Positions 1-64,000 of a stretch of DNA of 64,000 nucleotides are shown here, one piece after another. The first letter of the stretch is position 1. Each line of letters starts with the position of its first letter. The notes under the pieces were generated by a model. The model had not been told where the DNA came from. It searched no databases and was given only the letters and a program-made list of their open reading frames with translations. Origin of the DNA: Planctomycetota bacterium. Its GTDB lineage: Bacteria > Planctomycetota > Planctomycetia > Gemmatales > Gemmataceae. The stretch is from the NCBI GenBank assembly GCA_016872605.1, contig VGZI01000002.1, positions 8,089 through 72,088 on the forward strand. The letters run 5' to 3'. The translations under genes and the position numbers were made by a program.

Positions 1-893
1 TGGAGTTCATGCAATTTCACCCGACCGTCCTCTACGTCGCCGGTTCGAGCCGATTCCTCATCAGCGAAGCCGTGCGTGGCGAAGGGGCGTATCTGCGTGA
101 CAAGCACATGGAGCGCTTCATGCTCGCCGTCGATCCGCGTGCCGAGCTGGCCCCGCGCGACATCGTCGCCCAGGCCATCGTCTGCTGCATGGAACGCACC
201 AAGCACCCCAACGTCTACCTCGACCTGCGCCATCTCGACAAGGCCCTGGTGCGCCGCCGTTTCCCCGGCATCGAGAAGGTGTGCAAGGGCTTCGGCATCG
301 ACATTACCAGCGACCTAATCCCAATCCGTCCTGGCGCGCATTACATGATCGGCGGCGTCACGGTCGACGAGAAGGGCCGTACGACGCTGCCCGGGCTCTG
401 GGCCGCCGGCGAAGTGACCTCGAGCGGTCTGCACGGCGCCAATCGGCTGGCGTCCAACAGCCTGCTCGAGGGCCTGGTCTATGGCGCCGCTTGTGCGCGC
501 GGCGCCAGCGAGGTCGCACTCACTATGCCCGACCACTTCACCGCCTTGCCGCTGGCGAGCCGATTCGAGCCCGAGGACGGCGGCAGTCTCGATGTGGCCG
601 ACATCACCAATTCCTTGCGCAGCATGATGGTCCGCCACATGGGCGTCATCCGCGATCGCGCCGGCCTGATCGAAGCCCAGCACGACGTCGCCTTCTGGCA
701 GCGCTACGCCTTGCCACGCGAGTTCACCAACCGCCCCGGCTGGGAGTTGCAGAATCTGTTAACGATCGCGCGCCTGATGATCGACTCTGCCCTGGAGCGC
801 GAAGAATCCCGCGGCGTCCACTTCCGCAGCGACTTTCCGGCGCGCAACGACACCGCGTGGCAACGGCATATTGCGTGCAGGCCGATGGGGTGA
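1..893 (+). CDS. nadB: L-aspartate oxidase, C-terminal part (5' end lies outside the window)
   Basis: Frame of ORF 9..893 is open back to base 3 (E-F-M-Q-F-H-P-T). Motifs GLWAAGEV, HGANRLASNSLLEGLVYG and EESRGVHFRSDFP are typical of NadB-type flavoproteins. Confidence 0.9.
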   Translation, partial: EFMQFHPTVLYVAGSSRFLISEAVRGEGAYLRDKHMERFMLAVDPRAELAPRDIVAQAIVCCMERTKHPNVYLDLRHLDKALVRRRFPGIEKVCKGFGIDITSDLIPIRPGAHYMIGGVTVDEKGRTTLPGLWAAGEVTSSGLHGANRLASNSLLEGLVYGAACARGASEVALTMPDHFTALPLASRFEPEDGGSLDVADITNSLRSMMVRHMGVIRDRAGLIEAQHDVAFWQRYALPREFTNRPGWELQNLLTIARLMIDSALEREESRGVHFRSDFPARNDTAWQRHIACRPMG

Positions 894-1123
894 GGAATAC
901 GCGCCGGAAGCGTAAGCGATGGTCCTTGTCTTCCCCGTCGTTTCGCATTGTGCATTAAGCGCGACCCTCGCTTTTTGGGCGTCGTGGCAAAGTTCGTTCA
1001 TTCATTTAGGGTACACCCCCCCGGTCGCTGAACGAAATGAAAGAGATGATCGAAATGAACGAAGTAAACGAATTCTGCATGCACGAACGCTTACCTGCCT
1101 GGAATTCGACTCCGCGTTAGCGT

Positions 1124-1248
1124 GCGAAGAATCCCGCGGCGTCCACTTCCGCAGCGATTTTCCGGTGGCAGCGGCATTTGGTGTGTAGCCCGGTGGGGTG
1201 AGGAATACGAGCCGGAAGCGTAAGCGACGGTTCTTGCCTTCCCCGTCG
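1124..1248 (+). pseudogene. Diverged duplicate of the nadB 3' end plus its downstream hairpin element
   Basis: 1124-1248 aligns to 799-940 with about 85% identity and a 17-nt gap. It still encodes EESRGVHFRSDFP and has no upstream nadB body. Confidence 0.7.
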
Positions 1249-2499
1249 CCTACGCTTCCGGCTCGTCGGGTCATTCCTCGACCGACACCCATTCTCGTAA
1301 CGGCGCTGACGGAAGGCGTCGTCGAGAAACTTTTGGTGGTTGAAGGGCAGCCGATCAAACGAGGACAGGTCGTCGCTTGCCTCATTGCAGACGACGCCAG
1401 CCTCGCCTTGCAATCGGCCGAGGCGGATCGTGAGCTGCGCAAAGCGGAAGTCGCGCAAGCCGACGCGGCGCTGACTGTCGCCAGGGCGGTGTTGCCCTCG
1501 CAGCTCGTCGCGGCGCGCTCGCGCCTCAGCTACCTTCAGGAAGCCTTTGAAAGCCGAGCGGAAACCAGCAGAATGGGCGCCTTGCCTCGGCTCGTATTGC
1601 CTCAGTCCAAGAGCGAACTGGATGCGGCCGCCAGTGCTCTTGCCGAGCTTGAGATTCGTCAAGGCAAGGTGGAGGGCGTGCGCGCCTTCGCGGAAGCAGA
1701 AGCCGCTGTCAAATCCGCGGCGGCTCGACTGAAGCAAGCGGAGGCGGCTGTCGCCGTCGCCAAACTTCGATTGGACCGTATCATCGTGAAAGCGCCCGTG
1801 GATGGCCAGGTTATCGCTCTTGTCGCGAAGCCAGGTCAACGGCTCATGGGTCAAACACCGCACGGGCATCCGGAAGCGAGCACGGTCATTACCATGTTCG
1901 ATCCGACGATGATTCAGGTTCGCGCAGACGTTCGATTGGATGACGTTCCGAAAGTGCAAGTGGGACAGAGTGTATCCATCGACACGCCTGTCAAGGCAGG
2001 GGCGCCCCTTGAAGGAGTCGTGCTCCAACTCACGTCGCAAGCCGACATTCAAAAGAACACGCTGCAGGTAAAGGTTTCGGTCAAGGCGCCGCCCACGACG
2101 CTTCGGCCCGACATGCTGGTGCAGGTCACGTTTCTTGCATTGCCCACGCGTGAAATCGGTGACGCCGAACGACGATCGCTACGAATCCTGATACCGAAGC
2201 AGTTGGTGGAGAGCGTGGATGGGACCGCACACGTTTGGGTTGCCGACCTGGTTGGCAAGGTCGCACGACGAAAGTCGATCAAGCTCGGCCGGTCGAGCGG
2301 GGAGCTGATAGAAGTGACGCAAGGCCTGACGCCGGCCGATCGTCTCGTCAGCGAAGGGCGGCAAGGATTGAGCGATGGCCAGCGGATCGCACCAACCCAC
2401 GCCGACGTCGGTGTTGACGCCATACGCCATGATGGCCGCTCCCATCCGAAGCGGTTACCCAATCCCGGCGGGAAACAAGACCAGTCCGGAAACCGTTAG
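1198..2499 (+). CDS. HlyD-family membrane fusion (periplasmic adaptor) protein, apparently missing the N-terminal membrane anchor
   Basis: Lipoyl/beta-barrel motif [22 protein letters not shown], a coiled-coil region, and a position upstream of an ABC ATPase and FtsX permease. The first ~35 codons are encoded by the repeat element and contain no hydrophobic helix. Confidence 0.72.
1209..1264. repeat. Hairpin element with a 22-bp stem and 12-nt loop (GAAGCGTAAGCGA family)
   Basis: GAGCCGGAAGCGTAAGCGACGG (1209-1230) pairs with CCGTCGCCTACGCTTCCGGCTC (1243-1264) with one non-Watson-Crick position. A degraded copy follows the nadB stop at about 903-940. Confidence 0.8.
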
Positions 2500-2509
2500 G
2501 AGCCATCCC

Positions 2510-3220
2510 ATGCCGCTGGTCGAGATTCACGGGCTGACAAAGGAATACGAAAAGGGCGACCAGAAGATCGTCCCTTTGAAGGACGTTTCCTTGGCCATCG
2601 ACAAAGGCGATTTCGTGTCTTTGATGGGCGCGAGCGGCTCGGGCAAGAGCACGCTGCTCAACCTCATTGCCGGCATCGACGCGCCGACCGCCGGCACGAT
2701 TCATGTTGCCGGCACGGATATCACCAAGCTGTCGAGAACACAGCTCGCAGACTTCCGAGCGAATCACGTCGGGTACATCTTTCAGCTCTACAACCTGATC
2801 CCGGTCTTGACGGCCTACGAGAACATTGAGTTGCCGCTGCTGCTTCTGCCGTTCTCGAGTGCCGAGCGTCAGAAGCGCGTCGAAATCGTGCTGGAAGCGG
2901 TGGGTCTGACGGACCGTTCCGACCATTATCCAAGCCAGTTGTCGGGCGGCCAAGAGCAACGCGTGGGCATCGCGCGCGCTATCGTCGCCGATCCCGCCAT
3001 CGTCGTGGCCGACGAGCCTACCGGCGATCTTGATGCGGAAACGTCCGACCAGGTTTTGGACCTGCTGCAGCGATTGAACGCCGAGCTGGGGACGACGTTC
3101 CTGATGGTGACGCATGATCTCAAGGCGGCGTCCATCGCGCGGCGACGCCTGCGTCTTGAAAAGGGAGTCCTGCTCGAACCTGAGCCGCCGAAAATTGCGA
3201 AGGCCGGCAAGGGAGCGTAA
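2510..3220 (+). CDS. ABC transporter ATP-binding protein (MacB/LolD type)
   Basis: Walker [10 protein letters not shown], signature LSGGQEQR, Walker [12 protein letters not shown] at 2510 follows TAGGAG. The upstream part of ORF 2375.. overlaps the HlyD gene. Confidence 0.92.
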
Positions 3221-3222
3221 CC

Positions 3223-4365
3223 ATGTGGAAGTTCCTTCCCTACGTTGCGAAGAACCTGTGGCGCGACCGGACGCGGACATTCCTGACGGTAAGCGGGGCA
3301 GCCGTCGCGATGTTCGTGTTCACGGTCGTCGGCGCCGTTCAGGAAGGCATGGCCAGTTTGAATCGAGGAACCCAGACGGAGCGCACGTTGATCGTGTTTC
3401 AGGCCAATCGCTTCTGCCCTGGCACGAGTCGTTTGCAGGAAGATTACGCTCGGACCATTGCCAAGCTTCCGGGCGTTCAGGAAGCCGTCCCGATCAAGGT
3501 GTTCATGAACAACTGCCGCGCGAGTCTTGACCTGGTCGTTTTCCACGGTCTGCCGCCCAAGCAGCTGCAAAAGATTCGCGATCTCAAGCTCAGCGCCGGC
3601 GATTGGCCCAGCTTCGAGAAACAACGTGACGCAGCCGTCGTCGGGCAGTCCTTGGCGAACCGACGTCGTCTCTCGGCTGGCCAGCGGTTCTCGATCGGCG
3701 AGGTAACGGTCACGATCGCTGGCGTCTTCACGGCGACCAACGCAGCCGAGGAGAGCTTCGTCTACACTCACCTCGAGTTCTTGCAACGCACCCCCGGCAT
3801 CAGTTCCGTCGGAACGGTCACACAAATCGAAGTCCTTCTCGCCGCCGGGTCTGACCCGATGGCCATGTGCAGGACGATTGACGAAAAGTTCCGAGGCGGT
3901 CCGATTCGAACGGACACGCGGCCCAAAGGGGTCTTTCAATCACGAGCCGTCGGCGATCTCGCGGACTTGATTGGGTTTGCCCAGTACCTGGGCTACGCCT
4001 GCGTCGTTCTGGTTCTGACCTTGGTCGGCACAACGACGCTCATGGCCGTTCAGGATCGTGTCCGCGAGCATGCCATCTTGCAAACGCTGGGCTTCACCTG
4101 GCAGTGCATCTTCGGTCTCGTGATGATCGAAAGCCTGATCGTCAGCCTGACCGGCGGCGCCGTCGGCATCGGCGCTGCGCTTGCAGTTCTTTCTTGGAAT
4201 GGATTGGCAGTCGGCTCCGAAGGTGTGACGATCGCCTTCTCGACGTCGCCGATGCTTGCATTCATTGGGATGACGGCCACTTCGATCGTCGGTCTTGTCG
4301 CGGGCGTCCTGCCTGCATGGACCGCGGCGCGAGCGGAGATCGTCGAATCGCTTCGCAGTTTATGA
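3223..4365 (+). CDS. ABC transporter permease, FtsX/MacB family
   Basis: N-terminal TM helix, a large periplasmic loop and three C-terminal TM helices. Starts 3 nt after the ATPase stop. Confidence 0.85.
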   Translation: MWKFLPYVAKNLWRDRTRTFLTVSGAAVAMFVFTVVGAVQEGMASLNRGTQTERTLIVFQANRFCPGTSRLQEDYARTIAKLPGVQEAVPIKVFMNNCRASLDLVVFHGLPPKQLQKIRDLKLSAGDWPSFEKQRDAAVVGQSLANRRRLSAGQRFSIGEVTVTIAGVFTATNAAEESFVYTHLEFLQRTPGISSVGTVTQIEVLLAAGSDPMAMCRTIDEKFRGGPIRTDTRPKGVFQSRAVGDLADLIGFAQYLGYACVVLVLTLVGTTTLMAVQDRVREHAILQTLGFTWQCIFGLVMIESLIVSLTGGAVGIGAALAVLSWNGLAVGSEGVTIAFSTSPMLAFIGMTATSIVGLVAGVLPAWTAARAEIVESLRSL

Positions 4366-4564
4366 ACGGCGTTTCTGCAGCGCTAAATGTCTACGTTTAG
4401 GAGCTTCGCATAGAGTGAAGTGAACACATTCAACCGGCGTACGCCGCACGGCTAGCCGATGCGCGTCGCATAGAATATGGCAACATCTAAGGCGTCGTGA
4501 TTCGTCGTGATAATGAACGTCGCCGCAAGGATATTCGTATTCCTCCAGCAGAAGGAATCCCGTC

Positions 4565-6778
4565 ATGTGTCGAAACGTTGTCATAGCAATGGTGTTGGCA
4601 TTGAGCGTATTCGCCGCTCCGAGCGATGGGCAAGGCAAGCGGTCGGTCGCGGAGTTGATCGCCGCGCTCAAGAAAACCGATGCCGACAAGCTCAAAGCGA
4701 TCGAGGAACTCGAAGCATTGGGCGAGCAGGCGTCGTCAGCGGCGCCGGCGCTGGTCGCACTGCTGCCGGCCAAGAACGAAGACGTTCGTCTCCACGTCGC
4801 GATGGTGATGGGCAAGATCGGCAAGGCGGGCGTTGAGCCGCTGACCAAGGCGTTCAACGCCAAGGATCCCGACGTTCGCTTCTATGCCATCTGGGGCCTG
4901 GCGTTCATTGGCCCGGATGCCAAGAGTGCGACATCCACCGTTGTTATGGGTTTGGGTGACATATCGGCGGCGGTGCGGCGCAAGGCGGCCTATGCGCTGG
5001 GCAAGATCGATGCCGATGCCGACGCCGTTGTTGGGCCGCTGGTCAAGGCGCTGGGCGACAAGGATAACGACGTGCGTGAAGCCGCCGCGGAAGCGCTGCC
5101 GAGGATGGCCAAGGCCGCCGTTCCGGTGTTGACCGACGCGCTGAAGGGGACCAACAAGGAGTTGCTCGGCCAGGCGATGAAAATTCTGGGCAAGATCGGC
5201 GCCGACGCCGCCGCGGCGATTCCGAACTTGGAGGCGCTCCTGCTTGAGAACAAAGGTGCGTCCGACGCCGCCGCGGACGCGCTGGCGGGCATCGGAGTGC
5301 CGTCGGTAAAGGTGCTCGCCTCGGCCGCGAACAACGAGGACGTTCGGGTTCGCGCCCTGGCGGTTCGTTCGCTGCACCGTATCGGTGCGCCGGCCGTCGG
5401 CTCGCTCGTCGACCTGCTCGGCTCGATTCACGTCGATGTGCGCCGCAACGTCGCGTCGCTTCTGGGTCAGATGCAGCTCAACGACAAGTCCGTCGTGATC
5501 GCTCTGGGCTATGCGACCAAGGACAAGGACTCCAGTGTCCGTTCGAGCGCCCTGTTGTCCATCCGGGCCATGGGAGCTTCGGCGAAGTTGGCCGAGCCCT
5601 ATGTCGTCGAGCTATTGACCGATATCGACCAGAACCTGCGCATCAACGCGTTTCACACGCTCGTCGCGCTCGGCGGCGATCCGCGGCCTGGGCTGAAGAA
5701 GGCGCTCGAGCACAAGGATTTTTCCGTGCGCATCAAGACGGCGGTGACGATGACCGAACTCAATCTGGAAGTCGAGCTGGCGGCGCCGATTCTCGTCGAG
5801 GGCTTGAGCCAAAAGGACGAGGCGCTTAAGGTGCAATGCGCCAACGCGCTGTCGGCCCGGGGTCTGCGCGTCGATGAGGTATTGCCGATCTTTCTCGCGG
5901 GGCTTGAGAATCCGATGGCCAACGTTCGCCGCGAGTCGGCCCAGGCGATTGCCCGCTACGGTCCCAAGGGCGCCAAGGCGGCGAAGGCGCTCATCAAACT
6001 GCTCGACGATCCCGACGACGGCGTCGTCGGCCAGGCCATGGCGACGCTCAATGCTGTCGGCGGCGATCCGAAGACTCTGTTCCCGGCCATGGTCAAGGTG
6101 CTGCGCCGTGACGACACGCGGCTGCACGAGCCGGCCGCCCGCGTTATTTTCATGGTCGGCCCCGACGCGATCGACGACATCGCCGATCTGCTCAAGAAGG
6201 AAAAGGCGGCCGGCATTCGTTTGGCATGCTTGCAAACGCTGGCCATGGTCGGCCCGCGCGCCAAGAATGCTGTTCCCGAGTTGATCAAGGCACTCGACGA
6301 CGCCCCGCCGCGCCATCGCATGACCGCCGCCCGCGCCCTGGGCAACATCGGACCGGACGCCAAGGACGGCCTCGTCGCCCTCGCCAAGGCGGCGAAGGAC
6401 ACCGACCCGCATGTGGCCCAAATCGCAAGCGCCGCCATCACTCAAATCAAGGCCGATCCGAATCGCAAGGAGTTCGTCGTGCAAGGCGTGCTGACCCCGG
6501 GCGACCCGCTCGATCGGGTTCGCACCAGCATGTTCCATGTCGTGCACACGTATCCGATGAAGAAAGGGACACGCTATCAGATCGATCTGACTTCGCAATG
6601 GGACAATTATCTCAGGCTCGAAAACGCCCAGGGCGTGCAACTGGCGCAGGACGACGACGGCGGCGGCTTCCCGAACGCCCGCATCATCTTCGACGCCCCC
6701 GAAGACGGCTGGTACCGCATCATCGTCACCAGCTACACGCCGCAAGCCTCCGGCCCCTACACGTTGCGCGTGAAGTAG
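4565..6778 (+). CDS. Secreted HEAT-repeat protein with a C-terminal pre-peptidase (PPC)-like domain
   Basis: Signal peptide MCRNVVIAMVLALSVFAAPS. Many repeats of the form D..VR..AA.ALG.IG. C-terminal YQIDLTSQWDNYLRLE..DDDGGG..YRIIVTSY. Confidence 0.7.
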   Translation: MCRNVVIAMVLALSVFAAPSDGQGKRSVAELIAALKKTDADKLKAIEELEALGEQASSAAPALVALLPAKNEDVRLHVAMVMGKIGKAGVEPLTKAFNAKDPDVRFYAIWGLAFIGPDAKSATSTVVMGLGDISAAVRRKAAYALGKIDADADAVVGPLVKALGDKDNDVREAAAEALPRMAKAAVPVLTDALKGTNKELLGQAMKILGKIGADAAAAIPNLEALLLENKGASDAAADALAGIGVPSVKVLASAANNEDVRVRALAVRSLHRIGAPAVGSLVDLLGSIHVDVRRNVASLLGQMQLNDKSVVIALGYATKDKDSSVRSSALLSIRAMGASAKLAEPYVVELLTDIDQNLRINAFHTLVALGGDPRPGLKKALEHKDFSVRIKTAVTMTELNLEVELAAPILVEGLSQKDEALKVQCANALSARGLRVDEVLPIFLAGLENPMANVRRESAQAIARYGPKGAKAAKALIKLLDDPDDGVVGQAMATLNAVGGDPKTLFPAMVKVLRRDDTRLHEPAARVIFMVGPDAIDDIADLLKKEKAAGIRLACLQTLAMVGPRAKNAVPELIKALDDAPPRHRMTAARALGNIGPDAKDGLVALAKAAKDTDPHVAQIASAAITQIKADPNRKEFVVQGVLTPGDPLDRVRTSMFHVVHTYPMKKGTRYQIDLTSQWDNYLRLENAQGVQLAQDDDGGGFPNARIIFDAPEDGWYRIIVTSYTPQASGPYTLRVK

Positions 6779-6809
6779 GGCTGGTTTCCTTGCTGAAGCC
6801 CCGGGGTCA

Positions 6810-6843
6810 GGGTACTCCCGAAGCCCGGGGTTCGGGAATACCC
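6810..6843. terminator. Hairpin between convergent genes (possible bidirectional terminator)
   Basis: GGGTACTCCCGAA (6810-6822) pairs with TTCGGGAATACCC (6831-6843) with one mismatch. No T-tract follows. Confidence 0.4.
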
Positions 6844-6871
6844 TCCCCCCGGAGTTTCTCGCAATCAAAGC

Positions 6872-8254
6872 CTATCGCAACGGAAACGTCCGATGATCGA
6901 TGTCGCGCGGGTCGAAGCGGCCCAGGCCCAATAGGCCGGCGAGCGCGACGTGCTCGGGCTGACGGCGGTCGAACGGTTCACTAACGAGCGACGCCAAGCG
7001 TTCCTGCTCCAGCGCGATGGCCGCGGCGCCATGGGGCGGCGCCATGGCGGCGAACGCGGCAAGGTTCGGCGACCAGCGCACGCTTTGGCCGGCTTGTATC
7101 AAGCCCATCTCTCCCACTGGAATCCAGCCCAGTTCGGCCCGTTTGCGATCGATAATGTGCCAGCCGACGTGATCGAGCGCGACTGGATCGGTGGCGAAGA
7201 AGATCGACTTGCGCGGCCAGGTTCCCCAGGTGCGATTCCAACTTCCCGGTCCGCCTTCGTAGACGCCGATGAGCCCGTCGCAGATATGCAGCGTTGCCTT
7301 CTCCAGGAGCGGCCTCTGATTGAGCGCCGTTGGAATGAACGTGTTGCACTGGTTCGGCCCGCTCAGGGCGCCGCTTTGCCGGTAGATGCCGGAGACGTGG
7401 CTGCGCGCGACGTTGTTGTTCATGCCGTGCGACATGTTCTTAAGGGCGATGGTGACGCCGGCCGACTTGTGGTCCTTCAGATTCGGGATGGTGATGATCT
7501 TGTTGACCATGCGCGTGACGATCATCGACAAATGCGAACGGTGGCGGCGGTCGTCCCGGCGGTCATGCTCGGGGGCAGCGAATCCCATCGACACGAAGAC
7601 GTCCGGGTCGTAGCCGACGACATGGCGGTCGCGGCCGGCGCCGGAGTTTTGCCCGTCGATCATCGTCTGCTCGTTGTCATACTGGAATGCCGAGGCGAAC
7701 CAGCGCACGTCTTCCATGCCGCGCTCGCTCATGACGGCTTCAAAGCCGGCGTCGCGGAATTCGTTGGCGTAGCGCTCGAAAACGATGATGTTGCGTTTGG
7801 GGACGCCGACATATTCGTGGAGGCAGCGCACCGTCTCCAGCAAGATCGCCGGCGAGGAGATGACGCCGACGGCGTTCGCCACCCGGCCCCCTTCGCCCGG
7901 CTTTGGCTTGCGACCGACGGGATTGACCTTGATGCCGACGACGTCGTCGCGGGCGAACAGGCGTTTCCAGGCGGAGTCGACGTCGCCGCCGACGAGCCGC
8001 GACATGCCGACGCGCATCATTTCGCGCACGGCGTCGGCGTTGACTTCGTGATGATCGTTGATCGAGCCGGGATGTTGAACCTCGATGACCCGGCCAGGAA
8101 ACGGCCCAGGCATAGCCGTAGCAGGGCGCGTGACCTCGACCGATCTGCCGGTGAAGGGCCAATAGCGATGCGCCAGCCAGCCGATGGGAATACCGGCAAG
8201 CGCCCCAAGTAGCAAGCCGCGCCGCGTGATGGGAGTGTCCATGGGGTATTCCAT
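6872..8254 (-). CDS. DUF362-domain protein with a twin-arginine signal
   Basis: N-terminus TRRGLLLGALAG. Core VVGIKVNPVG and ITIPNLKDH resemble DUF362 (recognised from memory). Confidence 0.65.
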   Translation of the reverse strand: MEYPMDTPITRRGLLLGALAGIPIGWLAHRYWPFTGRSVEVTRPATAMPGPFPGRVIEVQHPGSINDHHEVNADAVREMMRVGMSRLVGGDVDSAWKRLFARDDVVGIKVNPVGRKPKPGEGGRVANAVGVISSPAILLETVRCLHEYVGVPKRNIIVFERYANEFRDAGFEAVMSERGMEDVRWFASAFQYDNEQTMIDGQNSGAGRDRHVVGYDPDVFVSMGFAAPEHDRRDDRRHRSHLSMIVTRMVNKIITIPNLKDHKSAGVTIALKNMSHGMNNNVARSHVSGIYRQSGALSGPNQCNTFIPTALNQRPLLEKATLHICDGLIGVYEGGPGSWNRTWGTWPRKSIFFATDPVALDHVGWHIIDRKRAELGWIPVGEMGLIQAGQSVRWSPNLAAFAAMAPPHGAAAIALEQERLASLVSEPFDRRQPEHVALAGLLGLGRFDPRDIDHRTFPLR

Positions 8255-8260
8255 GATCTC

Positions 8261-8314
8261 GTTTAGCGTTCGAGTGGCGCCGCGCGAACGCGCGGCGCCA
8301 CTCGAACGCTAAAC
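8261..8314. repeat. Perfect 26-bp inverted repeat (GTTTAGCG...CGCTAAAC family)
   Basis: GTTTAGCGTTCGAGTGGCGCCGCGCG, then AA, then the exact reverse complement. Lies between two minus-strand genes. Confidence 0.92.
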
Positions 8315-8324
8315 AGATACGCAT

Positions 8325-8996
8325 TCATGGCCGAACGAACGGGTTCGTCCGCTTTTCGTGGCCGATGGTCGTCACGGGGCCATGACCGGGGTAAACGACG
8401 GTGTCATCGGGCATTTTATACAGTTTGGAGCGAATGCTGCTTGCGAGTTGCTCGCTGCTGCCGCCGGGAAAATCGCCGCGTCCGACGCTGCCGCGCATAA
8501 GGACATCGCCGCCAAATACGATCGTTTGCTCGCCTTGCCCGTCCGGTAAAGAAGGGCCGCGCCACGCGAACACGACATGCCCCGGCGAATGCCCTGGCAG
8601 GTCAAGCACGTCCAGGCGGATGCCGGCGTATTCGAGCACATCGCCTTCCTGGACCAGGCGATCCGCCGGCGGGCTCAGTACTGAGAAGCCGAACGGCGCG
8701 CTGAGGTTGAGGACCGGGTCGTGGAGCATCACCGCGTCGGTCGCGCCGATAACAACCGGGGCGTCCGGATACCGTTCCTTAAGTGGCCCGTTGCCGGCGA
8801 TGTGATCGGCATGCCCGTGCGTGTCGAGAATCGCTGCGACATTCAGATTCTGGTCCACGAGATACTCGAGAATGCTGTCCGGATCGAGACCGGGATCGAT
8901 GACCAGGGAGTCATGCCGGTCCGGCTGCCACACGATGTAGGTGTTTTCCTGAAACGGCATTGAAACGATGGTGTGGATTTGCAACATCGCGGACAT
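8325..8996 (-). CDS. MBL-fold metallo-hydrolase (glyoxalase II-like)
   Basis: Motif DTHGHADHIAGN, and later LPGHSPGH. Confidence 0.85.
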   Translation of the reverse strand: MSAMLQIHTIVSMPFQENTYIVWQPDRHDSLVIDPGLDPDSILEYLVDQNLNVAAILDTHGHADHIAGNGPLKERYPDAPVVIGATDAVMLHDPVLNLSAPFGFSVLSPPADRLVQEGDVLEYAGIRLDVLDLPGHSPGHVVFAWRGPSLPDGQGEQTIVFGGDVLMRGSVGRGDFPGGSSEQLASSIRSKLYKMPDDTVVYPGHGPVTTIGHEKRTNPFVRP

Positions 8997-9026
8997 CTCG
9001 TTCCTGCCGCCTGCGGCGGAGCACGG

Positions 9027-10355
9027 CTACCAGATCGGCTTGAAATCTTCATTCTTGCCGCGATAGGCGTGAACGGCGTCCATCAGGACGAGCATGGCCA
9101 GGCACTGGTCGCGGAAGGCTTCGCGATATTGGCGGTTCTGAAGATGTTGAGCCGCCTGCTTGCTCTGTTCCTGGTAGGCCTTGGCGTCGTATTCCCAGTT
9201 CTTCTCCTTGAGCGTCTGCTCGAGCGTCTTGGCAGCGTCCAGCAGCTTCTCGTACATCGACGCATCGAGCGGGCATGGCGTTTGCCGATAGACGTGCAGC
9301 GGCAGTTCCTCCGGCTCGGTTACGAGTTTTTGCGTCTCGCGATAGTTCTGGATCATCAAGCTGACGATCCCCGCCAACAGCGAGAGGCCGGCGAAGATGA
9401 AAGCGTACAGGCCAATGTTGCTTTGCAAAGACGCGAGGATCGTGGCGAGGATGGCTGAAGCGATGCCCAGAGCCAGAAGCAAGAACGCCCAAGGCACTCG
9501 AGTCAACTGCTGCGCCACCAGGCCCAAGCGCGTGCCGGAGGCATTCGAATCCGAAGCGGGAAAGACGACCTCCGCCATGCTGTCGGTGGTCTCCGACTTC
9601 GGCTCGCCGCCGACTCGGACAACGATCACCGTGGTATTGTCGGGCCCGCCCTGCAGGTTCGCCATGTGCACGAGAAAGCGGACGGCCTCGGCCGGTGACA
9701 AGGCGGTCACGACGGCGCCGATGACGCGGTCGTTGACCTGGCCACTCAATCCGTCACTGCACAGAAGAAAAATGTCGCCGCGTTCGATCGGATGCGGGCC
9801 TTCGACATCGACTTCAACGCCGGGAAGCGAACCGAGCGACCGGCTGATGATATTCGACTGAATGTCGAGTTCGTCGGGGTTCTTGCGCTGCTTGCGGGCC
9901 ATTTCCCACAAGTAGCTGTGATCGAAAGTAAGCTGCTCGATGACGCCGCCGCGGATGCGATACGCTCGGCTATCGCCGACGTGGCCGACCCAGGCGCCCT
10001 CCGGGCGCAATACTAAAGCAGTGCCGGTCGTGCCCATGCCTTTGAACTCACGGTTCTGTTGGCCGCGCGTGTGAATGATGTTGTTGGCGTCGGTAAAGGC
10101 GCGCCGCAAAGCACTGATGGCGCCGTCTTGTGCGTACTTGGAAAAGATGTGCGGGATATTGTCGACGGCGATCTTCGCGGCGAGCTCGCCGACCGCGTGG
10201 CCTCCCATGCCGTCGGCAACGAGAAAAACGTGCCCGATTTGTCGCCAATGCTCATCGTCGGCGGCCGGCATGAGGGCGTGATTGTCCTGATTATGGCTGC
10301 GCCGGACCCCGACGTCGGTGTGGCTTGCGTACTCAATCTCGTTGAATCCAATCAC
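9027..10355 (-). CDS. PP2C-family Ser/Thr protein phosphatase with two TM helices and a C-terminal domain
   Basis: Motifs RRSHNQD, LVADGMGGH and LLCSDGL. Hydrophobic segments VPWAFLLLALGIASAILATILA and LYAFIFAGLSLLAGIVSLMI. Confidence 0.85.
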   Translation of the reverse strand: MIGFNEIEYASHTDVGVRRSHNQDNHALMPAADDEHWRQIGHVFLVADGMGGHAVGELAAKIAVDNIPHIFSKYAQDGAISALRRAFTDANNIIHTRGQQNREFKGMGTTGTALVLRPEGAWVGHVGDSRAYRIRGGVIEQLTFDHSYLWEMARKQRKNPDELDIQSNIISRSLGSLPGVEVDVEGPHPIERGDIFLLCSDGLSGQVNDRVIGAVVTALSPAEAVRFLVHMANLQGGPDNTTVIVVRVGGEPKSETTDSMAEVVFPASDSNASGTRLGLVAQQLTRVPWAFLLLALGIASAILATILASLQSNIGLYAFIFAGLSLLAGIVSLMIQNYRETQKLVTEPEELPLHVYRQTPCPLDASMYEKLLDAAKTLEQTLKEKNWEYDAKAYQEQSKQAAQHLQNRQYREAFRDQCLAMLVLMDAVHAYRGKNEDFKPIW

Positions 10356-10382
10356 CCGGTTCCCCGTCCCTGCCTGGAATAC

Positions 10383-10538
10383 CAGAGGTCAGAAGTCAGA
10401 GATCAGAAGTCAGAGGTCAGAAGGCCGAAAATGCCTGCGGGTGACACGAAATCTGTCATCTGCGCCTCGATCTGATCTCTAGCTTCTGACTCATGGTTCC
10501 TGATTCCCGACTCCTGACTCCTGATTCCTGACTCCTGC
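10383..10538. repeat. Inverted pair of 6x7-nt heptamer arrays, (CAGARRT)6 and (YTCCYGA)6
   Basis: 10383-10424 reads CAGAGGT CAGAAGT CAGAGAT CAGAAGT CAGAGGT CAGAAGG. 10497-10538 reads TTCCTGA TTCCCGA CTCCTGA CTCCTGA TTCCTGA CTCCTGC. Located in the divergent PP2C/PEGA intergenic region. Confidence 0.85.
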
Positions 10539-10540
10539 AC

Positions 10541-10569
10541 TTGACGCATTCTCCTTCCCTCGTTATATC
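10541..10569 (+). promoter_or_regulatory. Sigma70-like promoter candidate for the PEGA lipoprotein gene
   Basis: TTGACG, 17-nt spacer, TATATC, about 34 nt upstream of the ATG at 10603. Confidence 0.4.
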
Positions 10570-10602
10570 TCTTCTCCCTTGTTCCAAGAAGAGAAAATCA
10601 CG

Positions 10603-11109
10603 ATGGCCGCTCGCAAAATCACACCAACCTGGGCGCCGTGCCTCGTCTGGCTCGTATGCCTCGGCGCCGCCGTCTCGTCCACCGGCTGCGTCGAGCGCAA
10701 GATGATCATCAACACGGAGCCCTACCCAGGCGGGGTGTCGGCCATGGTGTACGACGAGAACAATCGCCCCATCGGCGCCACACCCGTCGTCAAGCCGTTC
10801 GAATACTATGGGACCTATCGTTTCCGCGTCGTCAAAGACGGCTACGAGCCGCTCGTGGTCGAACGCCAGGTCAAGGTGCCGTGGTATGAAACGCCCGGTT
10901 TGGACTTCATTGCCGAGAACCTGATCCCGTGGACGATTCGCGATGTGCGCTACTTCACGTTCGCGCTGCAGCCCTTGCAGGTTCGTTCGCCGGAGCAACT
11001 CTTGCTCGAAGGGCAGCTGCTGAGAGACTACGGGCGATCGATCGGCGCCCCGGCGCCGGACTTCGGTCCGTCCACCCCCGCCACGGTCCTGGGCCTGCCG
11101 ACTCGTTAG
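10603..11109 (+). CDS. PEGA-domain lipoprotein
   Basis: Lipobox LGAAVSSTGC. YRFRVVKDGYEPLVVERQV resembles a PEGA domain. The internal ATG at 10603 is preferred over the TTG at 10579. Confidence 0.65.
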   Translation: MAARKITPTWAPCLVWLVCLGAAVSSTGCVERKMIINTEPYPGGVSAMVYDENNRPIGATPVVKPFEYYGTYRFRVVKDGYEPLVVERQVKVPWYETPGLDFIAENLIPWTIRDVRYFTFALQPLQVRSPEQLLLEGQLLRDYGRSIGAPAPDFGPSTPATVLGLPTR

Positions 11110-11140
11110 CCGAACGCGCCAGCGACGACTGCATCGCCGA

Positions 11141-11530
11141 TTACTTCCGCACAAACGTCGCCTCTACATGTTGATGCGGGGCCGCGTCCGGCGCCACGCG
11201 AATCGTCGCCATCGTCGGATTGATCCAGAAGAAATAGAGCCGCGAGCTTGAGCCATCAGTCGATGTCGTGAACACGGTCTGATTTGTCACGAGATAGCGC
11301 CCGGTGTCATTCAGCCGTCGGCCCTGAGCGTCTTCGTAGACCATGCTGTATGTCCCGTCGGCATGGAAAGTCATCGTCATCCGGCTCAGGCCGGTGTGGT
11401 TGACCCAGGTTCCTTGAATCGATTGTTTAGACGTCTGGGCGCTTGCGCAACTCGGGATGGCCAACGGCACGATGATGGCGATGGCAAAGGCAATGGCTTC
11501 AAAGATCAATGATGCGGTGAAACGATTCAT
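11141..11530 (-). CDS. Small secreted protein of unknown function
   Basis: N-terminal signal/anchor followed by a beta-rich sequence. No motif recognised. Confidence 0.55.
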   Translation of the reverse strand: MNRFTASLIFEAIAFAIAIIVPLAIPSCASAQTSKQSIQGTWVNHTGLSRMTMTFHADGTYSMVYEDAQGRRLNDTGRYLVTNQTVFTTSTDGSSSRLYFFWINPTMATIRVAPDAAPHQHVEATFVRK

Positions 11531-11682
11531 GGCTGCTCTCCTCGGTTCGGGTTAGTTCTGTTCTCGCTTACCCCTACCGGCAGCCCCTGTTTTTTGTGAC
11601 AGGAAAATCTCCCAGTTCATCACTTCGGATAACATTCTGAATTCACTTTTTCTTCCAACGACACCCCCCTCCCGTTGAAAGC

Positions 11683-11725
11683 ATTGGAAGCATTGAAACC
11701 ATTGGAAGAAACTTGGAATTGGAAG
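11683..11725. repeat. Short tandem 9-mers (GCATTGGAA-like)
   Basis: GCATTGGAA GCATTGAAA CCATTGGAA, then ATTGGAAG again at 11718. Lies in a 310-nt lower-GC leader upstream of the 11530 gene. Confidence 0.6.
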
Positions 11726-11841
11726 ATGTCTTCTATTTCGTGGCGGGAATCTGCCATGATCGCGTAAGGGGAAATGCACCGGCGCTGGATTTGGTTGCCA
11801 CAACAAAACCGGCCGCTTACCCGGCACGGCTCGCCATCCAT

Positions 11842-12633
11842 CTACTTGTTGAAATTCGGCATCCGACCAGCCGAGACTTCCTTCTCCCACTCGTCCAGCA
11901 GCGGCCAGGCGATGGCGCAGGTGCCGAAATCCGCCATGTATTGGTATTGCGTCAACCGATCAATCGCCTTCTGAAGAATGCGATTGTCACGGCGGAACAC
12001 AGGGCCGTGGCTGGGCAGCAAGAACTCAGCGTCGTCCTTAATGATTCGACTGAGCGACTTGATGAAGTCGGGAAGATTTGATCCATGATGCGCGTCGATG
12101 ACGCCGACGCAGCTGTCCTTGTAGATGTTGTCGCCGCAGAACAGCAGGTTTCCCATCTTGAACGCGAGTTGCCCGGCGGTGTGGCCCGGCGTGTGCCAAA
12201 CCTTCAGTTTCAATTCTCCGACCCTGATCGTGTCGCCTTCGTTGAGCACCAGATCGACTTTGCACGGCGGCATCGGGATCGAGAATTCCTGAGCCTTGAT
12301 CGTCGCATAGGTCATGATCTCATCGCCGGTCTCGAGAGGCCCGACCGTCAATGGATGCGCGGCGACTTTGGTCTTGAGCAACTCCCGTGCTCGCGCGATG
12401 CCCTGAATATGATCGGCGTCGGCATGGGTGGCGATAAGCATCTTGCACGCCGACAGGTTAAAGTCCATCTTGCGAATGATGTCGATGATTTCGCCGACGG
12501 TGTCGAGATAGCCGACGTCAATGAGCAACCACTCGCTGCCGCCGTCGATGAGATAAACGTTGACGCCAAGACGCCGGCACGCCTGGTAGTTCATCTCGAT
12601 GACGTGAGGAAAGAGATACTTCCGCGGCAACAT
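11842..12633 (-). CDS. MBL-fold metallo-hydrolase
   Basis: Motif [11 protein letters not shown], and later HTPGHTAG. Confidence 0.85.
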
Positions 12634-12740
12634 GATGCGGACTCACTCCGGGGACGTGGACCTGCTCTCATATTACAGGAATCGCGCATGGCCGCAAGTT
12701 TGCCGGCGTTGCTCACTGCAATATGGGGCCCTATCCAAAA

Positions 12741-12813
12741 AAACGCAGAGGACGCAGAGAACGCGTAGAGCAAACGTGGAACTCCCTCCGCGTTCTCTGC
12801 GCCCTCTGCGTTT
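12741..12813. repeat. Hairpin element with a 25-bp stem (one mismatch) and 23-nt loop
   Basis: AAACGCAGAGGACGCAGAGAACGCG pairs with CGCGTTCTCTGCGCCCTCTGCGTTT. The arm contains a repeated 9-mer, ACGCAGAGR. Confidence 0.88.
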
Positions 12814-12826
12814 CAAATTTCAGCGG

Positions 12827-14032
12827 TCAATAGGCGTCCTTGAAAATCGCTTCGACCTCATCCACGCTGACGCTGCGGGGGTTAACGCGGAGGATTCGCT
12901 TGATGCCGACGGCTTTCTCGGCGAGCGCACGAAGCTGTTCGGGCCTGACGCCAATGTCGCGCAGGCGCTGCGGCACGCCGATGTCGTTGCGGAGTCTCTC
13001 GACGGCGGCAATGGCCCTGTCGGCCGCGGCGCGTTCGCTCAAGCCGGCCACATTCTCGCCCAGCAACGTCGCAATGTCGGCGAACGCCTTGACCTTCGCG
13101 GAAACGTTGAAGCGCATAACGTAGGGTAGGAGCAATCCGTTGCCCGCGCCGTGCGAGCAATGGACCGCGCCACCGACGGGGTACTCCATGGCATGCACGA
13201 GAGCGACGCCGACATTGGAAAACGCCAGGCCGGCCAAGATCGCGGCGAGCGCCATGCCTTCGCGTGCTTCGATGTCCTTGCCATCCTTGACCGCGCGGCG
13301 CAGGTATTTGCCGACGAGCGTGATCGCCTTCTCCGCGCACATGTCCCCCATGGGATGCTTGCCCTGATAGACGGTGCGTTCGCCTTCGGGGAGCGGGAAA
13401 TCGGCATTGTCGACGGCGGTGTACGCCTCGATCGCATGCGTCAACGCGTCGATGCCGCTGTCGGCCGTCACTTTGGGCGGGCACGACAAGGTCATCAGCG
13501 GATCGACGACGGCGGCAGCGGATCGCAAGTAATTGGAGAGAATGCCGACCTTGATGTGGTTCTCGGTATCGGTGACGACGGTGGCGGCGGAGACTTCCGA
13601 CCCGGTGCCGGCGGTCGTTGGAATCGAGATAAGCGGAAAAATCGGGCCTGGGATCTTGTCGTCGCCGACGTAATCCCGTGGCGTCCCGCCGTGCTTGAGC
13701 AGGACGGCGGCGAGCTTGGCGAGGTCCATGTTGCTGCCGCCGCCCAGCCCAACGAGAACGTCAGGTTGAAAGGTCTTGGCCATCTCATAACAAGCGATGC
13801 CGGCCTTCATCGACGGCTCCGGTTCACCCCCCGTGAACGCTGCGACGTTGAGCCCGGCGGCAACAAGCGGCTGGCGAACGCGCTCGAGCAATCCCGCCTT
13901 TTCCAGAATAGTGTCGGTGACGATCAGCGCCTTCTTCGCTTTCAGACGCGTGGCAATCTCACCGATGTGCCCGACAGCGTTTTGCCCAAAGACGATTTGG
14001 CTGGCGGAGTGAAAAGTCCAGACGGTGCGCAT
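12827..14032 (-). CDS. Iron-containing alcohol dehydrogenase
   Basis: Motifs GGGSNMDLAK and DSGIDALTHAIEAY. The start at Met-87 of the track ORF (MRTVWTFHS) avoids overlap with mogA. Confidence 0.88.
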   Translation of the reverse strand: MRTVWTFHSASQIVFGQNAVGHIGEIATRLKAKKALIVTDTILEKAGLLERVRQPLVAAGLNVAAFTGGEPEPSMKAGIACYEMAKTFQPDVLVGLGGGSNMDLAKLAAVLLKHGGTPRDYVGDDKIPGPIFPLISIPTTAGTGSEVSAATVVTDTENHIKVGILSNYLRSAAAVVDPLMTLSCPPKVTADSGIDALTHAIEAYTAVDNADFPLPEGERTVYQGKHPMGDMCAEKAITLVGKYLRRAVKDGKDIEAREGMALAAILAGLAFSNVGVALVHAMEYPVGGAVHCSHGAGNGLLLPYVMRFNVSAKVKAFADIATLLGENVAGLSERAAADRAIAAVERLRNDIGVPQRLRDIGVRPEQLRALAEKAVGIKRILRVNPRSVSVDEVEAIFKDAY

Positions 14033-14140
14033 GGCGGAAGTCCTGCTTAGAATGCGTTGATCTTGGTGCAGTTCGTTATAGTTTTTCTTCGTTAAGTTGT
14101 TGGGCCGCTTGCGGCGTAGAACTCTTTCGGAGCGATTCCC

Positions 14141-14668
14141 ATGACCGCACGCATCGGCATTCTCACCGTCTCCGATCGGGCTAGCCAAGGCGTTTACACC
14201 GACCTCGGCGGACCGGCGATTCGGCAATGCCTCGAAGAGATCATTGCGTCCCCTTGGGAAGCGGTCGCGCGGCTCATTCCCGATGAACAACCCGTCATCG
14301 AAAAAACGTTGATCGATTTGTGCGACGCCGAGAACTGTTGTCTCATCGTGACGACGGGGGGCACGGGACCGGCGCGGCGCGATGTCACGCCCGAAGCGAC
14401 CGAGGCCGTCTGCGACAAGATTCTCGATGGCTTCGGCGAATTGATGCGGGCCGTGTCGCTCAAAGTCGTGCCGACGGCGATTCTGTCACGCCAAATCGCC
14501 GGCGTGCGCGGCAAGTCGCTGATCGTCAATCTTCCCGGCAAGCCCAGCGCCATCCGCGATTGTCTGCTCGCAGTGTTCCCGGCGATACCGTATTGCATCG
14601 ATTTGATCGAAGGGCCGTTCCTGACGACGAACGAGAATGTCGTGAAGGCGTTTCGGCCGAAGAAATAG
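14141..14668 (+). CDS. mog: Molybdopterin adenylyltransferase MogA
   Basis: IGILTVSDRASQGVYTDLGGP and IVTTGGTGPARRDVTPEAT match the MogA/MoaB fold. Confidence 0.85.
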   Translation: MTARIGILTVSDRASQGVYTDLGGPAIRQCLEEIIASPWEAVARLIPDEQPVIEKTLIDLCDAENCCLIVTTGGTGPARRDVTPEATEAVCDKILDGFGELMRAVSLKVVPTAILSRQIAGVRGKSLIVNLPGKPSAIRDCLLAVFPAIPYCIDLIEGPFLTTNENVVKAFRPKK

Positions 14669-14693
14669 CGTTTGATACGAGAGCGCTGCGTTC

Positions 14694-14716
14694 CCCCTCT
14701 CCCTTCGGGAGAGGGG
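14694..14716. terminator. GC hairpin between convergent mog and rbp genes
   Basis: CCCCTCTCCC, TTC(G) loop, GGGAGAGGGG. No clear U-tract on either strand. Confidence 0.45.
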
Positions 14717-14757
14717 TGAAAATGCGCCGCGCTTGCCAGAAGCGAGCGGCTAAACGT

Positions 14758-15075
14758 CTAATAGCGTCGCCCGCGATCGGAGCCGCCGAAGCCGCCGCGG
14801 CGACCGCCGCCGCCACGTCCGCGCTCTTCGCGTTCGCGGGCCACGTTGACCGTCAGCTGGCGATCGTTGTGCGTGGCGCCATTGAGGGCTTCGATGGCCT
14901 TCTGGGCTTCCTCGTCATGCTCCATCTCGACGAAGCCGAAGCCGCGCGAGCGTCCAGTTTCGCGATCCGCGATGACCTCGGCTTTTAAGACGGAGCCGAA
15001 CTGGCTGAAGAGTTCTCGCAGATCATCGCTGGTGACGCCCCAGGCGAGGTTGCCGACGTAAATGTTCTTTGCCAT
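14758..15075 (-). CDS. RRM-type RNA-binding protein with an Arg/Gly-rich tail
   Basis: RNP2 IYVGNL, RNP1 RGFGFVEM, C-terminal RGRGGGGRRGGFGG. Confidence 0.9.
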   Translation of the reverse strand: MAKNIYVGNLAWGVTSDDLRELFSQFGSVLKAEVIADRETGRSRGFGFVEMEHDEEAQKAIEALNGATHNDRQLTVNVAREREERGRGGGGRRGGFGGSDRGRRY

Positions 15076-15358
15076 TCAATGAAATCCTTTCCGTGCCGAA
15101 GCCTGGCCCAACGTGAGAGCCGAAGGCCCTTACCGCGAGTTGGGAAGGAAAGCTGGTCGATGGATTCCCTCTACCGCAGGGCACACAACAGAACGAAAAG
15201 TGCCAATCGATCCGCCTCCAGCATGAGGCCAAAAGCGGATCCCCCAAAGTTGACGGCGTCGCCAGCCGACGGCAAAGTGCGAATTCTTGCGATCCAATGC
15301 CGCCGTGCGCGATTCCAGCTGCAACGTCCATCACCGATCACAGAGCGATTTTCGGGGA

Positions 15359-15387
15359 ATTATCCACGAGCGCGCACGGCAACGCAA
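15359..15387 (-). promoter_or_regulatory. Sigma70-like promoter candidate for the RRM gene, implying a ~275-nt leader
   Basis: On the minus strand: TTGCGT, 17-nt spacer, GATAAT, preceded by an A/T-rich tract (TTTTTTTTGAGC..). Confidence 0.4.
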
Positions 15388-15488
15388 AACAAATTCGCTG
15401 AAGAAGCTCAAAAAAAACCTTGTGGCCGGGAACGCCGCGGCGTAGTCTGAGCGCGTCGCGCTGGATTCAATCGCTACTTGCTCGATAC

Positions 15489-16205
15489 ATGATCAAGTTC
15501 ACTAACACATCGCTGACAACGCTAGCGGAGAACCTGGCCCTTGATGAAGCGCTTCTGCTTGACGCGGAAGCGGGAGGGCCGGAGGTGTTGCGCGTTTGGC
15601 ATTGGCCGACGTCGGCGGTCGTTCTCGGCGCCGGCGGCCGAATCGCCGATGATGTCGACGAGCCCGCTTGCGTTGCCGATGGTGTTCCGATCATTCGCCG
15701 TTCGAGCGGCGGCGGCACTGTACTGCTCGGCGCAGGCTGCATGCTCTATAGTCTCGTCCTGCGTTTCGACCGTCATCCGGCTCTGAGCGACCTGACCGCG
15801 TCGTATCGTTTCATACTCGGCCAAATCGCCCAGGCACTCGCGCCGTTGGTCTCGCCGGTTGCGATCGAGGGAACCAGCGATCTGACGCATGCGGGCCGCA
15901 AGTTTTCGGGCAATTCGCAACAGCGCAAGCGTACACACTTGTTGCATCACGGCACGATCTTGCTTGACTTCGACGTGAATGCGATTGCGCGCTACCTGAA
16001 AATGCCGCTGCGCCAGCCGGAGTATCGGCGGCATCGCTCGCACGCGGACTTTCTGACGAACGTGCCGATCTTGGCTAATGTCGTGCAGGAGGTGCTTCGG
16101 CGGGCGTGGGTTGCCGACGAGACGATGATTGACATGCCGATAGAGTTCATCAAGCGGCTTGTGGTCGAGAAGTACTCACGCCAGGAATGGACCGCGCGAA
16201 GGTGA
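15489..16205 (+). CDS. Biotin/lipoate A/B protein ligase family protein (LplA-like)
   Basis: LALDEALL, VLRVWHW and IIRRSSGGGTVL resemble the lipoate-protein ligase catalytic domain. The ATG at 15489 (MIKFTN) is preferred. Confidence 0.72.
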   Translation: MIKFTNTSLTTLAENLALDEALLLDAEAGGPEVLRVWHWPTSAVVLGAGGRIADDVDEPACVADGVPIIRRSSGGGTVLLGAGCMLYSLVLRFDRHPALSDLTASYRFILGQIAQALAPLVSPVAIEGTSDLTHAGRKFSGNSQQRKRTHLLHHGTILLDFDVNAIARYLKMPLRQPEYRRHRSHADFLTNVPILANVVQEVLRRAWVADETMIDMPIEFIKRLVVEKYSRQEWTARR

Positions 16206-16281
16206 TGGCGGAAGGCCACAGATAGGGCATCGGACTCGCGGGCGCTAACCGCAAACAGGACAATTGGTTACGACAATCGCT

Positions 16282-16310
16282 TTGACTTTTCTTCGGTCGC
16301 TGCGTAGGAT
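16282..16310 (+). promoter_or_regulatory. Sigma70-like promoter
   Basis: TTGACT (16282-16287), 17-nt spacer, TAGGAT (16305-16310), immediately upstream of the riboswitch-like element. Confidence 0.55.
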
Positions 16311-16319
16311 TGCAATCAG

Positions 16320-16450
16320 CAGCCTAATCTCGTTCCGCAGGGAACGAGTACGGGGGACCCAAACGGATCGCTTCGCGCGGTCCATGGGGCGCAGGTCGCA
16401 AGACCGGGGCACTTTCAAGCCCTAGCCCGTCAGCTAACCTCGTCGGCAAG
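16320..16450 (+). promoter_or_regulatory. c-di-AMP riboswitch candidate (ydaO/kimA class)
   Basis: CCUAAUC, then hairpin 16329-16348, then GUACGGGGGACCCA (16348-16361). GCAA-capped helix at 16394-16405. GCCCGUCAGCUAACCUCGUCGGC at 16425-16447. These blocks match the conserved ydaO motif as I remember it. Confidence 0.7.
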
Positions 16451-16543
16451 TCCGCGGTTGTACTGCGGGCGGGTTTGAAAGGGCCACCTTTCTTCATTGC
16501 AAGTGCCCCTGTTCTTTCGTCTCCGCGCGCTCGGAGGCAACCC

Positions 16544-16810
16544 ATGACCCACACCACGCGTGTGGCCGTGTTCGCCGTTTTGGCGGTCGCGTCGCTGTTT
16601 GCATCGCATTGGCACGCTACGGAAATCGTTCAGGACGAAACGTCTTTGGCTATGCGGCAATTCAGCAACGACGCAGCCCTTCCAGCCAGGATGCATGACG
16701 CATCGCAAACGCGGCAGTGGTGGCCGCTCGCTTGGCCCGCGCTGGCGCTCGTCGTCGGTGTGGCGATGTTCTGGGACGACTTCGAGCGCTGGTGGACGCG
16801 AGAGACGTAG
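16544..16810 (+). CDS. Small membrane protein (two predicted TM helices)
   Basis: GGAGG lies 7 nt upstream of the ATG at 16544. Hydrophobic segments VAVFAVLAVASLFA and WWPLAWPALALVVGVAMFW. Confidence 0.6.
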   Translation: MTHTTRVAVFAVLAVASLFASHWHATEIVQDETSLAMRQFSNDAALPARMHDASQTRQWWPLAWPALALVVGVAMFWDDFERWWTRET

Positions 16811-16811
16811 T

Positions 16812-16884
16812 CGCTTGCGGCTTCGCGCTCGCGCTGCGGCGCCGGGAATCTCGGCGTTTCAGCGCGAGCGCGAAGTCGCAAGCG
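16812..16884. repeat. Intercistronic hairpin with a 25-bp stem (one mismatch)
   Basis: CGCTTGCGGCTTCGCGCTCGCGCTG pairs with CAGCGCGAGCGCGAAGTCGCAAGCG. Lies between the small membrane protein gene and the SPFH gene. Confidence 0.88.
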
Positions 16885-16903
16885 GCATCGAAGGAGGTCC
16901 GTC

Positions 16904-18052
16904 ATGTCAACCAATGCGATTATCGCCATGGTTGTCGCCATCGTGTTGATTCCGGTGATCGCGTTTCTGGGCTTCGCGTTTATCAAGCCCTACGATGTGC
17001 CCGAGTTCATCGAAGTCGATTCGAGCGAGTCGGCGTTTCTGATTCCGCTCGAAGGCGACACGAGCAACCAGGCGGCGTTTCACTCCGTCAAGTTCCTGGA
17101 GGAAAAAAAGATTGCCACCAAACGCGTGCAGATCACGCACCGTTGGCAGCAGACGGGTTATCTGCCCAGCACTGGCAAATGGGTCGGCACCGTCCGCCTC
17201 GTCAAGGTCGATCGCCGTCCCATCACCCGCGAATGGACCAAGTCGCCCAAGACCGGCACCTCGCCCAAGGACGAAGCGGTCGCCGCCGAGTCAAAGGACA
17301 GCATCAATTTCACCATGGGGTTGAGCTGTACGGCGCACATTCCAGAGGAGTCGGCGTCGGTCTTCCTTTACAGCTATCCATCGCGAAGCCTGGCCGACAT
17401 GATGGACACTGAGGTGCGCGCTCGCATACATCAGGTCATCGCTGAGGAAGCAGGCAAGTATGTGGTCTTCGAACTACCGACGAAGAAGAACGACATCATG
17501 AAGACTGTGCGCGAGGATGTGGTGCCGTTATTCAAGAAGAAGGGCATCGAGATTACGACGCTGGCCATGGTCGGCGGATTGACGTTCGACAACGTCGACA
17601 TACAGCGGTCGATCGATGATGCGGCCCGGGCATCGCAGCTCAAGGTCGCGGCGGAGGCTAAACGCGCCGCTCAAGAGATCGAAAACAAGACGCTCCTGTT
17701 GGCGGCCGACGGCAAGGCAGCGGCGTCGAAACGCGAGGTTCAGGGTCGGATCGAGGTCGAACTCTTGCGCGTCGAAAGCGACGCCAAAATTCGCATTCGC
17801 GAAGCCGAGGGACAAGCCGAGGCGATTCGTAAGGTCGCCGACGCCAAAGCGTATGAAGCGCTGAAAGCGTCCGAGCAGCCGGAGACGTACCTTCGGTTGC
17901 GCATGATAGAGGCAGAGATGGCACGCTGGAAGCAGTGGGATGGCCGTTATCCGCAGTACGTGGTGCAGATGGGCAACGCGCCGTCGGTCTCGGCGGTGCA
18001 CATGCCGCCGTTGCCGCTGGAGGCAATCAAGGCTGCGCGAGTAGAAAAGTAA
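16904..18052 (+). CDS. SPFH/band-7 (stomatin/flotillin-like) domain protein
   Basis: AAGGAGG RBS, N-terminal TM helix, a band-7-like core, then an Ala/Glu/Lys-rich coiled coil (AAEAKRAAQEIE..). Confidence 0.82.
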   Translation: MSTNAIIAMVVAIVLIPVIAFLGFAFIKPYDVPEFIEVDSSESAFLIPLEGDTSNQAAFHSVKFLEEKKIATKRVQITHRWQQTGYLPSTGKWVGTVRLVKVDRRPITREWTKSPKTGTSPKDEAVAAESKDSINFTMGLSCTAHIPEESASVFLYSYPSRSLADMMDTEVRARIHQVIAEEAGKYVVFELPTKKNDIMKTVREDVVPLFKKKGIEITTLAMVGGLTFDNVDIQRSIDDAARASQLKVAAEAKRAAQEIENKTLLLAADGKAAASKREVQGRIEVELLRVESDAKIRIREAEGQAEAIRKVADAKAYEALKASEQPETYLRLRMIEAEMARWKQWDGRYPQYVVQMGNAPSVSAVHMPPLPLEAIKAARVEK

Positions 18053-18060
18053 CCAGCATT

Positions 18061-18203
18061 CGTTTAGGCGAGCGGCAGGCGTTGATGTACCGTAGGCATC
18101 AGGCTCCGCGAGGTGAATTCTCCACGCGGAGCGTGAGGTCTACGGTAGCTGAACTGCGGCCGTTCGCCTTAGCGTTCGCAGAGCGCCCGGCGAACGCTAA
18201 ACG
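18061..18203. repeat. Composite nested palindromic element (CGTTTAGG...GCTAAACG family)
   Basis: Nested pairings TACCGTAG/CTACGGTA, CTCCGCG/CGCGGAG and TTAGCGTTCGC/GCGAACGCTAA, between convergent genes. Confidence 0.6.
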
Positions 18204-18211
18204 AAGAAAGA

Positions 18212-18598
18212 TCATTTGCGTCGCGCCCATGCCTCGGCGGCATCGAGGGCCATGGCGATCGCGGCGGCTTCGGTCTGGGCCTCGGCCGTCACGGGTTGAC
18301 CCACCGCGGGATCGCTCGTCGGCAGGGTGATAGTCACGCGTACGATTTGGGCCGACACGTCTACCTTTTTGTAGCGCAAGACTCGGAGCCGTTCCATGCG
18401 CGACTGGACGACGCCCCAATCGACTGGGCTGGTCGGCGCCGCTGCCGGTTGGGACACGCTTAGCTGTGAAACACCCAGCGACTCCGGGCTCGGCAACACG
18501 AACTTTGAGATCGTCGCGTTATTCATGGGATTCGGCGTCCACATCGGCGCCGGCTGCGATTGTCGCACTGGATTCGATTGCGGATAGTGCTGCGGCAT
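18212..18598 (-). CDS. Hypothetical protein (Pro/Gln/Ser-rich N-terminus)
   Basis: 128-aa ORF. The same frame continues upstream to an ATG at 18763 across one TGA at 18662-18664. Confidence 0.45.
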   Translation of the reverse strand: MPQHYPQSNPVRQSQPAPMWTPNPMNNATISKFVLPSPESLGVSQLSVSQPAAAPTSPVDWGVVQSRMERLRVLRYKKVDVSAQIVRVTITLPTSDPAVGQPVTAEAQTEAAAIAMALDAAEAWARRK

Positions 18599-18762
18599 AA
18601 ACGGCGTCTGGCCTGGGCGGCCGAAAAATGCTCCACCGACCGGTGGACATCCCGCCGGCGGTCAGTTGCCGCTCGCACGGCCCGGCACAACACCAAGCCA
18701 CGCCATCATCCCCGCCGTCACGATCAGCCACGCATCCTTGCGCATCGGTTTGGCCTTTCTCA

Positions 18763-18821
18763 TAGGTCAGGCTTTTTGCCTGACGTTCGTTCCCGAGTTC
18801 AGGCTCGAAGGCCTGACCTAC
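18763..18821. repeat. GGTCAGGC...GCCTGACC hairpin element
   Basis: TAGGTCAGGC (18763-18772) pairs with GCCTGACCTA (18811-18820), with an inner hairpin GTCAGGC-TTTTT-GCCTGAC. Confidence 0.65.
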
Positions 18822-19034
18822 GTCACGTCCTGAAGTAAACGATCCGGCGGCAAAATGAAAGGCCAGTTTTCCCAGTCGCGCGATTTTACCGATTCTTACA
18901 ATCAGAGTTGTAATTTTTGCAAGCCCTCCGACTCGATCCCAGAGGTTCGGAGTACCTCACCTCTGGGCTTCCCTCCGATTCTTCCGGTATAATGGCAACT
19001 ATTCCCCGCGATTGATTCTTGCCGGAGGTGGGCC

Positions 19035-20186
19035 GTGTCGCGAAATCTCACTGCCATACAGGCGGTTGTGCTGGCGTTACTCGTCATCGGCACATTGGCG
19101 CTCGCAGCGTTCGGGCTCAGTATCCTCAACGAACGCTCGGGCTGGACGAGCGGCAGCCTGCGCGTGCTGGTCGGCTTTCCGGACGTCGGCGGCGTCGAGG
19201 TCGGGTCGCGCGTGCGTGTCCAGGGTATCGATGCCGGCGAAGTCGAGGCGATTATGCCGCCGGACAAACCCGGTGAGCCGGTGAGGTTGCAACTTCGCAT
19301 TATCGGCAAGTATCGCCATCTCGTGCGCGACGATGCCAAAGTGCAGATCGTCAGCGACAGCCTGCTCGCCGGCAAGGTGGTCCGCATCGTGCCGGGATCC
19401 CCTGGCGGCAAGCCGATCGACGATTACGCCGAGTTGAGGGCCGACATGCGCCCGGACCCGCTGGAGGACGCGTCGAAAGCGCTTGCGAAAGCCACGAGCA
19501 CGATTGCCCGTGCGGACGCCATCCTCGAGAGCATCGACAAGGGGGAAGGCACGGTCGGCAAGCTCGTCAAGGATGATGCCTTTTACAAGGAGCTTCACGA
19601 AGCGATGGCCCAGACGAAGCTCGCGATCCGCGACGCACGTAACGGCGAAGGGGCGATCGGCAAAGTCGTGACGGAGGCGATTGCGTCGCTGCAAGATATT
19701 CGTCGCATGGTCGCCTTGGTCGGTCAAAATGCAGACGCGATCAAATCGCTGCCGCTCGTGCGAAGCTACGTCGTCGACATCGCCAAGGAGTTGATTCGCC
19801 CCGATTGCAAGCGCTATCGCACATGGTACGCCGACACGGATTTGTTCGAGCCTGGCAAGTCGGTGTTGACGGCCGACGGAAGAAAGAAACTCGACGAGGC
19901 GGCGGTGTGGCTCAACAAGCACAAGTACGAGAATTCGGAGATCGTCATCGCGGCGTTCGCGGCCCCGACGCAGCCGGCCGACTTCGCCAATCAAGTGACG
20001 CTCAAGCAATGCGAGGCGACCGTCGAATACCTGCGCAGCAAGAACGTCCATCATACCGGCTGGTGGTGGTGGTCGACTCGGCCTATAAAGGGAATCGCCT
20101 GCGGCAACCAGCCGACGCCGGTCCCGGAAACCGAGAAGATGCCCGCGGGCCGCGTGGAGATTCTGGTGTTCGTGCCGGTGAAGTGA
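19035..20186 (+). CDS. MlaD/MCE-domain protein with a C-terminal OmpA-like domain
   Basis: GTG start after GGAGGTGGG. TM anchor, then VGGVEVGSRVRVQGIDAGEV (MCE-like). C-terminal LFEPGKSVLTADGRKKLD resembles OmpA_C. Confidence 0.65.
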   Translation: MSRNLTAIQAVVLALLVIGTLALAAFGLSILNERSGWTSGSLRVLVGFPDVGGVEVGSRVRVQGIDAGEVEAIMPPDKPGEPVRLQLRIIGKYRHLVRDDAKVQIVSDSLLAGKVVRIVPGSPGGKPIDDYAELRADMRPDPLEDASKALAKATSTIARADAILESIDKGEGTVGKLVKDDAFYKELHEAMAQTKLAIRDARNGEGAIGKVVTEAIASLQDIRRMVALVGQNADAIKSLPLVRSYVVDIAKELIRPDCKRYRTWYADTDLFEPGKSVLTADGRKKLDEAAVWLNKHKYENSEIVIAAFAAPTQPADFANQVTLKQCEATVEYLRSKNVHHTGWWWWSTRPIKGIACGNQPTPVPETEKMPAGRVEILVFVPVK

Positions 20187-20246
20187 GAAGGCCGTTTCTC
20201 GTTGAGCGCTCACAGGGCGCCGTGTCAGCGCGAAAAGTAAACTGGT

Positions 20247-21182
20247 ATGGGAAGGACTCGCATGCCCGATGCAGCAACGCTGGTGAATCCTGGCCCGCGC
20301 GTGGAGCTTTTGTACTATTTCTGCCGGCTGCAGATGCCGTCGGTCGAATTGCCGCCGACGCGGTGTCAGTTTCATTTGCAGCGGACGTTCGCGTTGTATC
20401 AAAAGAAGGTTGAGCAGCCGATAACGTGGGAAACGTACCTGGACCATCTCTATCCGCTCGATTGGTTCTTGGCGTCGTCGTGTCTGGAAGGCCATCGCTC
20501 TGCCTGGGAAGTGCTGTTTGCATCGCGGGCTGGGCGCAGCGACTGCTTGCTCATGGATGCGCTGCGAGCGCGGGCTGCCCGGCTCTATCCGCGAGACGAC
20601 GAACGTCAGGAGACGGCAGTCGCCGACTTCTGGGGCCATCTCTGCATCGCGGAGACGGAGGGATCGCTGCCGGTGATGGCGCGATTCGATGGACAGCGGC
20701 CGCTCGTGCCATGGCTGATTCGCGTGTTTCAGAACTGGCACATTTCCCAGCTGCGCAAACACCCGCCGGCACAAGCGCTGCCCGATGACGATCTGGCGAT
20801 GCCGATGCCTTCCGGCGGAGAGATCGAGGTGCGCTGGCGCGAAGCGTTCACCGAGGCCGCCCGTGATTGGCTCTCGGGCATCGACGAAGAAGAACTGCTT
20901 CTCTTGGGCTTGCGCATCCGCTATCGGCTCAGCCAGCGCGAGGTCGCTCAGCTTTTGAAAGTGCACGAGGGGACGATCTCACGGCGCACCGATAGCTTGC
21001 GCGATCAGTGCCTGGAGCACCTGACGAAGCAACTTGCGACCGCCGGTTGGACGGGCGATGACATTTTCGAGCTCGTGCGTACGGAGATGATCAGCTTGCT
21101 GCTGGACGACCCGCGTCTGTCCGCCGACGCGCTGGCGCAAGTCCTTGCGAAAAAGGGCAAGAAGATTCCGTCGCCGAATTAA
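20247..21182 (+). CDS. Sigma-70 family RNA polymerase sigma factor with an N-terminal extension
   Basis: Region 2-like LVPWLIRVFQNWHISQLRK. Region 4 HTH LSQREVAQLLKVHEGTISRR. Confidence 0.68.
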   Translation: MGRTRMPDAATLVNPGPRVELLYYFCRLQMPSVELPPTRCQFHLQRTFALYQKKVEQPITWETYLDHLYPLDWFLASSCLEGHRSAWEVLFASRAGRSDCLLMDALRARAARLYPRDDERQETAVADFWGHLCIAETEGSLPVMARFDGQRPLVPWLIRVFQNWHISQLRKHPPAQALPDDDLAMPMPSGGEIEVRWREAFTEAARDWLSGIDEEELLLLGLRIRYRLSQREVAQLLKVHEGTISRRTDSLRDQCLEHLTKQLATAGWTGDDIFELVRTEMISLLLDDPRLSADALAQVLAKKGKKIPSPN

Positions 21183-21212
21183 CCGGCCGCGCTTTCGACA
21201 GAGGGGTGTGAC

Positions 21213-21851
21213 ATGTCAACCGTTGCCTACGAACAACGCCTGTCGGCCAATCGGAGGTGGGCATTGAACGAGGGAAGCAAGTTCTTTGAGGACAAGAGCA
21301 CCGTTCAGGATGCACTGCGAAAAATCACCAAGCGGTTGACTGACCTGCACGTTCCCTTTGCGATTGCGGGCGGCATGGCGCTTTTCCAACACGGGGTTCG
21401 CCGCTTCACAGAAGACATCGCCATCCTCGTCACCCAAGCGGGCTTGCAAGCGATTCATAACGCACTCGATGGGCTGGGATATGTGCCGCCGTTTGCGGGA
21501 AGCAAGAATCTGCGTGACGCTGAACTGGGCGTGAAGATTGAATTCATCATTACCGGAGATTATCCGGGGGACGGCAAACCTAAACCGGTCACATTCCCCG
21601 ACCCCAAGGACGTCGTCGTCGATTTGGGCGGCATCCCTTGCGTCAATCTCCCGACAATGGTCACGCTCAAGCTTGCCTCCGGCATGACCAATCCCGCCCG
21701 TCTGAAGGATCTCGCGGACGTGCAGGAGTTGATCAAGCGGCTGCAACTAACGCGTGAATTCGGCGACGAACTTCATGCATATGTTCGGCAAAAATACGCC
21801 GAGCTCTGGGAATCGGTGCAGCACGTTTCGCCGGGCGACGACAACCCGTAG
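21213..21851 (+). CDS. Nucleotidyltransferase-fold protein (AbiEii/DUF2204-like)
   Basis: FAIAGGMALFQHGVRRFTEDIAILV resembles the GG.AL...R.T.D.D motif of minimal NTases. The assignment is tentative. Confidence 0.45.
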   Translation: MSTVAYEQRLSANRRWALNEGSKFFEDKSTVQDALRKITKRLTDLHVPFAIAGGMALFQHGVRRFTEDIAILVTQAGLQAIHNALDGLGYVPPFAGSKNLRDAELGVKIEFIITGDYPGDGKPKPVTFPDPKDVVVDLGGIPCVNLPTMVTLKLASGMTNPARLKDLADVQELIKRLQLTREFGDELHAYVRQKYAELWESVQHVSPGDDNP

Positions 21852-21943
21852 GCATTTTTTTCAGCTGGACTTTTCTCCGCGCCGGCGAATATGGTAAAGA
21901 GTAGCAAGGGAAGTTGGCGGCCCGTTCGCGAGGTCAGGGTCCG

Positions 21944-22891
21944 ATGGGGATTCAAGATCGCGATTACTACCGGAACGAAGGCCCGAGCATGTTCGATTCG
22001 ATCATGCCGCGAGGCTTCGTTTGCCGTTGGCTGATCGGCCTGAACGTGGCCATGTTCTTTCTGCAACTCGTCGCTCTCGCCAGCGCTCCCCCGAACGCTG
22101 TGGGCATCGCCGGCTCCGGCTTCGTCACCGAGTGGCTGATTCTCGACGTCGACGCCGTCAGTGGCGGTCAGATCTGGCGGCTCTTGACGTATGCCTTCCT
22201 GCACGCCATCAGCGGCGACTTCTGGTTCTTTCACATCGTCTTCAACATGCTGTTTTTGTGGTACTTCGGCAGCGACATCGAAGAGCATTACGGCCGCAGG
22301 GAGTTCCTTGCCATTTATTTGATCTCGGCGCTCCTGGGCGGTGCGGCGTTCTTGATCTGGAGCACGGTGTGGGCCGACGCCCGGTACTGCCTGGGCGCCT
22401 CGGGCGCCGTGACGACGATGCTGATTCTATGTGCGCTCAATTTCCCGCGCCGGCTCCTCTATTGGTTCGGCGTGGTGCCGATGCCGATCTGGTTTTTCGC
22501 GATCCTCAACATAGCGCAGGACGCGTTCGTATTTGTCGGCGGGTTCAAGTCCAACGTGGCCGTTGTGGTGCACCTGGCCGGCGCCGCGTTTGCCGTGGCT
22601 TACTACCAATGGCAAGGCAGCATTGTCGACGTGCTGTCCGGCTTCCCCTGGTGGCATGGCTTCCGCGGTCGCGCACGTTTGAAGATCTACAACCCGGATG
22701 CCGAGGACGAAGAGGAAGCGGTCGCGGTGACGGCCACGTCGGCGTCGGCCGCCGCTGTCGATGAGCATTTGGAGGCGAAGCTCGACACCGTGCTCGAAAA
22801 AATCGCCAAGAGCGGCAAGGAGAGCCTGACGCCGGAGGAGCAAGAGGTCTTGAAGCAAGCGGCGGAGATGTACAAGCGCCGCCGGACTTGA
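21944..22891 (+). CDS. Rhomboid-family intramembrane serine protease
   Basis: WRLLTYAFLH, HIVFNMLFLWYFG, catalytic GASGAV and a downstream His in VVHLAGA. Start chosen at MGIQDRDYY. Confidence 0.88.
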   Translation: MGIQDRDYYRNEGPSMFDSIMPRGFVCRWLIGLNVAMFFLQLVALASAPPNAVGIAGSGFVTEWLILDVDAVSGGQIWRLLTYAFLHAISGDFWFFHIVFNMLFLWYFGSDIEEHYGRREFLAIYLISALLGGAAFLIWSTVWADARYCLGASGAVTTMLILCALNFPRRLLYWFGVVPMPIWFFAILNIAQDAFVFVGGFKSNVAVVVHLAGAAFAVAYYQWQGSIVDVLSGFPWWHGFRGRARLKIYNPDAEDEEEAVAVTATSASAAAVDEHLEAKLDTVLEKIAKSGKESLTPEEQEVLKQAAEMYKRRRT

Positions 22892-22917
22892 CCAACCAAA
22901 TCTCAAAGTGAGCCACT

Positions 22918-23136
22918 ATGCCTCTTTATCAGTATTCCTGCAACGATTGCGAAAAGAACTTCGAAGCCCTCGTCAATCGCGGCGAAACCGCCGAGTGTCC
23001 CGAGTGCCACAGCCGAGATGTCGAAAAAATGCCGACGATGCCCGGTATGCCCGTCGTCAAGGACGCGGGCGGCTGCGGCGACCTGAGCCTTCCTCCCTGC
23101 GGCGCCGCTGGCTGCCGACGCACCGGCAAGGGCTGA
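22918..23136 (+). CDS. FmdB-family zinc-ribbon protein
   Basis: MPLYQYSCNDCEKNFE...CPECHS is the CxxC/CxxC pattern typical of the FmdB family. Confidence 0.85.
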   Translation: MPLYQYSCNDCEKNFEALVNRGETAECPECHSRDVEKMPTMPGMPVVKDAGGCGDLSLPPCGAAGCRRTGKG

Positions 23137-23194
23137 CCGATCACGCGGCGCCAGCAAGTGAGCGCTTGCACTCGCTGGTGGTGCGTGGTCCATT

Positions 23195-23224
23195 CCGCCC
23201 GCCTCTTCGAGGCGGGGCTAAACG
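23195..23224. repeat. Solo arm of the CCGCCTC-GAGGCGG-GGCTAAAC element
   Basis: CCCGCCTC TTC GAGGCGGG GCTAAAC. The same arm occurs at 44344-44369 and 57460-57488. Confidence 0.55.
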
Positions 23225-23289
23225 AATTGCATTGTCACACCTAAAATGCCCGCTGCCGATCCGCGTGGGTCGGCACGACGGGAGGCGGC

Positions 23290-24381
23290 ATGGAACAGGC
23301 GACGCGCGACGTTCCGGTGGAGGCGGCCGTTCAATCGGAGCCGTCGCGCGATTCGAGCGCTGCCGATGCACCGTCCGGGCCGCGCATTCCCATCTCGGCT
23401 CGCTTTCTGCTCGCCATCTACGCCATTGTGCCGATATGCTTGCTCGCCATGGCAATCGACGGGCTGTTCTTCACCGATTCCTTCTTTCGCGCCTTGCCGA
23501 CCAGCCCTGAAAACAACCTTTACTTCCAGCTCGCGTTCGGCACCCCGCACATCATCGCCAGCTCCATCATCCTCGCCGCCAACACCGAGTATGTGCGCTG
23601 GTACTGGCTGCAGATCGTCTTGTTCACCGCGTTCGTGCTCGCGTTCTTCGGCATAGGCAGTTTCTACTTTTCGTATGAAGTGTTCTTCGCCATCGTCGGC
23701 GCGGCCACCGTTATGCACGTGATCAAGCAACAGGTCGGCATCGGCAAAGGTTTGTGCAGAATCTCGTCCTGGACCTACGAAGCCTGGGGCTGGCTGCTCG
23801 TCGTCTTCGGCACGATCCTCTATTACGCCGTCTACATGGGGAACGGCCTGCAGCCGCAGACGAGAGCCTGGGTCCACGGCGTGCTCGGCGTGCTCGCGGC
23901 AACGGCGTTCGTGTTGACGGTGATGTGCCACTTTCAGATCGAAGGCACATTGGGCCGACTGTATCTTTGGGGCAACGCGGCCATGGTGCTGCAGAGCGGC
24001 CTGTTCTACGCTGCCGATTATTCCTTCCTCGCCATCCTGGGCCCGCGGCTCGTGCACGACATCACGGCATTCACTTTCTACGTGACGCACGACATGAATC
24101 GCCACGGCGAGGAACCACAGAGCTTGCTGTACCTATTGCCGGAAAAACTCGGCCTGGGTGTCTTCTGGGTGTGTCCATTGCTTGCGGTAGCGTTGACGTA
24201 TTTCTTCACGATGTACTTCGATCAACTGGTTGGGTATGTCACGCCGATGCTCGGATTCGAAGTCCCGTACAACCCGAGCTTTCTCGTGGTCGGCTATCTG
24301 GGCCTGCTGCACTACTTCACCGAGGCGTTCACCTGGCGTCAGGGATCGCCCTATCGTCCGCATTACGGCTTCACCGCGTGA
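23290..24381 (+). CDS. Polytopic membrane protein of unknown function
   Basis: About 9-10 hydrophobic segments. Histidines in GTPHIIAS, VMHVIKQQ, LVHDITAFTFYVTHD and LHYFTE. Confidence 0.6.
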   Translation: MEQATRDVPVEAAVQSEPSRDSSAADAPSGPRIPISARFLLAIYAIVPICLLAMAIDGLFFTDSFFRALPTSPENNLYFQLAFGTPHIIASSIILAANTEYVRWYWLQIVLFTAFVLAFFGIGSFYFSYEVFFAIVGAATVMHVIKQQVGIGKGLCRISSWTYEAWGWLLVVFGTILYYAVYMGNGLQPQTRAWVHGVLGVLAATAFVLTVMCHFQIEGTLGRLYLWGNAAMVLQSGLFYAADYSFLAILGPRLVHDITAFTFYVTHDMNRHGEEPQSLLYLLPEKLGLGVFWVCPLLAVALTYFFTMYFDQLVGYVTPMLGFEVPYNPSFLVVGYLGLLHYFTEAFTWRQGSPYRPHYGFTA

Positions 24382-24388
24382 GGCGCAC

Positions 24389-25621
24389 ATGGGTCGGCTC
24401 ATTCTCTGCGTAATGACGCTCGTAATTGCAGGGACAGCACCTGCCCAGCACTGGCCCCGCTTTCGCGGTCCCAACGGCAGCGGCGTCAGCGACTCGGTGC
24501 TGCCGACCACCTGGACCGACAAGGATTACCGCTGGCAGGTAAAGCTGCCTGGCCCCGGCCATTCGTCGCCCATCGTCTGGGACGATTTGGTCGTCGTGAC
24601 TTCCGCTGCCGACGGCAAACTGAGCGTGCTTGGGCTTCAGGTTGCGACGGGCAAGATGGCCTTCCACCGCAACTTCGCTGCCGAGCCGGTCAAGGGGCAC
24701 AAGGACAATAGCCTCGCCTCCGCGACGCCTGCGGCCGACGCCAAACACATCTATGTCGCCTGGGGCGGTCCGAAGGAAGTGGTCCTTTTGGCTCTAAAGC
24801 ACAACGGGACCGAAGCCTGGCACCAAAACCTCGGCCCGTATCGCGCCGGGCACGGGTTCGGCAATTCGCCGATCGTGCATGACGGGTTGGTCTTCCTGGC
24901 CTGCGAGCACGAGGGGAAGGATTGCATCGTCGCCATCGACGCAGACTCGGGCGAGCTGCGCTGGCGAGCTCCCCGCAAGAGCCGCAATACCTACGCCACG
25001 CCGTGCATCTATCAGGCGCCGGGCCGATCGCACGAGTTGATCGCGGTCAGCTACGAGGACGGTATCACCGCGATCAATTTGAAGACGGGAAAACTCAACT
25101 GGTCGGTGGACGTATTCGACAAACGACACGTCGAAGGCGCCATCGCATCGCCGATCGTACATCGCGATCTCGTCTTCGGCAGCGCAGGCTGGCTGAGCGT
25201 GCGCTACGAGACGATCGCGGTTCGACCGCAGCTTGGAAAAGCCGCGAAGATCGAGCCGGCGTTCAAGGTCGATCGCGGCGTGGGCCTCGTGCCGACGCCG
25301 ATCGCACACGGCGACTTGCTCTTCTTCTGGGACGACCGCGGCATGGTCAGTTGCTGCGACGCGAAGGCCGGCGAGAACTATTGGCGCGAACGCACCGAAG
25401 GCAGCTTCTATGCGTCCCCCGTCATCGCGGGCAAACATCTGTACTGCCCATCGCGCGACGGCAGCATGTTCGTCCTGTCCGCGAGCAAGAAATTCGAGCA
25501 GGTCGCTCGTATTCGGCTCGGCGAGGACACGAACGCCACGCCCGCCATCGCCGGCGGCCGAATGTTCATACGCACGCTGACGCAATTGAAGTGCATTGAA
25601 GGTCGGAGCCTGAAGCGTTAG
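24389..25621 (+). CDS. PQQ-like beta-propeller repeat protein (secreted)
   Basis: Signal peptide, then HWPRFRGPNGSG and repeated W-containing blades. Start at MGRLIL (24389). Confidence 0.8.
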   Translation: MGRLILCVMTLVIAGTAPAQHWPRFRGPNGSGVSDSVLPTTWTDKDYRWQVKLPGPGHSSPIVWDDLVVVTSAADGKLSVLGLQVATGKMAFHRNFAAEPVKGHKDNSLASATPAADAKHIYVAWGGPKEVVLLALKHNGTEAWHQNLGPYRAGHGFGNSPIVHDGLVFLACEHEGKDCIVAIDADSGELRWRAPRKSRNTYATPCIYQAPGRSHELIAVSYEDGITAINLKTGKLNWSVDVFDKRHVEGAIASPIVHRDLVFGSAGWLSVRYETIAVRPQLGKAAKIEPAFKVDRGVGLVPTPIAHGDLLFFWDDRGMVSCCDAKAGENYWRERTEGSFYASPVIAGKHLYCPSRDGSMFVLSASKKFEQVARIRLGEDTNATPAIAGGRMFIRTLTQLKCIEGRSLKR

Positions 25622-25655
25622 CGAAGTTACTCTTCTTCGCTAACGCTTCAGGCTC
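25605..25655. repeat. Hairpin element with a 21-bp perfect stem, overlapping the stop codon of the PQQ gene
   Basis: GAGCCTGAAGCGTTAGCGAAG, 8-nt loop, CTTCGCTAACGCTTCAGGCTC. The TAG at 25619-25621 lies in the left arm. Confidence 0.9.
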
Positions 25656-25797
25656 TGAGGAATTTGCCGATTGTGCAAACATTACCGGCGTCGAACTAGA
25701 TCCGAAGTTGGGCATTCGTTCGACGCGGGCTGCGAAAACTGGGGACGCTGGTAGAATGGGCTGTCGACAGGCTCTGGTTTTTTGGGGAGCAGATTCG

Positions 25798-26601
25798 ATG
25801 GCTCGGGACATCCAAGACAAACGTATCCTGATTACCGGAGCGTCGAGCGGCATCGGCAAATGCCTCGCGCAACAGTTCGCTCCGATGGGCGCCAAGCTCA
25901 TTCTGGCGGCACGATCCGAAGACAAGCTCAACGCCCTCGCCGATTCACTGCCGATCCCAAAGGAAAACGTGCTGGTCGTTCCGACGGACGTCACCAAGGA
26001 GGAGGATCGCGCTCACCTGTTCGAGCGCACAGTTGCGCAATTCGGCGGCCTCGATGTGTTGATCAACAACGCCGGCATCGCAAGCTGGGCACATTTCGCC
26101 GACTCGACGGAAGAGATCCTGCGGCAAATCATGGAGGTGAACTTCTTCGCCCCGGCTGAGCTGATTCGCAAGGCAATTCCAATACTGACCGATGGCGTCG
26201 AACCGGCAATCGTCAACGTCGCCTCCCGCTGTGGCCGACGTGCCTTGCCTGCCTGGAGCGAATACTCGGCAAGCAAGTATGCCCTTTGCGGGCTAACCGA
26301 GGCGCTGCGCGGCGAACTGGCACGGTTCGAAATCGATATCTTGCTGATCATCCCCGGCCTGACCAAGAGCGATTTTCCGCAGCATTTCCTGCGCTCCGAA
26401 GGCAAGGAAAAAATCGAGTTCGACAACGGCATGCCTGCGGAAGACGTCGCTGCCCGGATTATCTACAGTTTGCAGAAGAGCACGACGGAAACCTGGATCG
26501 GCTGGGACACATACTGGATGCTGATCATCAACCGCTGGTTTCCGCGTCTGGTTGATTGGCTCATGGCCCGCAGAGTGCGGCAGTTGTACGAAGCTGGATG
26601 A
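25798..26601 (+). CDS. SDR-family oxidoreductase
   Basis: ITGASSGIGK, NNAG, YSASKYAL. Confidence 0.9.
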   Translation: MARDIQDKRILITGASSGIGKCLAQQFAPMGAKLILAARSEDKLNALADSLPIPKENVLVVPTDVTKEEDRAHLFERTVAQFGGLDVLINNAGIASWAHFADSTEEILRQIMEVNFFAPAELIRKAIPILTDGVEPAIVNVASRCGRRALPAWSEYSASKYALCGLTEALRGELARFEIDILLIIPGLTKSDFPQHFLRSEGKEKIEFDNGMPAEDVAARIIYSLQKSTTETWIGWDTYWMLIINRWFPRLVDWLMARRVRQLYEAG

Positions 26602-26620
26602 GCGCGGATCGAAATGGCGA

Positions 26621-26687
26621 GCCGAGCCGCGTATGCGGCCGGGTGATAATGTGAGATCACACAACCCGGCCGCTTACGCGGCTCGGC
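26621..26687. repeat. Hairpin element with a 24-bp stem (one mismatch) and 19-nt loop
   Basis: GCCGAGCCGCGTATGCGGCCGGGT pairs with ACCCGGCCGCTTACGCGGCTCGGC. Solo arm-like copies occur at 11809-11835 and 58861-58889. Confidence 0.88.
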
Positions 26688-26728
26688 TCGCCTGTTTGAC
26701 TTTGGATGATAGGGAGGACCCCTGCCTC

Positions 26729-28780
26729 ATGTGCGGGATTGCGGGCGTCGTGAATCTGGTTGAACCCCGGCCTATCGAACCGCAACTCGTACGCCGCATG
26801 GCCGACGCCATCACGCACCGCGGGCCGGACGATGACGGTTACTTCTTCCGCCCCGGCCTCGGCATGGCCAATCGCCGGCTCTCCATCGTCGGCCTGCACG
26901 ACGGCAAACAGCCGCTTCACAACGAAGATCGCTCTGTCTCGGTCGTCTTCAACGGCGAATTGTTCGACTACCCCGAAGTCAAGGCGGAGCTTCAGTCCAA
27001 GGGCCATCAGTTCCGCACGCACTGCGACACGGAGCTTGTGCCCCACCTCTACGAAGACCACGGCGAGGATTTCCTCGAAAAACTGCGCGGCCAGTTCGCC
27101 CTCGCTCTCTGGGATGAACGCAAGCAACACTTGCTCTTGGCTCGCGATCGTTTCGGCATCTGCCCCCTCTACTGGACGCAGCAAGGCGATTTGCTCCTGT
27201 TCGCCTCGGAGATCAAGGCTCTGCTGGCGTCGGGCCTGGTGCCGGCGAAGCCCGATCCGCGCGGCATCAACCATGTGTTCACGTTCTTTGCGACCCCCGG
27301 CCCGGTGACCTGTTTTGCCGGTATCAACTGCCTGCTGCCGGGAAGGTATCTGCGGATTGATGCAGGTCAGGCTGGAAAGCCTGACCTACGAACCGGCGAA
27401 CAGATTCAGGAACGCATCTACTGGCAGATCGACTTTCCCGACGAAGGCGAGGAGGAGTGGCGCGACTTTAGCCGGTTTTTCAGCAACGCCGGTTCGCCGG
27501 TGATCGACGAGTTCGACGTGATCATGAAGCGAGCCGTCGAGCGCCGCCTGCGTGCCGATGTTCCGGTCGTGTCGTATCTGTCCGGCGGCGTCGATTCCAG
27601 CGTTGTCGTCGCCCTCGCATGTGCGCAGCGCCGCAGCGAAGGCAAGGACCCGATTCCGACATTCACGATCTCCGTGCAGGATGATGAATCGCTCAACGAG
27701 TCGAGCGAGGCGAACGAGGTCGCCCGTCACGTCGGCTGCAAGGAGATCGTCGTCGATTGCGGCCGCCAGGAAGTGCTCGACACGTACCCGGCCCTGATCC
27801 GCGCGGCGGAGTGTCCGGTAATCGACACGTCGTGTGCCGCTCTATTGATGCTAGCGCGCAAGGTGCATCAATCCGGCTACAAAGTCGCGCTCACCGGCGA
27901 AGGCGCCGACGAATGGCTGGCCGGCTATCCGTGGTACAAGATTCAGCGTGCCCTCAGCTGGTTTGACATCATCCCCGGAATCCCGTTGAGCGGAGTCGTC
28001 AAGAGGCTTTATCTGCGTCTCACCGGCGCGCCGCCGGTCGCCTGGGAAGCGGTGCAGCGCGTCCAGGACGCCATCGGCGGCGACAACGCCTGGCTCAACA
28101 TCTATGGCCTGTTCGGTTCATCGAAGACTCGCTTCTTCAGCGCCGCCATGTGGGAGCAACTCGGCGACCATCTGCCCTACGCCGACTTGAAGCTCAATCT
28201 CGATAGGGCCAAGAAATGGCATCCGCTCAATCGCTCGCTCTACGTAGGCGCTCGCGTGATGCTCCCCGGGTTGCTCTTGGCGTCCAAAGGGGATCGCGTG
28301 GCGATGAACTCTTCGGTCGAGACACGCTATCCGTTTCTCGACGAGGAAGTCTTCGCGTTCTTGGCCAAATTGCATCCGGGGTGGAAGATGCGCGGCATGA
28401 GCGACAAGCTGGTTCTGCGCCACCTGGCCGACCGCTATTTGCCGAGTTCGATCGCCTGGCGGCGCAAGGCGATGTTCCGCGCGCCGCTCGATGGGTTCCA
28501 TGTGGCGACGATGCCGACCTTTGTGGATCAACTCCTGAGCCCGGAATCGCTAAAAAAGACCGGGTACTTCGATGCGGCTGCCGTCGCCCATTGGCGCGAG
28601 GCGTTCAAGACGATGTGGGCGGGCAGTAATCAACGGACGGTCGTCGAGATGGGGCTGGTCGGCGTCGTGGCGACGCAGCTTTGGCACCACACCTATTTGG
28701 GCGGCGGACTTGCCGAGTTGCCCACGTGGTCGCCGCCGTCAGAGCCTGACGCGTCAGCGAAGGAATCTGTTCTTCGCTGA
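26729..28780 (+). CDS. asnB: Asparagine synthase (glutamine-hydrolysing) family amidotransferase
   Basis: N-terminal MCGIAG nucleophile, PP-loop LSGGVDSS, AGGGAGG RBS before the ATG at 26729. Confidence 0.88.
   Translation: MCGIAGVVNLVEPRPIEPQLVRRMADAITHRGPDDDGYFFRPGLGMANRRLSIVGLHDGKQPLHNEDRSVSVVFNGELFDYPEVKAELQSKGHQFRTHCDTELVPHLYEDHGEDFLEKLRGQFALALWDERKQHLLLARDRFGICPLYWTQQGDLLLFASEIKALLASGLVPAKPDPRGINHVFTFFATPGPVTCFAGINCLLPGRYLRIDAGQAGKPDLRTGEQIQERIYWQIDFPDEGEEEWRDFSRFFSNAGSPVIDEFDVIMKRAVERRLRADVPVVSYLSGGVDSSVVVALACAQRRSEGKDPIPTFTISVQDDESLNESSEANEVARHVGCKEIVVDCGRQEVLDTYPALIRAAECPVIDTSCAALLMLARKVHQSGYKVALTGEGADEWLAGYPWYKIQRALSWFDIIPGIPLSGVVKRLYLRLTGAPPVAWEAVQRVQDAIGGDNAWLNIYGLFGSSKTRFFSAAMWEQLGDHLPYADLKLNLDRAKKWHPLNRSLYVGARVMLPGLLLASKGDRVAMNSSVETRYPFLDEEVFAFLAKLHPGWKMRGMSDKLVLRHLADRYLPSSIAWRRKAMFRAPLDGFHVATMPTFVDQLLSPESLKKTGYFDAAAVAHWREAFKTMWAGSNQRTVVEMGLVGVVATQLWHHTYLGGGLAELPTWSPPSEPDASAKESVLR
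27364..27387. repeat. GGTCAGGC hairpin unit embedded in-frame inside asnB
   Basis: AGGTCAGGC TGGAAA GCCTGACCT has a 9-bp perfect stem. It uses the same arm sequence as the intergenic elements at 18763 and 53054. Confidence 0.7.
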
Positions 28781-28793
28781 CGCGTCAGGCTCT
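28741..28793. repeat. Hairpin element with a 22-bp perfect stem, overlapping the asnB stop codon
   Basis: AGAGCCTGACGCGTCAGCGAAG, 9-nt loop, exact complement. The TGA at 28778-28780 lies in the right arm. Confidence 0.9.
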
Positions 28794-28819
28794 GACGTGA
28801 TCGAAACCCGGAGACGTAA

Positions 28820-29935
28820 ATGGATTACGCACTGTCAACGCTGTGGTATGAACGCCAACGCTACTTGCCGGCGGTTCTCGCCGTTGCGTTTAGTTGCCTT
28901 CTGATCGCTTTGCAATGCGGCCTACTTCTCGGGCTGTTCTCGATTACGTCGATACCGATCGATGAATCGCGAGCCGATATCTGGGTCGGGCATCCGGACG
29001 TTCCCAGCGTTGACCTTGGGATCCCGATTCCGGAGGCCTGGCAATCCTATCTTGCAATGCCGGAGGTCGAACGCACCGAGCCGTACATGGAGGGATTCGC
29101 CTATTGGAAGAAGCCGACGGGTGGCATGGAACTCGTCCTGGTCATCGGCGCCCGGCTAGGACCCGATTCGATCGGTGCGATCAGGCAACTGACGACAGAA
29201 CACCGCACTGCCTTGTCGGAGCCGAACTCCGTCGTCGTGGACGAAGGCGAGTTCGGTCGCCTCGGCATCACAAAAGTGGGTGACACGGCAGAGATTCTCG
29301 GCAAGCGCGTCCGCGTCGTCGGCACGGTAACGGGGCTGCGCAGTCTCGCTGGTCCTTACCTGTTCTGCTCGCTGGACACGGCTCGGAGCGTCCTGCGGCC
29401 GCCGAGCGACCAATGCACGTTCATCCTGGCGAAATGCCACAATAAGGCGGACGCAGCCAAGGTCGTGGAGCGGCTCAAAGCGTTTCCGAAGAAGCTGGCG
29501 CCGTTCACCACCGAAGACTTCTCCGCGCATAGCCAGTTGCACTGGCTGTTCAAGACGAAAGCCGGCGTTGCCCTTGGACTAGCGGCGTTATTGGGCCTGA
29601 TGGTCGGCGCCGTCGTCACCAGCACCACCCTTCACTCGGCCACGTCGGCGTCGCTGAAGGAATACGCCGTGCTGCGGGCGCTCGGCATTCCGCGCTGGCG
29701 CATGATGATGATGGTCGTGTCGCAATCATTCTGGGTCGGCATCGCGGGGATCGTCGTCGCGCTGCCTATCATCTTCGGGCTGGCCTATCTGGGTGAATAC
29801 ATCGGGGCCAAGATCCTGTTGCGCTATTGGCTGCTCATCGGCGCTTGCCTCATCACAATGACCATGGCGATGCTCTCGGGTCTGGTCGCCTTGCGCAGTT
29901 TGCAGAGCGTCGAACCGGTGACGCTGTTGCGTTAG
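28820..29935 (+). CDS. FtsX/DevC-like ABC transporter permease, with no adjacent ATPase or adaptor
   Basis: N-terminal TM, an extracytoplasmic domain and three C-terminal TM helices (LKEYAVLRALGIPRW). Confidence 0.78.
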   Translation: MDYALSTLWYERQRYLPAVLAVAFSCLLIALQCGLLLGLFSITSIPIDESRADIWVGHPDVPSVDLGIPIPEAWQSYLAMPEVERTEPYMEGFAYWKKPTGGMELVLVIGARLGPDSIGAIRQLTTEHRTALSEPNSVVVDEGEFGRLGITKVGDTAEILGKRVRVVGTVTGLRSLAGPYLFCSLDTARSVLRPPSDQCTFILAKCHNKADAAKVVERLKAFPKKLAPFTTEDFSAHSQLHWLFKTKAGVALGLAALLGLMVGAVVTSTTLHSATSASLKEYAVLRALGIPRWRMMMMVVSQSFWVGIAGIVVALPIIFGLAYLGEYIGAKILLRYWLLIGACLITMTMAMLSGLVALRSLQSVEPVTLLR

Positions 29936-30046
29936 CTCAGTTGGTATGTGGATTCCTTGAAAGAACTGGGCGGCTGGGGTCATTTATCTATGGATCCGAC
30001 GGTCACCTCTTCCATCCTGCCGTCCGGTCCCGCAAGGAGAATCCCG

Positions 30047-30250
30047 ATGACCCGCCAGTGTGCTTGGTGCGGCCGTGTGCTTGGGCAAATGGCGTCGCTC
30101 GATGACTTTTCCGTGACGCATGGCCTGTGCCGTGAATGCCACGCGAAAATTGTCGTGCCTGAACCGCATGCATCGGACGCCGATCCGGCATGCCGCGATC
30201 CACACGAGGGGCCGAAATCGGGTATGCTATCCGTGGATGTCGCGGAGTAG
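30047..30250 (+). CDS. Small CxxC...CxxC zinc-ribbon protein
   Basis: AAGGAG RBS lies 8 nt upstream of the ATG. Sequence MTRQCAWCGRVLG...THGLCRECHAKI. Confidence 0.5.
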   Translation: MTRQCAWCGRVLGQMASLDDFSVTHGLCRECHAKIVVPEPHASDADPACRDPHEGPKSGMLSVDVAE

Positions 30251-30273
30251 ATTCGTGGGCGTGGTCGAAATCA

Positions 30274-30957
30274 ATGCGCGTACTCGTGGTTGAAGATGAG
30301 GCTGAGTTGTTGCGCGTGATCGCGCGTGCGCTTCGCGAGAATGGGTATGCCGTCGATGAGGCCCGCGAAGGCGAGGACGGCCTGTACAAGGCGATGACAT
30401 GGACGTATGACGCGATCGTGCTTGACTTGATGCTGCCGGGGCTTACCGGATGGGAGATCTTGAAACGCCTTCGCCGCAAACTGCAAACGCCCGTGTTGAT
30501 CTTGAGCGCTCGCGACACCGTGAAGGACCGCGTCGAGGGGCTCGACCTCGGGGCGGACGATTATCTCATCAAGCCCTTCGCTCTGTCGGAGTTGCTGGCG
30601 CGATTGCAGGCGCTCATTCGGCGAGCCGCCGGGAAGGCGGCGCCGGAGATTACGATCGGCGACATCGTCGTCAACTTGCGCACTCGCGCCGTCACGCAGG
30701 ACGGTCGTTCCGTGGAGTTGACGGCTCGCGAGTTCGCCATCGTGGAGTTGCTCGCCTTGCAGCGCGGCGTTTTAGTGACTCGCACGCGCATCTACGAACA
30801 TATCTTCGACGAAAACGATGACAGCCTTTCCAACCTCGTCGAAGTCCATATTTCCAACATCCGCAAGAAGCTAGGCAAGGATTTCATCACCACGCGCCGC
30901 GGCCAAGGGTACATCATCGAGGCCGAACCCGAGTCGCCTTCGGGGGGCTCTCGATGA
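30274..30957 (+). CDS. OmpR-family response regulator
   Basis: MRVLVVEDE.., DLMLPGLTG, and a winged-helix C-terminus (LTAREFAIVELL, RRGQGYII). Confidence 0.92.
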   Translation: MRVLVVEDEAELLRVIARALRENGYAVDEAREGEDGLYKAMTWTYDAIVLDLMLPGLTGWEILKRLRRKLQTPVLILSARDTVKDRVEGLDLGADDYLIKPFALSELLARLQALIRRAAGKAAPEITIGDIVVNLRTRAVTQDGRSVELTAREFAIVELLALQRGVLVTRTRIYEHIFDENDDSLSNLVEVHISNIRKKLGKDFITTRRGQGYIIEAEPESPSGGSR

Positions 30958-32447
30958 TCCGATCGCTCCGCTGGCGGCTGCAGATCTGGTACACCGGGCT
31001 AATGCTGATTGTCGTCGGCGGGTTCGGCAGCATCTTGTATCTTCAAACGCGCTCGGCCAAGCTGCAAGAAATCGACTTGCAGCTTGAAGCCGCCGCACGC
31101 GTGCTCGACGCCAAGCTCGGCAGCTTTCCGCATTTCGAGCTTGATAGCAAGGATGCCCTCCCGCCGCAGAAGAAGAAGGGCTTTGGACCGAAATTTGACA
31201 AGAAAGCCAAGCCGTTCCGATTCGACCCGGATCAGAAGATCCCGCCGCCGCCGTTTCGCGATCGCGAACGGCTCATGGCAGAACTGGTTCTGCCGCGCGA
31301 GTTCGAAGGTCCGCCGGACCTCGCGGAACCGGATCGACTCTACTTCTCCATCTGGCGTGGGGATCGATCCGTGCTGAAAGCGACGTTCTTGCCTGAAGGA
31401 GTGGAATTCCCCGCTGCTGAGGACTCGCGGGTTCAAATCGAGCAGCGTGGCCCGTATCGCGAAGCGTCCATGCGAGGCCCGCGTGACACGCGCATTGTCG
31501 TCGGGCGCATGGTCGCCAAGGAACTGGCCGATCTGAACGCATTTCTTTGGCAGATTGTCGGCGTCGGCTCTGCGGTGCTGTTCGTTGGCTTGGCGGGCGG
31601 CTGGGTTCTGGCGTCGCGCATTTTTCGCCCCATCGAAGCCATGTCGGCGGCCGCCGACGCCATCAACGAGAAAAATCTGTCGACGCGCATCGATACGACC
31701 GACGTCGATGTCGAGCTGGCCGACCTTGCCGACGTGCTCAATTCGATGTTCGACCGGATCGAGGAAGCCTTTGAGCGGCAGCGCCAGTTCACGGCCGACG
31801 CTTCGCACGAGTTGCGGACGCCGCTGGCGATTCTCCGGACCAACGCCGATCTCGCACTTTCCCAGCCGCGTTCGCCCGAAGAATATCGGGAAACGATCGA
31901 GACGTGTCTGAACGCGGTTAACCGGATGAGCGCTCTGGTCCAGGGGCTTCTTACGCTGGCCCGCGCCGACGCGGGCAGTCCAGGTATGATCATGCGGCCC
32001 CTGCAGTTGGATGCGATCGTCACCGAATGTTTGACGATACTGCGGCCGCTCGCCGATGAGAAGCAGATCGTGCTGACAGCCGAGTTGGCGTCGGCCACGG
32101 TTCTGGGCGATGCCGACAGCTTGATGCAACTGGCGTGCAACCTGGTCACCAACGCGATTCAACACAATCACGAGGGCGGCAAGGTCCACTTGCGCATCAG
32201 CGTGGCCGAGGGCTCGGTCGTCCTCACCGTGAACGACACGGGACCAGGCATCCCGGAAAAAGATCGTCCGCATATCTTCGAGCGGTTCTTCCGCGTTGAC
32301 AAGGCGCGAGCGCGCAGTTCCGGCGGCAACGGGCTTGGCCTGGCGATCTGCAAGGCCATCGTCGAGGCTCACTCCGGGGCCATCGATTTCGATAGTGTCG
32401 AGAACGCAGGTACAACATTTCGCGTCGTGTTTCGCGCGGCGAGCTAG
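30954..32447 (+). CDS. Sensor histidine kinase (two TM, HAMP, HisKA, HATPase_c)
   Basis: H-box SHELRTPLAIL, N-box NAIQHN, G-boxes DTGPGI and GGNGLGLAI. Overlaps the response regulator stop by 4 nt. Confidence 0.9.
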   Translation: MIRSLRWRLQIWYTGLMLIVVGGFGSILYLQTRSAKLQEIDLQLEAAARVLDAKLGSFPHFELDSKDALPPQKKKGFGPKFDKKAKPFRFDPDQKIPPPPFRDRERLMAELVLPREFEGPPDLAEPDRLYFSIWRGDRSVLKATFLPEGVEFPAAEDSRVQIEQRGPYREASMRGPRDTRIVVGRMVAKELADLNAFLWQIVGVGSAVLFVGLAGGWVLASRIFRPIEAMSAAADAINEKNLSTRIDTTDVDVELADLADVLNSMFDRIEEAFERQRQFTADASHELRTPLAILRTNADLALSQPRSPEEYRETIETCLNAVNRMSALVQGLLTLARADAGSPGMIMRPLQLDAIVTECLTILRPLADEKQIVLTAELASATVLGDADSLMQLACNLVTNAIQHNHEGGKVHLRISVAEGSVVLTVNDTGPGIPEKDRPHIFERFFRVDKARARSSGGNGLGLAICKAIVEAHSGAIDFDSVENAGTTFRVVFRAAS

Positions 32448-32595
32448 CGAATTGGAGCCCCGAGTCGACCGACTCAATTTTGTTCTTGAACGCACAGGCG
32501 TATTTCCAAATAATCCGTGATACCGTTTCCGTGGATGCGCGACCCAAGCCTCGTTGCGCGGGAGTCGTGTTCTTACTTCGTTGAAAGGAACGTTG

Positions 32596-33000
32596 ATGAG
32601 CCATCGCGTAAAACAACTGGCCGCCATGCTGAATGCCATGCCTCAGCCTCGTGCCGAGGTTGAGAAGAATAGCCTGAATGGGTTGAAGCGTCTTTCCGAG
32701 GACGCGGTGCTCGCGTCAGAGATGGAGGGCATGGTGCCGAAGAGACGAGAGCTGCTTGCGGAGGCTACGGAAACGCTCGACAAATTTGCGGACTTGATTG
32801 GTCGTGGCCATCCGGCGGTGGTTCTGGTGCGCAAGATGATTCTGATTGCGGATGCGATTGTCGAGGGCCGACCGGAACCGTCCGACTCGGACCTGGACCG
32901 GATGATCAACGGCGGCGGCGGGGGATGCTTTTCCATCCTGATCTTGACCAGTGCTGGCGTCGCCACGCTGGCCTATGGCGCCTGGCATTTTCTTGCATGA
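32596..33000 (+). CDS. Hypothetical protein with a C-terminal TM helix
   Basis: ORF with AAAGGA upstream of the ATG at 32596. C-terminal GGGGCFSILILTSAGVATLAYGAW. Confidence 0.5.
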   Translation: MSHRVKQLAAMLNAMPQPRAEVEKNSLNGLKRLSEDAVLASEMEGMVPKRRELLAEATETLDKFADLIGRGHPAVVLVRKMILIADAIVEGRPEPSDSDLDRMINGGGGGCFSILILTSAGVATLAYGAWHFLA

Positions 33001-33111
33001 ATATCGTTCTACCGATTCGAGCGTATTCGATACAATCTCTTGTGTGGCATGAATCGTCTAGTAATCAAGGCATTGCCTTGCAAGCCCCCCTTCCTCTTTG
33101 AGGCTTTTGTC

Positions 33112-34614
33112 ATGCGCCGAAGAAGTACTTGGCTGGTGTTGTCCGCCGTGGTGGTGGCGGTGTTGGCGGCCGGGTGGCTCGCGCCCCAGGCGGACTCGAT
33201 GTGCGGCTATTTCCGCCCAATCATCGTCGATCTGAAGAATCCTTCTGAGATGCTGCAACCGTCCCAGATTGCATTCATCACGTGGGATCCCGTCCAGAAG
33301 ATTGAGACCGTTACGGTGCAGCCGCGGTTCGAAGGCAACGCAGCCGACTTCGGCATGGTCATCCCGACGCCGACGCAACCGAAACTGAATGAGATGCCGC
33401 GCGACTTCTTCAAAGCCCTGGGCGTTTACACGCAATCGAAGAAGCGCATGTTTCCGCAGTCGAAGTTGATGCCGATGATGTTCCCGCCGGGCGGATTCGG
33501 CGGCCCGCGCATGGCGGCGGAGAAGGCGGGCAAAGGCGGCGGTCCCATCGCGCCCGAAGAAGAAAAAACCACCGTCGAAGTCCTCGAAGTCGGCCTGGTC
33601 GGCAACCTCGACTACAAGATCATCGCCGCCGGCCGATCCGACGACCTCTTCAAATGGCTCAAGGACAATCGCTACACCTACTCCGGCGATGAAGCCACAC
33701 TGAACTACTACGTTCAACGCAAGTATGTCTTCACGGTCATGAAGATCGACACCCTGCAGATGAAGCGCAACAAAGACGGCACCTTCACCGGTGATGTCAC
33801 CCCGACGCGCTTCACCTTCAGCTCCGAAAAGCTCGTCTATCCGACGCGCATTACGCAAGTCTCCGTCAAGGACACGACCGACGCTCTGTTCTATGTCCAG
33901 GCTCCGTTCAAGGTCGATCTCGAAGGCGACATGAGCTACCAGTACAACTGGGTTTCCACGCTCAACCACATCGTGCAACAAATGGGGCCAGGCGAACTCG
34001 CCGACGCCAACCAGAAATGGCGGCAGAAAATCCAACCGAGCACCGGCGCCTTGTTGCAGCGGGCGAACGAGCTCAACTTCGGCTTCCAGATGAATCAGCA
34101 GCTCCGACCCAACGCCAAGGGACAGCGCGCCACCTTGCTCGAATGGGCCAAGCGCGTCACAGAAGACGACATCGGCATCCTCAGCGGGACTCGGCCCTAC
34201 TCCGACAAGGTTCCCGATCCGGACGACGGCTTCACCCATGCCGACATGCGCGATCCGCAACGCTCGATCGCCATCCAAAAGATCATTCAGCATCGCCTCG
34301 CCAAGTCCCAAAAAGAACAGCCGCGCGGGTATCTCGTCCGCGAAGGCAAGAAGGACGACCTGGCCACGCTGTCGCTCTTGAAGGGACACGTGCAGGCGAA
34401 TCAGTATATCACGAAGTTCCGACACGTCTTCAGTCGCGCCGAGATGAATGACGATCTCGTCATGGTTGAAGCGCGCGTCGGCGATGTCGCGGACACGTCG
34501 GAGCACGAGGAAGTGCTGCGGTCGATGCTCTTCGGCCGAGGCCGCTTCGGCCCATTCCCCGGCGGCGGTCCTGGCGTCTTCCCGGGGCCGGGCGGCCTGA
34601 AGGGCGGATTCTAG
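33112..34614 (+). CDS. DUF2330-domain secreted protein
   Basis: Signal/anchor, then CGYF..QIAFITWD..ETVTVQPRFEGNAADFGMVIPTPTQP. This pattern is typical of DUF2330 (from memory). Confidence 0.65.
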   Translation: MRRRSTWLVLSAVVVAVLAAGWLAPQADSMCGYFRPIIVDLKNPSEMLQPSQIAFITWDPVQKIETVTVQPRFEGNAADFGMVIPTPTQPKLNEMPRDFFKALGVYTQSKKRMFPQSKLMPMMFPPGGFGGPRMAAEKAGKGGGPIAPEEEKTTVEVLEVGLVGNLDYKIIAAGRSDDLFKWLKDNRYTYSGDEATLNYYVQRKYVFTVMKIDTLQMKRNKDGTFTGDVTPTRFTFSSEKLVYPTRITQVSVKDTTDALFYVQAPFKVDLEGDMSYQYNWVSTLNHIVQQMGPGELADANQKWRQKIQPSTGALLQRANELNFGFQMNQQLRPNAKGQRATLLEWAKRVTEDDIGILSGTRPYSDKVPDPDDGFTHADMRDPQRSIAIQKIIQHRLAKSQKEQPRGYLVREGKKDDLATLSLLKGHVQANQYITKFRHVFSRAEMNDDLVMVEARVGDVADTSEHEEVLRSMLFGRGRFGPFPGGGPGVFPGPGGLKGGF

Positions 34615-34642
34615 GCCTACGCCGAGAAATCGAAAATTGTGT

Positions 34643-34674
34643 GGCCGCACCCTTCTGGGTGCGGCTGTTTTTTT
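34643..34674 (+). terminator. Rho-independent terminator
   Basis: GGCCGCACCC TTCT GGGTGCGGC followed by TGTTTTTTT. It is the only canonical stem plus T-tract seen in the window. Confidence 0.85.
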
Positions 34675-34772
34675 GGTCGATCCGAATGCCCTACTTCTCT
34701 TCGGCCCTCCCCTTCAGGTAATTTTCCGCCTAAATAACAACATCGGTCAAGCAACCGGGAAAAGGAGCATTC

Positions 34773-37013
34773 ATGATGAACGCGACGACCGCAACGCGAT
34801 TACTTGGCATCCTCCTGGCGCTGGGACTTGCCTGGGTCCCCTCATGGCTCGTCACCGAGTCAATCGGTGGCGGTCCCGAGGTCGACATCGTCCAGCGGGC
34901 GCAAGTGCTTAACAGCACGAACGCGTTCTACACGCCGCCGACGGTGCCGCGCGACGATAAGAAGAAGCTGGTCGACGCGCAATTGACCGTTGCGATGACG
35001 GATCATTTAATCGAATCAAAAACGAGCACGTTGGAAAAGCAAATCGTGCAGTTACGCTCCTACAACAACAAAATCGTCGGGCCCACCATTCGCGTTCGGC
35101 CGGGCGACACCTTGAAGATCAAGCTCGACAACAAGATTCCACTTGCCGAGAAGGAAGCCCTGTTCGGCAAAGGGCACAATCGGCCCAACGGCGCCAACAT
35201 CACCAATCTGCATCCGCACGGACTGAAAGTTTCGCCCCGGCGCCCCGCGGACGACGTCTTCATCGAGGTTGGGCCGCAGCAGTCGTTTGCTTATGAGTTC
35301 AAGATTCCCGAGGATCACCCGGCCGGGACGTTCTGGTATCATCCGCATCGGCACGGGTCGGCGGCGTTTCAGTTGTGCAGCGGTCTGGCCGGCGCCCTCA
35401 TCGTCGATCCCGGCGCGGCGGGCGGCCTGGACGATGTGCCCGAAATCAAAGCCGCCATGCAAGACGGCCGCGAGAAGATCCTTGTTTTCCAGGACCTGAC
35501 CTACAGCCGCACCTTGGCGGAGAACAAGAAGGCAGTCGTGCGCGAACATGACGCTTACACCATCGACCCTCGCATGGACGGCAAGACGCAGTTCCCGCGC
35601 ATCGTGATCAACGGCGTGTTATCTCCGGTCATCACCATGAAACCCGGCGAGGTGCAGCGGTGGCGCTGCGTGTTTGCCGGCATCACGCAGACGCTGAAGC
35701 TTGCCATCGAAGATCGCAGCGACCCGCGCCGCCGTCTCAAGCTGCATGAGATTGCCGTCGACGGCTTGCCGCTCGGAACGATGAACGAGCAGGGTTTCGT
35801 CATACTGCAACCGGGCAACCGCTCGGACTTTCTGGTGCAGGCCCCGGAGACGCCGGGCGAGTATCTTCTCTTGACCACGTCCGTCGAACAGATCGACAAC
35901 AACCGGTCGCTCGATCAAACCAAAAACGTCTATCTGGCACGCGTCAAGATCGAAGGGCCCAAGACGCCGATGAAGCTGCCCGACCCCAAGGCGCTGGCCA
36001 AATACCGCCTCCCGTGGGTGCAGGACAGCGAAATCAAAGTGGAGCGAGAACTGGTTTTCAAAGGCCACGAGTTGATGATCAAGGGCAAGGACATCAAGGA
36101 CCCGAAATGGGTGAAGTTCGATGCCGACCGCGTGGACATCCGCTGCGAGCTTGGCACGGCTGAGCAATGGGTGCTTCGCTCCGAAGGGGACCCGCATCCG
36201 TTCCATATTCACGTCAATCCGTTTGAAGTGATCGCGGGAGGCAAAAGCAACACGCGCGTCTGGCGCGATACTGTTCTCGTTCCTCCGGGTGCGAAGAACG
36301 CTGTGACGATCCGCATGCGCTTTGAGCGATTCGACGGCCGCGCCGTGTTGCACTGCCACAATCTCGATCACGAAGATCAAGGCATGATGATGATTGTGGA
36401 CATCGTGAAGCCCGGCCAGGCGCCGGCGCCGAAGAAGCAAGCGGGGTTGCCGAATGTCCCGATGGCGGCGCCGGACTGGAAGTTGTTTGACGGTCAAGGG
36501 CGCACGCACACGCTCAGCGACTTCGCGGGACGCGATCTCGTATTGGTCTTTTCACGTGGCCCATACTGCAGCCATTGCATGACGCAACTTCACGAGTTCG
36601 CGCGAAGGCACGCCGATTTTGCCAAGGCGAACACAACTGTTGTCGCCGTTTGCCCAGAAACTCCAGCGGAATTGCGCGATGCGCTCGCGTCGATGCCTCT
36701 CGCTCAGCGATTGCCGTTTCTTGTGCTGGCCGACGCTGAGCAAGCGGCTTTTGCGAAGTATGGTTGTCGCTCGGATCGGCTCCTGCATGGCGTCTTTCAT
36801 ATCGATCCGTCCGGCACGGTCCGTTGGCAAACCGTCGGCGACGAAGATGTTTTTCTGGGCGCTTGTCGCATTGAACTTGGGAATCTTGGCGAAATCAAGA
36901 AAGTCGGGCAAGCACGTTCGTTAGCCGGACGCGCCAGCGACGGACGCGATTATCCGTCGCTGGCGAGTCCGGCTAACGGGTCGCATCAAATCGGAATTGA
37001 TACCGCGCTTTGA
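34773..37013 (+). CDS. Multicopper oxidase fused to a C-terminal CxxC redoxin (AhpC/TSA-like) domain
   Basis: Copper ligand motifs HPHG, WYHPHRHG, HPFHIHVNPFEV and HCHNLDHEDQGMM. C-terminal ~200 aa: FDGQGRTHTLSDFAGRDLVLVFSRGPYCSHCMTQL. Confidence 0.85.
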   Translation: MMNATTATRLLGILLALGLAWVPSWLVTESIGGGPEVDIVQRAQVLNSTNAFYTPPTVPRDDKKKLVDAQLTVAMTDHLIESKTSTLEKQIVQLRSYNNKIVGPTIRVRPGDTLKIKLDNKIPLAEKEALFGKGHNRPNGANITNLHPHGLKVSPRRPADDVFIEVGPQQSFAYEFKIPEDHPAGTFWYHPHRHGSAAFQLCSGLAGALIVDPGAAGGLDDVPEIKAAMQDGREKILVFQDLTYSRTLAENKKAVVREHDAYTIDPRMDGKTQFPRIVINGVLSPVITMKPGEVQRWRCVFAGITQTLKLAIEDRSDPRRRLKLHEIAVDGLPLGTMNEQGFVILQPGNRSDFLVQAPETPGEYLLLTTSVEQIDNNRSLDQTKNVYLARVKIEGPKTPMKLPDPKALAKYRLPWVQDSEIKVERELVFKGHELMIKGKDIKDPKWVKFDADRVDIRCELGTAEQWVLRSEGDPHPFHIHVNPFEVIAGGKSNTRVWRDTVLVPPGAKNAVTIRMRFERFDGRAVLHCHNLDHEDQGMMMIVDIVKPGQAPAPKKQAGLPNVPMAAPDWKLFDGQGRTHTLSDFAGRDLVLVFSRGPYCSHCMTQLHEFARRHADFAKANTTVVAVCPETPAELRDALASMPLAQRLPFLVLADAEQAAFAKYGCRSDRLLHGVFHIDPSGTVRWQTVGDEDVFLGACRIELGNLGEIKKVGQARSLAGRASDGRDYPSLASPANGSHQIGIDTAL

Positions 37014-37063
37014 CTTTGGGTATAACCCAACCGGCAAAAACTCGCCCGGCAGGAGGCCCGTCG

Positions 37064-38350
37064 ATGCGCAAGCTCTGGCTGATCGTTCCCGTCGCCGTTC
37101 TCGGCATCCTCTACTATACCTCGGCCCAGACGGTGCCCGTTGGACCGCCGCCAACACCTCCAACCCCGGCGCTTGGCGATATCGGCAAAACCGACAGGGC
37201 AAAAACGCCTGGTATGCCCAAGCTCTCGGAAGACTCTGAGCCGATCCGCTTCAGCGCTCAGCTAGGCTCGAACTGGCTCAAGCGCGCCGTGACGGCGGAG
37301 GGCCGATTCGTGTACGGATTTCAGCCGGCGCTGCGCGTGGAACTCGACGGCGACAACTTCGTCAGCCAGGCCGGCGCCGCGTTTGCGTTGGCGCGTTCGG
37401 CACGTGTGTTCCGCGATCAGGAAGGGACCGCGCGGGCACGCCAAGTGCTTTTGACGCTGCTCAATCTCGAAACGATTATCGATCCGGACGACGCGACCAA
37501 GTCGGCTCGATTCTGTGCTGCCCCGCCTCAAGCTGTGAATCGCTTGTCCAGCAACGGCCTGCTCATCTCGGCTGTCCACGAACTCGATGGGCACGACAAG
37601 AGCCCGAAAGACCTGTTGCGCATGGCCGACGAATTGTGCAATCACGTGCGCCAGTTGCAGCGACCCGACGGCTCGCTGGCCATCACGGCGAACGGCGCGG
37701 TGCTCAAGAGCGGCTCCGACGAATTCGACGCGTATCACGCCGGCTTGGGTCTCCAGGGCATTATTCGCAGCCAGCGCCTCGGTCCCGCGGAGTGGAAGCT
37801 CGAGATGCTCCGCAAGGCCCGCACACACTACCTGGCCCAATGGTCGGCGCGCAAGAACGTCGGCGCCGCGTGCAGTCATGTGCCTGCCTATGCCGAGGCG
37901 TTTATTCGTACCAACGATCCGGCGTTCAAAGAGGCGGTTTTCGCGATGACCGACTGGCTGATCGGTTTACAATACCGTGAGGATCTGGACGCCGTGCGCG
38001 GCCAATGGGCAGGCGGATTCCCGCGCTACCGCGATGGGCGAGTCGAGGCGGTCGCTCCCGACATTCAGTCCGCGCTGCCGACGGAAGCGCTCGCCGAGGC
38101 GTGCCGCGTGGCCAAACATGCCGGCGACCTGGCCAAATTGCGCGACTACGAGCGGGCGATGGTGCTCAATGCCCGCTTTCTGATGAAATTGCAGTACACC
38201 GCCGAGAAGACGAACCACTTCATCGACCGTTTCCGCCCCTATGTGTTGGGGGGATTTTACGTGTCGCCGCAGGACGGGAATCTGCGCATCGACGCCACTC
38301 AATACGCCCTTGCCGGCATGGCGATTTATCTCGACGCTGTCGCGGAATAG
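37064..38350 (+). CDS. Secreted protein of unknown function (possibly alpha/alpha-toroid-like)
   Basis: AGGAGG RBS and signal peptide MRKLWLIVPVAVLGILYY. Helical repeat character. The fold call is a weak guess. Confidence 0.55.
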   Translation: MRKLWLIVPVAVLGILYYTSAQTVPVGPPPTPPTPALGDIGKTDRAKTPGMPKLSEDSEPIRFSAQLGSNWLKRAVTAEGRFVYGFQPALRVELDGDNFVSQAGAAFALARSARVFRDQEGTARARQVLLTLLNLETIIDPDDATKSARFCAAPPQAVNRLSSNGLLISAVHELDGHDKSPKDLLRMADELCNHVRQLQRPDGSLAITANGAVLKSGSDEFDAYHAGLGLQGIIRSQRLGPAEWKLEMLRKARTHYLAQWSARKNVGAACSHVPAYAEAFIRTNDPAFKEAVFAMTDWLIGLQYREDLDAVRGQWAGGFPRYRDGRVEAVAPDIQSALPTEALAEACRVAKHAGDLAKLRDYERAMVLNARFLMKLQYTAEKTNHFIDRFRPYVLGGFYVSPQDGNLRIDATQYALAGMAIYLDAVAE

Positions 38351-38356
38351 CACAGG

Positions 38357-38470
38357 GCAGAAGTCAGAACTCAGAACTCAGAAGTCAGGGGGCAGAAAAG
38401 TGCATCCGATGGTGAGGTGAAGTGTGCAGCTTTCGTCTGTGATCTCTGATCTCTGACTTCTGACCTCTGG
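38357..38470. repeat. Second inverted pair of heptamer arrays, (TCAGRRR)n and (YYYCTGA)n
   Basis: 38357-38398 reads GCAGAAG TCAGAAC TCAGAAC TCAGAAG TCAGGGG. In 38436-38470, the reverse complement of 38438-38470 shares its first 26 nt with 10382-10407. Confidence 0.85.
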
Positions 38471-38596
38471 TACTTGGCCGACCGTTCGTCCGCATCGGGA
38501 GGAATGGCCGCGACTGCCCGTACGTCGTATACTGCCTTTTTCCCGCGCTTGCGCCGCTTTTGAATTCTGGCGGCGCCGGATACTGGTTTGGGAACC

Positions 38597-39619
38597 ATGA
38601 GCGAAGAACGTCCCCCATCGCCGCGACCTCGCTGCCGTCGTCTGACCGGCGTGCGCATCCTGGCGACGGGAAGCTACGTCCCGGACGCGGTGATCTCGAA
38701 CGACCATCTGCATCAGCGTCTCGGCTTTGACTCCGACTGGATCATGAAGCGAACCGGCATCCTGGAACGCCGGCATGCACTGCCCCACCAGGCCACCAGC
38801 GATCTCTGCTTCGAGGCGGCCAAGCGCTGCATCGACTCTGCCGGCGTCAATCCCGCCGAGATCGACCTGTGCCTGCTCGCTACCTTCACGCCTGACTTCT
38901 CCTTCCCGTCGACGGCGTGCCTGGTGCAGGACCAGCTCAAACTGACGTGCCCGGCAATGGATATTCAGGCCGCGTGCGCCGGCTTCATGTATGCACTCAT
39001 CACCGGGGCGGCGTATGTCGCCTCCGGGGCCAGCAATCTGGCGTTGATTATCGGCGGCGACGCCAACTCACGCATCGTCAATCCCGACGACATCAAGACT
39101 TACCCGCTCTTCGGCGATGGCGCGGGCGCGGTCCTGCTGACCCGCGGCCGACCCGACCAGGGCATCCTCAGCTACAGCATGGGGGCCGATGGCTCCGGCG
39201 GCGACCTGTTGAGCCGACCCGCCTGCGGCAGCCGCATGCCGCCGACGCCCGAAGCTTTGCAGAAGGGCCTGCATTTCATGTACATGGACGGACGAGCTGT
39301 CTTTCGCTGGGCCGTCGCTATTATGTGCGACACGATTCAGGATGTGCTCAATCATGCCGGCATGACCACCGATCAAGTTAGTCTTTATCTGCCGCATCAG
39401 GCGAACATCCGCATCGTCAACGCCGCCATCGACGTGCTCAAGATTCCGCGCAACCGCGTGTTCAACAACCTCGAGCGCTACGGCAACACGTCCGCGGGTT
39501 CCATTCCGCTCGTTCTCGACGAAGCCATGCAGGAAGGCCGCATCAAGCCGAACGATCTCGTAGTCCTGAGCGGTTTCGGCGCCGGCCTCGCCTGGGGCAC
39601 TGCGCTCATGCGCTGGTAA
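38597..39619 (+). CDS. fabH: Beta-ketoacyl-ACP synthase III
   Basis: Active-site Cys in QAACAGFMYAL, plus HQANIRI and GNTSAGSIP. Confidence 0.92.
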   Translation: MSEERPPSPRPRCRRLTGVRILATGSYVPDAVISNDHLHQRLGFDSDWIMKRTGILERRHALPHQATSDLCFEAAKRCIDSAGVNPAEIDLCLLATFTPDFSFPSTACLVQDQLKLTCPAMDIQAACAGFMYALITGAAYVASGASNLALIIGGDANSRIVNPDDIKTYPLFGDGAGAVLLTRGRPDQGILSYSMGADGSGGDLLSRPACGSRMPPTPEALQKGLHFMYMDGRAVFRWAVAIMCDTIQDVLNHAGMTTDQVSLYLPHQANIRIVNAAIDVLKIPRNRVFNNLERYGNTSAGSIPLVLDEAMQEGRIKPNDLVVLSGFGAGLAWGTALMRW

Positions 39620-39621
39620 CG

Positions 39622-39677
39622 TCAGAGCCTGAAGCGTAAGCGAAGGATTCTCAGAGCCTGAAGCGTAAGCGAAGGAT
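39622..39677 (+). repeat. Two direct copies of the TCAGAGCCTGAAGCGTAAGCGAAGGAT arm (period 29 nt)
   Basis: 39622-39648 is identical to 39651-39677. It is the same arm family as the hairpins at 25605 and 28741, but here the copies are direct and start 3 nt after the fabH stop. Confidence 0.9.
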
Positions 39678-39697
39678 GCACCGGCACGGAGGCCGTC

Positions 39698-40588
39698 ATG
39701 TCATTGGCAATGGATGCGTGCGAGCCCGTCACAGCGCCGGCCATCGTCTGGGAAGAAACGCCCTGCCTCTTGTGCGGCGTTTCCGAGCCGCTGCCGATCC
39801 TCGAAGCCGACGACGCATACGCATCTCGTATGCGATTTCTCCTGGTTCGGTGCAGGACGTGCGGTCTGTGTTTCACGAATCCACGGCCTGATCCAGCGAG
39901 CATTCGCGCGTTCTATCCTGCCGACTATCGTTGCCATCAGAAGAAGAATGAGAGAGGTGCTACTTGGCAGACCGAGCTCGTGCTTGCCGCGCTCCCGACG
40001 CCGAGGCAGGGTCGCCTGCTCGATTTCGGCTGCGGGTCCGGCGGATTTGTGCGCCGAATGCGCACGCTCGGCTGGGACGCGATCGGCCTGGACGCGGTGG
40101 AGAATGCCGCCACTAGTACATTCGACGTGCCTGTATTCGTCGGCACGCTGCCTCATCCGAATTGGACGTCTCCGTGCTTTGACGTCATCACGATGTGGCA
40201 ATCGCTTGAACATGTCCATCAGCCGTTGGAAGTGCTACGGGCGGCCCGACAGGTCCTCGTTCCCGGCGGAAAGCTGATCGTGACCGTGCCGAACTTCGAT
40301 AGTCTTGCGTCGGGCTGGTTCGGGCCGAATTGGTACGGGCTCGACGTGCCCAGACACCTGACCCATTTCACGCCGGCGACACTGGAACGCATGCTCGTCG
40401 CCACGGGCTTTTCTTCCGTCCGAGTTGATCAACGCCAGCACAACAGCTGGATACGCCACTGTGCCGCACGCGCCGGAGGCGGCTGGTTGGAGACACGCTG
40501 GGGCTCGCGGCTCATGGGGTGGTGGGGCCGACTAACGGGACGTGCCGAATCGCTACTCGCCGTTGCAAGGGCATTGCCCGTTTCATGA
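39698..40588 (+). CDS. Class I SAM-dependent methyltransferase with an N-terminal zinc ribbon
   Basis: CLLCG..CRTCGLCF, and motif I LLDFGCGSGGF. Confidence 0.85.
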   Translation: MSLAMDACEPVTAPAIVWEETPCLLCGVSEPLPILEADDAYASRMRFLLVRCRTCGLCFTNPRPDPASIRAFYPADYRCHQKKNERGATWQTELVLAALPTPRQGRLLDFGCGSGGFVRRMRTLGWDAIGLDAVENAATSTFDVPVFVGTLPHPNWTSPCFDVITMWQSLEHVHQPLEVLRAARQVLVPGGKLIVTVPNFDSLASGWFGPNWYGLDVPRHLTHFTPATLERMLVATGFSSVRVDQRQHNSWIRHCAARAGGGWLETRWGSRLMGWWGRLTGRAESLLAVARALPVS

Positions 40589-40970
40589 CACATAGAATGA
40601 GAGTGCCCAGTTTCTCGGTTCCCCACAAGGAGGGCCGGGGCCGATTCTGCCATGGACGTTTTCTGCCCGACTGTCAATAGCTCCCGCCCGGCTTCCGGCT
40701 CGGCAGGAGCCTCGCCCTCCCGTAGCATCGCCAAGCGCTTTTTTTGACGAATGCTAGCAGGGTCAATCATGGACACGATTCGTTTTATCACGCTCCATCC
40801 AGGGCATTTTCACGCGTCCCTGGTGCGGAAGGAGATGGTCGACGAGGTCTCGCCCCTCGTTCACGTGGTTGGGCCGCTCGGACCCGACCTCATTGCGCAC
40901 CTGGGGCGAATCGCGGGTTTCAACACGCGCGGGTGTTTCGCCGACAACGTGGGAGTTAGAAGTACACGCG

Positions 40971-41069
40971 GGCCGGCTCCTAGTAGTGGCGAGTGACGAG
41001 TGGAGAGTGGCGAGAGAGGAAGTCCAATCTTATTCTCGCCACTCTCCACTCGCACTCGCCACTCTCCAC
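40971..41069 (-). repeat. Hairpin element type A, inverted copy
   Basis: 40981-41069 is the exact reverse complement of 41372-41460 (89/89). The identity extends 10 nt further (GGCCGGCTCC). The arms are heptamers TGGCGAG TGACGAG TGGAGAG TGGCGAG. Confidence 0.9.
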
Positions 41070-41156
41070 TGGCATGAGCGTGCTGGCCGACAAGCCGTGG
41101 ATTCTCGTGCCGGAGGACCTGCCCAAGCTGCGGCGAGCCCTTGACCTAGCCGCCGT

Positions 41157-41244
41157 GTGAGTGACGAGTGGTGAGTGCGAGTGGTGAGAATAAGATTGGA
41201 CTTCTTCTCTCGCCACTCACCACTCGTCACTCACCACTACCATG
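41157..41244 (+). repeat. Hairpin element type B, copy 1
   Basis: Identical to 41530-41617 (88/88). Shares the loop AATAAGATTGGACTTC with type A. Confidence 0.9.
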
Positions 41245-41371
41245 TTTGCAGCGGGCACTGGTGCAGGACGAGGCCACGTTCGGCACGATGATCGCCGGCT
41301 CACCGGAGGATCCGGGCGTCTCGATGGAGAGCGTTCATTTTTTGAAGAAGCTGGTGGCGGACGCTGGTCCG

Positions 41372-41470
41372 GTGGAGAGTGGCGAGTGCGAGTGGAGAGT
41401 GGCGAGAATAAGATTGGACTTCCTCTCTCGCCACTCTCCACTCGTCACTCGCCACTACTAGGAGCCGGCC
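41372..41470 (+). repeat. Hairpin element type A, forward copy
   Basis: See 40971-41069. Confidence 0.9.
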
Positions 41471-41529
41471 TGGTTCTTCGACGTTCATCAGCAAGGCGAG
41501 GCGCTCAGCGACGTGGGCACGACTTGGTG

Positions 41530-41617
41530 GTGAGTGACGAGTGGTGAGTGCGAGTGGTGAGAATAAGATTGGACTTCTTCTCTCGCCACTCACCACTCGT
41601 CACTCACCACTACCATG
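41530..41617 (+). repeat. Hairpin element type B, copy 2
   Basis: See 41157-41244. It is a direct repeat 373 nt downstream of copy 1. Confidence 0.9.
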
Positions 41618-42301
41618 GTTGTGCAGTGGATGTTGCACCCCCATCGGCCGGTCGATGTCGATCGCGATGTCAGCATCATGTCCGCCAAGCGTTGGCCGAC
41701 GGTATTGTCGAAGGCCGACTTGCAGGCGATCACCGGCGAGGCCACGCTGCCGCGCTACCTCAACGACACGCTCGATGGCGAGGACCTGCATTATTACTGC
41801 AACTCACTGGTGAATTACTCAATCCAAGGCGTCCATGTCAGGCTCAACGTGCTCTGGGATTTCGAGTCCAGCATTGGCGGCGGCGACACGCACTTCGCGG
41901 TCTTTCGCGGAAGCCGATCGCGCGTCGAAGTCCGCCAGGGGCAGGCGGAGAAGTTTCAGCCGGAGCTATTTATCACGCCGAACCGTATGATGGATTACGG
42001 CTTGGTTCGTCGCGCCGTGGAGCTGCGAGTGCAAGCGATTCAGCCGGAGTATCCGGGGATCAGCGTGATCGACCTGGGCACGCATTTCCGCATCGCAATC
42101 CCCACGGAGTTTCGCGTCGGGCATGAGGCTCATTTCGCGCAGGTCACCAAGCAATTCCTGCGCTACGTTCGCGGCCAGGATCCATTACCCGCTTGGGAGA
42201 AGGCCAATATGATGGCCAAGTATTTCACCACGACACGCGGCGTCGAAGCGAGCCGAACGGCGTCGAATCGGGGCCGGTGACCAACCAGCGAGCGGCAGTA
42301 C

Positions 42302-43096
42302 ATGGCGAGATTCATGGTCAACGCGCGTTACAACCTCCTCGCTGCGGTCGTGTTGTTCGCCACTGGCTGCGGTTTGGCCGACTATCAGGATCGGCTCGAC
42401 CAGCAAGCCGCTCGCGTCCAGAAGTTCGACGAAGCCAACCGGTTGCTCGACGAGCCGATCGAACTGCCTCGAATGCCGGATCCCGCAGATCCGAATACGG
42501 AAAAGAATGCCTGGCCTTTCGATCCCTATCTTCGCCTGCCTCGAGGGTACTCAGCACTCCCGAAAGAAAAGACGCCCTACCCGGACCGATTCACGATGTT
42601 CCGCTATGCCGGCGGAGGCGAAGGAGCGACGGCGATATTCGTGACGGCCGCCTGGGTGGCGAGCGGCAAAGACGCCAAGGAAGACGCCGAAACGTTCACG
42701 CCGGCGACGTTCCGCAGCCGGATTGCGGTGGGCTTGGCCGACTATTACGCGAAAGAGTACAAAGGCGTCATCAAATTCACCGACAAGGTCGATCCGCAAC
42801 CGCGCGAAGTCAAAGCGCTCACGTTTTATCCGCATCCAACCAATCCGAGCAAGATCGCCTTCAAGTACTACGCCTACAGCGATCAAGGGCATCGCGAACC
42901 TAAGGACGTCTCGATCTTCGAAGTGTACCTGCGCGAGGAGGCGGGAATGCAGATCGCCATCATCGTGCAACGACCGGTGCAACTCTTGAATCCGACGGGT
43001 TTCACCAAAGCGATCGAGGCATGTCTCGGTTCGCTCGAGCTGGGCAGCAAGACGGACATGAGACGCACGAGTTTCAGAAAGGCGCGAACCCCGTAG
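42302..43096 (+). CDS. Lipoprotein of unknown function
   Basis: Lipobox LFATGCG after a short basic N-terminus. Confidence 0.6.
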   Translation: MARFMVNARYNLLAAVVLFATGCGLADYQDRLDQQAARVQKFDEANRLLDEPIELPRMPDPADPNTEKNAWPFDPYLRLPRGYSALPKEKTPYPDRFTMFRYAGGGEGATAIFVTAAWVASGKDAKEDAETFTPATFRSRIAVGLADYYAKEYKGVIKFTDKVDPQPREVKALTFYPHPTNPSKIAFKYYAYSDQGHREPKDVSIFEVYLREEAGMQIAIIVQRPVQLLNPTGFTKAIEACLGSLELGSKTDMRRTSFRKARTP

Positions 43097-43172
43097 ACGC
43101 GGGTTTGCCATTCAGGGCGTGCCGTAAGATGCCGCAATTTACAGAGAATGGGTAAAATTTTCGAGCAACACC

Positions 43173-43201
43173 TTGTGACCCCGTCGTATTCTCGTATTAT
43201 A
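43173..43201 (+). promoter_or_regulatory. Sigma70-like promoter candidate for the MoxR cluster
   Basis: TTGTGA, 16-17 nt spacer, TATTAT/ATTATA. Confidence 0.4.
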
Positions 43202-43266
43202 ACTCCAATCCCACCCGCCCGGCGGCCCTCTGACCATCCTACTACTCCAACTTGGCTGAAACACCC

Positions 43267-44295
43267 ATGAGCACTGGCATCACGACTACCCCCGTTCCCG
43301 AGTCGGACCTTCAGACCATCGAAACCCTGCGCCACGCGCACAAGCAGATGCGCAGCGAGATCGGCAAGATCATCATCGGCCAGGAAAAAGTTCTCGACGA
43401 ACTCTTGATGGCCATCTTCTGCCGAGGCCACGCGCTTCTCGTCGGCGTGCCCGGCCTGGCCAAGACCCTCATGGTCAGCACGCTAGCGCAGGCGCTCGAC
43501 CTCTCGTTCAAACGCATCCAGTTCACTCCCGACCTGATGCCGACCGACATCACCGGCTCGGAAGTCATTCAGGACGATCCGGTCACTCGGCAGCGCATGT
43601 TCAAGTTCCTGCCCGGCCCGATCTTCGCCAACATCGTTCTCGCCGACGAAATCAACCGCACCCCGCCGAAAACCCAAGCTGCTCTCCTCGAAGCCATGCA
43701 AGAACGAAAAGCATCGATCGGCGGCACCGACTACCCGATGAAGAGCCCCTTCTTCGTTCTCGCCACGCAGAACCCGATCGAGCAGGAAGGAACGTATCCG
43801 CTCCCCGAAGCCCAGCTCGACCGCTTTCTCTTCATGATCAATGTCGAATACCCGACCGATGCCGAGGAAGAGTTGATCATGAAGCAGGGCACGTCCGACG
43901 TGCAGCCGACCGTCACGAAGGTGCTGCATGGTGACGACATCCTCCGGCTGCAACAGATTGTGCGCCGCGTGCCGGTCGCCGATCATGTGTTCCATTACGC
44001 CAAACGGATCACGCGCATGTCGCGGCCGAACACGCCGGACGCAGCCGACTTCGTGAACAAATGGCTGACCTGGGGCGCCGGCCCGCGTGCCTCGATGAAT
44101 CTGATTCTCGCCGCCAAGGCTCACGCACTCCTGAACGGCAAGCACCACGTGTCGGCCGACGACGTCGCCGCCGTGTGCAGCCCGATTCTGCGTCATCGCT
44201 TGATCCTCAACTTCGCCGCCCAAAGCGAAGGCATCAGCGCCGAAGACGTCATCCGCCGCCTGCTCAAGGCCGTGCCCAAGAATATGGCTGCATAG
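43267..44295 (+). CDS. MoxR-family AAA+ ATPase
   Basis: Walker A GVPGLAKT, Walker B LADEINR, and IIGQEKVLDELL. An alternative TTG start lies at 43252. Confidence 0.92.
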   Translation: MSTGITTTPVPESDLQTIETLRHAHKQMRSEIGKIIIGQEKVLDELLMAIFCRGHALLVGVPGLAKTLMVSTLAQALDLSFKRIQFTPDLMPTDITGSEVIQDDPVTRQRMFKFLPGPIFANIVLADEINRTPPKTQAALLEAMQERKASIGGTDYPMKSPFFVLATQNPIEQEGTYPLPEAQLDRFLFMINVEYPTDAEEELIMKQGTSDVQPTVTKVLHGDDILRLQQIVRRVPVADHVFHYAKRITRMSRPNTPDAADFVNKWLTWGAGPRASMNLILAAKAHALLNGKHHVSADDVAAVCSPILRHRLILNFAAQSEGISAEDVIRRLLKAVPKNMAA

Positions 44296-44299
44296 ATTC

Positions 44300-44369
44300 G
44301 CCACGCCTCGAAGAGGCGGGCGTCATCGAATCCGCGCTGTTCACCCGCCTCTTTGAGGCGGGGCAAAAC
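44300..44369. repeat. Two CGCCTC-GAGGCG mini-hairpins ending in GGCAAAAC (same family as 57417)
   Basis: CGCCTC GAA GAGGCG at 44304-44318, and CCCGCCTC TTT GAGGCGGG GCAAAAC at 44344-44369. Confidence 0.6.
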
Positions 44370-44381
44370 GGTCACTATCTT

Positions 44382-45272
44382 ATGCCGACTTATCTCAATC
44401 CTGAAGTCATCGCCAAGGCGCAAGCGCTCGGCATGAAGGCTCGGTCCGTTGTCGAAGGCTTGCGCGTCGGCGATCACAAGAGCCCGTATCGTGGGTTTTC
44501 CGTCGAGTTCGTGCAGCACCGCGAGTATGTGCCGGGCGACGACATCCGGCACATCGACTGGAAGGGCTATGGCCGCAGCGAGCGTTATACGATCAAGCAG
44601 TACGAGCAAGAGACGAACTTCACGGCCCACCTGATGCTCGACGCCAGCAAGTCGATGCTGTATGGCGCCGGGGATACCAACAAACTCGAGTACGCCAAGA
44701 CGTTGACGGCGGCGCTGGCGTTTCTGATCGTGCATCAGCGCGATAGCGTGGCGCTGGACATCTTCGATTCGCAATGGCGCGATCGGCTGCCGGCGAGCGG
44801 CCAAATGGGGCATGTGCAGACGATCTTGAACACGCTGGTGTCGGTGCAGCCGAACGAGAAGAACACGATGGGGCCGCTGTTGCACGACATCGCTACGCAA
44901 GTGCGCCGGCGTGGGCTGTTCTTCCTGATCTCCGATTGCTTCGACGACGTGGAGTCGATCCTCGGCGGATTGCAGCACCTGCGCTTCGGCGGGCATGAAG
45001 TCGTTGTGTTCCACATTCTCCATCCCGACGAGATTGATTTTCCGTTCAATGGCATGGTCAAGTTCGACGGCATGGAGGAAAAGCTGCATGTGTTGACTCG
45101 CCCGCAACTTGTGAGACCGACCTACTTGCAGGCACTCGAAAAGTACTTGAAGGAACTGCAGGAAGGTTGCGAACGGAATCGCTGCGATTATGTTTTGATG
45201 AACACCGGCAAGCCGCTGGCGGAGACATTAACGGCGTACCTGGCGAAGCGTTTGAAGACGAGGATTAAATAG
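44382..45272 (+). CDS. DUF58-domain protein (VWA-like partner of MoxR)
   Basis: HKSPYRGFSVEFVQHREYVPGDDIRHIDWK and LDASKSM. Start at MPTYLNPE. Confidence 0.88.
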   Translation: MPTYLNPEVIAKAQALGMKARSVVEGLRVGDHKSPYRGFSVEFVQHREYVPGDDIRHIDWKGYGRSERYTIKQYEQETNFTAHLMLDASKSMLYGAGDTNKLEYAKTLTAALAFLIVHQRDSVALDIFDSQWRDRLPASGQMGHVQTILNTLVSVQPNEKNTMGPLLHDIATQVRRRGLFFLISDCFDDVESILGGLQHLRFGGHEVVVFHILHPDEIDFPFNGMVKFDGMEEKLHVLTRPQLVRPTYLQALEKYLKELQEGCERNRCDYVLMNTGKPLAETLTAYLAKRLKTRIK

Positions 45273-45333
45273 CGTTTAAGTTTTGCGCTTACATCGTGCC
45301 CTGCGAGCGCTAAACGTAAACGGCGGAGTTATC

Positions 45334-48039
45334 ATGGGTTTTCTGCTGCCCTACATGTTGTTCGGCTTGCTCGGCGCGGCGATACCGGTGCTCTTGCACT
45401 TTTTCTTCCGCACGCGCTATGAGACCGTGCCGTGGGCGGCGATGAAGTTCCTGCTCACCAGCGTCGAGCAGACCAGCCGGCGCCTCAAGTTTCAAGAATA
45501 CCTGCTGATGATCACGCGCATTGCGGTGCTCGTGTTCCTGGCGATCGCTCTGTCTCGGCCCGCCAATCTCACGGTGCTTGGCAGTTTTTGGTTCGTCGGC
45601 GCCGTCGTCATCAGCATCATCGCCGCGAGCTGGGTCCTTTCTCCGCTTTGGCAGGTCTCCGAATCGTCGAACGTAAACCTCGGCGTCTACGGCGTCAGTC
45701 AGTTCGTTTGGCTTGGCGTTTGTGCCGCGGCGTGGCTGCTCTTCATCTACGCGATTCCGTCGTCCATCTCCGAACGGCCGCGCGGTGCGGGGGACGCCGT
45801 CGATGCGACGTTCGTTTTTGACACGTCCATGAGCATGGGCGCCCGCGACGGCGACAAGAAGACGCGGCTCGATCGCGCCAAGGAACAGGCGCTGGCGCTC
45901 ATCGATAAGTTGCCCGCGCATTCGACCGTTCATGTGGTCACATGCGCGGGCAAGTCGAAGACTCTGGTCGGCCCGCACTCGCCGGAGGACGCGCGCAAAA
46001 GCATCGCAGCGGTGGAACAAACCCAGCTGGGGACCGATCTCTCCGTCGGCGTCGCCGAGGCGAAGCTCGCGCTGGCCCGCGGGCGGTCGCCCAGCAAGGA
46101 ACTCTACGTCTTCAGCGACATGCAGAAGATTGGCTTCGAACAGCGCACCGGAGAACTCAAAAAGCTTGTCAAGGATATCAAGGAAAACGACAAGGCCACG
46201 ATCCATTTCGTCCGCTGCGGCAATCGGGCGATTCGCAACGTCGCCATCGTCGGCGTCGAGCCGATCGGCGGCACGCCGCGCCCGGGCGACCGCGTCAACT
46301 TCTCAGTCCGCATCTACAACTCCGGCGCCGACCCGGTCGACAAGCTTGAAGTTTCGCTCATGATCGACGGGAACGAACGGACGCTCGAGAAGCAACCGTT
46401 GTCAAAACTCGACGGCAAAAAGACAACCTCGGTCACGCTCACCGGCAAGCTCGACAAGGCGGGGCTGCACGTCGTCACGGCTCGCGTCGGCCATGACGAT
46501 CTCGACGAGGACAATCGCTTCGATAAGGTCGTTTTGGTCCGCGATCAGATCAACATCCTTGTCGTGGACGGCAATCCGCACGAGCGCGAGCCGAACGCCG
46601 CGGTTCGCGCGTCGAGTTATTACTTGATGCACGCGCTGCAGCCGGTGCGCGATGATGATCGAGCGACTTACAAGTTCAATCCGCGGATCGTGCCGGCCCG
46701 TCTTGCAGCTCCTGCCATGTTGAATAACCAGCAGGTCTGCATCCTCGTCAACTGCGCCGTGCAACCGAAGCAAGGCGTCACCCCTTTGCATGCGGATTTC
46801 GTCAAAGCCCTGGGCAGTTTCGTCCGCAACGACGGACACGGCCTGATGGTCATCAGCGGCGACAACGTCGTTCCCGAAGCGTACAACGCCGTGCTCGGCA
46901 CGGCCCACGGGCTTCTGCCTCTCGCTTTGAAGTCCATCGTCAAGGCCAAGAAAGACGAGCCGTTCCTGATTAGCCGCAAGAGCTTCGGCAATGCTCCGCC
47001 GGCGTATGCGAACTTCAAAGATGATCTGCTTTACAAGAGCTTCGATCTGGTCGAAGTTTGGCAGCATGTCGAGGTCGACGAGAAAACGACGCCCGCGTGG
47101 CTCTTGGCCAAGAAGAAGGAAGATACGACCGATCCGGCAGCGGCCTTCACGAACGTCATCGTTCGGCTCGATCAGGGTAAAGCGCTGGCCGCAAGCCGAA
47201 AGATCGGCAAGGGCGAAGTGATCTTTTTCGGAACCGCGGCGCACGATGAAGGGTTCGATCCCAAAACGCTCGATCCAAATTGGACGAATATCAATCAACT
47301 GCCTCCGTTGTTCTTCTTTGTCGATACCTCGATCAATCATCTGATCGATGCTCACGCCGAGACCCACAAGTTTACCGCTGGGCAAAACGTGCGTTGGCAG
47401 CCAACAAAGAACGTGGACTCGAATCATGATCTGGTACATCCGAGCAAGGGCAAATCGCAGACGAAACTGCGGGAAGCTCTCACCGCCAGTGCGGCGGAGA
47501 TCGTCGTCGAAAACGCGGATGCAGTGGCGAATGAGGGGATCATCTATGTTGGAACGGAGCTGGTTCATTATGCTCGAAAATCGGACGCCGGGAAGCTCAC
47601 GAGCCTGACCCGTGCACTTGCCGGCACGCGAGCGATGGATTGGCCCAAGGGGACTGCGATAGAGACGGCCGAAGTTGTTCGCCTGGGCCGACCGGAGCGC
47701 TCAGGAAATCGATTTGCATTGCCATCGACCGAGTTGCGGCGGGCAGGCGTCTATCGGCTATTGGCCAGCTCCAACCTGATTGGGAAAAACACGGTCGGCG
47801 AGCCGATCGCTGTCACTCCCGACCCGACGGAGAGCGAGGATTTGACGCCGCTGACCGACCCGGAGATTGATCGAGCGCTCGGGGTGCAGTTGATCCATTT
47901 GCAGGCGGGCGCTCCCCAGACGGCGGCACACGCCGCGGAGTTGCGCGAAGACGAAGCGAAGATTTGGCCGCTGTTTTTGGTGATGGTGTTGATCGTCATG
48001 GAAGTAGCCTTGGCCTGGTGGTGCGGGCGATCGTGGTAA
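45334..48039 (+). CDS. BatA-like membrane protein (aerotolerance-regulator N-terminal domain plus VWA domain) with a long extracytoplasmic region and a C-terminal TM
   Basis: MGFLLPYMLFGLLGAAIPVLLHFF.., MIDAS FDTSMSMG, C-terminal WPLFLVMVLIVMEVALAWW. Confidence 0.8.
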   Translation: MGFLLPYMLFGLLGAAIPVLLHFFFRTRYETVPWAAMKFLLTSVEQTSRRLKFQEYLLMITRIAVLVFLAIALSRPANLTVLGSFWFVGAVVISIIAASWVLSPLWQVSESSNVNLGVYGVSQFVWLGVCAAAWLLFIYAIPSSISERPRGAGDAVDATFVFDTSMSMGARDGDKKTRLDRAKEQALALIDKLPAHSTVHVVTCAGKSKTLVGPHSPEDARKSIAAVEQTQLGTDLSVGVAEAKLALARGRSPSKELYVFSDMQKIGFEQRTGELKKLVKDIKENDKATIHFVRCGNRAIRNVAIVGVEPIGGTPRPGDRVNFSVRIYNSGADPVDKLEVSLMIDGNERTLEKQPLSKLDGKKTTSVTLTGKLDKAGLHVVTARVGHDDLDEDNRFDKVVLVRDQINILVVDGNPHEREPNAAVRASSYYLMHALQPVRDDDRATYKFNPRIVPARLAAPAMLNNQQVCILVNCAVQPKQGVTPLHADFVKALGSFVRNDGHGLMVISGDNVVPEAYNAVLGTAHGLLPLALKSIVKAKKDEPFLISRKSFGNAPPAYANFKDDLLYKSFDLVEVWQHVEVDEKTTPAWLLAKKKEDTTDPAAAFTNVIVRLDQGKALAASRKIGKGEVIFFGTAAHDEGFDPKTLDPNWTNINQLPPLFFFVDTSINHLIDAHAETHKFTAGQNVRWQPTKNVDSNHDLVHPSKGKSQTKLREALTASAAEIVVENADAVANEGIIYVGTELVHYARKSDAGKLTSLTRALAGTRAMDWPKGTAIETAEVVRLGRPERSGNRFALPSTELRRAGVYRLLASSNLIGKNTVGEPIAVTPDPTESEDLTPLTDPEIDRALGVQLIHLQAGAPQTAAHAAELREDEAKIWPLFLVMVLIVMEVALAWWCGRSW

Positions 48040-48048
48040 GCGTGAGTT

Positions 48049-48104
48049 CGTTTAGCGCCCGCGCGGCGCTGGTTTCGCGCTCGCGATAGGCGAGCGGCTA
48101 AACG
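48049..48104. repeat. Degenerate CGTTTAGC...GCTAAACG element
   Basis: The 8-bp terminal pairing CGTTTAGC/GCTAAACG encloses GC-rich partial palindromes. Confidence 0.5.
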
Positions 48105-48117
48105 GAATTGGATCCCT

Positions 48118-50649
48118 ATGAATTTCCTTCTTGATTGGCTGGCGATCACTCCCGAGAAAAACGCGCGGGTGACCACTGTCCACTGGGAGAGCCAATATCC
48201 AGCCATCGGCTGGATCATCGCGATCATCTTGTTCGCGCTGTTCGCCTGGGCGATGGTCGGCTTGTTTTACGCGTTCGAACGCGGCACGCTTGGCTGGTTC
48301 TCGCGGACGTTCCTCATCGGCCTGCGTTGGGGTATCCTGCTGATCATCGTTCTGTTGCTTTTGTTTCAGCCAAAGCTCGTGGCCAACTTCGAGGCGGAAC
48401 ATCCGGTCGGCGTCCTTTTGCTGATCGACAACAGTCAAAGCATGCAGCAACGCGATCGCCGGCTGAGCAATGCCGACAAGGCCCGCGTTGCGCTGGCGCT
48501 GGGCAGGTTGGAACTGAGCGACAAGGCGATTCAGGAGGAAGGGGCGATTCCGGCTGATTTGCCGAGCGATCTCTCGCGATTGGATTTGGTGGAAAAGATT
48601 CTTAGGCACAAGAAGCTTAACCTGATCCAAGGCCTGGAAAAGAAGGGCCCCTTGCGGAGCTACTATTTCGGCCACGATATCCGCGGGCTGAAAGACGACA
48701 AAAAGGACTCCGTAGAGAACATCCTCGGCGGCTTCAAGGCGGCGGAGAGCCGAACGGCACTGGCAGATTCGATCATCAAGATCGCCGAGGTCGGCGATGC
48801 TGAGGCGCCGGTGGCGATCGTGGTGATTACCGATGGGCAGGACAACGCCAGCAAATACACGCTGGAAGAGGCGGCGGAGAAGTGTCGGTTGCGCCGCATT
48901 CCGCTGCACATCTATGGTGTCGGCAGCACCGAAGGCGGCCTATTGGAGTTGAAAGAAGTCGGCGGCGCCACCGGGACCCTCTTTGCCGAGGATCAGGTCA
49001 CCGTCCCCGTTCGCTGGAAAGCGCAAGGGCTGAAAAAAGGCAAAGTCGAGATCACGCTCTCTTTGGGCGGCGAAACCGTCGGCAAGAAAGAGGTCGACGT
49101 CAAAGAAGGGGACGATTTGCGCGAAGAGTTCACCTTCCTCGTTCCGAAGAATCCGGACAAGAAAGAGACGCACGACCTTGTCGCGACGATCAAGTACAAA
49201 ACCGAGGCCGGCGTGCACGAAAAGACGTACGACGGCACGATGACGCGCAGCGTGCGCATCGATGATTCAAAGATCAAGATCCTCTACATCGAGAACCTGC
49301 CGCGCTGGGAGTTCAAATTCCTGCAGCCGGCGTTGTCCAATCGTTTCAAAAAGCGTTGCGAGGTCGATTTCATCCTGGTCAACGCAGCGCCCGAGGTCGC
49401 CAAGGGAGGGCCGCCGTATCTTCCCGCGTTCTTCGAAACGAAGGAAGCGTTCCTGGCCGCCAAGTACAATCTGATCATCCTGGGCGATGTCGCATCGACG
49501 TATTTCAACAAGGATCAGCAGGAGTGGATCAAGACGTTTGTCGAGAACGGCGGCGGCATGATCGTCATGGCGGGTCGGCAGAACATGCCCGCCAGCTACG
49601 ACGAGAAGTCGCCGATCGCCGAGATGCTGCCGATCGAGTATCGCAAGGAAAAGTTCGGCATCGATCAAGACAAGGCGACGGAGGAATACAAGCCGACACT
49701 GACGGACGCCGGCCAGCGCACCGATTGGCTATTCATGGGAGAGACGCCACCAGAGAGCACCGAAGTTTGGGAAAATAAGCTCGTCGGCTTCCATTGGAGC
49801 TATCCGGTGCAGAAGCTCAAGCCGGTCGCACAGGCGCTCATCGTCAATCCGCGCGTGCAGGTACCGGTCGATGGGAATACGACCCAGCCGATGCCGATCC
49901 TCGCCACCCACCTGTTCGGCAAGGGCCGCGTCGTTTGGCTCGGCACCGACGAAACCTGGCGCTGGCGCTGGAACCATCAGGACAAGTATTTCGACCGCTT
50001 CTGGGGTCAGCTCATCTACAAGCTCGGTTCGCCCAGCCTGTCCGGCAGCGGCATCGAGCGGACGCAGATCGCTCTCAATCGCTCCCAGGCGCTCGTCGGC
50101 TCCGAAAGCACTGTGTATGTCACGCTGCTCGACAAGGACTTCAATCCGCGCAAGGACTTGAAAGTCGAAGCGGAACTGGAGTACATGGACGCCAAGCAGG
50201 GCGACGCCAAGCGGCTGGTCACGCTGATCGCCAAGCTCAACGCCAAGGGGGAGCCGATCGGGCAGTACACGCTGACGGAACGGCACAATGACGCGGGCCG
50301 CTTTGAGCTGCGGATTCGCAATCCGGAGCAGCATACGTTCTCCTTCCGCGTCGATCTGCCGCCCAAACACGAGCTGGAGCAATCCGGGTTGGCCGAGAAG
50401 GCGCTGCGCGACGCGGCGAAATTGTCAGGCGGGAAGTTCTATCGCGAGGATCGCGGCGCCGGTACGCCGCCTAGCCATCACAGCATCAGCGAGCTCGTGA
50501 GCAGCTTGGAGTCGCGCACGGTCAAGTCGATCCCGCGGCCGCTTGAAGTGACGAAAGTCCGCTACGTGCTCGCCATGCTCGCTTTGTTCACGTTCCTGGC
50601 CGTTATTACCTTGGAATGGGTGATACGAAAGTTTTCTGATTTGAGTTGA
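48118..50649 (+). CDS. Membrane protein with a VWA-like domain and a large extracytoplasmic region (BatB-like)
   Basis: Two N-terminal TM helices, MIDAS-like LLIDNSQSM, an ILYIENLPRWEFKF segment, and a C-terminal TM. Confidence 0.7.
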   Translation: MNFLLDWLAITPEKNARVTTVHWESQYPAIGWIIAIILFALFAWAMVGLFYAFERGTLGWFSRTFLIGLRWGILLIIVLLLLFQPKLVANFEAEHPVGVLLLIDNSQSMQQRDRRLSNADKARVALALGRLELSDKAIQEEGAIPADLPSDLSRLDLVEKILRHKKLNLIQGLEKKGPLRSYYFGHDIRGLKDDKKDSVENILGGFKAAESRTALADSIIKIAEVGDAEAPVAIVVITDGQDNASKYTLEEAAEKCRLRRIPLHIYGVGSTEGGLLELKEVGGATGTLFAEDQVTVPVRWKAQGLKKGKVEITLSLGGETVGKKEVDVKEGDDLREEFTFLVPKNPDKKETHDLVATIKYKTEAGVHEKTYDGTMTRSVRIDDSKIKILYIENLPRWEFKFLQPALSNRFKKRCEVDFILVNAAPEVAKGGPPYLPAFFETKEAFLAAKYNLIILGDVASTYFNKDQQEWIKTFVENGGGMIVMAGRQNMPASYDEKSPIAEMLPIEYRKEKFGIDQDKATEEYKPTLTDAGQRTDWLFMGETPPESTEVWENKLVGFHWSYPVQKLKPVAQALIVNPRVQVPVDGNTTQPMPILATHLFGKGRVVWLGTDETWRWRWNHQDKYFDRFWGQLIYKLGSPSLSGSGIERTQIALNRSQALVGSESTVYVTLLDKDFNPRKDLKVEAELEYMDAKQGDAKRLVTLIAKLNAKGEPIGQYTLTERHNDAGRFELRIRNPEQHTFSFRVDLPPKHELEQSGLAEKALRDAAKLSGGKFYREDRGAGTPPSHHSISELVSSLESRTVKSIPRPLEVTKVRYVLAMLALFTFLAVITLEWVIRKFSDLS

Positions 50650-50655
50650 AGAAAA

Positions 50656-50762
50656 TTAACCAAAGAGGCACAGAGAGCACGGAGATAGAATTCATGGGCG
50701 AATGCCTGACTATGTCGATCAACGCTGTATTCTCTTTGTGCTCTCTGTGTCTCTGTGGTTAA
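50656..50762. repeat. Imperfect ~36-bp-arm inverted repeat (CACAGAGAGCAC family)
   Basis: TTAACCAAAGAGGCACAGAGAGCACGGAGATAGAAT pairs with GTATTCTCTTTGTGCTCTCTGTGTCTCTGTGGTTAA at about 30 of 36 positions. Confidence 0.7.
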
Positions 50763-50777
50763 TAAACTGGAAGAACC

Positions 50778-53057
50778 ATGGTTCCCGCTTCGATTACCGA
50801 CAACCTGGCAGGCTTGCGATACCGCGAACGGCTCCTCGTGCTCGCCTGGGGCGCGGCTTGCTGGCTGACGATCACGCTCGTCCTGTTGGCGATTTGCGCG
50901 TTCGTTGACTGGTTCATCGACCGCACCCGCGATACGCCGACGGGCGTTCGTCTCGGCATGTTCTTCGTTCAACTTTCCGTGGCCGGGCTCGGCGGCGTCC
51001 TGCTTCTGGCGTTGCCGCAAATCCGCTGGCTGCCCGATGCCATGCTCGCGCTGTGGGTCGAGGAGAAGGTCCACAAGTACGATCATCGGCTCATCTCGGC
51101 TGTGCAACTCAATGAGCCGAACGCGGACCTTGGGGGCATGTCGCGGGAACTGGTGGGCGTGGTCACGAAGGAAGCGGAACAGATCACGGACCAGGTTGGC
51201 AACTTTGCTCAGTTCGCCGATCATGCTCGCCTGGGCTGGGCGGCCGGCGTGTTGACGCCGGCGGTCGTGCTCCTGGCCATCCCCGTGCTGATTTGGCCGA
51301 GCGTTTGTTTCGCGTTGATCGCTCGTCAATTCATGCTGAACGTGGACATCCCGCATTCGGTGACGATCGTCAGCGTGTCGCCGCAGCATTGGCCGAGCGA
51401 CGAGGAGATACCGCTGCGGTTTCGCGTGACGGGCGAGGTCGATGAGAAAGCCGTCGGCACCGCGCAAATCGACGCCGATGGCATGGAGACTCGCGACGTG
51501 GAAATCCGCTTTATCCACCGCGACGCCAAGGGCGCCATTTTCGGCGCGGACATCAGCAAGTCGCCCGCCAAGGTGACGTACTCGGCTCGCCTGGGCGACG
51601 GTCGAACCAAATACGCCAGCGAAGTCAACATCGTCGAGCGGCCGATTGTCAAGGAAAACGTGGCGTATCTGCTCTTGCCTGGCTACTGCGGCCTGAAGGA
51701 GGCGGACGACAAGAAAGTGCCTATCGAGCAGCGCCGCTACGAAGTCAAGCAGCCGCAGGGTGAAGTGCAGGGCATCTACGGATCGAGCGTCCGGGTGCAG
51801 GCGCGAGTGCAAGACGGCGTGGAGATTCATGGGGCGTGGCTGGAGATTCTGGCCGCTGACTTCGAGCTCGGTCCGTATGTCTTCGAGAATATCGTCGAAA
51901 GGCGGCCGATGACGATCTCAAGCGATCGCCGATCGGTGAGTGCGTCGTTCGACCTCGCCGTATGGCAGGAGGCGTACCGCGTGATCGTGGAAGACCAGCA
52001 TCAGTTCGCGAACAAAACGCCGCAGACGCGCGAGCTGCGCCTCGTGACGGAGGAGAATCCGAGCGTCGTGCTGTTGCGGCATTCGTTCAGCGATGACACG
52101 TCGGCCGGCGGATTCGATCTCGATCCGCCGATTCCTCTTGGAGGCCGCATCCCGGTCCCGTATTTTGCCAGCCACCAGTACGGCATCGGCCGCGCGGAAC
52201 TTTTGTACCGTTTCAAGGAAAAGCACGACAGCGATAAAGCCGAAAAAAAGGAGAACGAGAAAAAAGACGGCGAGCAACTGAAAAACGGCGAGAAGGAAGA
52301 GGTGAAGGATCCGGAATGGACGCGCGTGCCCTTGCCCAGACTCGAGAGGACGCCCTATGCGATCGGCGCCATCAGCGAGGTGAAGGGCGTGGACGGCGAA
52401 TCAGCCACCGTAACGACGGTTCAACCGCATGGCCTGGTCTCCGACGAAGTCGTCGTGTTGCGCGACGTTGTGGGCTTGCCTGGCGCCAACCGAGCGTTTC
52501 CGATCAAGGTGCTCAACGCCACCCAGTTCGTGCTTGAACGCTCGCGCCTCGTCGGTACGGGCAAAGGCGGGCTCTTTGTCTGGGTGGCCGTTTTCGATGC
52601 CAAGACGGGCGTGTTTCGGCACACCAAGTTCGATCAGCAGGTTCCGTTCTATGCGGCTCCTTCACCCTTGGCCGATCAGCTGGGCCACGTCACTGGAGGC
52701 GGACGGTATTTTTTGGAAACGAAGGTAACGTACAAAAAAGATGATTTGGGCAACATCGTCAAGAACAAGGATGGCACGCCGATCATCGAACGCTACTCGC
52801 TAATCGACAGCAAGGGCAAGGGCATCGAACTTCAGGCGGGCGACCAGCTGCAGTATTGCGTTCGGGTGTACGCCGCCAACGATCCCGAGAGCCCGCGACC
52901 GCCTGGGATGCGCGTGCCGTTTGCCGAATCCGAGACGCGAATTGCCACCATGGTGCGTTTTGAGGAATTCGATGCTTTCTTGCGTGCCGCCCACGAAGAA
53001 GGCAAGCGCATCGAGCGATTGGAACTGGAACAATCCGGCGTCTTCGCTCCGAAGTAG
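50778..53057 (+). CDS. Membrane protein of unknown function in the Bat-like cluster
   Basis: N-terminal TM helices, a large soluble region, and an acidic/lysine-rich stretch DSDKAEKKENEKKDGEQ. Confidence 0.6.
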   Translation: MVPASITDNLAGLRYRERLLVLAWGAACWLTITLVLLAICAFVDWFIDRTRDTPTGVRLGMFFVQLSVAGLGGVLLLALPQIRWLPDAMLALWVEEKVHKYDHRLISAVQLNEPNADLGGMSRELVGVVTKEAEQITDQVGNFAQFADHARLGWAAGVLTPAVVLLAIPVLIWPSVCFALIARQFMLNVDIPHSVTIVSVSPQHWPSDEEIPLRFRVTGEVDEKAVGTAQIDADGMETRDVEIRFIHRDAKGAIFGADISKSPAKVTYSARLGDGRTKYASEVNIVERPIVKENVAYLLLPGYCGLKEADDKKVPIEQRRYEVKQPQGEVQGIYGSSVRVQARVQDGVEIHGAWLEILAADFELGPYVFENIVERRPMTISSDRRSVSASFDLAVWQEAYRVIVEDQHQFANKTPQTRELRLVTEENPSVVLLRHSFSDDTSAGGFDLDPPIPLGGRIPVPYFASHQYGIGRAELLYRFKEKHDSDKAEKKENEKKDGEQLKNGEKEEVKDPEWTRVPLPRLERTPYAIGAISEVKGVDGESATVTTVQPHGLVSDEVVVLRDVVGLPGANRAFPIKVLNATQFVLERSRLVGTGKGGLFVWVAVFDAKTGVFRHTKFDQQVPFYAAPSPLADQLGHVTGGGRYFLETKVTYKKDDLGNIVKNKDGTPIIERYSLIDSKGKGIELQAGDQLQYCVRVYAANDPESPRPPGMRVPFAESETRIATMVRFEEFDAFLRAAHEEGKRIERLELEQSGVFAPK

Positions 53058-53115
53058 CTCAGGCTTTCTAGCCTGACGGAATCTGCAAAAAGTCAGGTTA
53101 GAAGGCCTGACCTAC
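53054..53115. repeat. GGTCAGGC-family hairpin element overlapping the stop codon of the preceding gene
   Basis: GTAGCTCAGGC...GCCTGACCTAC with inner hairpins. The TAG at 53055-53057 is inside the left arm. Confidence 0.65.
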
Positions 53116-53380
53116 TAAAAAAGAGCGAAACTTCGGCCCCGTACTGGTGTTCAAGTGTTTTGGTGCAATGTGTTCACGTTTGGCGCTTGACTGGCCCTGG
53201 GTGGACGTAGCTCGTAAGTGGCAAAAACTTTGCGTTTTGCGCCGATTTGTCCGTGACCTGCGTGCAGAATTCCGGTATACTCGACTAGAATGAGGCTGAG
53301 CCTGCCGTTAATATCGGTCGTTCAGGATTGACGAATATCGCGAGGCCATCCGCCTTCGCACACCTTCTTGGGGGGAACTC

Positions 53381-56300
53381 ATGAAGTCCATCCGCCAATT
53401 GTCGTGGCTTGTCGCCGCCGTTCTGGCCATCGGTACCGCGTCGAGCGCCGTCGCTCAGCAAACCGACGACCTCCGCGATCAGCAGGAACGCCAACGCCAA
53501 GTGCAAGCGCAGACCGACCAGGTCGTCAAGCGCCTCAGCACGATGCTTCGCGTGATGCAGTTCTACGGCATCGAATCGGTTGAAGTGAAGCAGCAGATGC
53601 AAGAGATGTCCGGTGCGTTGGCCTCGCTCAGCAAAGAGCAGATGGAAGAAGTCATCCGCCAGCTCGAAACTGCCGCGGTGGCCAAGACCGAGAAGCAGTC
53701 CGATGAGGCCTACGCTCGTGCCAAAGAGACGCATCGCAAGGTGCTCGATGAGTTGCACGCCCTCAGCATGCGATTCCACAGTGTCAAGAGCCTCGAAAAA
53801 GCCGCTGACGATTTCGATCGTTACGCCAAGCAACAGTTGGAGCTTCACCTCCGTTCGACTCGGCCATTGCAGGACGTTCATGAACTCGCCAAGGACGATC
53901 TTCCGGCCACCGTGCGTCAGATCCTGCTCAAGCGCATGCTCAATCAAGGCGATGTGATGGTCGATCAGAGCCACAAGCAGAAGACGCTGCACGGCGACGT
54001 GAACCGCCTGATTCAGCACGTGCACAATCTCGCCGCCGGCAAAGTCGACGGCGAAAAGAAGGGCGAGAAGCTGTCGCTGAACGAGGAGCAAAAGACGCGA
54101 GTCAAGGCGATGGACAAGCTTATCGCTGACTACCGGCTGACCGACAATATCTGGATCGCGTCGCAGAAGCTGCTGACAAAGGGCGACCCGCGTTTCCGCA
54201 TCCCAAGCTATCAGGAAGCCAACGACAAACAATGGAAGAGCGCTCAGCAAATGCGCGAGATCGCTCGCGTGCTGCGCGTCCCCGGCGACGCTCTTGATGT
54301 TCTGAGAGAAGCCAGCAAGAAGGTCGAAGAAGCGATCGTCAAGCAAGAAGATCTCAAACAGGAGATCGCCAAGCAAGAAGAAGATCGTAAGATCGCCGAG
54401 AAGAAGGAGAAGGACAAAGCGGCCAATGAACAGCCCAAGGACCCGAACAAGCTCGTCATTCCAGGCCTGGAACAATTGCCGAAGTTGACACCAGCGCAGG
54501 TGAAAACCGCCGAAGCGAAGGCCGCCCTCGAGAAAGCCAGCGCGGACGCCACCAATGCCGAGAAGAACGCCAAGCTCGCCGAGAAGCAAGCGCAGATCGC
54601 CTTCGACACCAAGGATACCGCCAGTCTCGTCAAACCGATCGCCGATCAGGCGGCCAAGAAGTTGGAATCCGCTGAGCAAGTAATGAAGGCGGCCAAGGAA
54701 AACATCGTCAAGAACGAAACGATCAAGGCGGTCGACCCTCTAGGCAAGGCGACCGACGAGTTGAAGGCTGCCAAGGCCGAACTCGACAAGATGATCGCTG
54801 CCGCCGAGAAGGCCAAGGTCGATCCGCTCGCCGCCGTCAAGAACGCCATCGACAAGCTCGACAACATCATTCAAGAACAAACGAAGAATCGCGACGACAC
54901 CAAGGCCACCGTCGGCGACAAGCAGAACCTCAAGCTGCCCGAGCTTGCCGACACGCAGAAGCAACTCGCCAACAAGACCGAGGATGTCAAGAACGCGGCG
55001 CTGCCCAACAAAGAGAAAGTCGAGAACGCCCTGGCCAAAGCGACCGACGCCATGAAGCAAGCCGCCAAGAATCTCGACAACAAAAAGTCCCCGGAAGCCG
55101 TGGCCAAGCAAGACATGGCTCTGGAAAACCTGAAGCAAGCTCGCAATGAGCTGGTCGAAAAGGCTGCCGAAATCGAAAAACGCATGGCCGACATCGCCAA
55201 GCTCGAAGACGCGGAAAAGAAGCTCGGCGATTTGTCCAAACAAGAAAAGAACATCGCCAATGACGCGGCCAAGAACGCCCAGCAGGCCAAGGCCGATCCC
55301 ATGGCCAATAAAGAGTTGGCCAAGGAGCAAGCCGGATTGACGCCGAAAGCGAATGAGATCGCCAAGGAAGTCAACAGCGCCGCTCCTAAGGCGGCCGAGA
55401 AGATCGGCGAAAGCACCAAGAACATGGAGGCGGCCAAGAACGCGCTGGACAAGAACGATGCCAAGCCGGGCGCCGATCAAGCGAAGCAAGCCGCTCAAAA
55501 GCTCGACGATGCCGCGAAGGAACTGAAAAACGCCATCGCCGATCTCAAGGGCAAGCAAGCCGCCGACGAGATCGCCATGCAGAAGAACACTGATCCGGCC
55601 GCGGCTGCCAAGCAAATCGCCGAAGCAATCAAGGAGGCCCAGAAAGCTGCCGACGCCGCCAAGCAAGCCGCCGACACCGCCAAGGCCGACCCGATGCTGG
55701 CAAAAGCCGACCCGATGAATCCGAATCAGCCGATGGGGCCGGATGCCAAGGCGGACCTCGCCAAGCAACAAGCCGAGATCGCCAAGCAAGCCGAAGCCGC
55801 CAAGCTCCCCGAAGCCGCCAAGGAAGCCCAGAAGGCGGCTGAAGCGATCAAGGCCGGCGACATTCAAAAGGCGCTCGAGAAGCAGGCGAACGCGCTGAAG
55901 CAGTTGCAAGAAGCCGCCAAGAACAATCCGATGCCTCAGGGCGACCCGATGAAGGGCGACCCGATGGCAGCGAAGGGCGATCCAATGAAGGGTGACCCCA
56001 TGAAGGGCGATCCGATGGCAGCGAAGGGCGACCCGATGAAGGGTGACCCCATGAAGGGCGATCCGATGGCCGCGAAGCCGGGCGATGCCAAGCCGGCTGG
56101 CGAAGCCAAGAAGGGGGACATGCCGGCGCAGGCCAAAGAGAACATGGCCCAACCGGGCGAAGCCAAAGGTAACGAGCCGATGGCCAAGGGCGACCAGCCG
56201 ATGGGCCAGGCCAAGCCGCAGCAAGCGCCGATGAAGGGCGATCAGCCGATGGCCCAGGCCAAGGGGGATCAACCGAAGGGCCCGATGGCCGGCGGCGACA

Positions 56301-57397
56301 AGCCGATGGCTCAGGCCAAGCCCGATCAGCCCAAGCAAGGTGGCCAGCCGATGGCCAAGGGCGATCAGCCCAAGGCCGGTGAGGCTAAGGCGGGCGAAGC
56401 CAAGGCTGCGCAAGCCAAGGCCGATCCGATGGGTGGTCAGCCGATGGCGCAGGCCAAGCCCGGCGCCGATCAACCGAAGGGCGACCCGATGGCGGCGAAG
56501 GGCGACCCAATGGGCGGCCAGCCCATGGCGCAAGCCAAGGGCGATCCGATGGCCGGCCAAAAGGGCGACAAGGGTATGGGGCAAGGCGACAAGGGCATGG
56601 GCCAAGGTCAGGGACAAGGCAAAGGTCAAGGCCAGCCTCAGCCTGGTCAACTTGCTCAGCAACAAAAGCAATTGATGGACGCGACCAAAGCGCTCGGCCA
56701 ATCGCAGGAAGCGACGCAAGCCGCCCAGGCCGCTCTCGCGCAAGCCCAAGCGCAGGCGCCGCAAGCCGTGCAGCCGCAGTTGCAGCAAGCTCAGCAACAA
56801 CTGCAGCAGGCCCAGCAGAATCTGCAGCAAGGCCAGCCAGGACAAGCCGGTCAGGCTCAGCAGCAGGCTGCCGATCAACTAGGCCAGGCGCTGCAAGCCC
56901 TCGAAAACGCTCTCGGTCAGCAACCGGGCCAGCAGTCCGCAAAGGCAGACCCCGGCATGGGCCAGGGCGACAAGGGCATGGGCCAAGGTGACAAAGGCAT
57001 GGGCAAGGGCATGGGTGAAGGCCAGGGCATGGGCGAGGGTCAAGGCATGGGCGAGGGTCAAGGCATGGGCCAAGGTCAAGGCCAAGCTCAAGGACAAGGC
57101 CAGGGCCAGGGCAAGAGCGACAAGCAGGGCAAGGGCAATGAGATGAACACTGCCAAGGGCGAAGGCAACCGCCAGGCCGACGGCAATGTCAGCAACAAGA
57201 AGTCGCAGCTCAACGACGTCACCGGCGACGGTAGCTTCCTCCACCTGCCGCCGCGCCAGCGCGAAATCATCCGGGCGGCGATGAGCGGCAACTTGCCTCC
57301 GGAGTACGCCCAGATGATTCAGCAGTACTACATCAACATCGCGCGCGGCCGTCCCGCCTCCGGCACCGCGCCGGCTGCCCCGCCGATGCCCAAGTAA
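53381..57397 (+). CDS. Giant secreted coiled-coil, low-complexity protein with Met-rich repeats (DUF4175-like C-terminus)
   Basis: Signal peptide, about 750 aa rich in Ala/Lys/Glu/Gln, then GDPM/QPM/KGMGQG repeats. C-terminal LPPRQREIIRAAMSGNLPPEYAQMIQQYYINIA. Confidence 0.75.
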   Translation: MKSIRQLSWLVAAVLAIGTASSAVAQQTDDLRDQQERQRQVQAQTDQVVKRLSTMLRVMQFYGIESVEVKQQMQEMSGALASLSKEQMEEVIRQLETAAVAKTEKQSDEAYARAKETHRKVLDELHALSMRFHSVKSLEKAADDFDRYAKQQLELHLRSTRPLQDVHELAKDDLPATVRQILLKRMLNQGDVMVDQSHKQKTLHGDVNRLIQHVHNLAAGKVDGEKKGEKLSLNEEQKTRVKAMDKLIADYRLTDNIWIASQKLLTKGDPRFRIPSYQEANDKQWKSAQQMREIARVLRVPGDALDVLREASKKVEEAIVKQEDLKQEIAKQEEDRKIAEKKEKDKAANEQPKDPNKLVIPGLEQLPKLTPAQVKTAEAKAALEKASADATNAEKNAKLAEKQAQIAFDTKDTASLVKPIADQAAKKLESAEQVMKAAKENIVKNETIKAVDPLGKATDELKAAKAELDKMIAAAEKAKVDPLAAVKNAIDKLDNIIQEQTKNRDDTKATVGDKQNLKLPELADTQKQLANKTEDVKNAALPNKEKVENALAKATDAMKQAAKNLDNKKSPEAVAKQDMALENLKQARNELVEKAAEIEKRMADIAKLEDAEKKLGDLSKQEKNIANDAAKNAQQAKADPMANKELAKEQAGLTPKANEIAKEVNSAAPKAAEKIGESTKNMEAAKNALDKNDAKPGADQAKQAAQKLDDAAKELKNAIADLKGKQAADEIAMQKNTDPAAAAKQIAEAIKEAQKAADAAKQAADTAKADPMLAKADPMNPNQPMGPDAKADLAKQQAEIAKQAEAAKLPEAAKEAQKAAEAIKAGDIQKALEKQANALKQLQEAAKNNPMPQGDPMKGDPMAAKGDPMKGDPMKGDPMAAKGDPMKGDPMKGDPMAAKPGDAKPAGEAKKGDMPAQAKENMAQPGEAKGNEPMAKGDQPMGQAKPQQAPMKGDQPMAQAKGDQPKGPMAGGDKPMAQAKPDQPKQGGQPMAKGDQPKAGEAKAGEAKAAQAKADPMGGQPMAQAKPGADQPKGDPMAAKGDPMGGQPMAQAKGDPMAGQKGDKGMGQGDKGMGQGQGQGKGQGQPQPGQLAQQQKQLMDATKALGQSQEATQAAQAALAQAQAQAPQAVQPQLQQAQQQLQQAQQNLQQGQPGQAGQAQQQAADQLGQALQALENALGQQPGQQSAKADPGMGQGDKGMGQGDKGMGKGMGEGQGMGEGQGMGEGQGMGQGQGQAQGQGQGQGKSDKQGKGNEMNTAKGEGNRQADGNVSNKKSQLNDVTGDGSFLHLPPRQREIIRAAMSGNLPPEYAQMIQQYYINIARGRPASGTAPAAPPMPK
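55939..56076 (+). repeat. In-frame tandem repeat (15/21-nt subunits, 51-nt higher-order unit) encoding (KGDPM)n/GDPMAAK
   Basis: 55975-56025 and 56026-56076 are near-identical 51-nt units, preceded by a partial unit starting at 55939. Confidence 0.85.
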
Positions 57398-57416
57398 GTT
57401 CTCACCGATTAGCCTT

Positions 57417-57488
57417 GTTTAGCCCCGCCTCGTAGAGGTGGGCGGAAGTAACGCAACGACCGCCCGCCTCTTCGAGGCGGGGCTAAAC
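57417..57488. repeat. Inverted repeat with 29-bp arms (two mismatches), each arm containing its own mini-hairpin
   Basis: GTTTAGCCCCGCCTCGTAGAGGTGGGCGG, 14 nt, CCGCCCGCCTCTTCGAGGCGGGGCTAAAC. Confidence 0.9.
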
Positions 57489-57508
57489 ATTTTCCCGAGT
57501 GGCTTCCT

Positions 57509-58537
57509 ATGCGCTTTCTCATCCTGTCGATCGTTTTCACCATCACCTCCGCCGGTGTGGCCGCCCAGGAGAAGGAAAAAAAAGTCGAAATGGATGAGGC
57601 CACCAAGAAGGCCACGGCCAAGGCTCTCGCTTGGCTCAAGAATCGGCAGAATCCCGACGGATCATTTTCCGACGGCGCCTACGCCCACAATACGGCCATC
57701 ACGGCTTACGCCATGCTCGCCTTCATGTCACAGGGACACCTGCCGGGCCAAGGGACGTATGGCCCCGAAGTCGCCAAGGCCGGCCGATTCCTGGTCGCTG
57801 CCCAGCGCGAGATCGATGGCTATCTGGTCGGCGCTCGCGGGGGCAACATGTATTGCCACGCGATGGCGACGCTGGCCCTTGCCGAACTCTATGGCCAAAC
57901 CGGCGACGACGCGCTCAAGCCCGTCGTCAAGAAAGCGACCGATCTCATCGTTCGTTCGCAGGCGCCCAACGGGGGCTGGCGCTATGAACCCCACCCGACA
58001 GGCGCCGACATCTCGGTAACCATTATGCAAGTGATGGCCCTGCGCGCCGCCAAGAACTCCGGTCTGCACGTGCCCGACACCACAATGAAAAAGGCGCTTG
58101 CTTATATCAATTCGTGTTATCGACCGCAGGCAGGTGGCTTCGCCTATATGCCTGGCAGCACGCCCGGCTTCGCTCGCACCGCCGCCGGCGTCTGCGTTCT
58201 CTATCTCGCGGGTGAATACAACGACGACCGCCTCAAGAAAATGCGCGATGAGAAGAAGCCGAACCCCGTCGACTACCTGCACCGCCACTTTGAGTCGCCG
58301 ATTCACTTCTACTACGGCCATTACTACGCCGCCCACGCAATGCACCAGGTCGGCGGCAAGGACTGGGAGGAGTGGTACGGCCGACTTGTAAAGTACTTCG
58401 TCGCCTCCGGCATCCAGCAACAAGACGGCAGCTGGTCCACGACGCGCCACCGGGAAGTCGGGCCCGTTTACCAAACCAGCATTGCGGTCATCATCCTCTC
58501 GGTGCCGGCGCACTATCTGCCCATCTTCCAACGATAA
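57509..58537 (+). CDS. Prenyltransferase/squalene-oxidase-repeat (terpenoid cyclase-like) secreted protein
   Basis: Signal peptide, and motifs WLKNRQNPDGSF and RSQAPNGGWRY typical of this repeat family. Confidence 0.78.
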   Translation: MRFLILSIVFTITSAGVAAQEKEKKVEMDEATKKATAKALAWLKNRQNPDGSFSDGAYAHNTAITAYAMLAFMSQGHLPGQGTYGPEVAKAGRFLVAAQREIDGYLVGARGGNMYCHAMATLALAELYGQTGDDALKPVVKKATDLIVRSQAPNGGWRYEPHPTGADISVTIMQVMALRAAKNSGLHVPDTTMKKALAYINSCYRPQAGGFAYMPGSTPGFARTAAGVCVLYLAGEYNDDRLKKMRDEKKPNPVDYLHRHFESPIHFYYGHYYAAHAMHQVGGKDWEEWYGRLVKYFVASGIQQQDGSWSTTRHREVGPVYQTSIAVIILSVPAHYLPIFQR

Positions 58538-58909
58538 TCGCGCAGTGGGCGCCAGAAAGTCAACGGCCAACAGATTGCTGCAGACAGTACTCGTCGCATG
58601 GCGTGGCGTCTTTTCAATGTGCCGCGGCAGTGAAGATTCACCCCGTCGGTTGGTGCGATTCTTTCTCGCCGACGTCCGACCGTCAGAAAGTGACATCGTA
58701 CGCGTCTGCTCCTCGGCCCACGCAGCACATTGCGAATTCAACGAAGAATTGCCGGACCACGTGCTCACGTCGAGTTGAGCATCTGCTTGCCCGGCCCCGT
58801 GCGAGGCATGAACCCGGAAGCGGCGCACTGCGTATTCGGAACAGCGATTACAAAACAACAAACCGGCCGGTGGCTTGGCACGGCTCGCCGACTCGTTCAT
58901 GCTGATGCG

Positions 58910-58939
58910 TTGACAGAATGCCGACTTAGCGGGTAAGAT
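58910..58939 (+). promoter_or_regulatory. Sigma70-like promoter candidate for the kinase gene
   Basis: TTGACA, 18-nt spacer, TAAGAT, about 48 nt upstream of the ATG at 58987. Confidence 0.4.
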
Positions 58940-58986
58940 AAAGGTAATCGTGCATCGCTTACCCGCACCCTTGCTTTCGGTTCGCC

Positions 58987-61900
58987 ATGACTGAGGAAAC
59001 GAACCACAAATCGGCCCCGCAGCGAACCGAGCGAATCGGCAGGTATGAGATCCTCGATCATATCGCCACCGGCGGGATGGGGGTCATCTACAAGGCGCGC
59101 GATGTCGATCTCGATCGCCTCGTCGCGCTCAAGATTCTACCCCCCGACCTGGCCGACCAGCAAACGACGCTCATTCGCTTTCAGCGTGAAGCCAGGGCGG
59201 CGGCCCAGCTTCGGCACGACAACATCGTCTCGATCTTTGACGTCGGCGAAGCGGACGGAATGTACTACATCGCGCTCGAATTCGTCGAAGGCACCGACCT
59301 CCAAGACTACATCACCCGCAACTGCAAGCTCGATCCGGAGGAAGCTCGCCAGATCATGATCCAGGCGACGCGGGCGCTCGTTCACGCCCACGAGCAGGGC
59401 ATCGTCCATCGCGACATCAAGCCGTCCAACCTGATGCTGACGCGCAAAGGCAACCGCCTCATCGTCAAGCTCACCGACTTCGGCCTGGCGATTCGCCACG
59501 AGAACGACGCCGAGTTCCGCATCACCAAAGACAAGACAACAGTCGGCACCGTCGATTACATGTCGCCGGAGCAGGCGTGCGACAGCCGATCGGCCGACAT
59601 TCGCAGCGACATCTATTCGCTCGGTTGCACGTTCTATCACATGTTGGCCGGGCAGGCGCCGTTCGCGAAGGGGACGCTGCCGGAGCGCATCATTCATCAC
59701 ATGAGGACGCTGCCGCCGGACGTGCGGAAGTTCAACAAGATTGTGCCTGAGGCGTTTGTCGTCATTATCAATCGCATGCTGGCCAAAAAGCCGGACGAGC
59801 GGTATCAGACGCCGTCGGAGTTGCTCAGCGATCTGGAGCATCCGGATCAGGTCGCGCCGCCGGAGAAAAATGGGACGCCGTCCGGCAGAACGGCAAAGAA
59901 GCGCGAGCCGACGCAGGTGATCGATCAAACGGAGGTTGAAGCAACGCCTGAAGAGCCGAAACAGCTTAAAGTGTCTCGGCTGCGCAAGCGGACGCCGGGC
60001 CGCAACGGCGAAGAACCGAAGGTGAAGGACGAAGCGCCCGACGCGGCGCCGGAGAACGAGTCCCAGGAGCATTGGCCCGCGCTGGCGGGTCCGAAAAAGA
60101 AGGAGGACGACAAGCCGACGCCGCCGTGGATGATTGTCGCGGGAGCGTCGGTGGGGGTGCTGGCGTTGGTGTTGATCCTGGCAATTGCGATGGGCACTGG
60201 GAATCCGCCGCCGCCGAAGGAAATGGATCGCCCCGCGCCGCCGCCGATCGCAGCCAAGCAGAATCTTCCGATCAAGACGCCGCCGGAGCCGAAGAAAATC
60301 GACACCTCGGCGGCGAAAATGACGGTGCGTCTGCCGGAGTTGCCGGTCATCGCCCCACCGCCGGGCAACCTGGACGTGGCTGGGCTGGTGCGCGAGATTC
60401 GTGGACCGTTCGGTGCGTTCCCAGAATCGCCGCAGTCGGCGCCGGTGTTGCGCGTGAGCCGATTGATGACGCCGGGGCCGCAAGCATTTCGCACGCTTGG
60501 CGAGGCGTTTGGGGCTACCAAGGAAAACGAGTTCACGGTCATCGAAATCGCCGACAGCGGCCCGATTTTTGTGCCCAACGTGCCAAGTCTGTCGCGGCGA
60601 ACGATTCTCTTGCGCGGTGGCGATGGGCATCGTCCGCTCATCGTCTGGGATGTGCCGAACCGTGCCGCCCCGGACAAGACGCCGTCGGCCCTGTGCACGC
60701 TGGCGCAGGGAAAACTGATCCTCGAGAAGGCCGATCTCGTCGCTCGATGGACCAGCAACTCGCCCGGCGCGATCTTCGATCTGCCCGAAACCGATTTCTA
60801 TGCACGAGAGTGTACGTTCTCGCTCACGGGAAAGTCGAAGGACGGCTTCGCTCTGGTGCAACGAACGCGAACGCAGAAGACCGAGGGCGGCCGAGCGGCA
60901 CAGACATGGTTCAAGCGCTGCTTCGTGCGTGGCCCCAACGCTTCGCTTGTTCGCTCGCACGAGACCGCTGCCGAGGTGTTGCTTGACGAATCGCTCGTCG
61001 TGGTAGATCAGCATCCGATATTCGATTTGCGCGGCAAGACGCTCGACGCGTTTAACCTGTCTTGCATGCGTTCGTCCCTGATCGCGGGGCAAGTCATGCT
61101 GCGCTGGCAGTCGATGGGAGGAGCGAGCGTCGATGCGCCGATCGCCGTGAAGATGCTCGACTCGATCGTAAGTTGCGACGACATCACGAGCAGTCAGGGG
61201 GACATGGTGCAGATCGTCGATGGCGGATTGTCGGTGATGCGTTGGCGTGGCGTCAACTGCGTGTATGCGGGCTGGAAGCAACTGGCGAAGTCCGATTCCA
61301 AGAGCATCGGCGGGACCGATTTGGCGGGATGGCAAGCTCAAGTCGGCAACCCCGCAGGCGAGCAAGCGCTGGGAGAACGCTGGCCCGCCAGTCCGCCTTC
61401 GGGACTTGAGGAGCAACCGGCGTCGACGTTCTTGCCGGGCGAAGCGCCCGTGGCGCACGTTGCGCTCGGTGGCGCCGGATCGATTGGGGCGGTCGTCGGC
61501 TGGCTACCGCCGGTGCCCGAGGAGTGGCTCCAACGCACCTATGAGCAGCGCGTCTTGGCTGGCGTCCCTTTCGCCGACCCGGAACCGCCGGCAATTCCAC
61601 TCGCCAAGGACAATCTTTATCATGGCGAGCGGATCGATCTTTCGAAGGGCGGCGATCTGGGCGCGTATCTTAGTGGAGTGCTGCACCGCGAGAAGGACCG
61701 GTTGGCGCCACGCATCGTCGTCCGCATCACCGGGCGGGGCCCAACTCCAACGAGTCCGATTCGCTTTGGCGATGGCAGGGACGTCGTTTTGTATTTCGAG
61801 CACGACCTGAAGGATCCAATTACGCTTGAGCCCAATGCCGAGGCCGCGTTGAAGCGTGTGCCGCTGGTTGAAATCGTCGGCGGGAATCTGGAGATCATCG

Positions 61901-62715
61901 GCGCGCGCATGCGGCTCAGCGCCGGAACTTTGGTTCCGGCGCTGATTCGTGCCGAGGACGCGAATCTGACGTTGACGCGCTGCACGCTGCAAGGACCTCA
62001 CGTGAAGGCCAACGACGGATTTTCGAGCCTGGTGACGATTTCCGGTCAATCGGCCGGTCCAACAACACTGTTGCTTCGCGACAATGTCATGATCGCCGCC
62101 AAGCTCCTGATCGACGTTCAGAACCACGCGCAGCTTAGAGCGCGGAACAACATTTTCTTGGCGCTAACCGACGGCATTCAATTCGACGTACGCAGCCTCA
62201 CGGCGCCCCTGGTACACGTTCTCGATCACAACACACTGGCGGCCAAGAATACCTTCGTGGCGCTACGAACCGGCTTGGAACCGTCCGTTCCAGGTTCCGT
62301 TCTGGTCCATGCCAATAGCAACGCGTTTCTGTTTCCTTTCTCAAGCGACGCGGACACGTCGGCGCTCGTGCGTGGAATCGATGCCTGGACATTGCGAGGC
62401 CGATTCGCCTGGCAGGGGCGCAACAACGTCTTCGACGCGCGCATGCACGCATTTGTCGGCCAGTCGGAGCGTGCGGTGGTAGCCAGGCAGACGCGGTTCG
62501 AATGGCAGACGATTTGGGGCCAACTCGGCGAGCAGGATGCCTTGTTGCTGGCCGATCCGAAAACGTTCAAGACAATTACCGTGGACGTGGGAGCGCCGAG
62601 CGCGGTGTTGCCGCAGTTGGATCGGCTGGCGTTGCCGGGCGAGTTGCGTGGCGATCGCAGCCAGCCGCCGCCCGGAGCAGACTTGACGATGCTTCTCGGA
62701 TTGAAAAAGAAGTAG
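58987..62715 (+). CDS. Ser/Thr protein kinase with one TM helix and an ~800-aa extracytoplasmic domain
   Basis: GGMGVIYKA, VALKIL, HRDIKPSNLML, DFG, SPEQ. TM helix WMIVAGASVGVLALVLILAIAM. The C-terminal region has beta-helix-like repeats. Confidence 0.9.
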   Translation: MTEETNHKSAPQRTERIGRYEILDHIATGGMGVIYKARDVDLDRLVALKILPPDLADQQTTLIRFQREARAAAQLRHDNIVSIFDVGEADGMYYIALEFVEGTDLQDYITRNCKLDPEEARQIMIQATRALVHAHEQGIVHRDIKPSNLMLTRKGNRLIVKLTDFGLAIRHENDAEFRITKDKTTVGTVDYMSPEQACDSRSADIRSDIYSLGCTFYHMLAGQAPFAKGTLPERIIHHMRTLPPDVRKFNKIVPEAFVVIINRMLAKKPDERYQTPSELLSDLEHPDQVAPPEKNGTPSGRTAKKREPTQVIDQTEVEATPEEPKQLKVSRLRKRTPGRNGEEPKVKDEAPDAAPENESQEHWPALAGPKKKEDDKPTPPWMIVAGASVGVLALVLILAIAMGTGNPPPPKEMDRPAPPPIAAKQNLPIKTPPEPKKIDTSAAKMTVRLPELPVIAPPPGNLDVAGLVREIRGPFGAFPESPQSAPVLRVSRLMTPGPQAFRTLGEAFGATKENEFTVIEIADSGPIFVPNVPSLSRRTILLRGGDGHRPLIVWDVPNRAAPDKTPSALCTLAQGKLILEKADLVARWTSNSPGAIFDLPETDFYARECTFSLTGKSKDGFALVQRTRTQKTEGGRAAQTWFKRCFVRGPNASLVRSHETAAEVLLDESLVVVDQHPIFDLRGKTLDAFNLSCMRSSLIAGQVMLRWQSMGGASVDAPIAVKMLDSIVSCDDITSSQGDMVQIVDGGLSVMRWRGVNCVYAGWKQLAKSDSKSIGGTDLAGWQAQVGNPAGEQALGERWPASPPSGLEEQPASTFLPGEAPVAHVALGGAGSIGAVVGWLPPVPEEWLQRTYEQRVLAGVPFADPEPPAIPLAKDNLYHGERIDLSKGGDLGAYLSGVLHREKDRLAPRIVVRITGRGPTPTSPIRFGDGRDVVLYFEHDLKDPITLEPNAEAALKRVPLVEIVGGNLEIIGARMRLSAGTLVPALIRAEDANLTLTRCTLQGPHVKANDGFSSLVTISGQSAGPTTLLLRDNVMIAAKLLIDVQNHAQLRARNNIFLALTDGIQFDVRSLTAPLVHVLDHNTLAAKNTFVALRTGLEPSVPGSVLVHANSNAFLFPFSSDADTSALVRGIDAWTLRGRFAWQGRNNVFDARMHAFVGQSERAVVARQTRFEWQTIWGQLGEQDALLLADPKTFKTITVDVGAPSAVLPQLDRLALPGELRGDRSQPPPGADLTMLLGLKKK

Positions 62716-62739
62716 ACCTCCCCCGCAAACGCGGGAGGT
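62716..62739 (+). terminator. Hairpin just after the kinase stop
   Basis: ACCTCCCCCGC AAAC GCGGGAGGT has a bulged stem and no T-tract. Confidence 0.3.
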
Positions 62740-62760
62740 TCGCTGGATTGGCTCGCAATA

Positions 62761-64000
62761 ATGCGCATCGCACTGTTAGGCGATCATCGGGACGGCTTGG
62801 AGTTGGCGTGCGCCTTCGTGGCTTCGGGCCGTCACGAGATTCGGCTGTATTCCGGGCCGGTATCCGGGCTTGCATATCTGCAAAGGCATAACATCACGCC
62901 GCGACCGATCGGTGATCTCGAAGAGGTGCTTGCCGATCCCGATCTAGACGTGGTGATCGTGGCCAGCAACCCGTCGGTGCGTCCAGCCCAGTTGCGCCGC
63001 GCGCTTCAAGCCGAATGTCACGTCATCTGCGTGCACCCTGCCGATCCGTCTCCGGACGTGGCCTACGAGGCGGCGATGATTCAGGCCGACACGGGGCGCG
63101 TTTTGCTGCCGGCGTTGCCCATCACGCTGCATCCGGGGGTTCTTCGACTGGCGGAGTTGGCACGCGCCGCGGAGCCTCGCCTCGTAGAGCTTGAAGTCTG
63201 GTCGCGTGACGATGTTCTGCTGGAGAGCAATCAGGTCGATCTGAAGCCGAGCCTGCCGGGCTGGGACGCGTTGCGCTACGTCGGCGGCGAGATCGGTGAA
63301 ATCTACCTGCAGGCGTCGCAGGCCGAAGTGGCTCCGGGGGAGCCGTTGGTCGTCGTGGGTCGATTTGTCTCCGGGCGATTGCTGCAAGCCACCTACGTAC
63401 CGAACCAGGCGAACGCTCTGTGGCGAATTTCGCTGGTCACAGCCGTCGGCCGAGCGACGCTGTCCTTTGCCGAGGGTTGGCCCGGGCCCGCGACGCTCCA
63501 CTATGCGGACGAGGCCGGCGCGAGCAAGACCGAAGCGTGGGAGGCGATGAATCCCTGGCCGGCGTTGGTCGAGCGCTTCGAGGAGGCGGTTGTCGATCAA
63601 TCGCTGCGCAAGCGTCAGCCGGGCCAACCCGCGGACGACTCGCTGACCATGCCCGTGCCGGCGCTCGGCTGGCACGACGAGCTTCGCGCCCTGGAGCTCG
63701 ACGACGCCTCGCGCCGCAGTGCCGAACATGGCCGGGGCAGCACCCTTGACCTGCAGGAAACGACGGAGGAGGCCACCTTCAAGGGGACGATGACGCTCGT
63801 CGGCTGTACGCTTATTTGGCTGTCGGCAATCGTGTTGATCCTCTCGGCATGGGTCCCGTGGCTCTTCTGGTTCTTGGTCCCGCTGTTCGGCGTTTTTCTG
63901 ACGCTGCAAGCACTCCGCTGGGTCGTGCCGCCCCAGCTCGAATCAGTCCGCGACACCGTCGGCGCCCCACAACCGACCCCGTCCACGCCGGACGCTCGGC
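62761..64000 (+). CDS. Rossmann-like (Gfo/Idh/MocA-like N-terminus) protein with C-terminal TM helices; 3' end outside the window
   Basis: I translated it by hand from the ATG at 62761 and found no stop through 64000. That explains its absence from the ORF track. MRIALLGDHRDG..DVVIVASNP.., and later TLVGCTLIWLSAIVLILSAWVPWLFWFLVPLFGVFL. Confidence 0.65.
   Translation, partial: MRIALLGDHRDGLELACAFVASGRHEIRLYSGPVSGLAYLQRHNITPRPIGDLEEVLADPDLDVVIVASNPSVRPAQLRRALQAECHVICVHPADPSPDVAYEAAMIQADTGRVLLPALPITLHPGVLRLAELARAAEPRLVELEVWSRDDVLLESNQVDLKPSLPGWDALRYVGGEIGEIYLQASQAEVAPGEPLVVVGRFVSGRLLQATYVPNQANALWRISLVTAVGRATLSFAEGWPGPATLHYADEAGASKTEAWEAMNPWPALVERFEEAVVDQSLRKRQPGQPADDSLTMPVPALGWHDELRALELDDASRRSAEHGRGSTLDLQETTEEATFKGTMTLVGCTLIWLSAIVLILSAWVPWLFWFLVPLFGVFLTLQALRWVVPPQLESVRDTVGAPQPTPSTPDAR

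Follow-up and report, generated by a model that had tools for sequence, protein, structure and literature searches.

Does a c-di-AMP riboswitch control an SPFH gene in a planctomycete and, if so, how would ligand binding be turned into a change in expression? The messenger c-di-AMP is linked to the homeostasis of potassium, osmolytes and the cell wall, and the documented regulon of its riboswitch class consists of transporters and cell-wall enzymes. Bacterial SPFH proteins (HflK/C, QmcA, YqiK/flotillins) are widespread, yet what they do in the cell is poorly defined. A preliminary description of the 64,000-nt stretch of DNA analysed here (the window) had proposed a ydaO-type riboswitch ahead of a gene for a small membrane protein and an SPFH/band-7 gene, in a non-coding gap that follows an LplA-like ORF. 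This gap is 338 nt long, the LplA-like ORF ending at 16205 and the next ORF starting with the ATG at 16544.

Identity and limits of the aptamer

The search with RF00379 (c-di-AMP riboswitch) that the preliminary description had called for was clearly positive. Using cmscan and Rfam, we obtained a match at 16311-16463 on the forward strand, which scored 58.2 bits (E 6.8e-11) where the gathering threshold is 38, well outside what chance would give. This match spans the full model (positions 1-134), and there was no second Rfam match anywhere in the window. The Rfam alignment placed the following helices on the same strand: P1 (16322-24/16445-47), the 8-bp hairpin P2 (16329-36/16341-48), P3 (16350-55/16438-43), P4 (16360-86), P5 (16387-89/16426-28), P6 (16394-97/16402-05, the GCAA-capped helix of 16394-16405) and P7 (16407-10/16419-22). 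Reading of the sequence also located the two blocks GUACGGGGGACCCA (16348-16361, +) and GCCCGUCAGCUAACCUCGUCGGC (16425-16447, +), which together with the 8-bp hairpin and the GCAA helix had been singled out as aptamer-like. Every sequence element listed in the preliminary description was recovered at its quoted position.

Covariation was assessed in 45 leaders. The proportion of paired cells was 92%, compared with 81% after shuffling and 32-55% in slid controls, and none of 500 shuffles reached the observed pairing. Changes on both sides were found at 24 of the 45 base pairs; P1, P5 and most of P3 were invariant and hence uninformative in this respect. The covariation backs the arrangement of P1-P7 as two three-way junctions and agrees with the fold. 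The invariant cores ACGGGGGACCCA (16350-16361) and CCCGUCAGCUAACCUCG (16426-16442) are intact and showed no variation across the 45 leaders.

The aptamer extends further than the Rfam match. The P7 loop CUUUCAA (16412-16418) pairs with UUGAAAG at 16475-16481 (+), the 3' strand of a pseudoknot. At least 6 contiguous pairs were present at the homologous site in 54 of 55 unique leaders, among which loop and tail form at least 8 different complementary combinations, and this helix (helix 9 of the covariation count in the 45 leaders) was 95.6% paired. Between the 3' strand of P1 and the pseudoknot strand, alignments and covariation delineated a hairpin, H1 (16450-16470, +), with both-side changes at 5 of 8 pairs (helix 10 of the same count). 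In the leader alignments H1 is confined to the planctomycete group and is absent from verrucomicrobial leaders. It pushes the pseudoknot strand to 16475-16481, about 18 nt past the end of the Rfam match, which means that the Rfam model truncates the planctomycete members, whose pseudoknot strand sits past the inserted hairpin. From the Rfam alignment and the covariation in 45 leaders, we therefore delimited the aptamer as 16322-16481 (+).

The core blocks align with those of the ydaO aptamer of Thermoanaerobacter tengcongensis, CGGGGGACCCA and GAGCCCGUCAGCUAACCUCG (PDB 4QLM/4QLN; PMC5393176). The sequence of the crystallised construct shows an equivalent loop-tail pairing, CUCCUUCG/CGAAGGAG, which follows the same logic as CUUUCAA/UUGAAAG, though with 8 bp instead of the 7 bp found here; the aptamer of the window also differs from this construct by its complete P2, its longer P4 and the insertion of H1 (PMC5393176). 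B. subtilis ydaO (kimA), which belongs to the same class (RF00379), likewise lies in a 5' leader and shares P1-P7, the two three-way junctions, the cores and the pseudoknot between the P7 loop and the 3' tail; repression on c-di-AMP binding is presumably also common to both. The differences are that the present host belongs to the Planctomycetota, that the target is an SPFH operon rather than a K+/amino-acid transporter, that there is an additional hairpin between P1 and the pseudoknot and no canonical intrinsic terminator, and that J5/6 reads CGCAG. Judged by alignment and covariation, 16322-16481 is a bona fide aptamer of the ydaO/kimA class of c-di-AMP riboswitches, containing all the helices of the class, its invariant cores and the P7-loop/3'-tail pseudoknot.

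The downstream genes and their association with the riboswitch

The near-consensus promoter TTGACT-17-TAGGAT noted in the preliminary description is present on the forward strand at 16282-16310, as a sigma-70-type element with its -35 box (TTGACT) at 16282-16287, a 17-nt spacer and its -10 box (TAGGAT) at 16305-16310. It matches the consensus at 9 of 12 positions, a score that is not significant by itself (shuffles give 0.7), and is the sole sigma-70-like site in 16100-18400. The boxes -35 TTGAC(T/A) and -10 TAnnAT are kept at a constant distance from P1 in about 15 related planctomycete loci. The aptamer is downstream of the promoter and shares its strand with the gene that it would control, and transcription from this site would run through it as the 5' leader of a two-gene operon. 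A TTG-started ORF at 16475-16810 (LKGPP...) was considered as a leader peptide and discarded, its conserved start being the pseudoknot and stem-C sequence (see below) read in frame. The sequence was matched only in lake-water DNA metagenome runs.

The downstream elements were confirmed: an 88-aa ORF (16544-16810, +), an intercistronic hairpin (16812-16884) and a gene for an SPFH protein (16904-18052, +). The 88-aa protein, which has orthologous ORFs in all loci of the planctomycete group, probably has two transmembrane segments, in the order TM, LAMRQFSND loop, TM, FWDDFERWW. No Pfam family scored above threshold with it (the best, Trp_oprn_chp, reached 16.5 bits compared with 29.6) and it had no NCBIfam match. 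A profile comparison with hhalign (97.3%, E 1.7e-11) showed its homology to the module found at the N terminus of the fused SPFH proteins of Verrucomicrobiota. The hairpin is an inverted repeat with 36-nt arms (86% complementary) and without a T tract, filling the 93-nt gap between the two genes.

The 382-aa protein matched SPFH/Band_7 (Pfam PF01145, E 2.2e-9; 38 bits compared with a cut-off of 23.6) and consists of an N-terminal TM anchor, the SPFH domain and a long C-terminal helix. In its AF2 model (pLDDT 67.7), helices occupy residues 3-26 and 231-344, with the SPFH strands in between. Foldseek with this model gave a probability of 1.00 to prohibitin, erlin, HflK/C, stomatin and flotillin, and also matched QmcA; the global TM-scores were low (0.24-0.30), owing to a different placement of the long helix. 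The protein has more than 600 homologs, and no PDB chain matched at the sequence level. Its orthologs carry either lipoprotein signal peptides with an L-x-G-C lipobox or MRK-TM anchors, and an extracytoplasmic location is predicted for the SPFH domain, like that in HflK/C. The fold, an anchored SPFH domain followed by a long helix, matches those of the cage formers HflK/C-FtsH (PDB 7WI3) and of E. coli QmcA-YbbJ (PDB 8Z5G). Yet a protease partner is not evident here, and the protein does not belong to the HflK/HflC equivalogs TIGR01933/TIGR01932: that of the window had no NCBIfam match, and its verrucomicrobial orthologs reached 19-22 bits compared with 159. As here, SPFH-NfeD operons co-encode a small membrane partner, which is sometimes fused to the SPFH protein; in contrast to them, the present partner is not NfeD (the 88-aa protein had no Pfam match), its gene is upstream of the SPFH gene, and control would be by a riboswitch. 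Since the two proteins are fused in Verrucomicrobiota, comparison of their sequences identifies them as one functional unit.

A same-strand aptamer was found upstream of the orthologous SPFH gene in 68 of 90 loci, 63 of them at or above the RF00379 gathering score and 5 more by nhmmer only; most of the 22 negative loci are on truncated contigs, and in 16 of them fewer than 540 nt precede the gene. Several loci from Verrucomicrobiota have the aptamer about 80-140 nt ahead of the SPFH start and lack an intervening small ORF. In sequence terms, the riboswitch-SPFH arrangement is thereby conserved across Planctomycetota and Verrucomicrobiota. The preliminary description had regarded an SPFH scaffold as an unusual member of the regulon and a planctomycete-like bacterium as an unusual host; the host is indeed a planctomycete, and the association is a recurrent rule rather than a chance adjacency. 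A full-text literature search, the scope of which did not extend to Nelson 2013 and Block 2010, returned no paper on a c-di-AMP riboswitch together with SPFH/band 7. The riboswitch class is already known, and an SPFH regulon member spanning phyla is apparently unreported.

We considered the possibility that these leaders represent a specificity variant, in which the ydaO fold would bind another ligand, as between c-di-GMP-I and c-GAMP or among the ykkC subtypes. This would fit with an SPFH context unlike the classical transporter/cell-wall regulon, with the extra hairpin before the pseudoknot strand and with J5/6, which is CGCAG compared with UGAAU in Rfam, the first A being variable in the clade. 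However, the deviating position is A, C or U across the clade in the alignment, varying freely under one gene context as a specificity switch would not, and the score is well over the gathering threshold with both cores intact. Furthermore, DAC enzymes are on record for the two phyla, with DAC-domain proteins reported in Isosphaera, Rhodopirellula and Planctomicrobium and a DacD class described as specific to Verrucomicrobia (PMC6741144). The DAC hallmark motifs (GxRHRxA with DGA) were found in none of the six frames of the window and the 90 loci, which cover little DNA. We regard a change of ligand as highly improbable. Scarcely more credible is the idea that regulation by the riboswitch stops at the small ORF, the SPFH gene being expressed independently and the hairpin at 16812-16884 serving as a terminator or processing site. 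The inverted repeat does fill the intergenic gap, but it lacks a T tract, the promoter scan revealed no promoter-like site between the two genes, and in Verrucomicrobiota the proteins are fused or the aptamer directly precedes the SPFH gene.

Expression platform and proposed mode of switching

The region read as expression platform in the preliminary description begins further downstream than was supposed there, because the family pseudoknot at 16475-16481 belongs to the aptamer. Directly after the pseudoknot strand comes stem C (16481-16508, +), a candidate attenuator hairpin made of GGGC[C]AC (16481-87) and GUGCCC (16503-08). It was found in nearly all leaders, with compensatory variants such as GGGCUU/AAGCCC (leader L003), GGGCC/GGCCC (L019) and GGGCAA/UUGCCC (L009). 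In the window it is weak (6 bp plus a bulge, about -8.5 kcal/mol) and is followed by the only moderately U-rich tract UGUUCUUUCGU (16510-16520, +). Similar tails occur only in close relatives (ACGUUUUCCUGAUUU in L003), and the high-GC planctomycete and verrucomicrobial leaders that were compared have no U tract after stem C. A combination resembling the intrinsic terminator of Firmicutes, stem C with a U-rich tail, is accordingly limited to the clade of the window, and a consensus terminator scan called no terminator in the leader.

A long-range pairing between GGGGCACU (16406-16413) and AGUGCCCC (16502-16509, +) had also been proposed. The two segments are perfectly complementary, and the duplex (-18 kcal/mol) ends against the U tract; in the MFE folds, AGUGCCCC is complementary to GGGGCGC (16386-92) as well. 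A helix of 8-9 bp is formed in about 10 of 20 planctomycete leaders, that is in about half of the close relatives, but it is lost in L003 and L019, where stem C is kept. We therefore rejected it as a family-wide feature, and, as far as the sequences tell, it is better read as an alternative partner in the ligand-free state than as the terminator itself. The ligand-free MFE structure of the leader (-93.7 kcal/mol) breaks up the aptamer; the aptamer fold reaches about -77. In both predicted states 16503-09 is paired just ahead of the U tract, so that thermodynamics by itself does not yield the logic of termination. In 8 relatives as well as in the window, the 5' strand of stem C is predicted to be sequestered in P7 before its 3' strand is transcribed; this invasion of P7 was predicted in just 9 of 20 leaders.

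Closer to the start codon, the hairpin CUCCG (16521-16525)/CGGAG (16532-16536), identified in folds of 16521-16537 (+), covers the Shine-Dalgarno GGAGG (16533-37), as had been described. It is shared with L001, but other loci carry different local SD hairpins, and the one of the window looks constitutive. The distance from the platform to the start codon ranges from 80 to 315 nt across loci, inserted palindromes included, so that the SD hairpin is not positionally conserved and a decision at the Shine-Dalgarno is unlikely. SD sequestration was accordingly rejected as the conserved switch. The platform blocks GGGCCACCU and GGGCGAUCCUCU, examined as anti-SD mimics, were also discarded, their complementarity to the SD being poor by eye.

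The characterised members of the class are all OFF switches, which repress on binding, and high-GC members work without canonical terminators, one of them translationally (PMC9960051). Because of this repression on binding, and because stem C is conserved with compensatory changes, the ligand-free MFE disrupts the aptamer and the 5' strand of stem C is predicted to be sequestered in P7, we infer an OFF switch acting by attenuation. Binding of c-di-AMP would lock P7 and the pseudoknot, and the freed GGGCCAC would pair with GUGCCC to form stem C just before the U-rich tract, attenuating transcription. Without ligand, the pseudoknot strand, the 5' strand of stem C and the AGUGCCCC segment would invade the P7 and P5 strands of the aptamer, allowing read-through, and the operon would thus be made at low c-di-AMP. 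The operon would give rise to an HflK/C-like SPFH assembly that lies outside the cytoplasm, has a small membrane protein as its dedicated partner and acts in envelope, turgor or ion homeostasis. Taken together, we consider it likely that a ydaO/kimA aptamer leads the SPFH operon from the promoter at 16282-16310 and switches it off by attenuation.

It is also possible, though we give it distinctly less than even chances, that the same aptamer acts on the same targets through another output, be it translation, RNA stability or an ON switch. In an ON version, the GGGGCACU/AGUGCCCC helix and the U tract would be a terminator in the ligand-free state, the formation of which c-di-AMP binding would prevent. 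The 8-9 perfect pairs of this helix, its greater stability compared with stem C and its end at the U tract speak for such a switch; its disappearance from L003 and L019, where compensatory changes keep stem C, speaks against it, as does the repression on binding seen with all characterised c-di-AMP riboswitches. A translational output would be consistent with the occlusion of the SD by a hairpin in the window and several relatives and with the absence of a U tract after stem C from most related leaders. There are also precedents in high-GC actinobacterial hosts: the nlpC riboswitch of C. glutamicum, shown to be translational, and that of rpfA in S. coelicolor, both without a canonical terminator and with pyrimidine-rich CUCC-type segments near the SD, as here (PMC9960051). 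These riboswitches control cell-wall hydrolases, however, and in the present family a long stretch of variable length separates the conserved platform from the SD. The hairpins over the SD are local and locus-specific, and a search for a conserved ligand-dependent partner of them gave none. Attenuation at stem C thus remains our preferred reading.

Significance for SPFH proteins and c-di-AMP signalling

The riboswitch would provide an unambiguous regulatory input to an SPFH gene and link SPFH scaffolds to c-di-AMP signalling. The finding widens the documented regulon of c-di-AMP riboswitches, so far made up of transporters and cell-wall enzymes, carries it into PVC bacteria, and adds high-GC leaders without canonical terminators to the question of how these riboswitches signal. 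More tentatively, c-di-AMP may directly set, across the PVC superphylum and through a non-canonical platform devoid of a U tract, the level of an extracytoplasmic SPFH cage and of an obligate two-TM partner; the latter would represent a previously undescribed, non-NfeD family, encoded upstream of the SPFH protein or fused to it. Since dozens of loci, belonging to two phyla, conserve the pairing of riboswitch and SPFH gene, a specific and testable prediction follows, namely that the SPFH protein and its partner act in turgor or envelope homeostasis. On the more tentative reading, the SPFH scaffold would serve as an effector arm in the homeostasis of turgor, potassium or the envelope, which would give a first physiological handle on the function of a bacterial SPFH assembly of this type.

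A c-di-AMP riboswitch upstream of an SPFH gene

The LplA/B-like gene ends at 16205 and the next start codon is the ATG at 16544, leaving a non-coding gap of 338 nt. The preliminary description had placed a candidate ydaO-type c-di-AMP riboswitch there, and inspection of the gap recovered all the leader elements it listed, in the positions assigned to them. The class assignment was confirmed by an Rfam 15 cmscan of the whole window, whose sole match was RF00379 (c-di-AMP riboswitch) at 16311-16463 on the + strand (58.2 bits, gathering score 38, E 6.8e-11, model positions 1-134). The downstream genes were also as described: an 88-aa hydrophobic protein without family assignment in the family search (ORF at 16544-16810), an intercistronic hairpin, which is an inverted repeat with 36-nt arms filling the gap (16812-16884), and a 382-aa SPFH/Band_7 protein (16904-18052; PF01145, E 2e-9). 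Two hairpins lie 3' of the SPFH stop codon (18060-18200), one resembling GTACCGTAGGC...GCCTACGGTAGC and the second at 18169-18200, where the 16-nt arms show 88% complementarity. Both lack a T tract and match in style the hairpins of other intergenic gaps in this genome. Scanning 16100-18400 returned a single promoter-like site, TTGACT-17-TAGGAT. Alignments of the planctomycete loci showed TTGAC(T/A) and TAnnAT boxes at constant spacing from the aptamer helix P1, and this conserved distance supports a transcription start a few nucleotides upstream of the aptamer.

More than 600 homologs of the SPFH protein were found; the named ones came from Planctomycetes and Gemmataceae MAGs, and a group with about 45% identity was, by its names, verrucomicrobial. 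We fetched 90 loci, 10 from named genomes (Gemmataceae, Singulisphaera, Fimbriiglobus, unclassified Planctomycetota and one MAG labelled Alcaligenaceae) and 80 from metagenomes. RF00379 was present in all 10 named-genome loci (46-65 bits), on the same strand and a few hundred nucleotides 5' of the SPFH gene. An nhmmer profile built from these 10 leaders detected the element in 65/90 loci, while Rfam reached the gathering score in 63, including 3 missed by nhmmer, which gives 68/90 combined. Among the 22 negative loci, 16 had less than 540 nt of upstream sequence. L038-L040, also negative, match a second SPFH paralog, and their contigs stop short of the expected aptamer position; in L044 and L046 this second paralog sits 3' of the first SPFH gene, which the riboswitch precedes. 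Three loci (L030, L043 and L077) had no element although 970 nt or more was available upstream. The pairing of riboswitch and SPFH gene is thus the rule among these loci.

The tandem arrangement of L046 (593-4011), shared by L044, comprises a single c-di-AMP aptamer, a 480-aa fused-type Band_7 protein (822-2264), a small ORF and a lipoprotein-type SPFH gene (from 2989); L038-L040 correspond only to the last. L009 (CAYVRB010000013.1), from the MAG labelled 'uncultured Alcaligenaceae', carries a planctomycete-type leader with the inserted hairpin H1, the small ORF and an SPFH ortholog of 55% identity, and is probably misbinned or mislabelled. Matches to RF01687 (Acido-Lenti-1 sRNA, gathering score 37) were seen near the SPFH locus on a planctomycete-group contig (L026, 2241-2285, +, 41.2 bits) and on a verrucomicrobial one (L041, 156-201, -, 39.7 bits).

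Aptamer and pseudoknot

Helix coordinates were drawn from the Rfam alignment and our own leader alignments. P1 (16322-24/16445-47), P2 (16329-36/16341-48) and P3 (16350-55/16438-43) are followed by P4 (16360-86), P5 (16387-89/16426-28), P6 with its GCAA loop (16394-16405) and P7 (16407-10/16419-22), whose loop is ACUUUCAA. The P7-loop segment CUUUCAA complements UUGAAAG at 16475-16481. At the homologous site, at least 6 contiguous pairs could form in 54/55 unique leaders, and complementarity persisted in the variants CGUUCAA/UUGAACG, CUUCCAG/UUGGAAG, CUUUCAG/CUGGAAG, CUUCUAA/UUGGAAG, CUUGGUG/CACCGAG and CUUAGUG/CACUGAG. The crystallised Thermoanaerobacter tengcongensis construct, for which a stable pseudoknot is mentioned, has the matching complementarity CUCCUUCG/CGAAGGAG (PMC5393176). 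Since this complementarity is shared, the pairing is the pseudoknot of the RF00379 family itself. The window departs from the consensus at one point, J5/6 (16390-16394), which reads CGCAG as against UGAAU in the Rfam consensus and CGAAU in the crystal construct; among PVC leaders, the first A of J5/6 is A, C or U (columns after GGGGCG, alignment A4).

Over 45 leaders, 92% of cells were paired, compared with 81% in column shuffles and 32-55% with slid partners, which supports the fold. Both sides changed in 24/45 pairs, and none of 500 shuffles attained any observed measure. The pseudoknot helix was 95.6% paired, with compensatory changes in 4/7 pairs. Between P1 and the pseudoknot strand, planctomycete leaders contain the covarying hairpin H1 (16450-16470), absent from verrucomicrobial leaders. 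The Rfam model puts its 3' tail on H1 and therefore ends its match about 18 nt early; judged from the alignments, H1 is a lineage-specific insertion overlooked by the model.

Expression platform and switching

Directly 3' of the pseudoknot strand, nearly all leaders contain a stem, stem C, which in the window pairs GGGC[C]AC (16481-87) with GUGCCC (16503-08). Compensatory variants include GGGCUU/AAGCCC (L003), GGGCC/GGCCC (L019) and GGGCAA/UUGCCC (L009), and in Verrucomicrobiota GGG.GAUC/GAUC.CCC encloses a covarying inner hairpin. The long-range pairing 16406-13/16502-09 put forward in the preliminary description proved genuine, with 8-9 contiguous pairs in about 10/20 planctomycete leaders; L003 and L019 have lost it. 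As a duplex it is much stronger than stem C, at -18 against -8.5 kcal/mol. In the unconstrained MFE structure of 16318-16520 (-93.7 kcal/mol), the P7 strands pair with both the pseudoknot strand and the 5' strand of stem C in a single long helix, and GUGCCCC pairs with the P5-side GGGGCGC; the aptamer-enforced fold reaches -72.4 kcal/mol, plus about -4.8 for the pseudoknot. When leaders were cut before the stem-C 3' strand, the predicted MFE structure sequestered the 5' strand in P7 in 9/20 (the window and 8 relatives).

We infer an OFF switch acting by attenuation at stem C: ligand-bound P7 and the pseudoknot would leave the stem-C 5' strand unpaired, and the freed strand would let stem C form and attenuate transcription. 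This polarity matches all characterised members of the class, which are OFF switches (PMC9960051). The switch may instead have the reverse polarity, or work through translation or RNA stability; high-GC class members lack canonical terminators and one acts on translation (PMC9960051). Among close relatives, the window included, stem C is followed by a moderately U-rich tail (UGUUCUUUCGU in the window; ACGUUUUCCUGAUUU in L003), and none was seen in the alignments of high-GC planctomycete or verrucomicrobial leaders. The Shine-Dalgarno hairpin at 16521-36, noted previously, exists in the window and in L001; those of other loci are local and dissimilar, and the separation between platform and start codon, into which palindromes have been inserted, varies between 80 and 315 nt. 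A conserved switching decision at the Shine-Dalgarno sequence is therefore unlikely.

Long near-perfect palindromes between platform and small ORF (L003, ~3560-3630, with a ~26-bp stem; L002, ~1990-2060; L008, ~1340-1500) seem REP-like, as if mobile hairpins were tolerated inside a riboswitch-controlled leader. A TTG-started ORF (LKGPP..., 16475-16810) was ruled out as a leader peptide: its recurrence in several loci reflects the conserved pseudoknot and stem-C RNA UUGAAAGGGCCACCU, which happens to translate as Leu-Lys-Gly-Pro-Pro.

The regulated proteins and c-di-AMP

The small ORF occurs in every planctomycete-group locus, with a conserved TM segment, LAVRQFxND, WWPLxWP and FWDDxERWW. The SPFH ORF of most verrucomicrobial loci has an N-terminal extension of about 110 aa, ordered TM, LALRQxNGG, TM, basic linker and signal-peptide-like TM. 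Profile-profile comparison aligned the two sets over 86 columns (97.3% probability, E 1.7e-11), and this fusion (Rosetta-stone) homology indicates that the small protein and the SPFH protein form a single functional unit. Another set of verrucomicrobial orthologs, about 360 aa in length, consists of lipoproteins bearing an L-x-G-C lipobox; in planctomycetes the orthologs begin with MRK-TM. These N-termini imply that the SPFH domain lies outside the cytoplasm, as it does in HflK/C. The SPFH protein had no sequence match in the PDB and matched no NCBIfam model. Its AlphaFold model (pLDDT 67.7) shows a TM helix, the SPFH domain and a helix at ~231-344, and Foldseek retrieved prohibitin, erlin, HflK/C, stomatin, flotillin and QmcA with probability 1.0, at low global TM-scores.

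A motif scan found no diadenylate cyclase (DAC) motif in the window or the fetched loci. DAC proteins are recorded from Isosphaera, Rhodopirellula and Planctomicrobium, and DacD is a Verrucomicrobia-specific class (PMC6741144). Production of c-di-AMP in Planctomycetota and Verrucomicrobiota is therefore plausible, and the window organism may make it.

Known targets of c-di-AMP riboswitches are transporters of K+, amino acids and osmoprotectants in Firmicutes, and enzymes of the cell wall in Actinobacteria (reviews; C. glutamicum, PMC9960051), whereas the target here is an SPFH scaffold together with its small partner protein. Full-text literature searches returned nothing pairing a c-di-AMP riboswitch with SPFH or band 7; flotillin matches were unrelated. 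The window RNA is thus a genuine further riboswitch of the RF00379 class, and its conserved target, an SPFH scaffold and its small partner, has apparently gone unreported so far.

Follow-up and report, generated by a model that had tools for sequence, protein, structure and literature searches.

A recently dead dehydrogenase gene in a member of the Gemmataceae has probably become a nest for a dispersed family of REP/MITE-like hairpin elements, and has been reshaped by template switching or break repair. The gene lies in the window, the 64,000-nt stretch of DNA analyzed here, where four hairpin elements of ~90-100 nt each all sit inside this one PF16490 pseudogene. Overall, this is fairly ordinary repeat accumulation in a dead gene. 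Two features are nonetheless notable, and we consider them modestly interesting: the arrival of elements is coupled with loss of target sequence, and one event reads as a polymorphic, fully mappable template switch.

A dehydrogenase pseudogene and its hairpin elements

An oxidoreductase-like gene had been recognized in the initial annotation of this DNA, and profile searches bear this out: PF16490 matches the C-terminal ORF at E=3e-64 and the joined N-terminal fragments at 1.7e-15. Intact homologues run to thousands, at ~434 aa and mostly from Planctomycetota and Gemmataceae, the best of which—P0001, 435 aa—is 64% identical. Aligning the fragments to these intact homologues, a check proposed at the outset, placed the junctions in P0001 numbering and disclosed no target-site duplications (Table 1). 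The fragments follow one another in N-to-C order in frames 2,0,1,2,2,2, as originally read and as confirmed by tblastn of homologues onto the DNA. The roughly 50 residues thought to be missing at the first two junctions prove to be 36 + 20 = 56 aa relative to P0001, residues 69-104 and 131-150 being absent from the DNA. The frameshift noted earlier is likewise real, with 10 nt in place of 9 in 4/4 assemblies that cover 40931-40940.

Strong as the match to the PF16490 profile is, the gene has no full ORF of ~434 aa left, owing to one frameshift, four elements and 56+ missing residues. The frameshift, the in-frame stops and the loss of 56+ conserved residues recur in all assemblies examined; the host gene is therefore dead in every one of them. 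Its death was recent, and this is not an old, eroded pseudogene, since the fragments resemble P0001 (0.78-0.95) no less than intact homologues do (0.82-0.90); for the C-terminal part, the corresponding values are 0.73 and 0.74. FJ303_00770, annotated as a hypothetical protein of 221 aa, is a remnant of this gene. The N-terminal 850 nt contain every one of the five lesions, leaving the C-terminal 666 nt as an uninterrupted ORF. The window differs from another assembly (L001, described below) at 3 positions in 1.56 kb, too few for a selection test of this ORF.

Table 1. Features of the dehydrogenase pseudogene and the elements within it (window coordinates; residues in P0001 numbering)
Feature	Position	Strand	Remarks
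Pseudogene, PF16490 (Oxidoreduct_C) / Gfo-Idh-MocA-like 'predicted dehydrogenase'	40769..42280	+	Pfam, homologue search, tblastn
Fragment 1 (MDTIRF...GFNTR)	40769..40930	+	Frame 2; residues 1-54, 42/54 identical
+1 frameshift, gggtgtttcg	40931..40940	+	10 nt vs 9 nt (3 codons) in homologues
Fragment 2 (11 aa)	40941..40973	+	Frame 0; residues 58-68
Element copy 1, A-type inverted	40971..41072	-	Window-specific allele; replaces residues 69-104
Fragment 3 (MSVLADKPW...LDLAA)	41074..41154	+	Frame 1; residues 105-130
Element copy 2, B-type	41151..41244	+	Replaces residues 131-150
Fragment 4 (LQRALVQ...KLVADAGP)	41246..41371	+	Frame 2; residues ~151-190
Element copy 3, A-type	41372..41461	+	Read in frame, terminates in in-frame TAG
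Fragment 5 (EPAWFFDVHQQGEALSDVGT)	41462..41521	+	Frame 2; residues ~194-213
Element copy 4, B-type	41522..41625	+	Right terminus CCATGGTTGTGC; in-frame TGA and TAA; replaces ~7 codons (HLVDLVM)
C-terminal remnant ORF, 221 aa, intact	41615..42280	+	= P0043, NCBI hypothetical protein FJ303_00770, Planctomycetes MAG

The four elements form two perfect pairs, and the initial annotation had described both correctly. The A elements are exact reverse complements (40981-41069 and 41372-41460, 89/89), with an identity that runs 10 nt further (40971-41069 against 41372-41470) and that the repeat finder reports as 102-nt arms at 99%. The B elements, 41157-41244 and 41530-41617, are direct repeats identical at 88/88 positions. 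Both types share the loop GAGAATAAGATTGGACTTC, of which the 64 kb window has four occurrences and shuffled sequence an expectation of 0.00, and their arms were found, as described, to be built of heptamers in period-7 arrays of 4-5 units per arm. Each element is predicted to fold into a very stable hairpin, with energies between -52 and -69 kcal/mol and z-scores between -6.4 and -10.5. In agreement with the earlier reading of the remaining ~63 kb, no further copy in the window was detected by a profile HMM that drew on 25 family copies.

The element boundaries needed revision. The elements extend beyond the hairpins as first delimited: CGCCGTG, at the left end, and CCATGGTTGTGC, at the right end, had been taken for gene flank, but both motifs recur at unrelated loci and are therefore element sequence, not gene sequence. 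The 10 nt that flank the A pair are, on the other hand, genuine gene sequence (E-P-A codons). No intrinsic terminators or sigma-70 promoters were found in the region, and a scan of the whole window against Rfam at gathering thresholds returned no match to the element. The only Rfam match in the window is a c-di-AMP riboswitch (ydaO/yuaA type, RF00379) at 16311-16463 (+), which scores 58.2 bits against a gathering score of 38 over the full length of the model.

Individual copies differ in their relation to the family and in what they have done to the gene. The exact form of the A sequence was found at this locus only, and copy 3 is truncated at both ends relative to full-length family members. 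Copy 2 has 93 nt (41152-41244) that are exactly identical at three other loci (L015, L016 and L021), and copy 4 has a 94-nt stretch identical at L021; the CCATGG terminus of copy 4 provides the ATG of the downstream ORF. In order, copies 1-4 have replaced 36, 20, ~1-6 and ~7 codons of gene sequence. No target-site duplication is visible at the four pseudogene sites, and gene residues are missing at 4/4.

The left terminus of B and E1 elements (E1 being a further subtype, introduced below), CCCGCCGTGTGAGTG, repeatedly gives the upstream frame an in-frame GTG TGA stop, as at window 41155-41160, L001 ~9370 and L022 ~4650 (-). The L022 element appears to be placed exactly at the 3' end of a gene, giving it its stop codon.

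Could the elements be skipped in expression, as introns or translational bypass elements, leaving the gene functional? Some boundaries are superficially GT...AG, and copies 3 and 4 span a multiple of 3 nt between their flanking fragments. Removing the elements does not restore the protein, however: the Rossmann-domain segments corresponding to P0001 69-104 and 131-150 are absent, and a separate +1 frameshift lies outside the elements. The same elements are mostly intergenic elsewhere, and they match nothing in Rfam. We give this explanation virtually no credence and reject it on the ground that conserved coding segments are physically absent.

Independent assemblies and two alleles at the first site

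Four assemblies, one from ENA (ERZ27247963) and three from JGI (3300020193, 3300020197 and 3300020200), contain the locus; they derive from different samples within a single lake series. Three of these (one ENA, two JGI; L001, L002 and L004) span the region at ~99.8% identity to the window and reproduce the frameshift, the missing segments and copies 2-4. The initial annotation had raised the possibility of an assembly artefact, in which hairpin repeats caused spurious copies to appear, or true ones to merge, during assembly or PCR of a gene that is truly intact or otherwise arranged. These repeats do break or scramble short-read assemblies of the organism. For instance, the fourth assembly of the locus, L003, starts inside copy 4, and in L027 (1-300) a B element links sequence that flanks the L015 copy on the left to sequence that flanks the L016 copy on the right, through either genuine recombination or a chimeric join made at the repeat in assembly. 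The window also differs from the three other assemblies at copy 1. Recovery of the same copies 2-4, frameshift and missing segments from different samples makes an artefact very unlikely and disposes of it for the overall structure, with the window form of copy 1 standing outside that rejection. For copy 1 itself, the window junction (GCGGGC|CGGCTCC) shares only 4 nt (GGCC) with the alternative, which is too short for a mis-join in a de Bruijn graph. ORFs specific to the window allele (40769-40996 and 41168-41461) were looked up in other assemblies, and none is on record there.

The difference at site 1 defines two alleles. In L001, L002 and L004, 51 nt (17 codons) more of the gene are kept, PDYLARFAKEQAGNVVV, and the site has a forward element of another subtype, E1, with a B-like left arm and an A-like right arm; the inverted A pair is absent, and this allele looks ancestral. 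Breakpoint mapping showed that the window and L001-type alleles are equal up to 40974 and equal again from 41046, and that window 40971-41069 reproduces, in reverse complement, copy 3 and the adjoining 10 nt of its gene flank. In essence, the window's copy 1 is a local, templated inverted copy of copy 3, made with deletion of 51 nt of the gene. Its left junction has a 4-nt GGCC microhomology (40971-40974), and its right junction a 24-nt arm homology (41046-41069) with the E1-type element of the other allele. These junctions carry the signature of template switching or break repair, not of transposition. Exact ancestral junctions are definable for site 1 only, by way of the L001 allele, and microhomology at the junctions of the other sites is gauged from protein alignments only. 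Databases hold no intact allele or empty site, the best intact homologue being the 64% identical P0001.

The same comparison bears on whether the repeats act as a programmed recombination switch that regulates the gene, an idea put forward in the initial annotation. Its geometry fits—a perfect inverted pair that could flip a segment of 296-302 bp, and a perfect direct pair that could delete 373 bp—but little else does. The inverted A pair is absent in three of the four assemblies, neither a flipped nor a deleted isoform was seen in the four assemblies or in metagenome contigs, and there is no recombinase gene among the neighbours. Nor does any arrangement of the segments restore the frame, the frameshift and the 56+ missing conserved residues being present in every allele, such that none offers an ON state. 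A phase-variation switch thus fails on every point tested (isoforms, recombinase and functional ON state), and we regard it as extremely unlikely.

The element family at other loci

A search for the element's copy number, also proposed in the initial annotation, was run and located a dispersed family in the same lake metagenome series. The loop with true heptamer arms is present on 22 contigs of the Ga01941xx series, representing ~15 distinct other loci and 18 copies, and a profile search added variant-loop copies beside some of these loci. That the Ga01941xx contigs represent one organism is judged from their identical repeats and similar GC (0.59-0.63), not from binning. Most copies occupy short gaps between long high-GC3 ORFs, or gene 3' ends, in an ORF-based approximation. 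The family is dispersed, mostly intergenic and clustered, and it contains a recently expanded subfamily of identical copies.

Two of these properties alter how the pseudogene should be read. First, at least two copies lie within ~1.1 kb of each other at 5/15 other loci, and clustering is therefore a trait of the element family. A targeted insertion hotspot, one of the explanations first considered, is unsupported, although the clustering that prompted it recurs in the family at large. Second, the 81-nt core of the B type is exactly identical at five unlinked loci (L015, L016, L017, L021 and L029), which marks the perfect B pair as part of a recently expanded subfamily; the pair need not be a local duplicate. 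Local amplification inside a dead gene, another early proposal, consequently stands in part: copy 1 did arise here as an inverted copy in a gene that is dead, but the family occupies ~15 other loci and the B pair matches five unlinked copies. The initial annotation had also held that an abundant, dispersed element in an old pseudogene would make the locus ordinary decay; the element is indeed dispersed genome-wide, but the pseudogene is recent, not old.

Family members are ~90-110 nt long, with ~35-bp arms of degenerate GAGTGNN heptamers around a conserved ~19-nt loop, and some have outer GTAG...CTAC ends. The subfamilies are mosaic and their ends ragged: they comprise B, E1, an outer-repeat form GGCACGCCG...CGGCGTGCC, and a full-length form GCCGCCTGAAGTAGTGG...CCACTACTTCAGGCGGC. 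GTAGTGG...CCACTAC is found in A-type and full-length members (L019, L024 and window copies 1 and 3), and the left end of the B and E1 types starts CGCCGTGTGAG. Among 185,579 species-representative genomes, the loop 19-mer gave three chance matches without hairpin arms (Lachnospiraceae or Paludibacteraceae), and plasmid and phage records gave no match to the element. As far as such searches reach, a family with this loop appears to be confined to the present population.

Other repeats and remnants came to light in the same contigs. A second gene in decay lies at L031 3560-4700. What is left of it matches only positions 6-61 of the 196 in the metallo-beta-lactamase profile PF00753; a loop-less element fragment interrupts it at 3778-3826, full hairpin copies stand on either side at ~3563 and ~4645, and a DUF5615 ORF adjoins it. 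The same genome may contain a second REP-like family, to judge from L019 4834-4977, where another GTAG-tagged inverted repeat, GTAGGGTGCGTGCAACGCA...TGCGTTGCGCGCACCCTAC, encloses a hairpin copy with a variant loop (GAGAATAAGATCGGACTTC). The copy next to it has a 16-nt direct repeat, CCGGTAGCAAAAAGTA, on its two sides, as part of a tandem arrangement. Finally, another short repeat, also dispersed and with a 26-nt core that does not vary, CGGCTCGGCAGGAGCCTCGCCCTCCC, sits at window 40696-40721 (+), in the 180-nt spacer immediately upstream of the pseudogene start. It recurs as an inverted pair in L025 (13515-13534(-) and 13573-13592(+)) and twice in L031 (4048-4067 and 4289-4308), one of these apparently in frame within the DUF5615 ORF.

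Candidate routes of spread and known systems

The closest known systems are REP, BIME and REPIN sequences, and on the strength of this resemblance we regard the element as REP/REPIN-like, its membership being putative. REP families, including GTAG-tagged and intragenic REPs, are documented together with RAYTs in the PVC superphylum, Planctomycetes included (Di Nocera et al. 2013, PMC3733652), and REPINs are REP doublets that form hairpins and are mobilised by RAYT transposases (Bertels & Rainey 2011, PMC3116915). The elements share with these systems a dispersed distribution of ~100-nt hairpin repeats that are mostly intergenic, occur as singlets and clusters, include identical-copy subfamilies, are occasionally intragenic and, in some members, have GTAG...CTAC ends. 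They differ in that their arms are ~35-bp tandem arrays of degenerate heptamers and not two short self-palindromic REPs (20-40 bp), in their long, conserved loop, in the left ends of the B and E1 subfamilies, which have no GTAG tag, in the failure to find a RAYT in the ~260 kb examined here, and in the loss of target DNA that goes with arrival. Measured against the definition of such repeats, the family has the dispersed, stable hairpin and the mainly extragenic location, and it lacks the 20-40 bp REP unit or doublet.

These likenesses lend some weight to ordinary transposition, whereby non-autonomous MITEs or REPINs moved in trans by a RAYT or IS200/IS605-type enzyme would have inserted repeatedly into the dead gene, with a preference for existing copies, and later unrelated deletions would have trimmed the flanks. 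A dispersed family with many identical copies is what such movement would yield; some members have GTAG...CTAC REP-like ends, REP families and RAYTs are known in Planctomycetes (PMC3733652), and the clustering resembles that of BIMEs and REPINs. Against this stand the lack of target-site duplication at 4/4 sites, with gene bases missing at all of them, and element end lengths that differ among copies. In addition, copy 1 of the window includes 10 nt of another copy's unique flank, which transposition would not carry. Searches for the machinery point the same way, if weakly: three Y1/HUH transposase probes gave no phmmer match below E=0.3 among all ORFs in ~260 kb, a small part of the genome. 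No parent autonomous IS sharing the terminal inverted repeats was present in the retrieved loci, and the flanks of the other copies show no consistent duplication. We consider transposition of this kind an unlikely account of the locus.

Other repeat families offer partial parallels. Bacterial MITEs, such as the Correia/NEMIS elements of Neisseria, ERIC and Nezha of cyanobacteria, resemble the elements in size, terminal inverted repeats, stable hairpins, non-coding content and multiple copies, whereas the family here has no fixed-length target-site duplication, no known parent IS, and termini that are ragged and mosaic. Membership among MITEs fails on the pseudogene sites, where gene residues are missing, not duplicated, at 4/4. 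Rickettsia palindromic elements (RPEs) likewise are palindromic repeats within protein-coding genes, but they insert in frame and their host proteins remain functional. The elements described here bring stops (TAG, TGA and TAA), frame changes and deletions, and their host gene is dead; an RPE-type element is rejected on these disruptive insertions and the deletion of conserved segments. Cyanobacterial STRRs are simple tandem arrays of 7-nt units, a unit length shared with the present arms, although here two inverted heptamer arrays flank a conserved loop and form a hairpin.

A closer precedent for copy 1 is found not in a repeat family but in a mutational process. Template-switch or quasipalindrome mutation and SbcCD-triggered palindrome repair give an inverted templated tract, junctions of microhomology and of longer homology, and loss of the intervening DNA. 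The window's copy 1 shows this expected signature; what sets it apart is that the exchange took place between members of a mobile-looking repeat family, where it may aid local multiplication.

On this basis, the preferred reading of a recently dead gene reshaped by template switching or break repair can be given a tentative mechanism. Long hairpins would stall replication or be cleaved, and repair or restart would then copy another family member as template, entering via arm homology and resolving at microhomology. The route may be template switching, or synthesis-dependent repair with microhomology end-joining. Each cycle in unselected DNA would erode the flanks and could add or convert copies, which would explain how copies came to replace gene sequence and to accumulate side by side. 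The break-and-repair step is a model, not an observation. The first copies, for their part, may have been delivered by a trans-acting transposase, for example a RAYT, or have arrived by the same templated process from ectopic copies.

A more far-reaching version, which we hold to be decidedly doubtful, is that hairpin repeats multiply without a transposase altogether: where a hairpin caused a break or stalled a fork, repair would copy a family member over the target, with entry through arm homology and exit through microhomology. If true, such 'copy-choice' spread would be recorded naturally in the pseudogene and its polymorphic first site, and repeats would have a way to proliferate other than RAYT- or IS-mediated transposition.

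To our knowledge, REP-like elements have barely been studied in this phylum. One recently dead gene here records five separate events, all involving a single family of hairpin repeats, and a templated inversion-copy whose ends can be fully mapped separates two alleles of the population. The locus is therefore a tractable case in which to ask how REP-like repeats spread and cluster, whether by the action of a transposase or by repair-templated copying.
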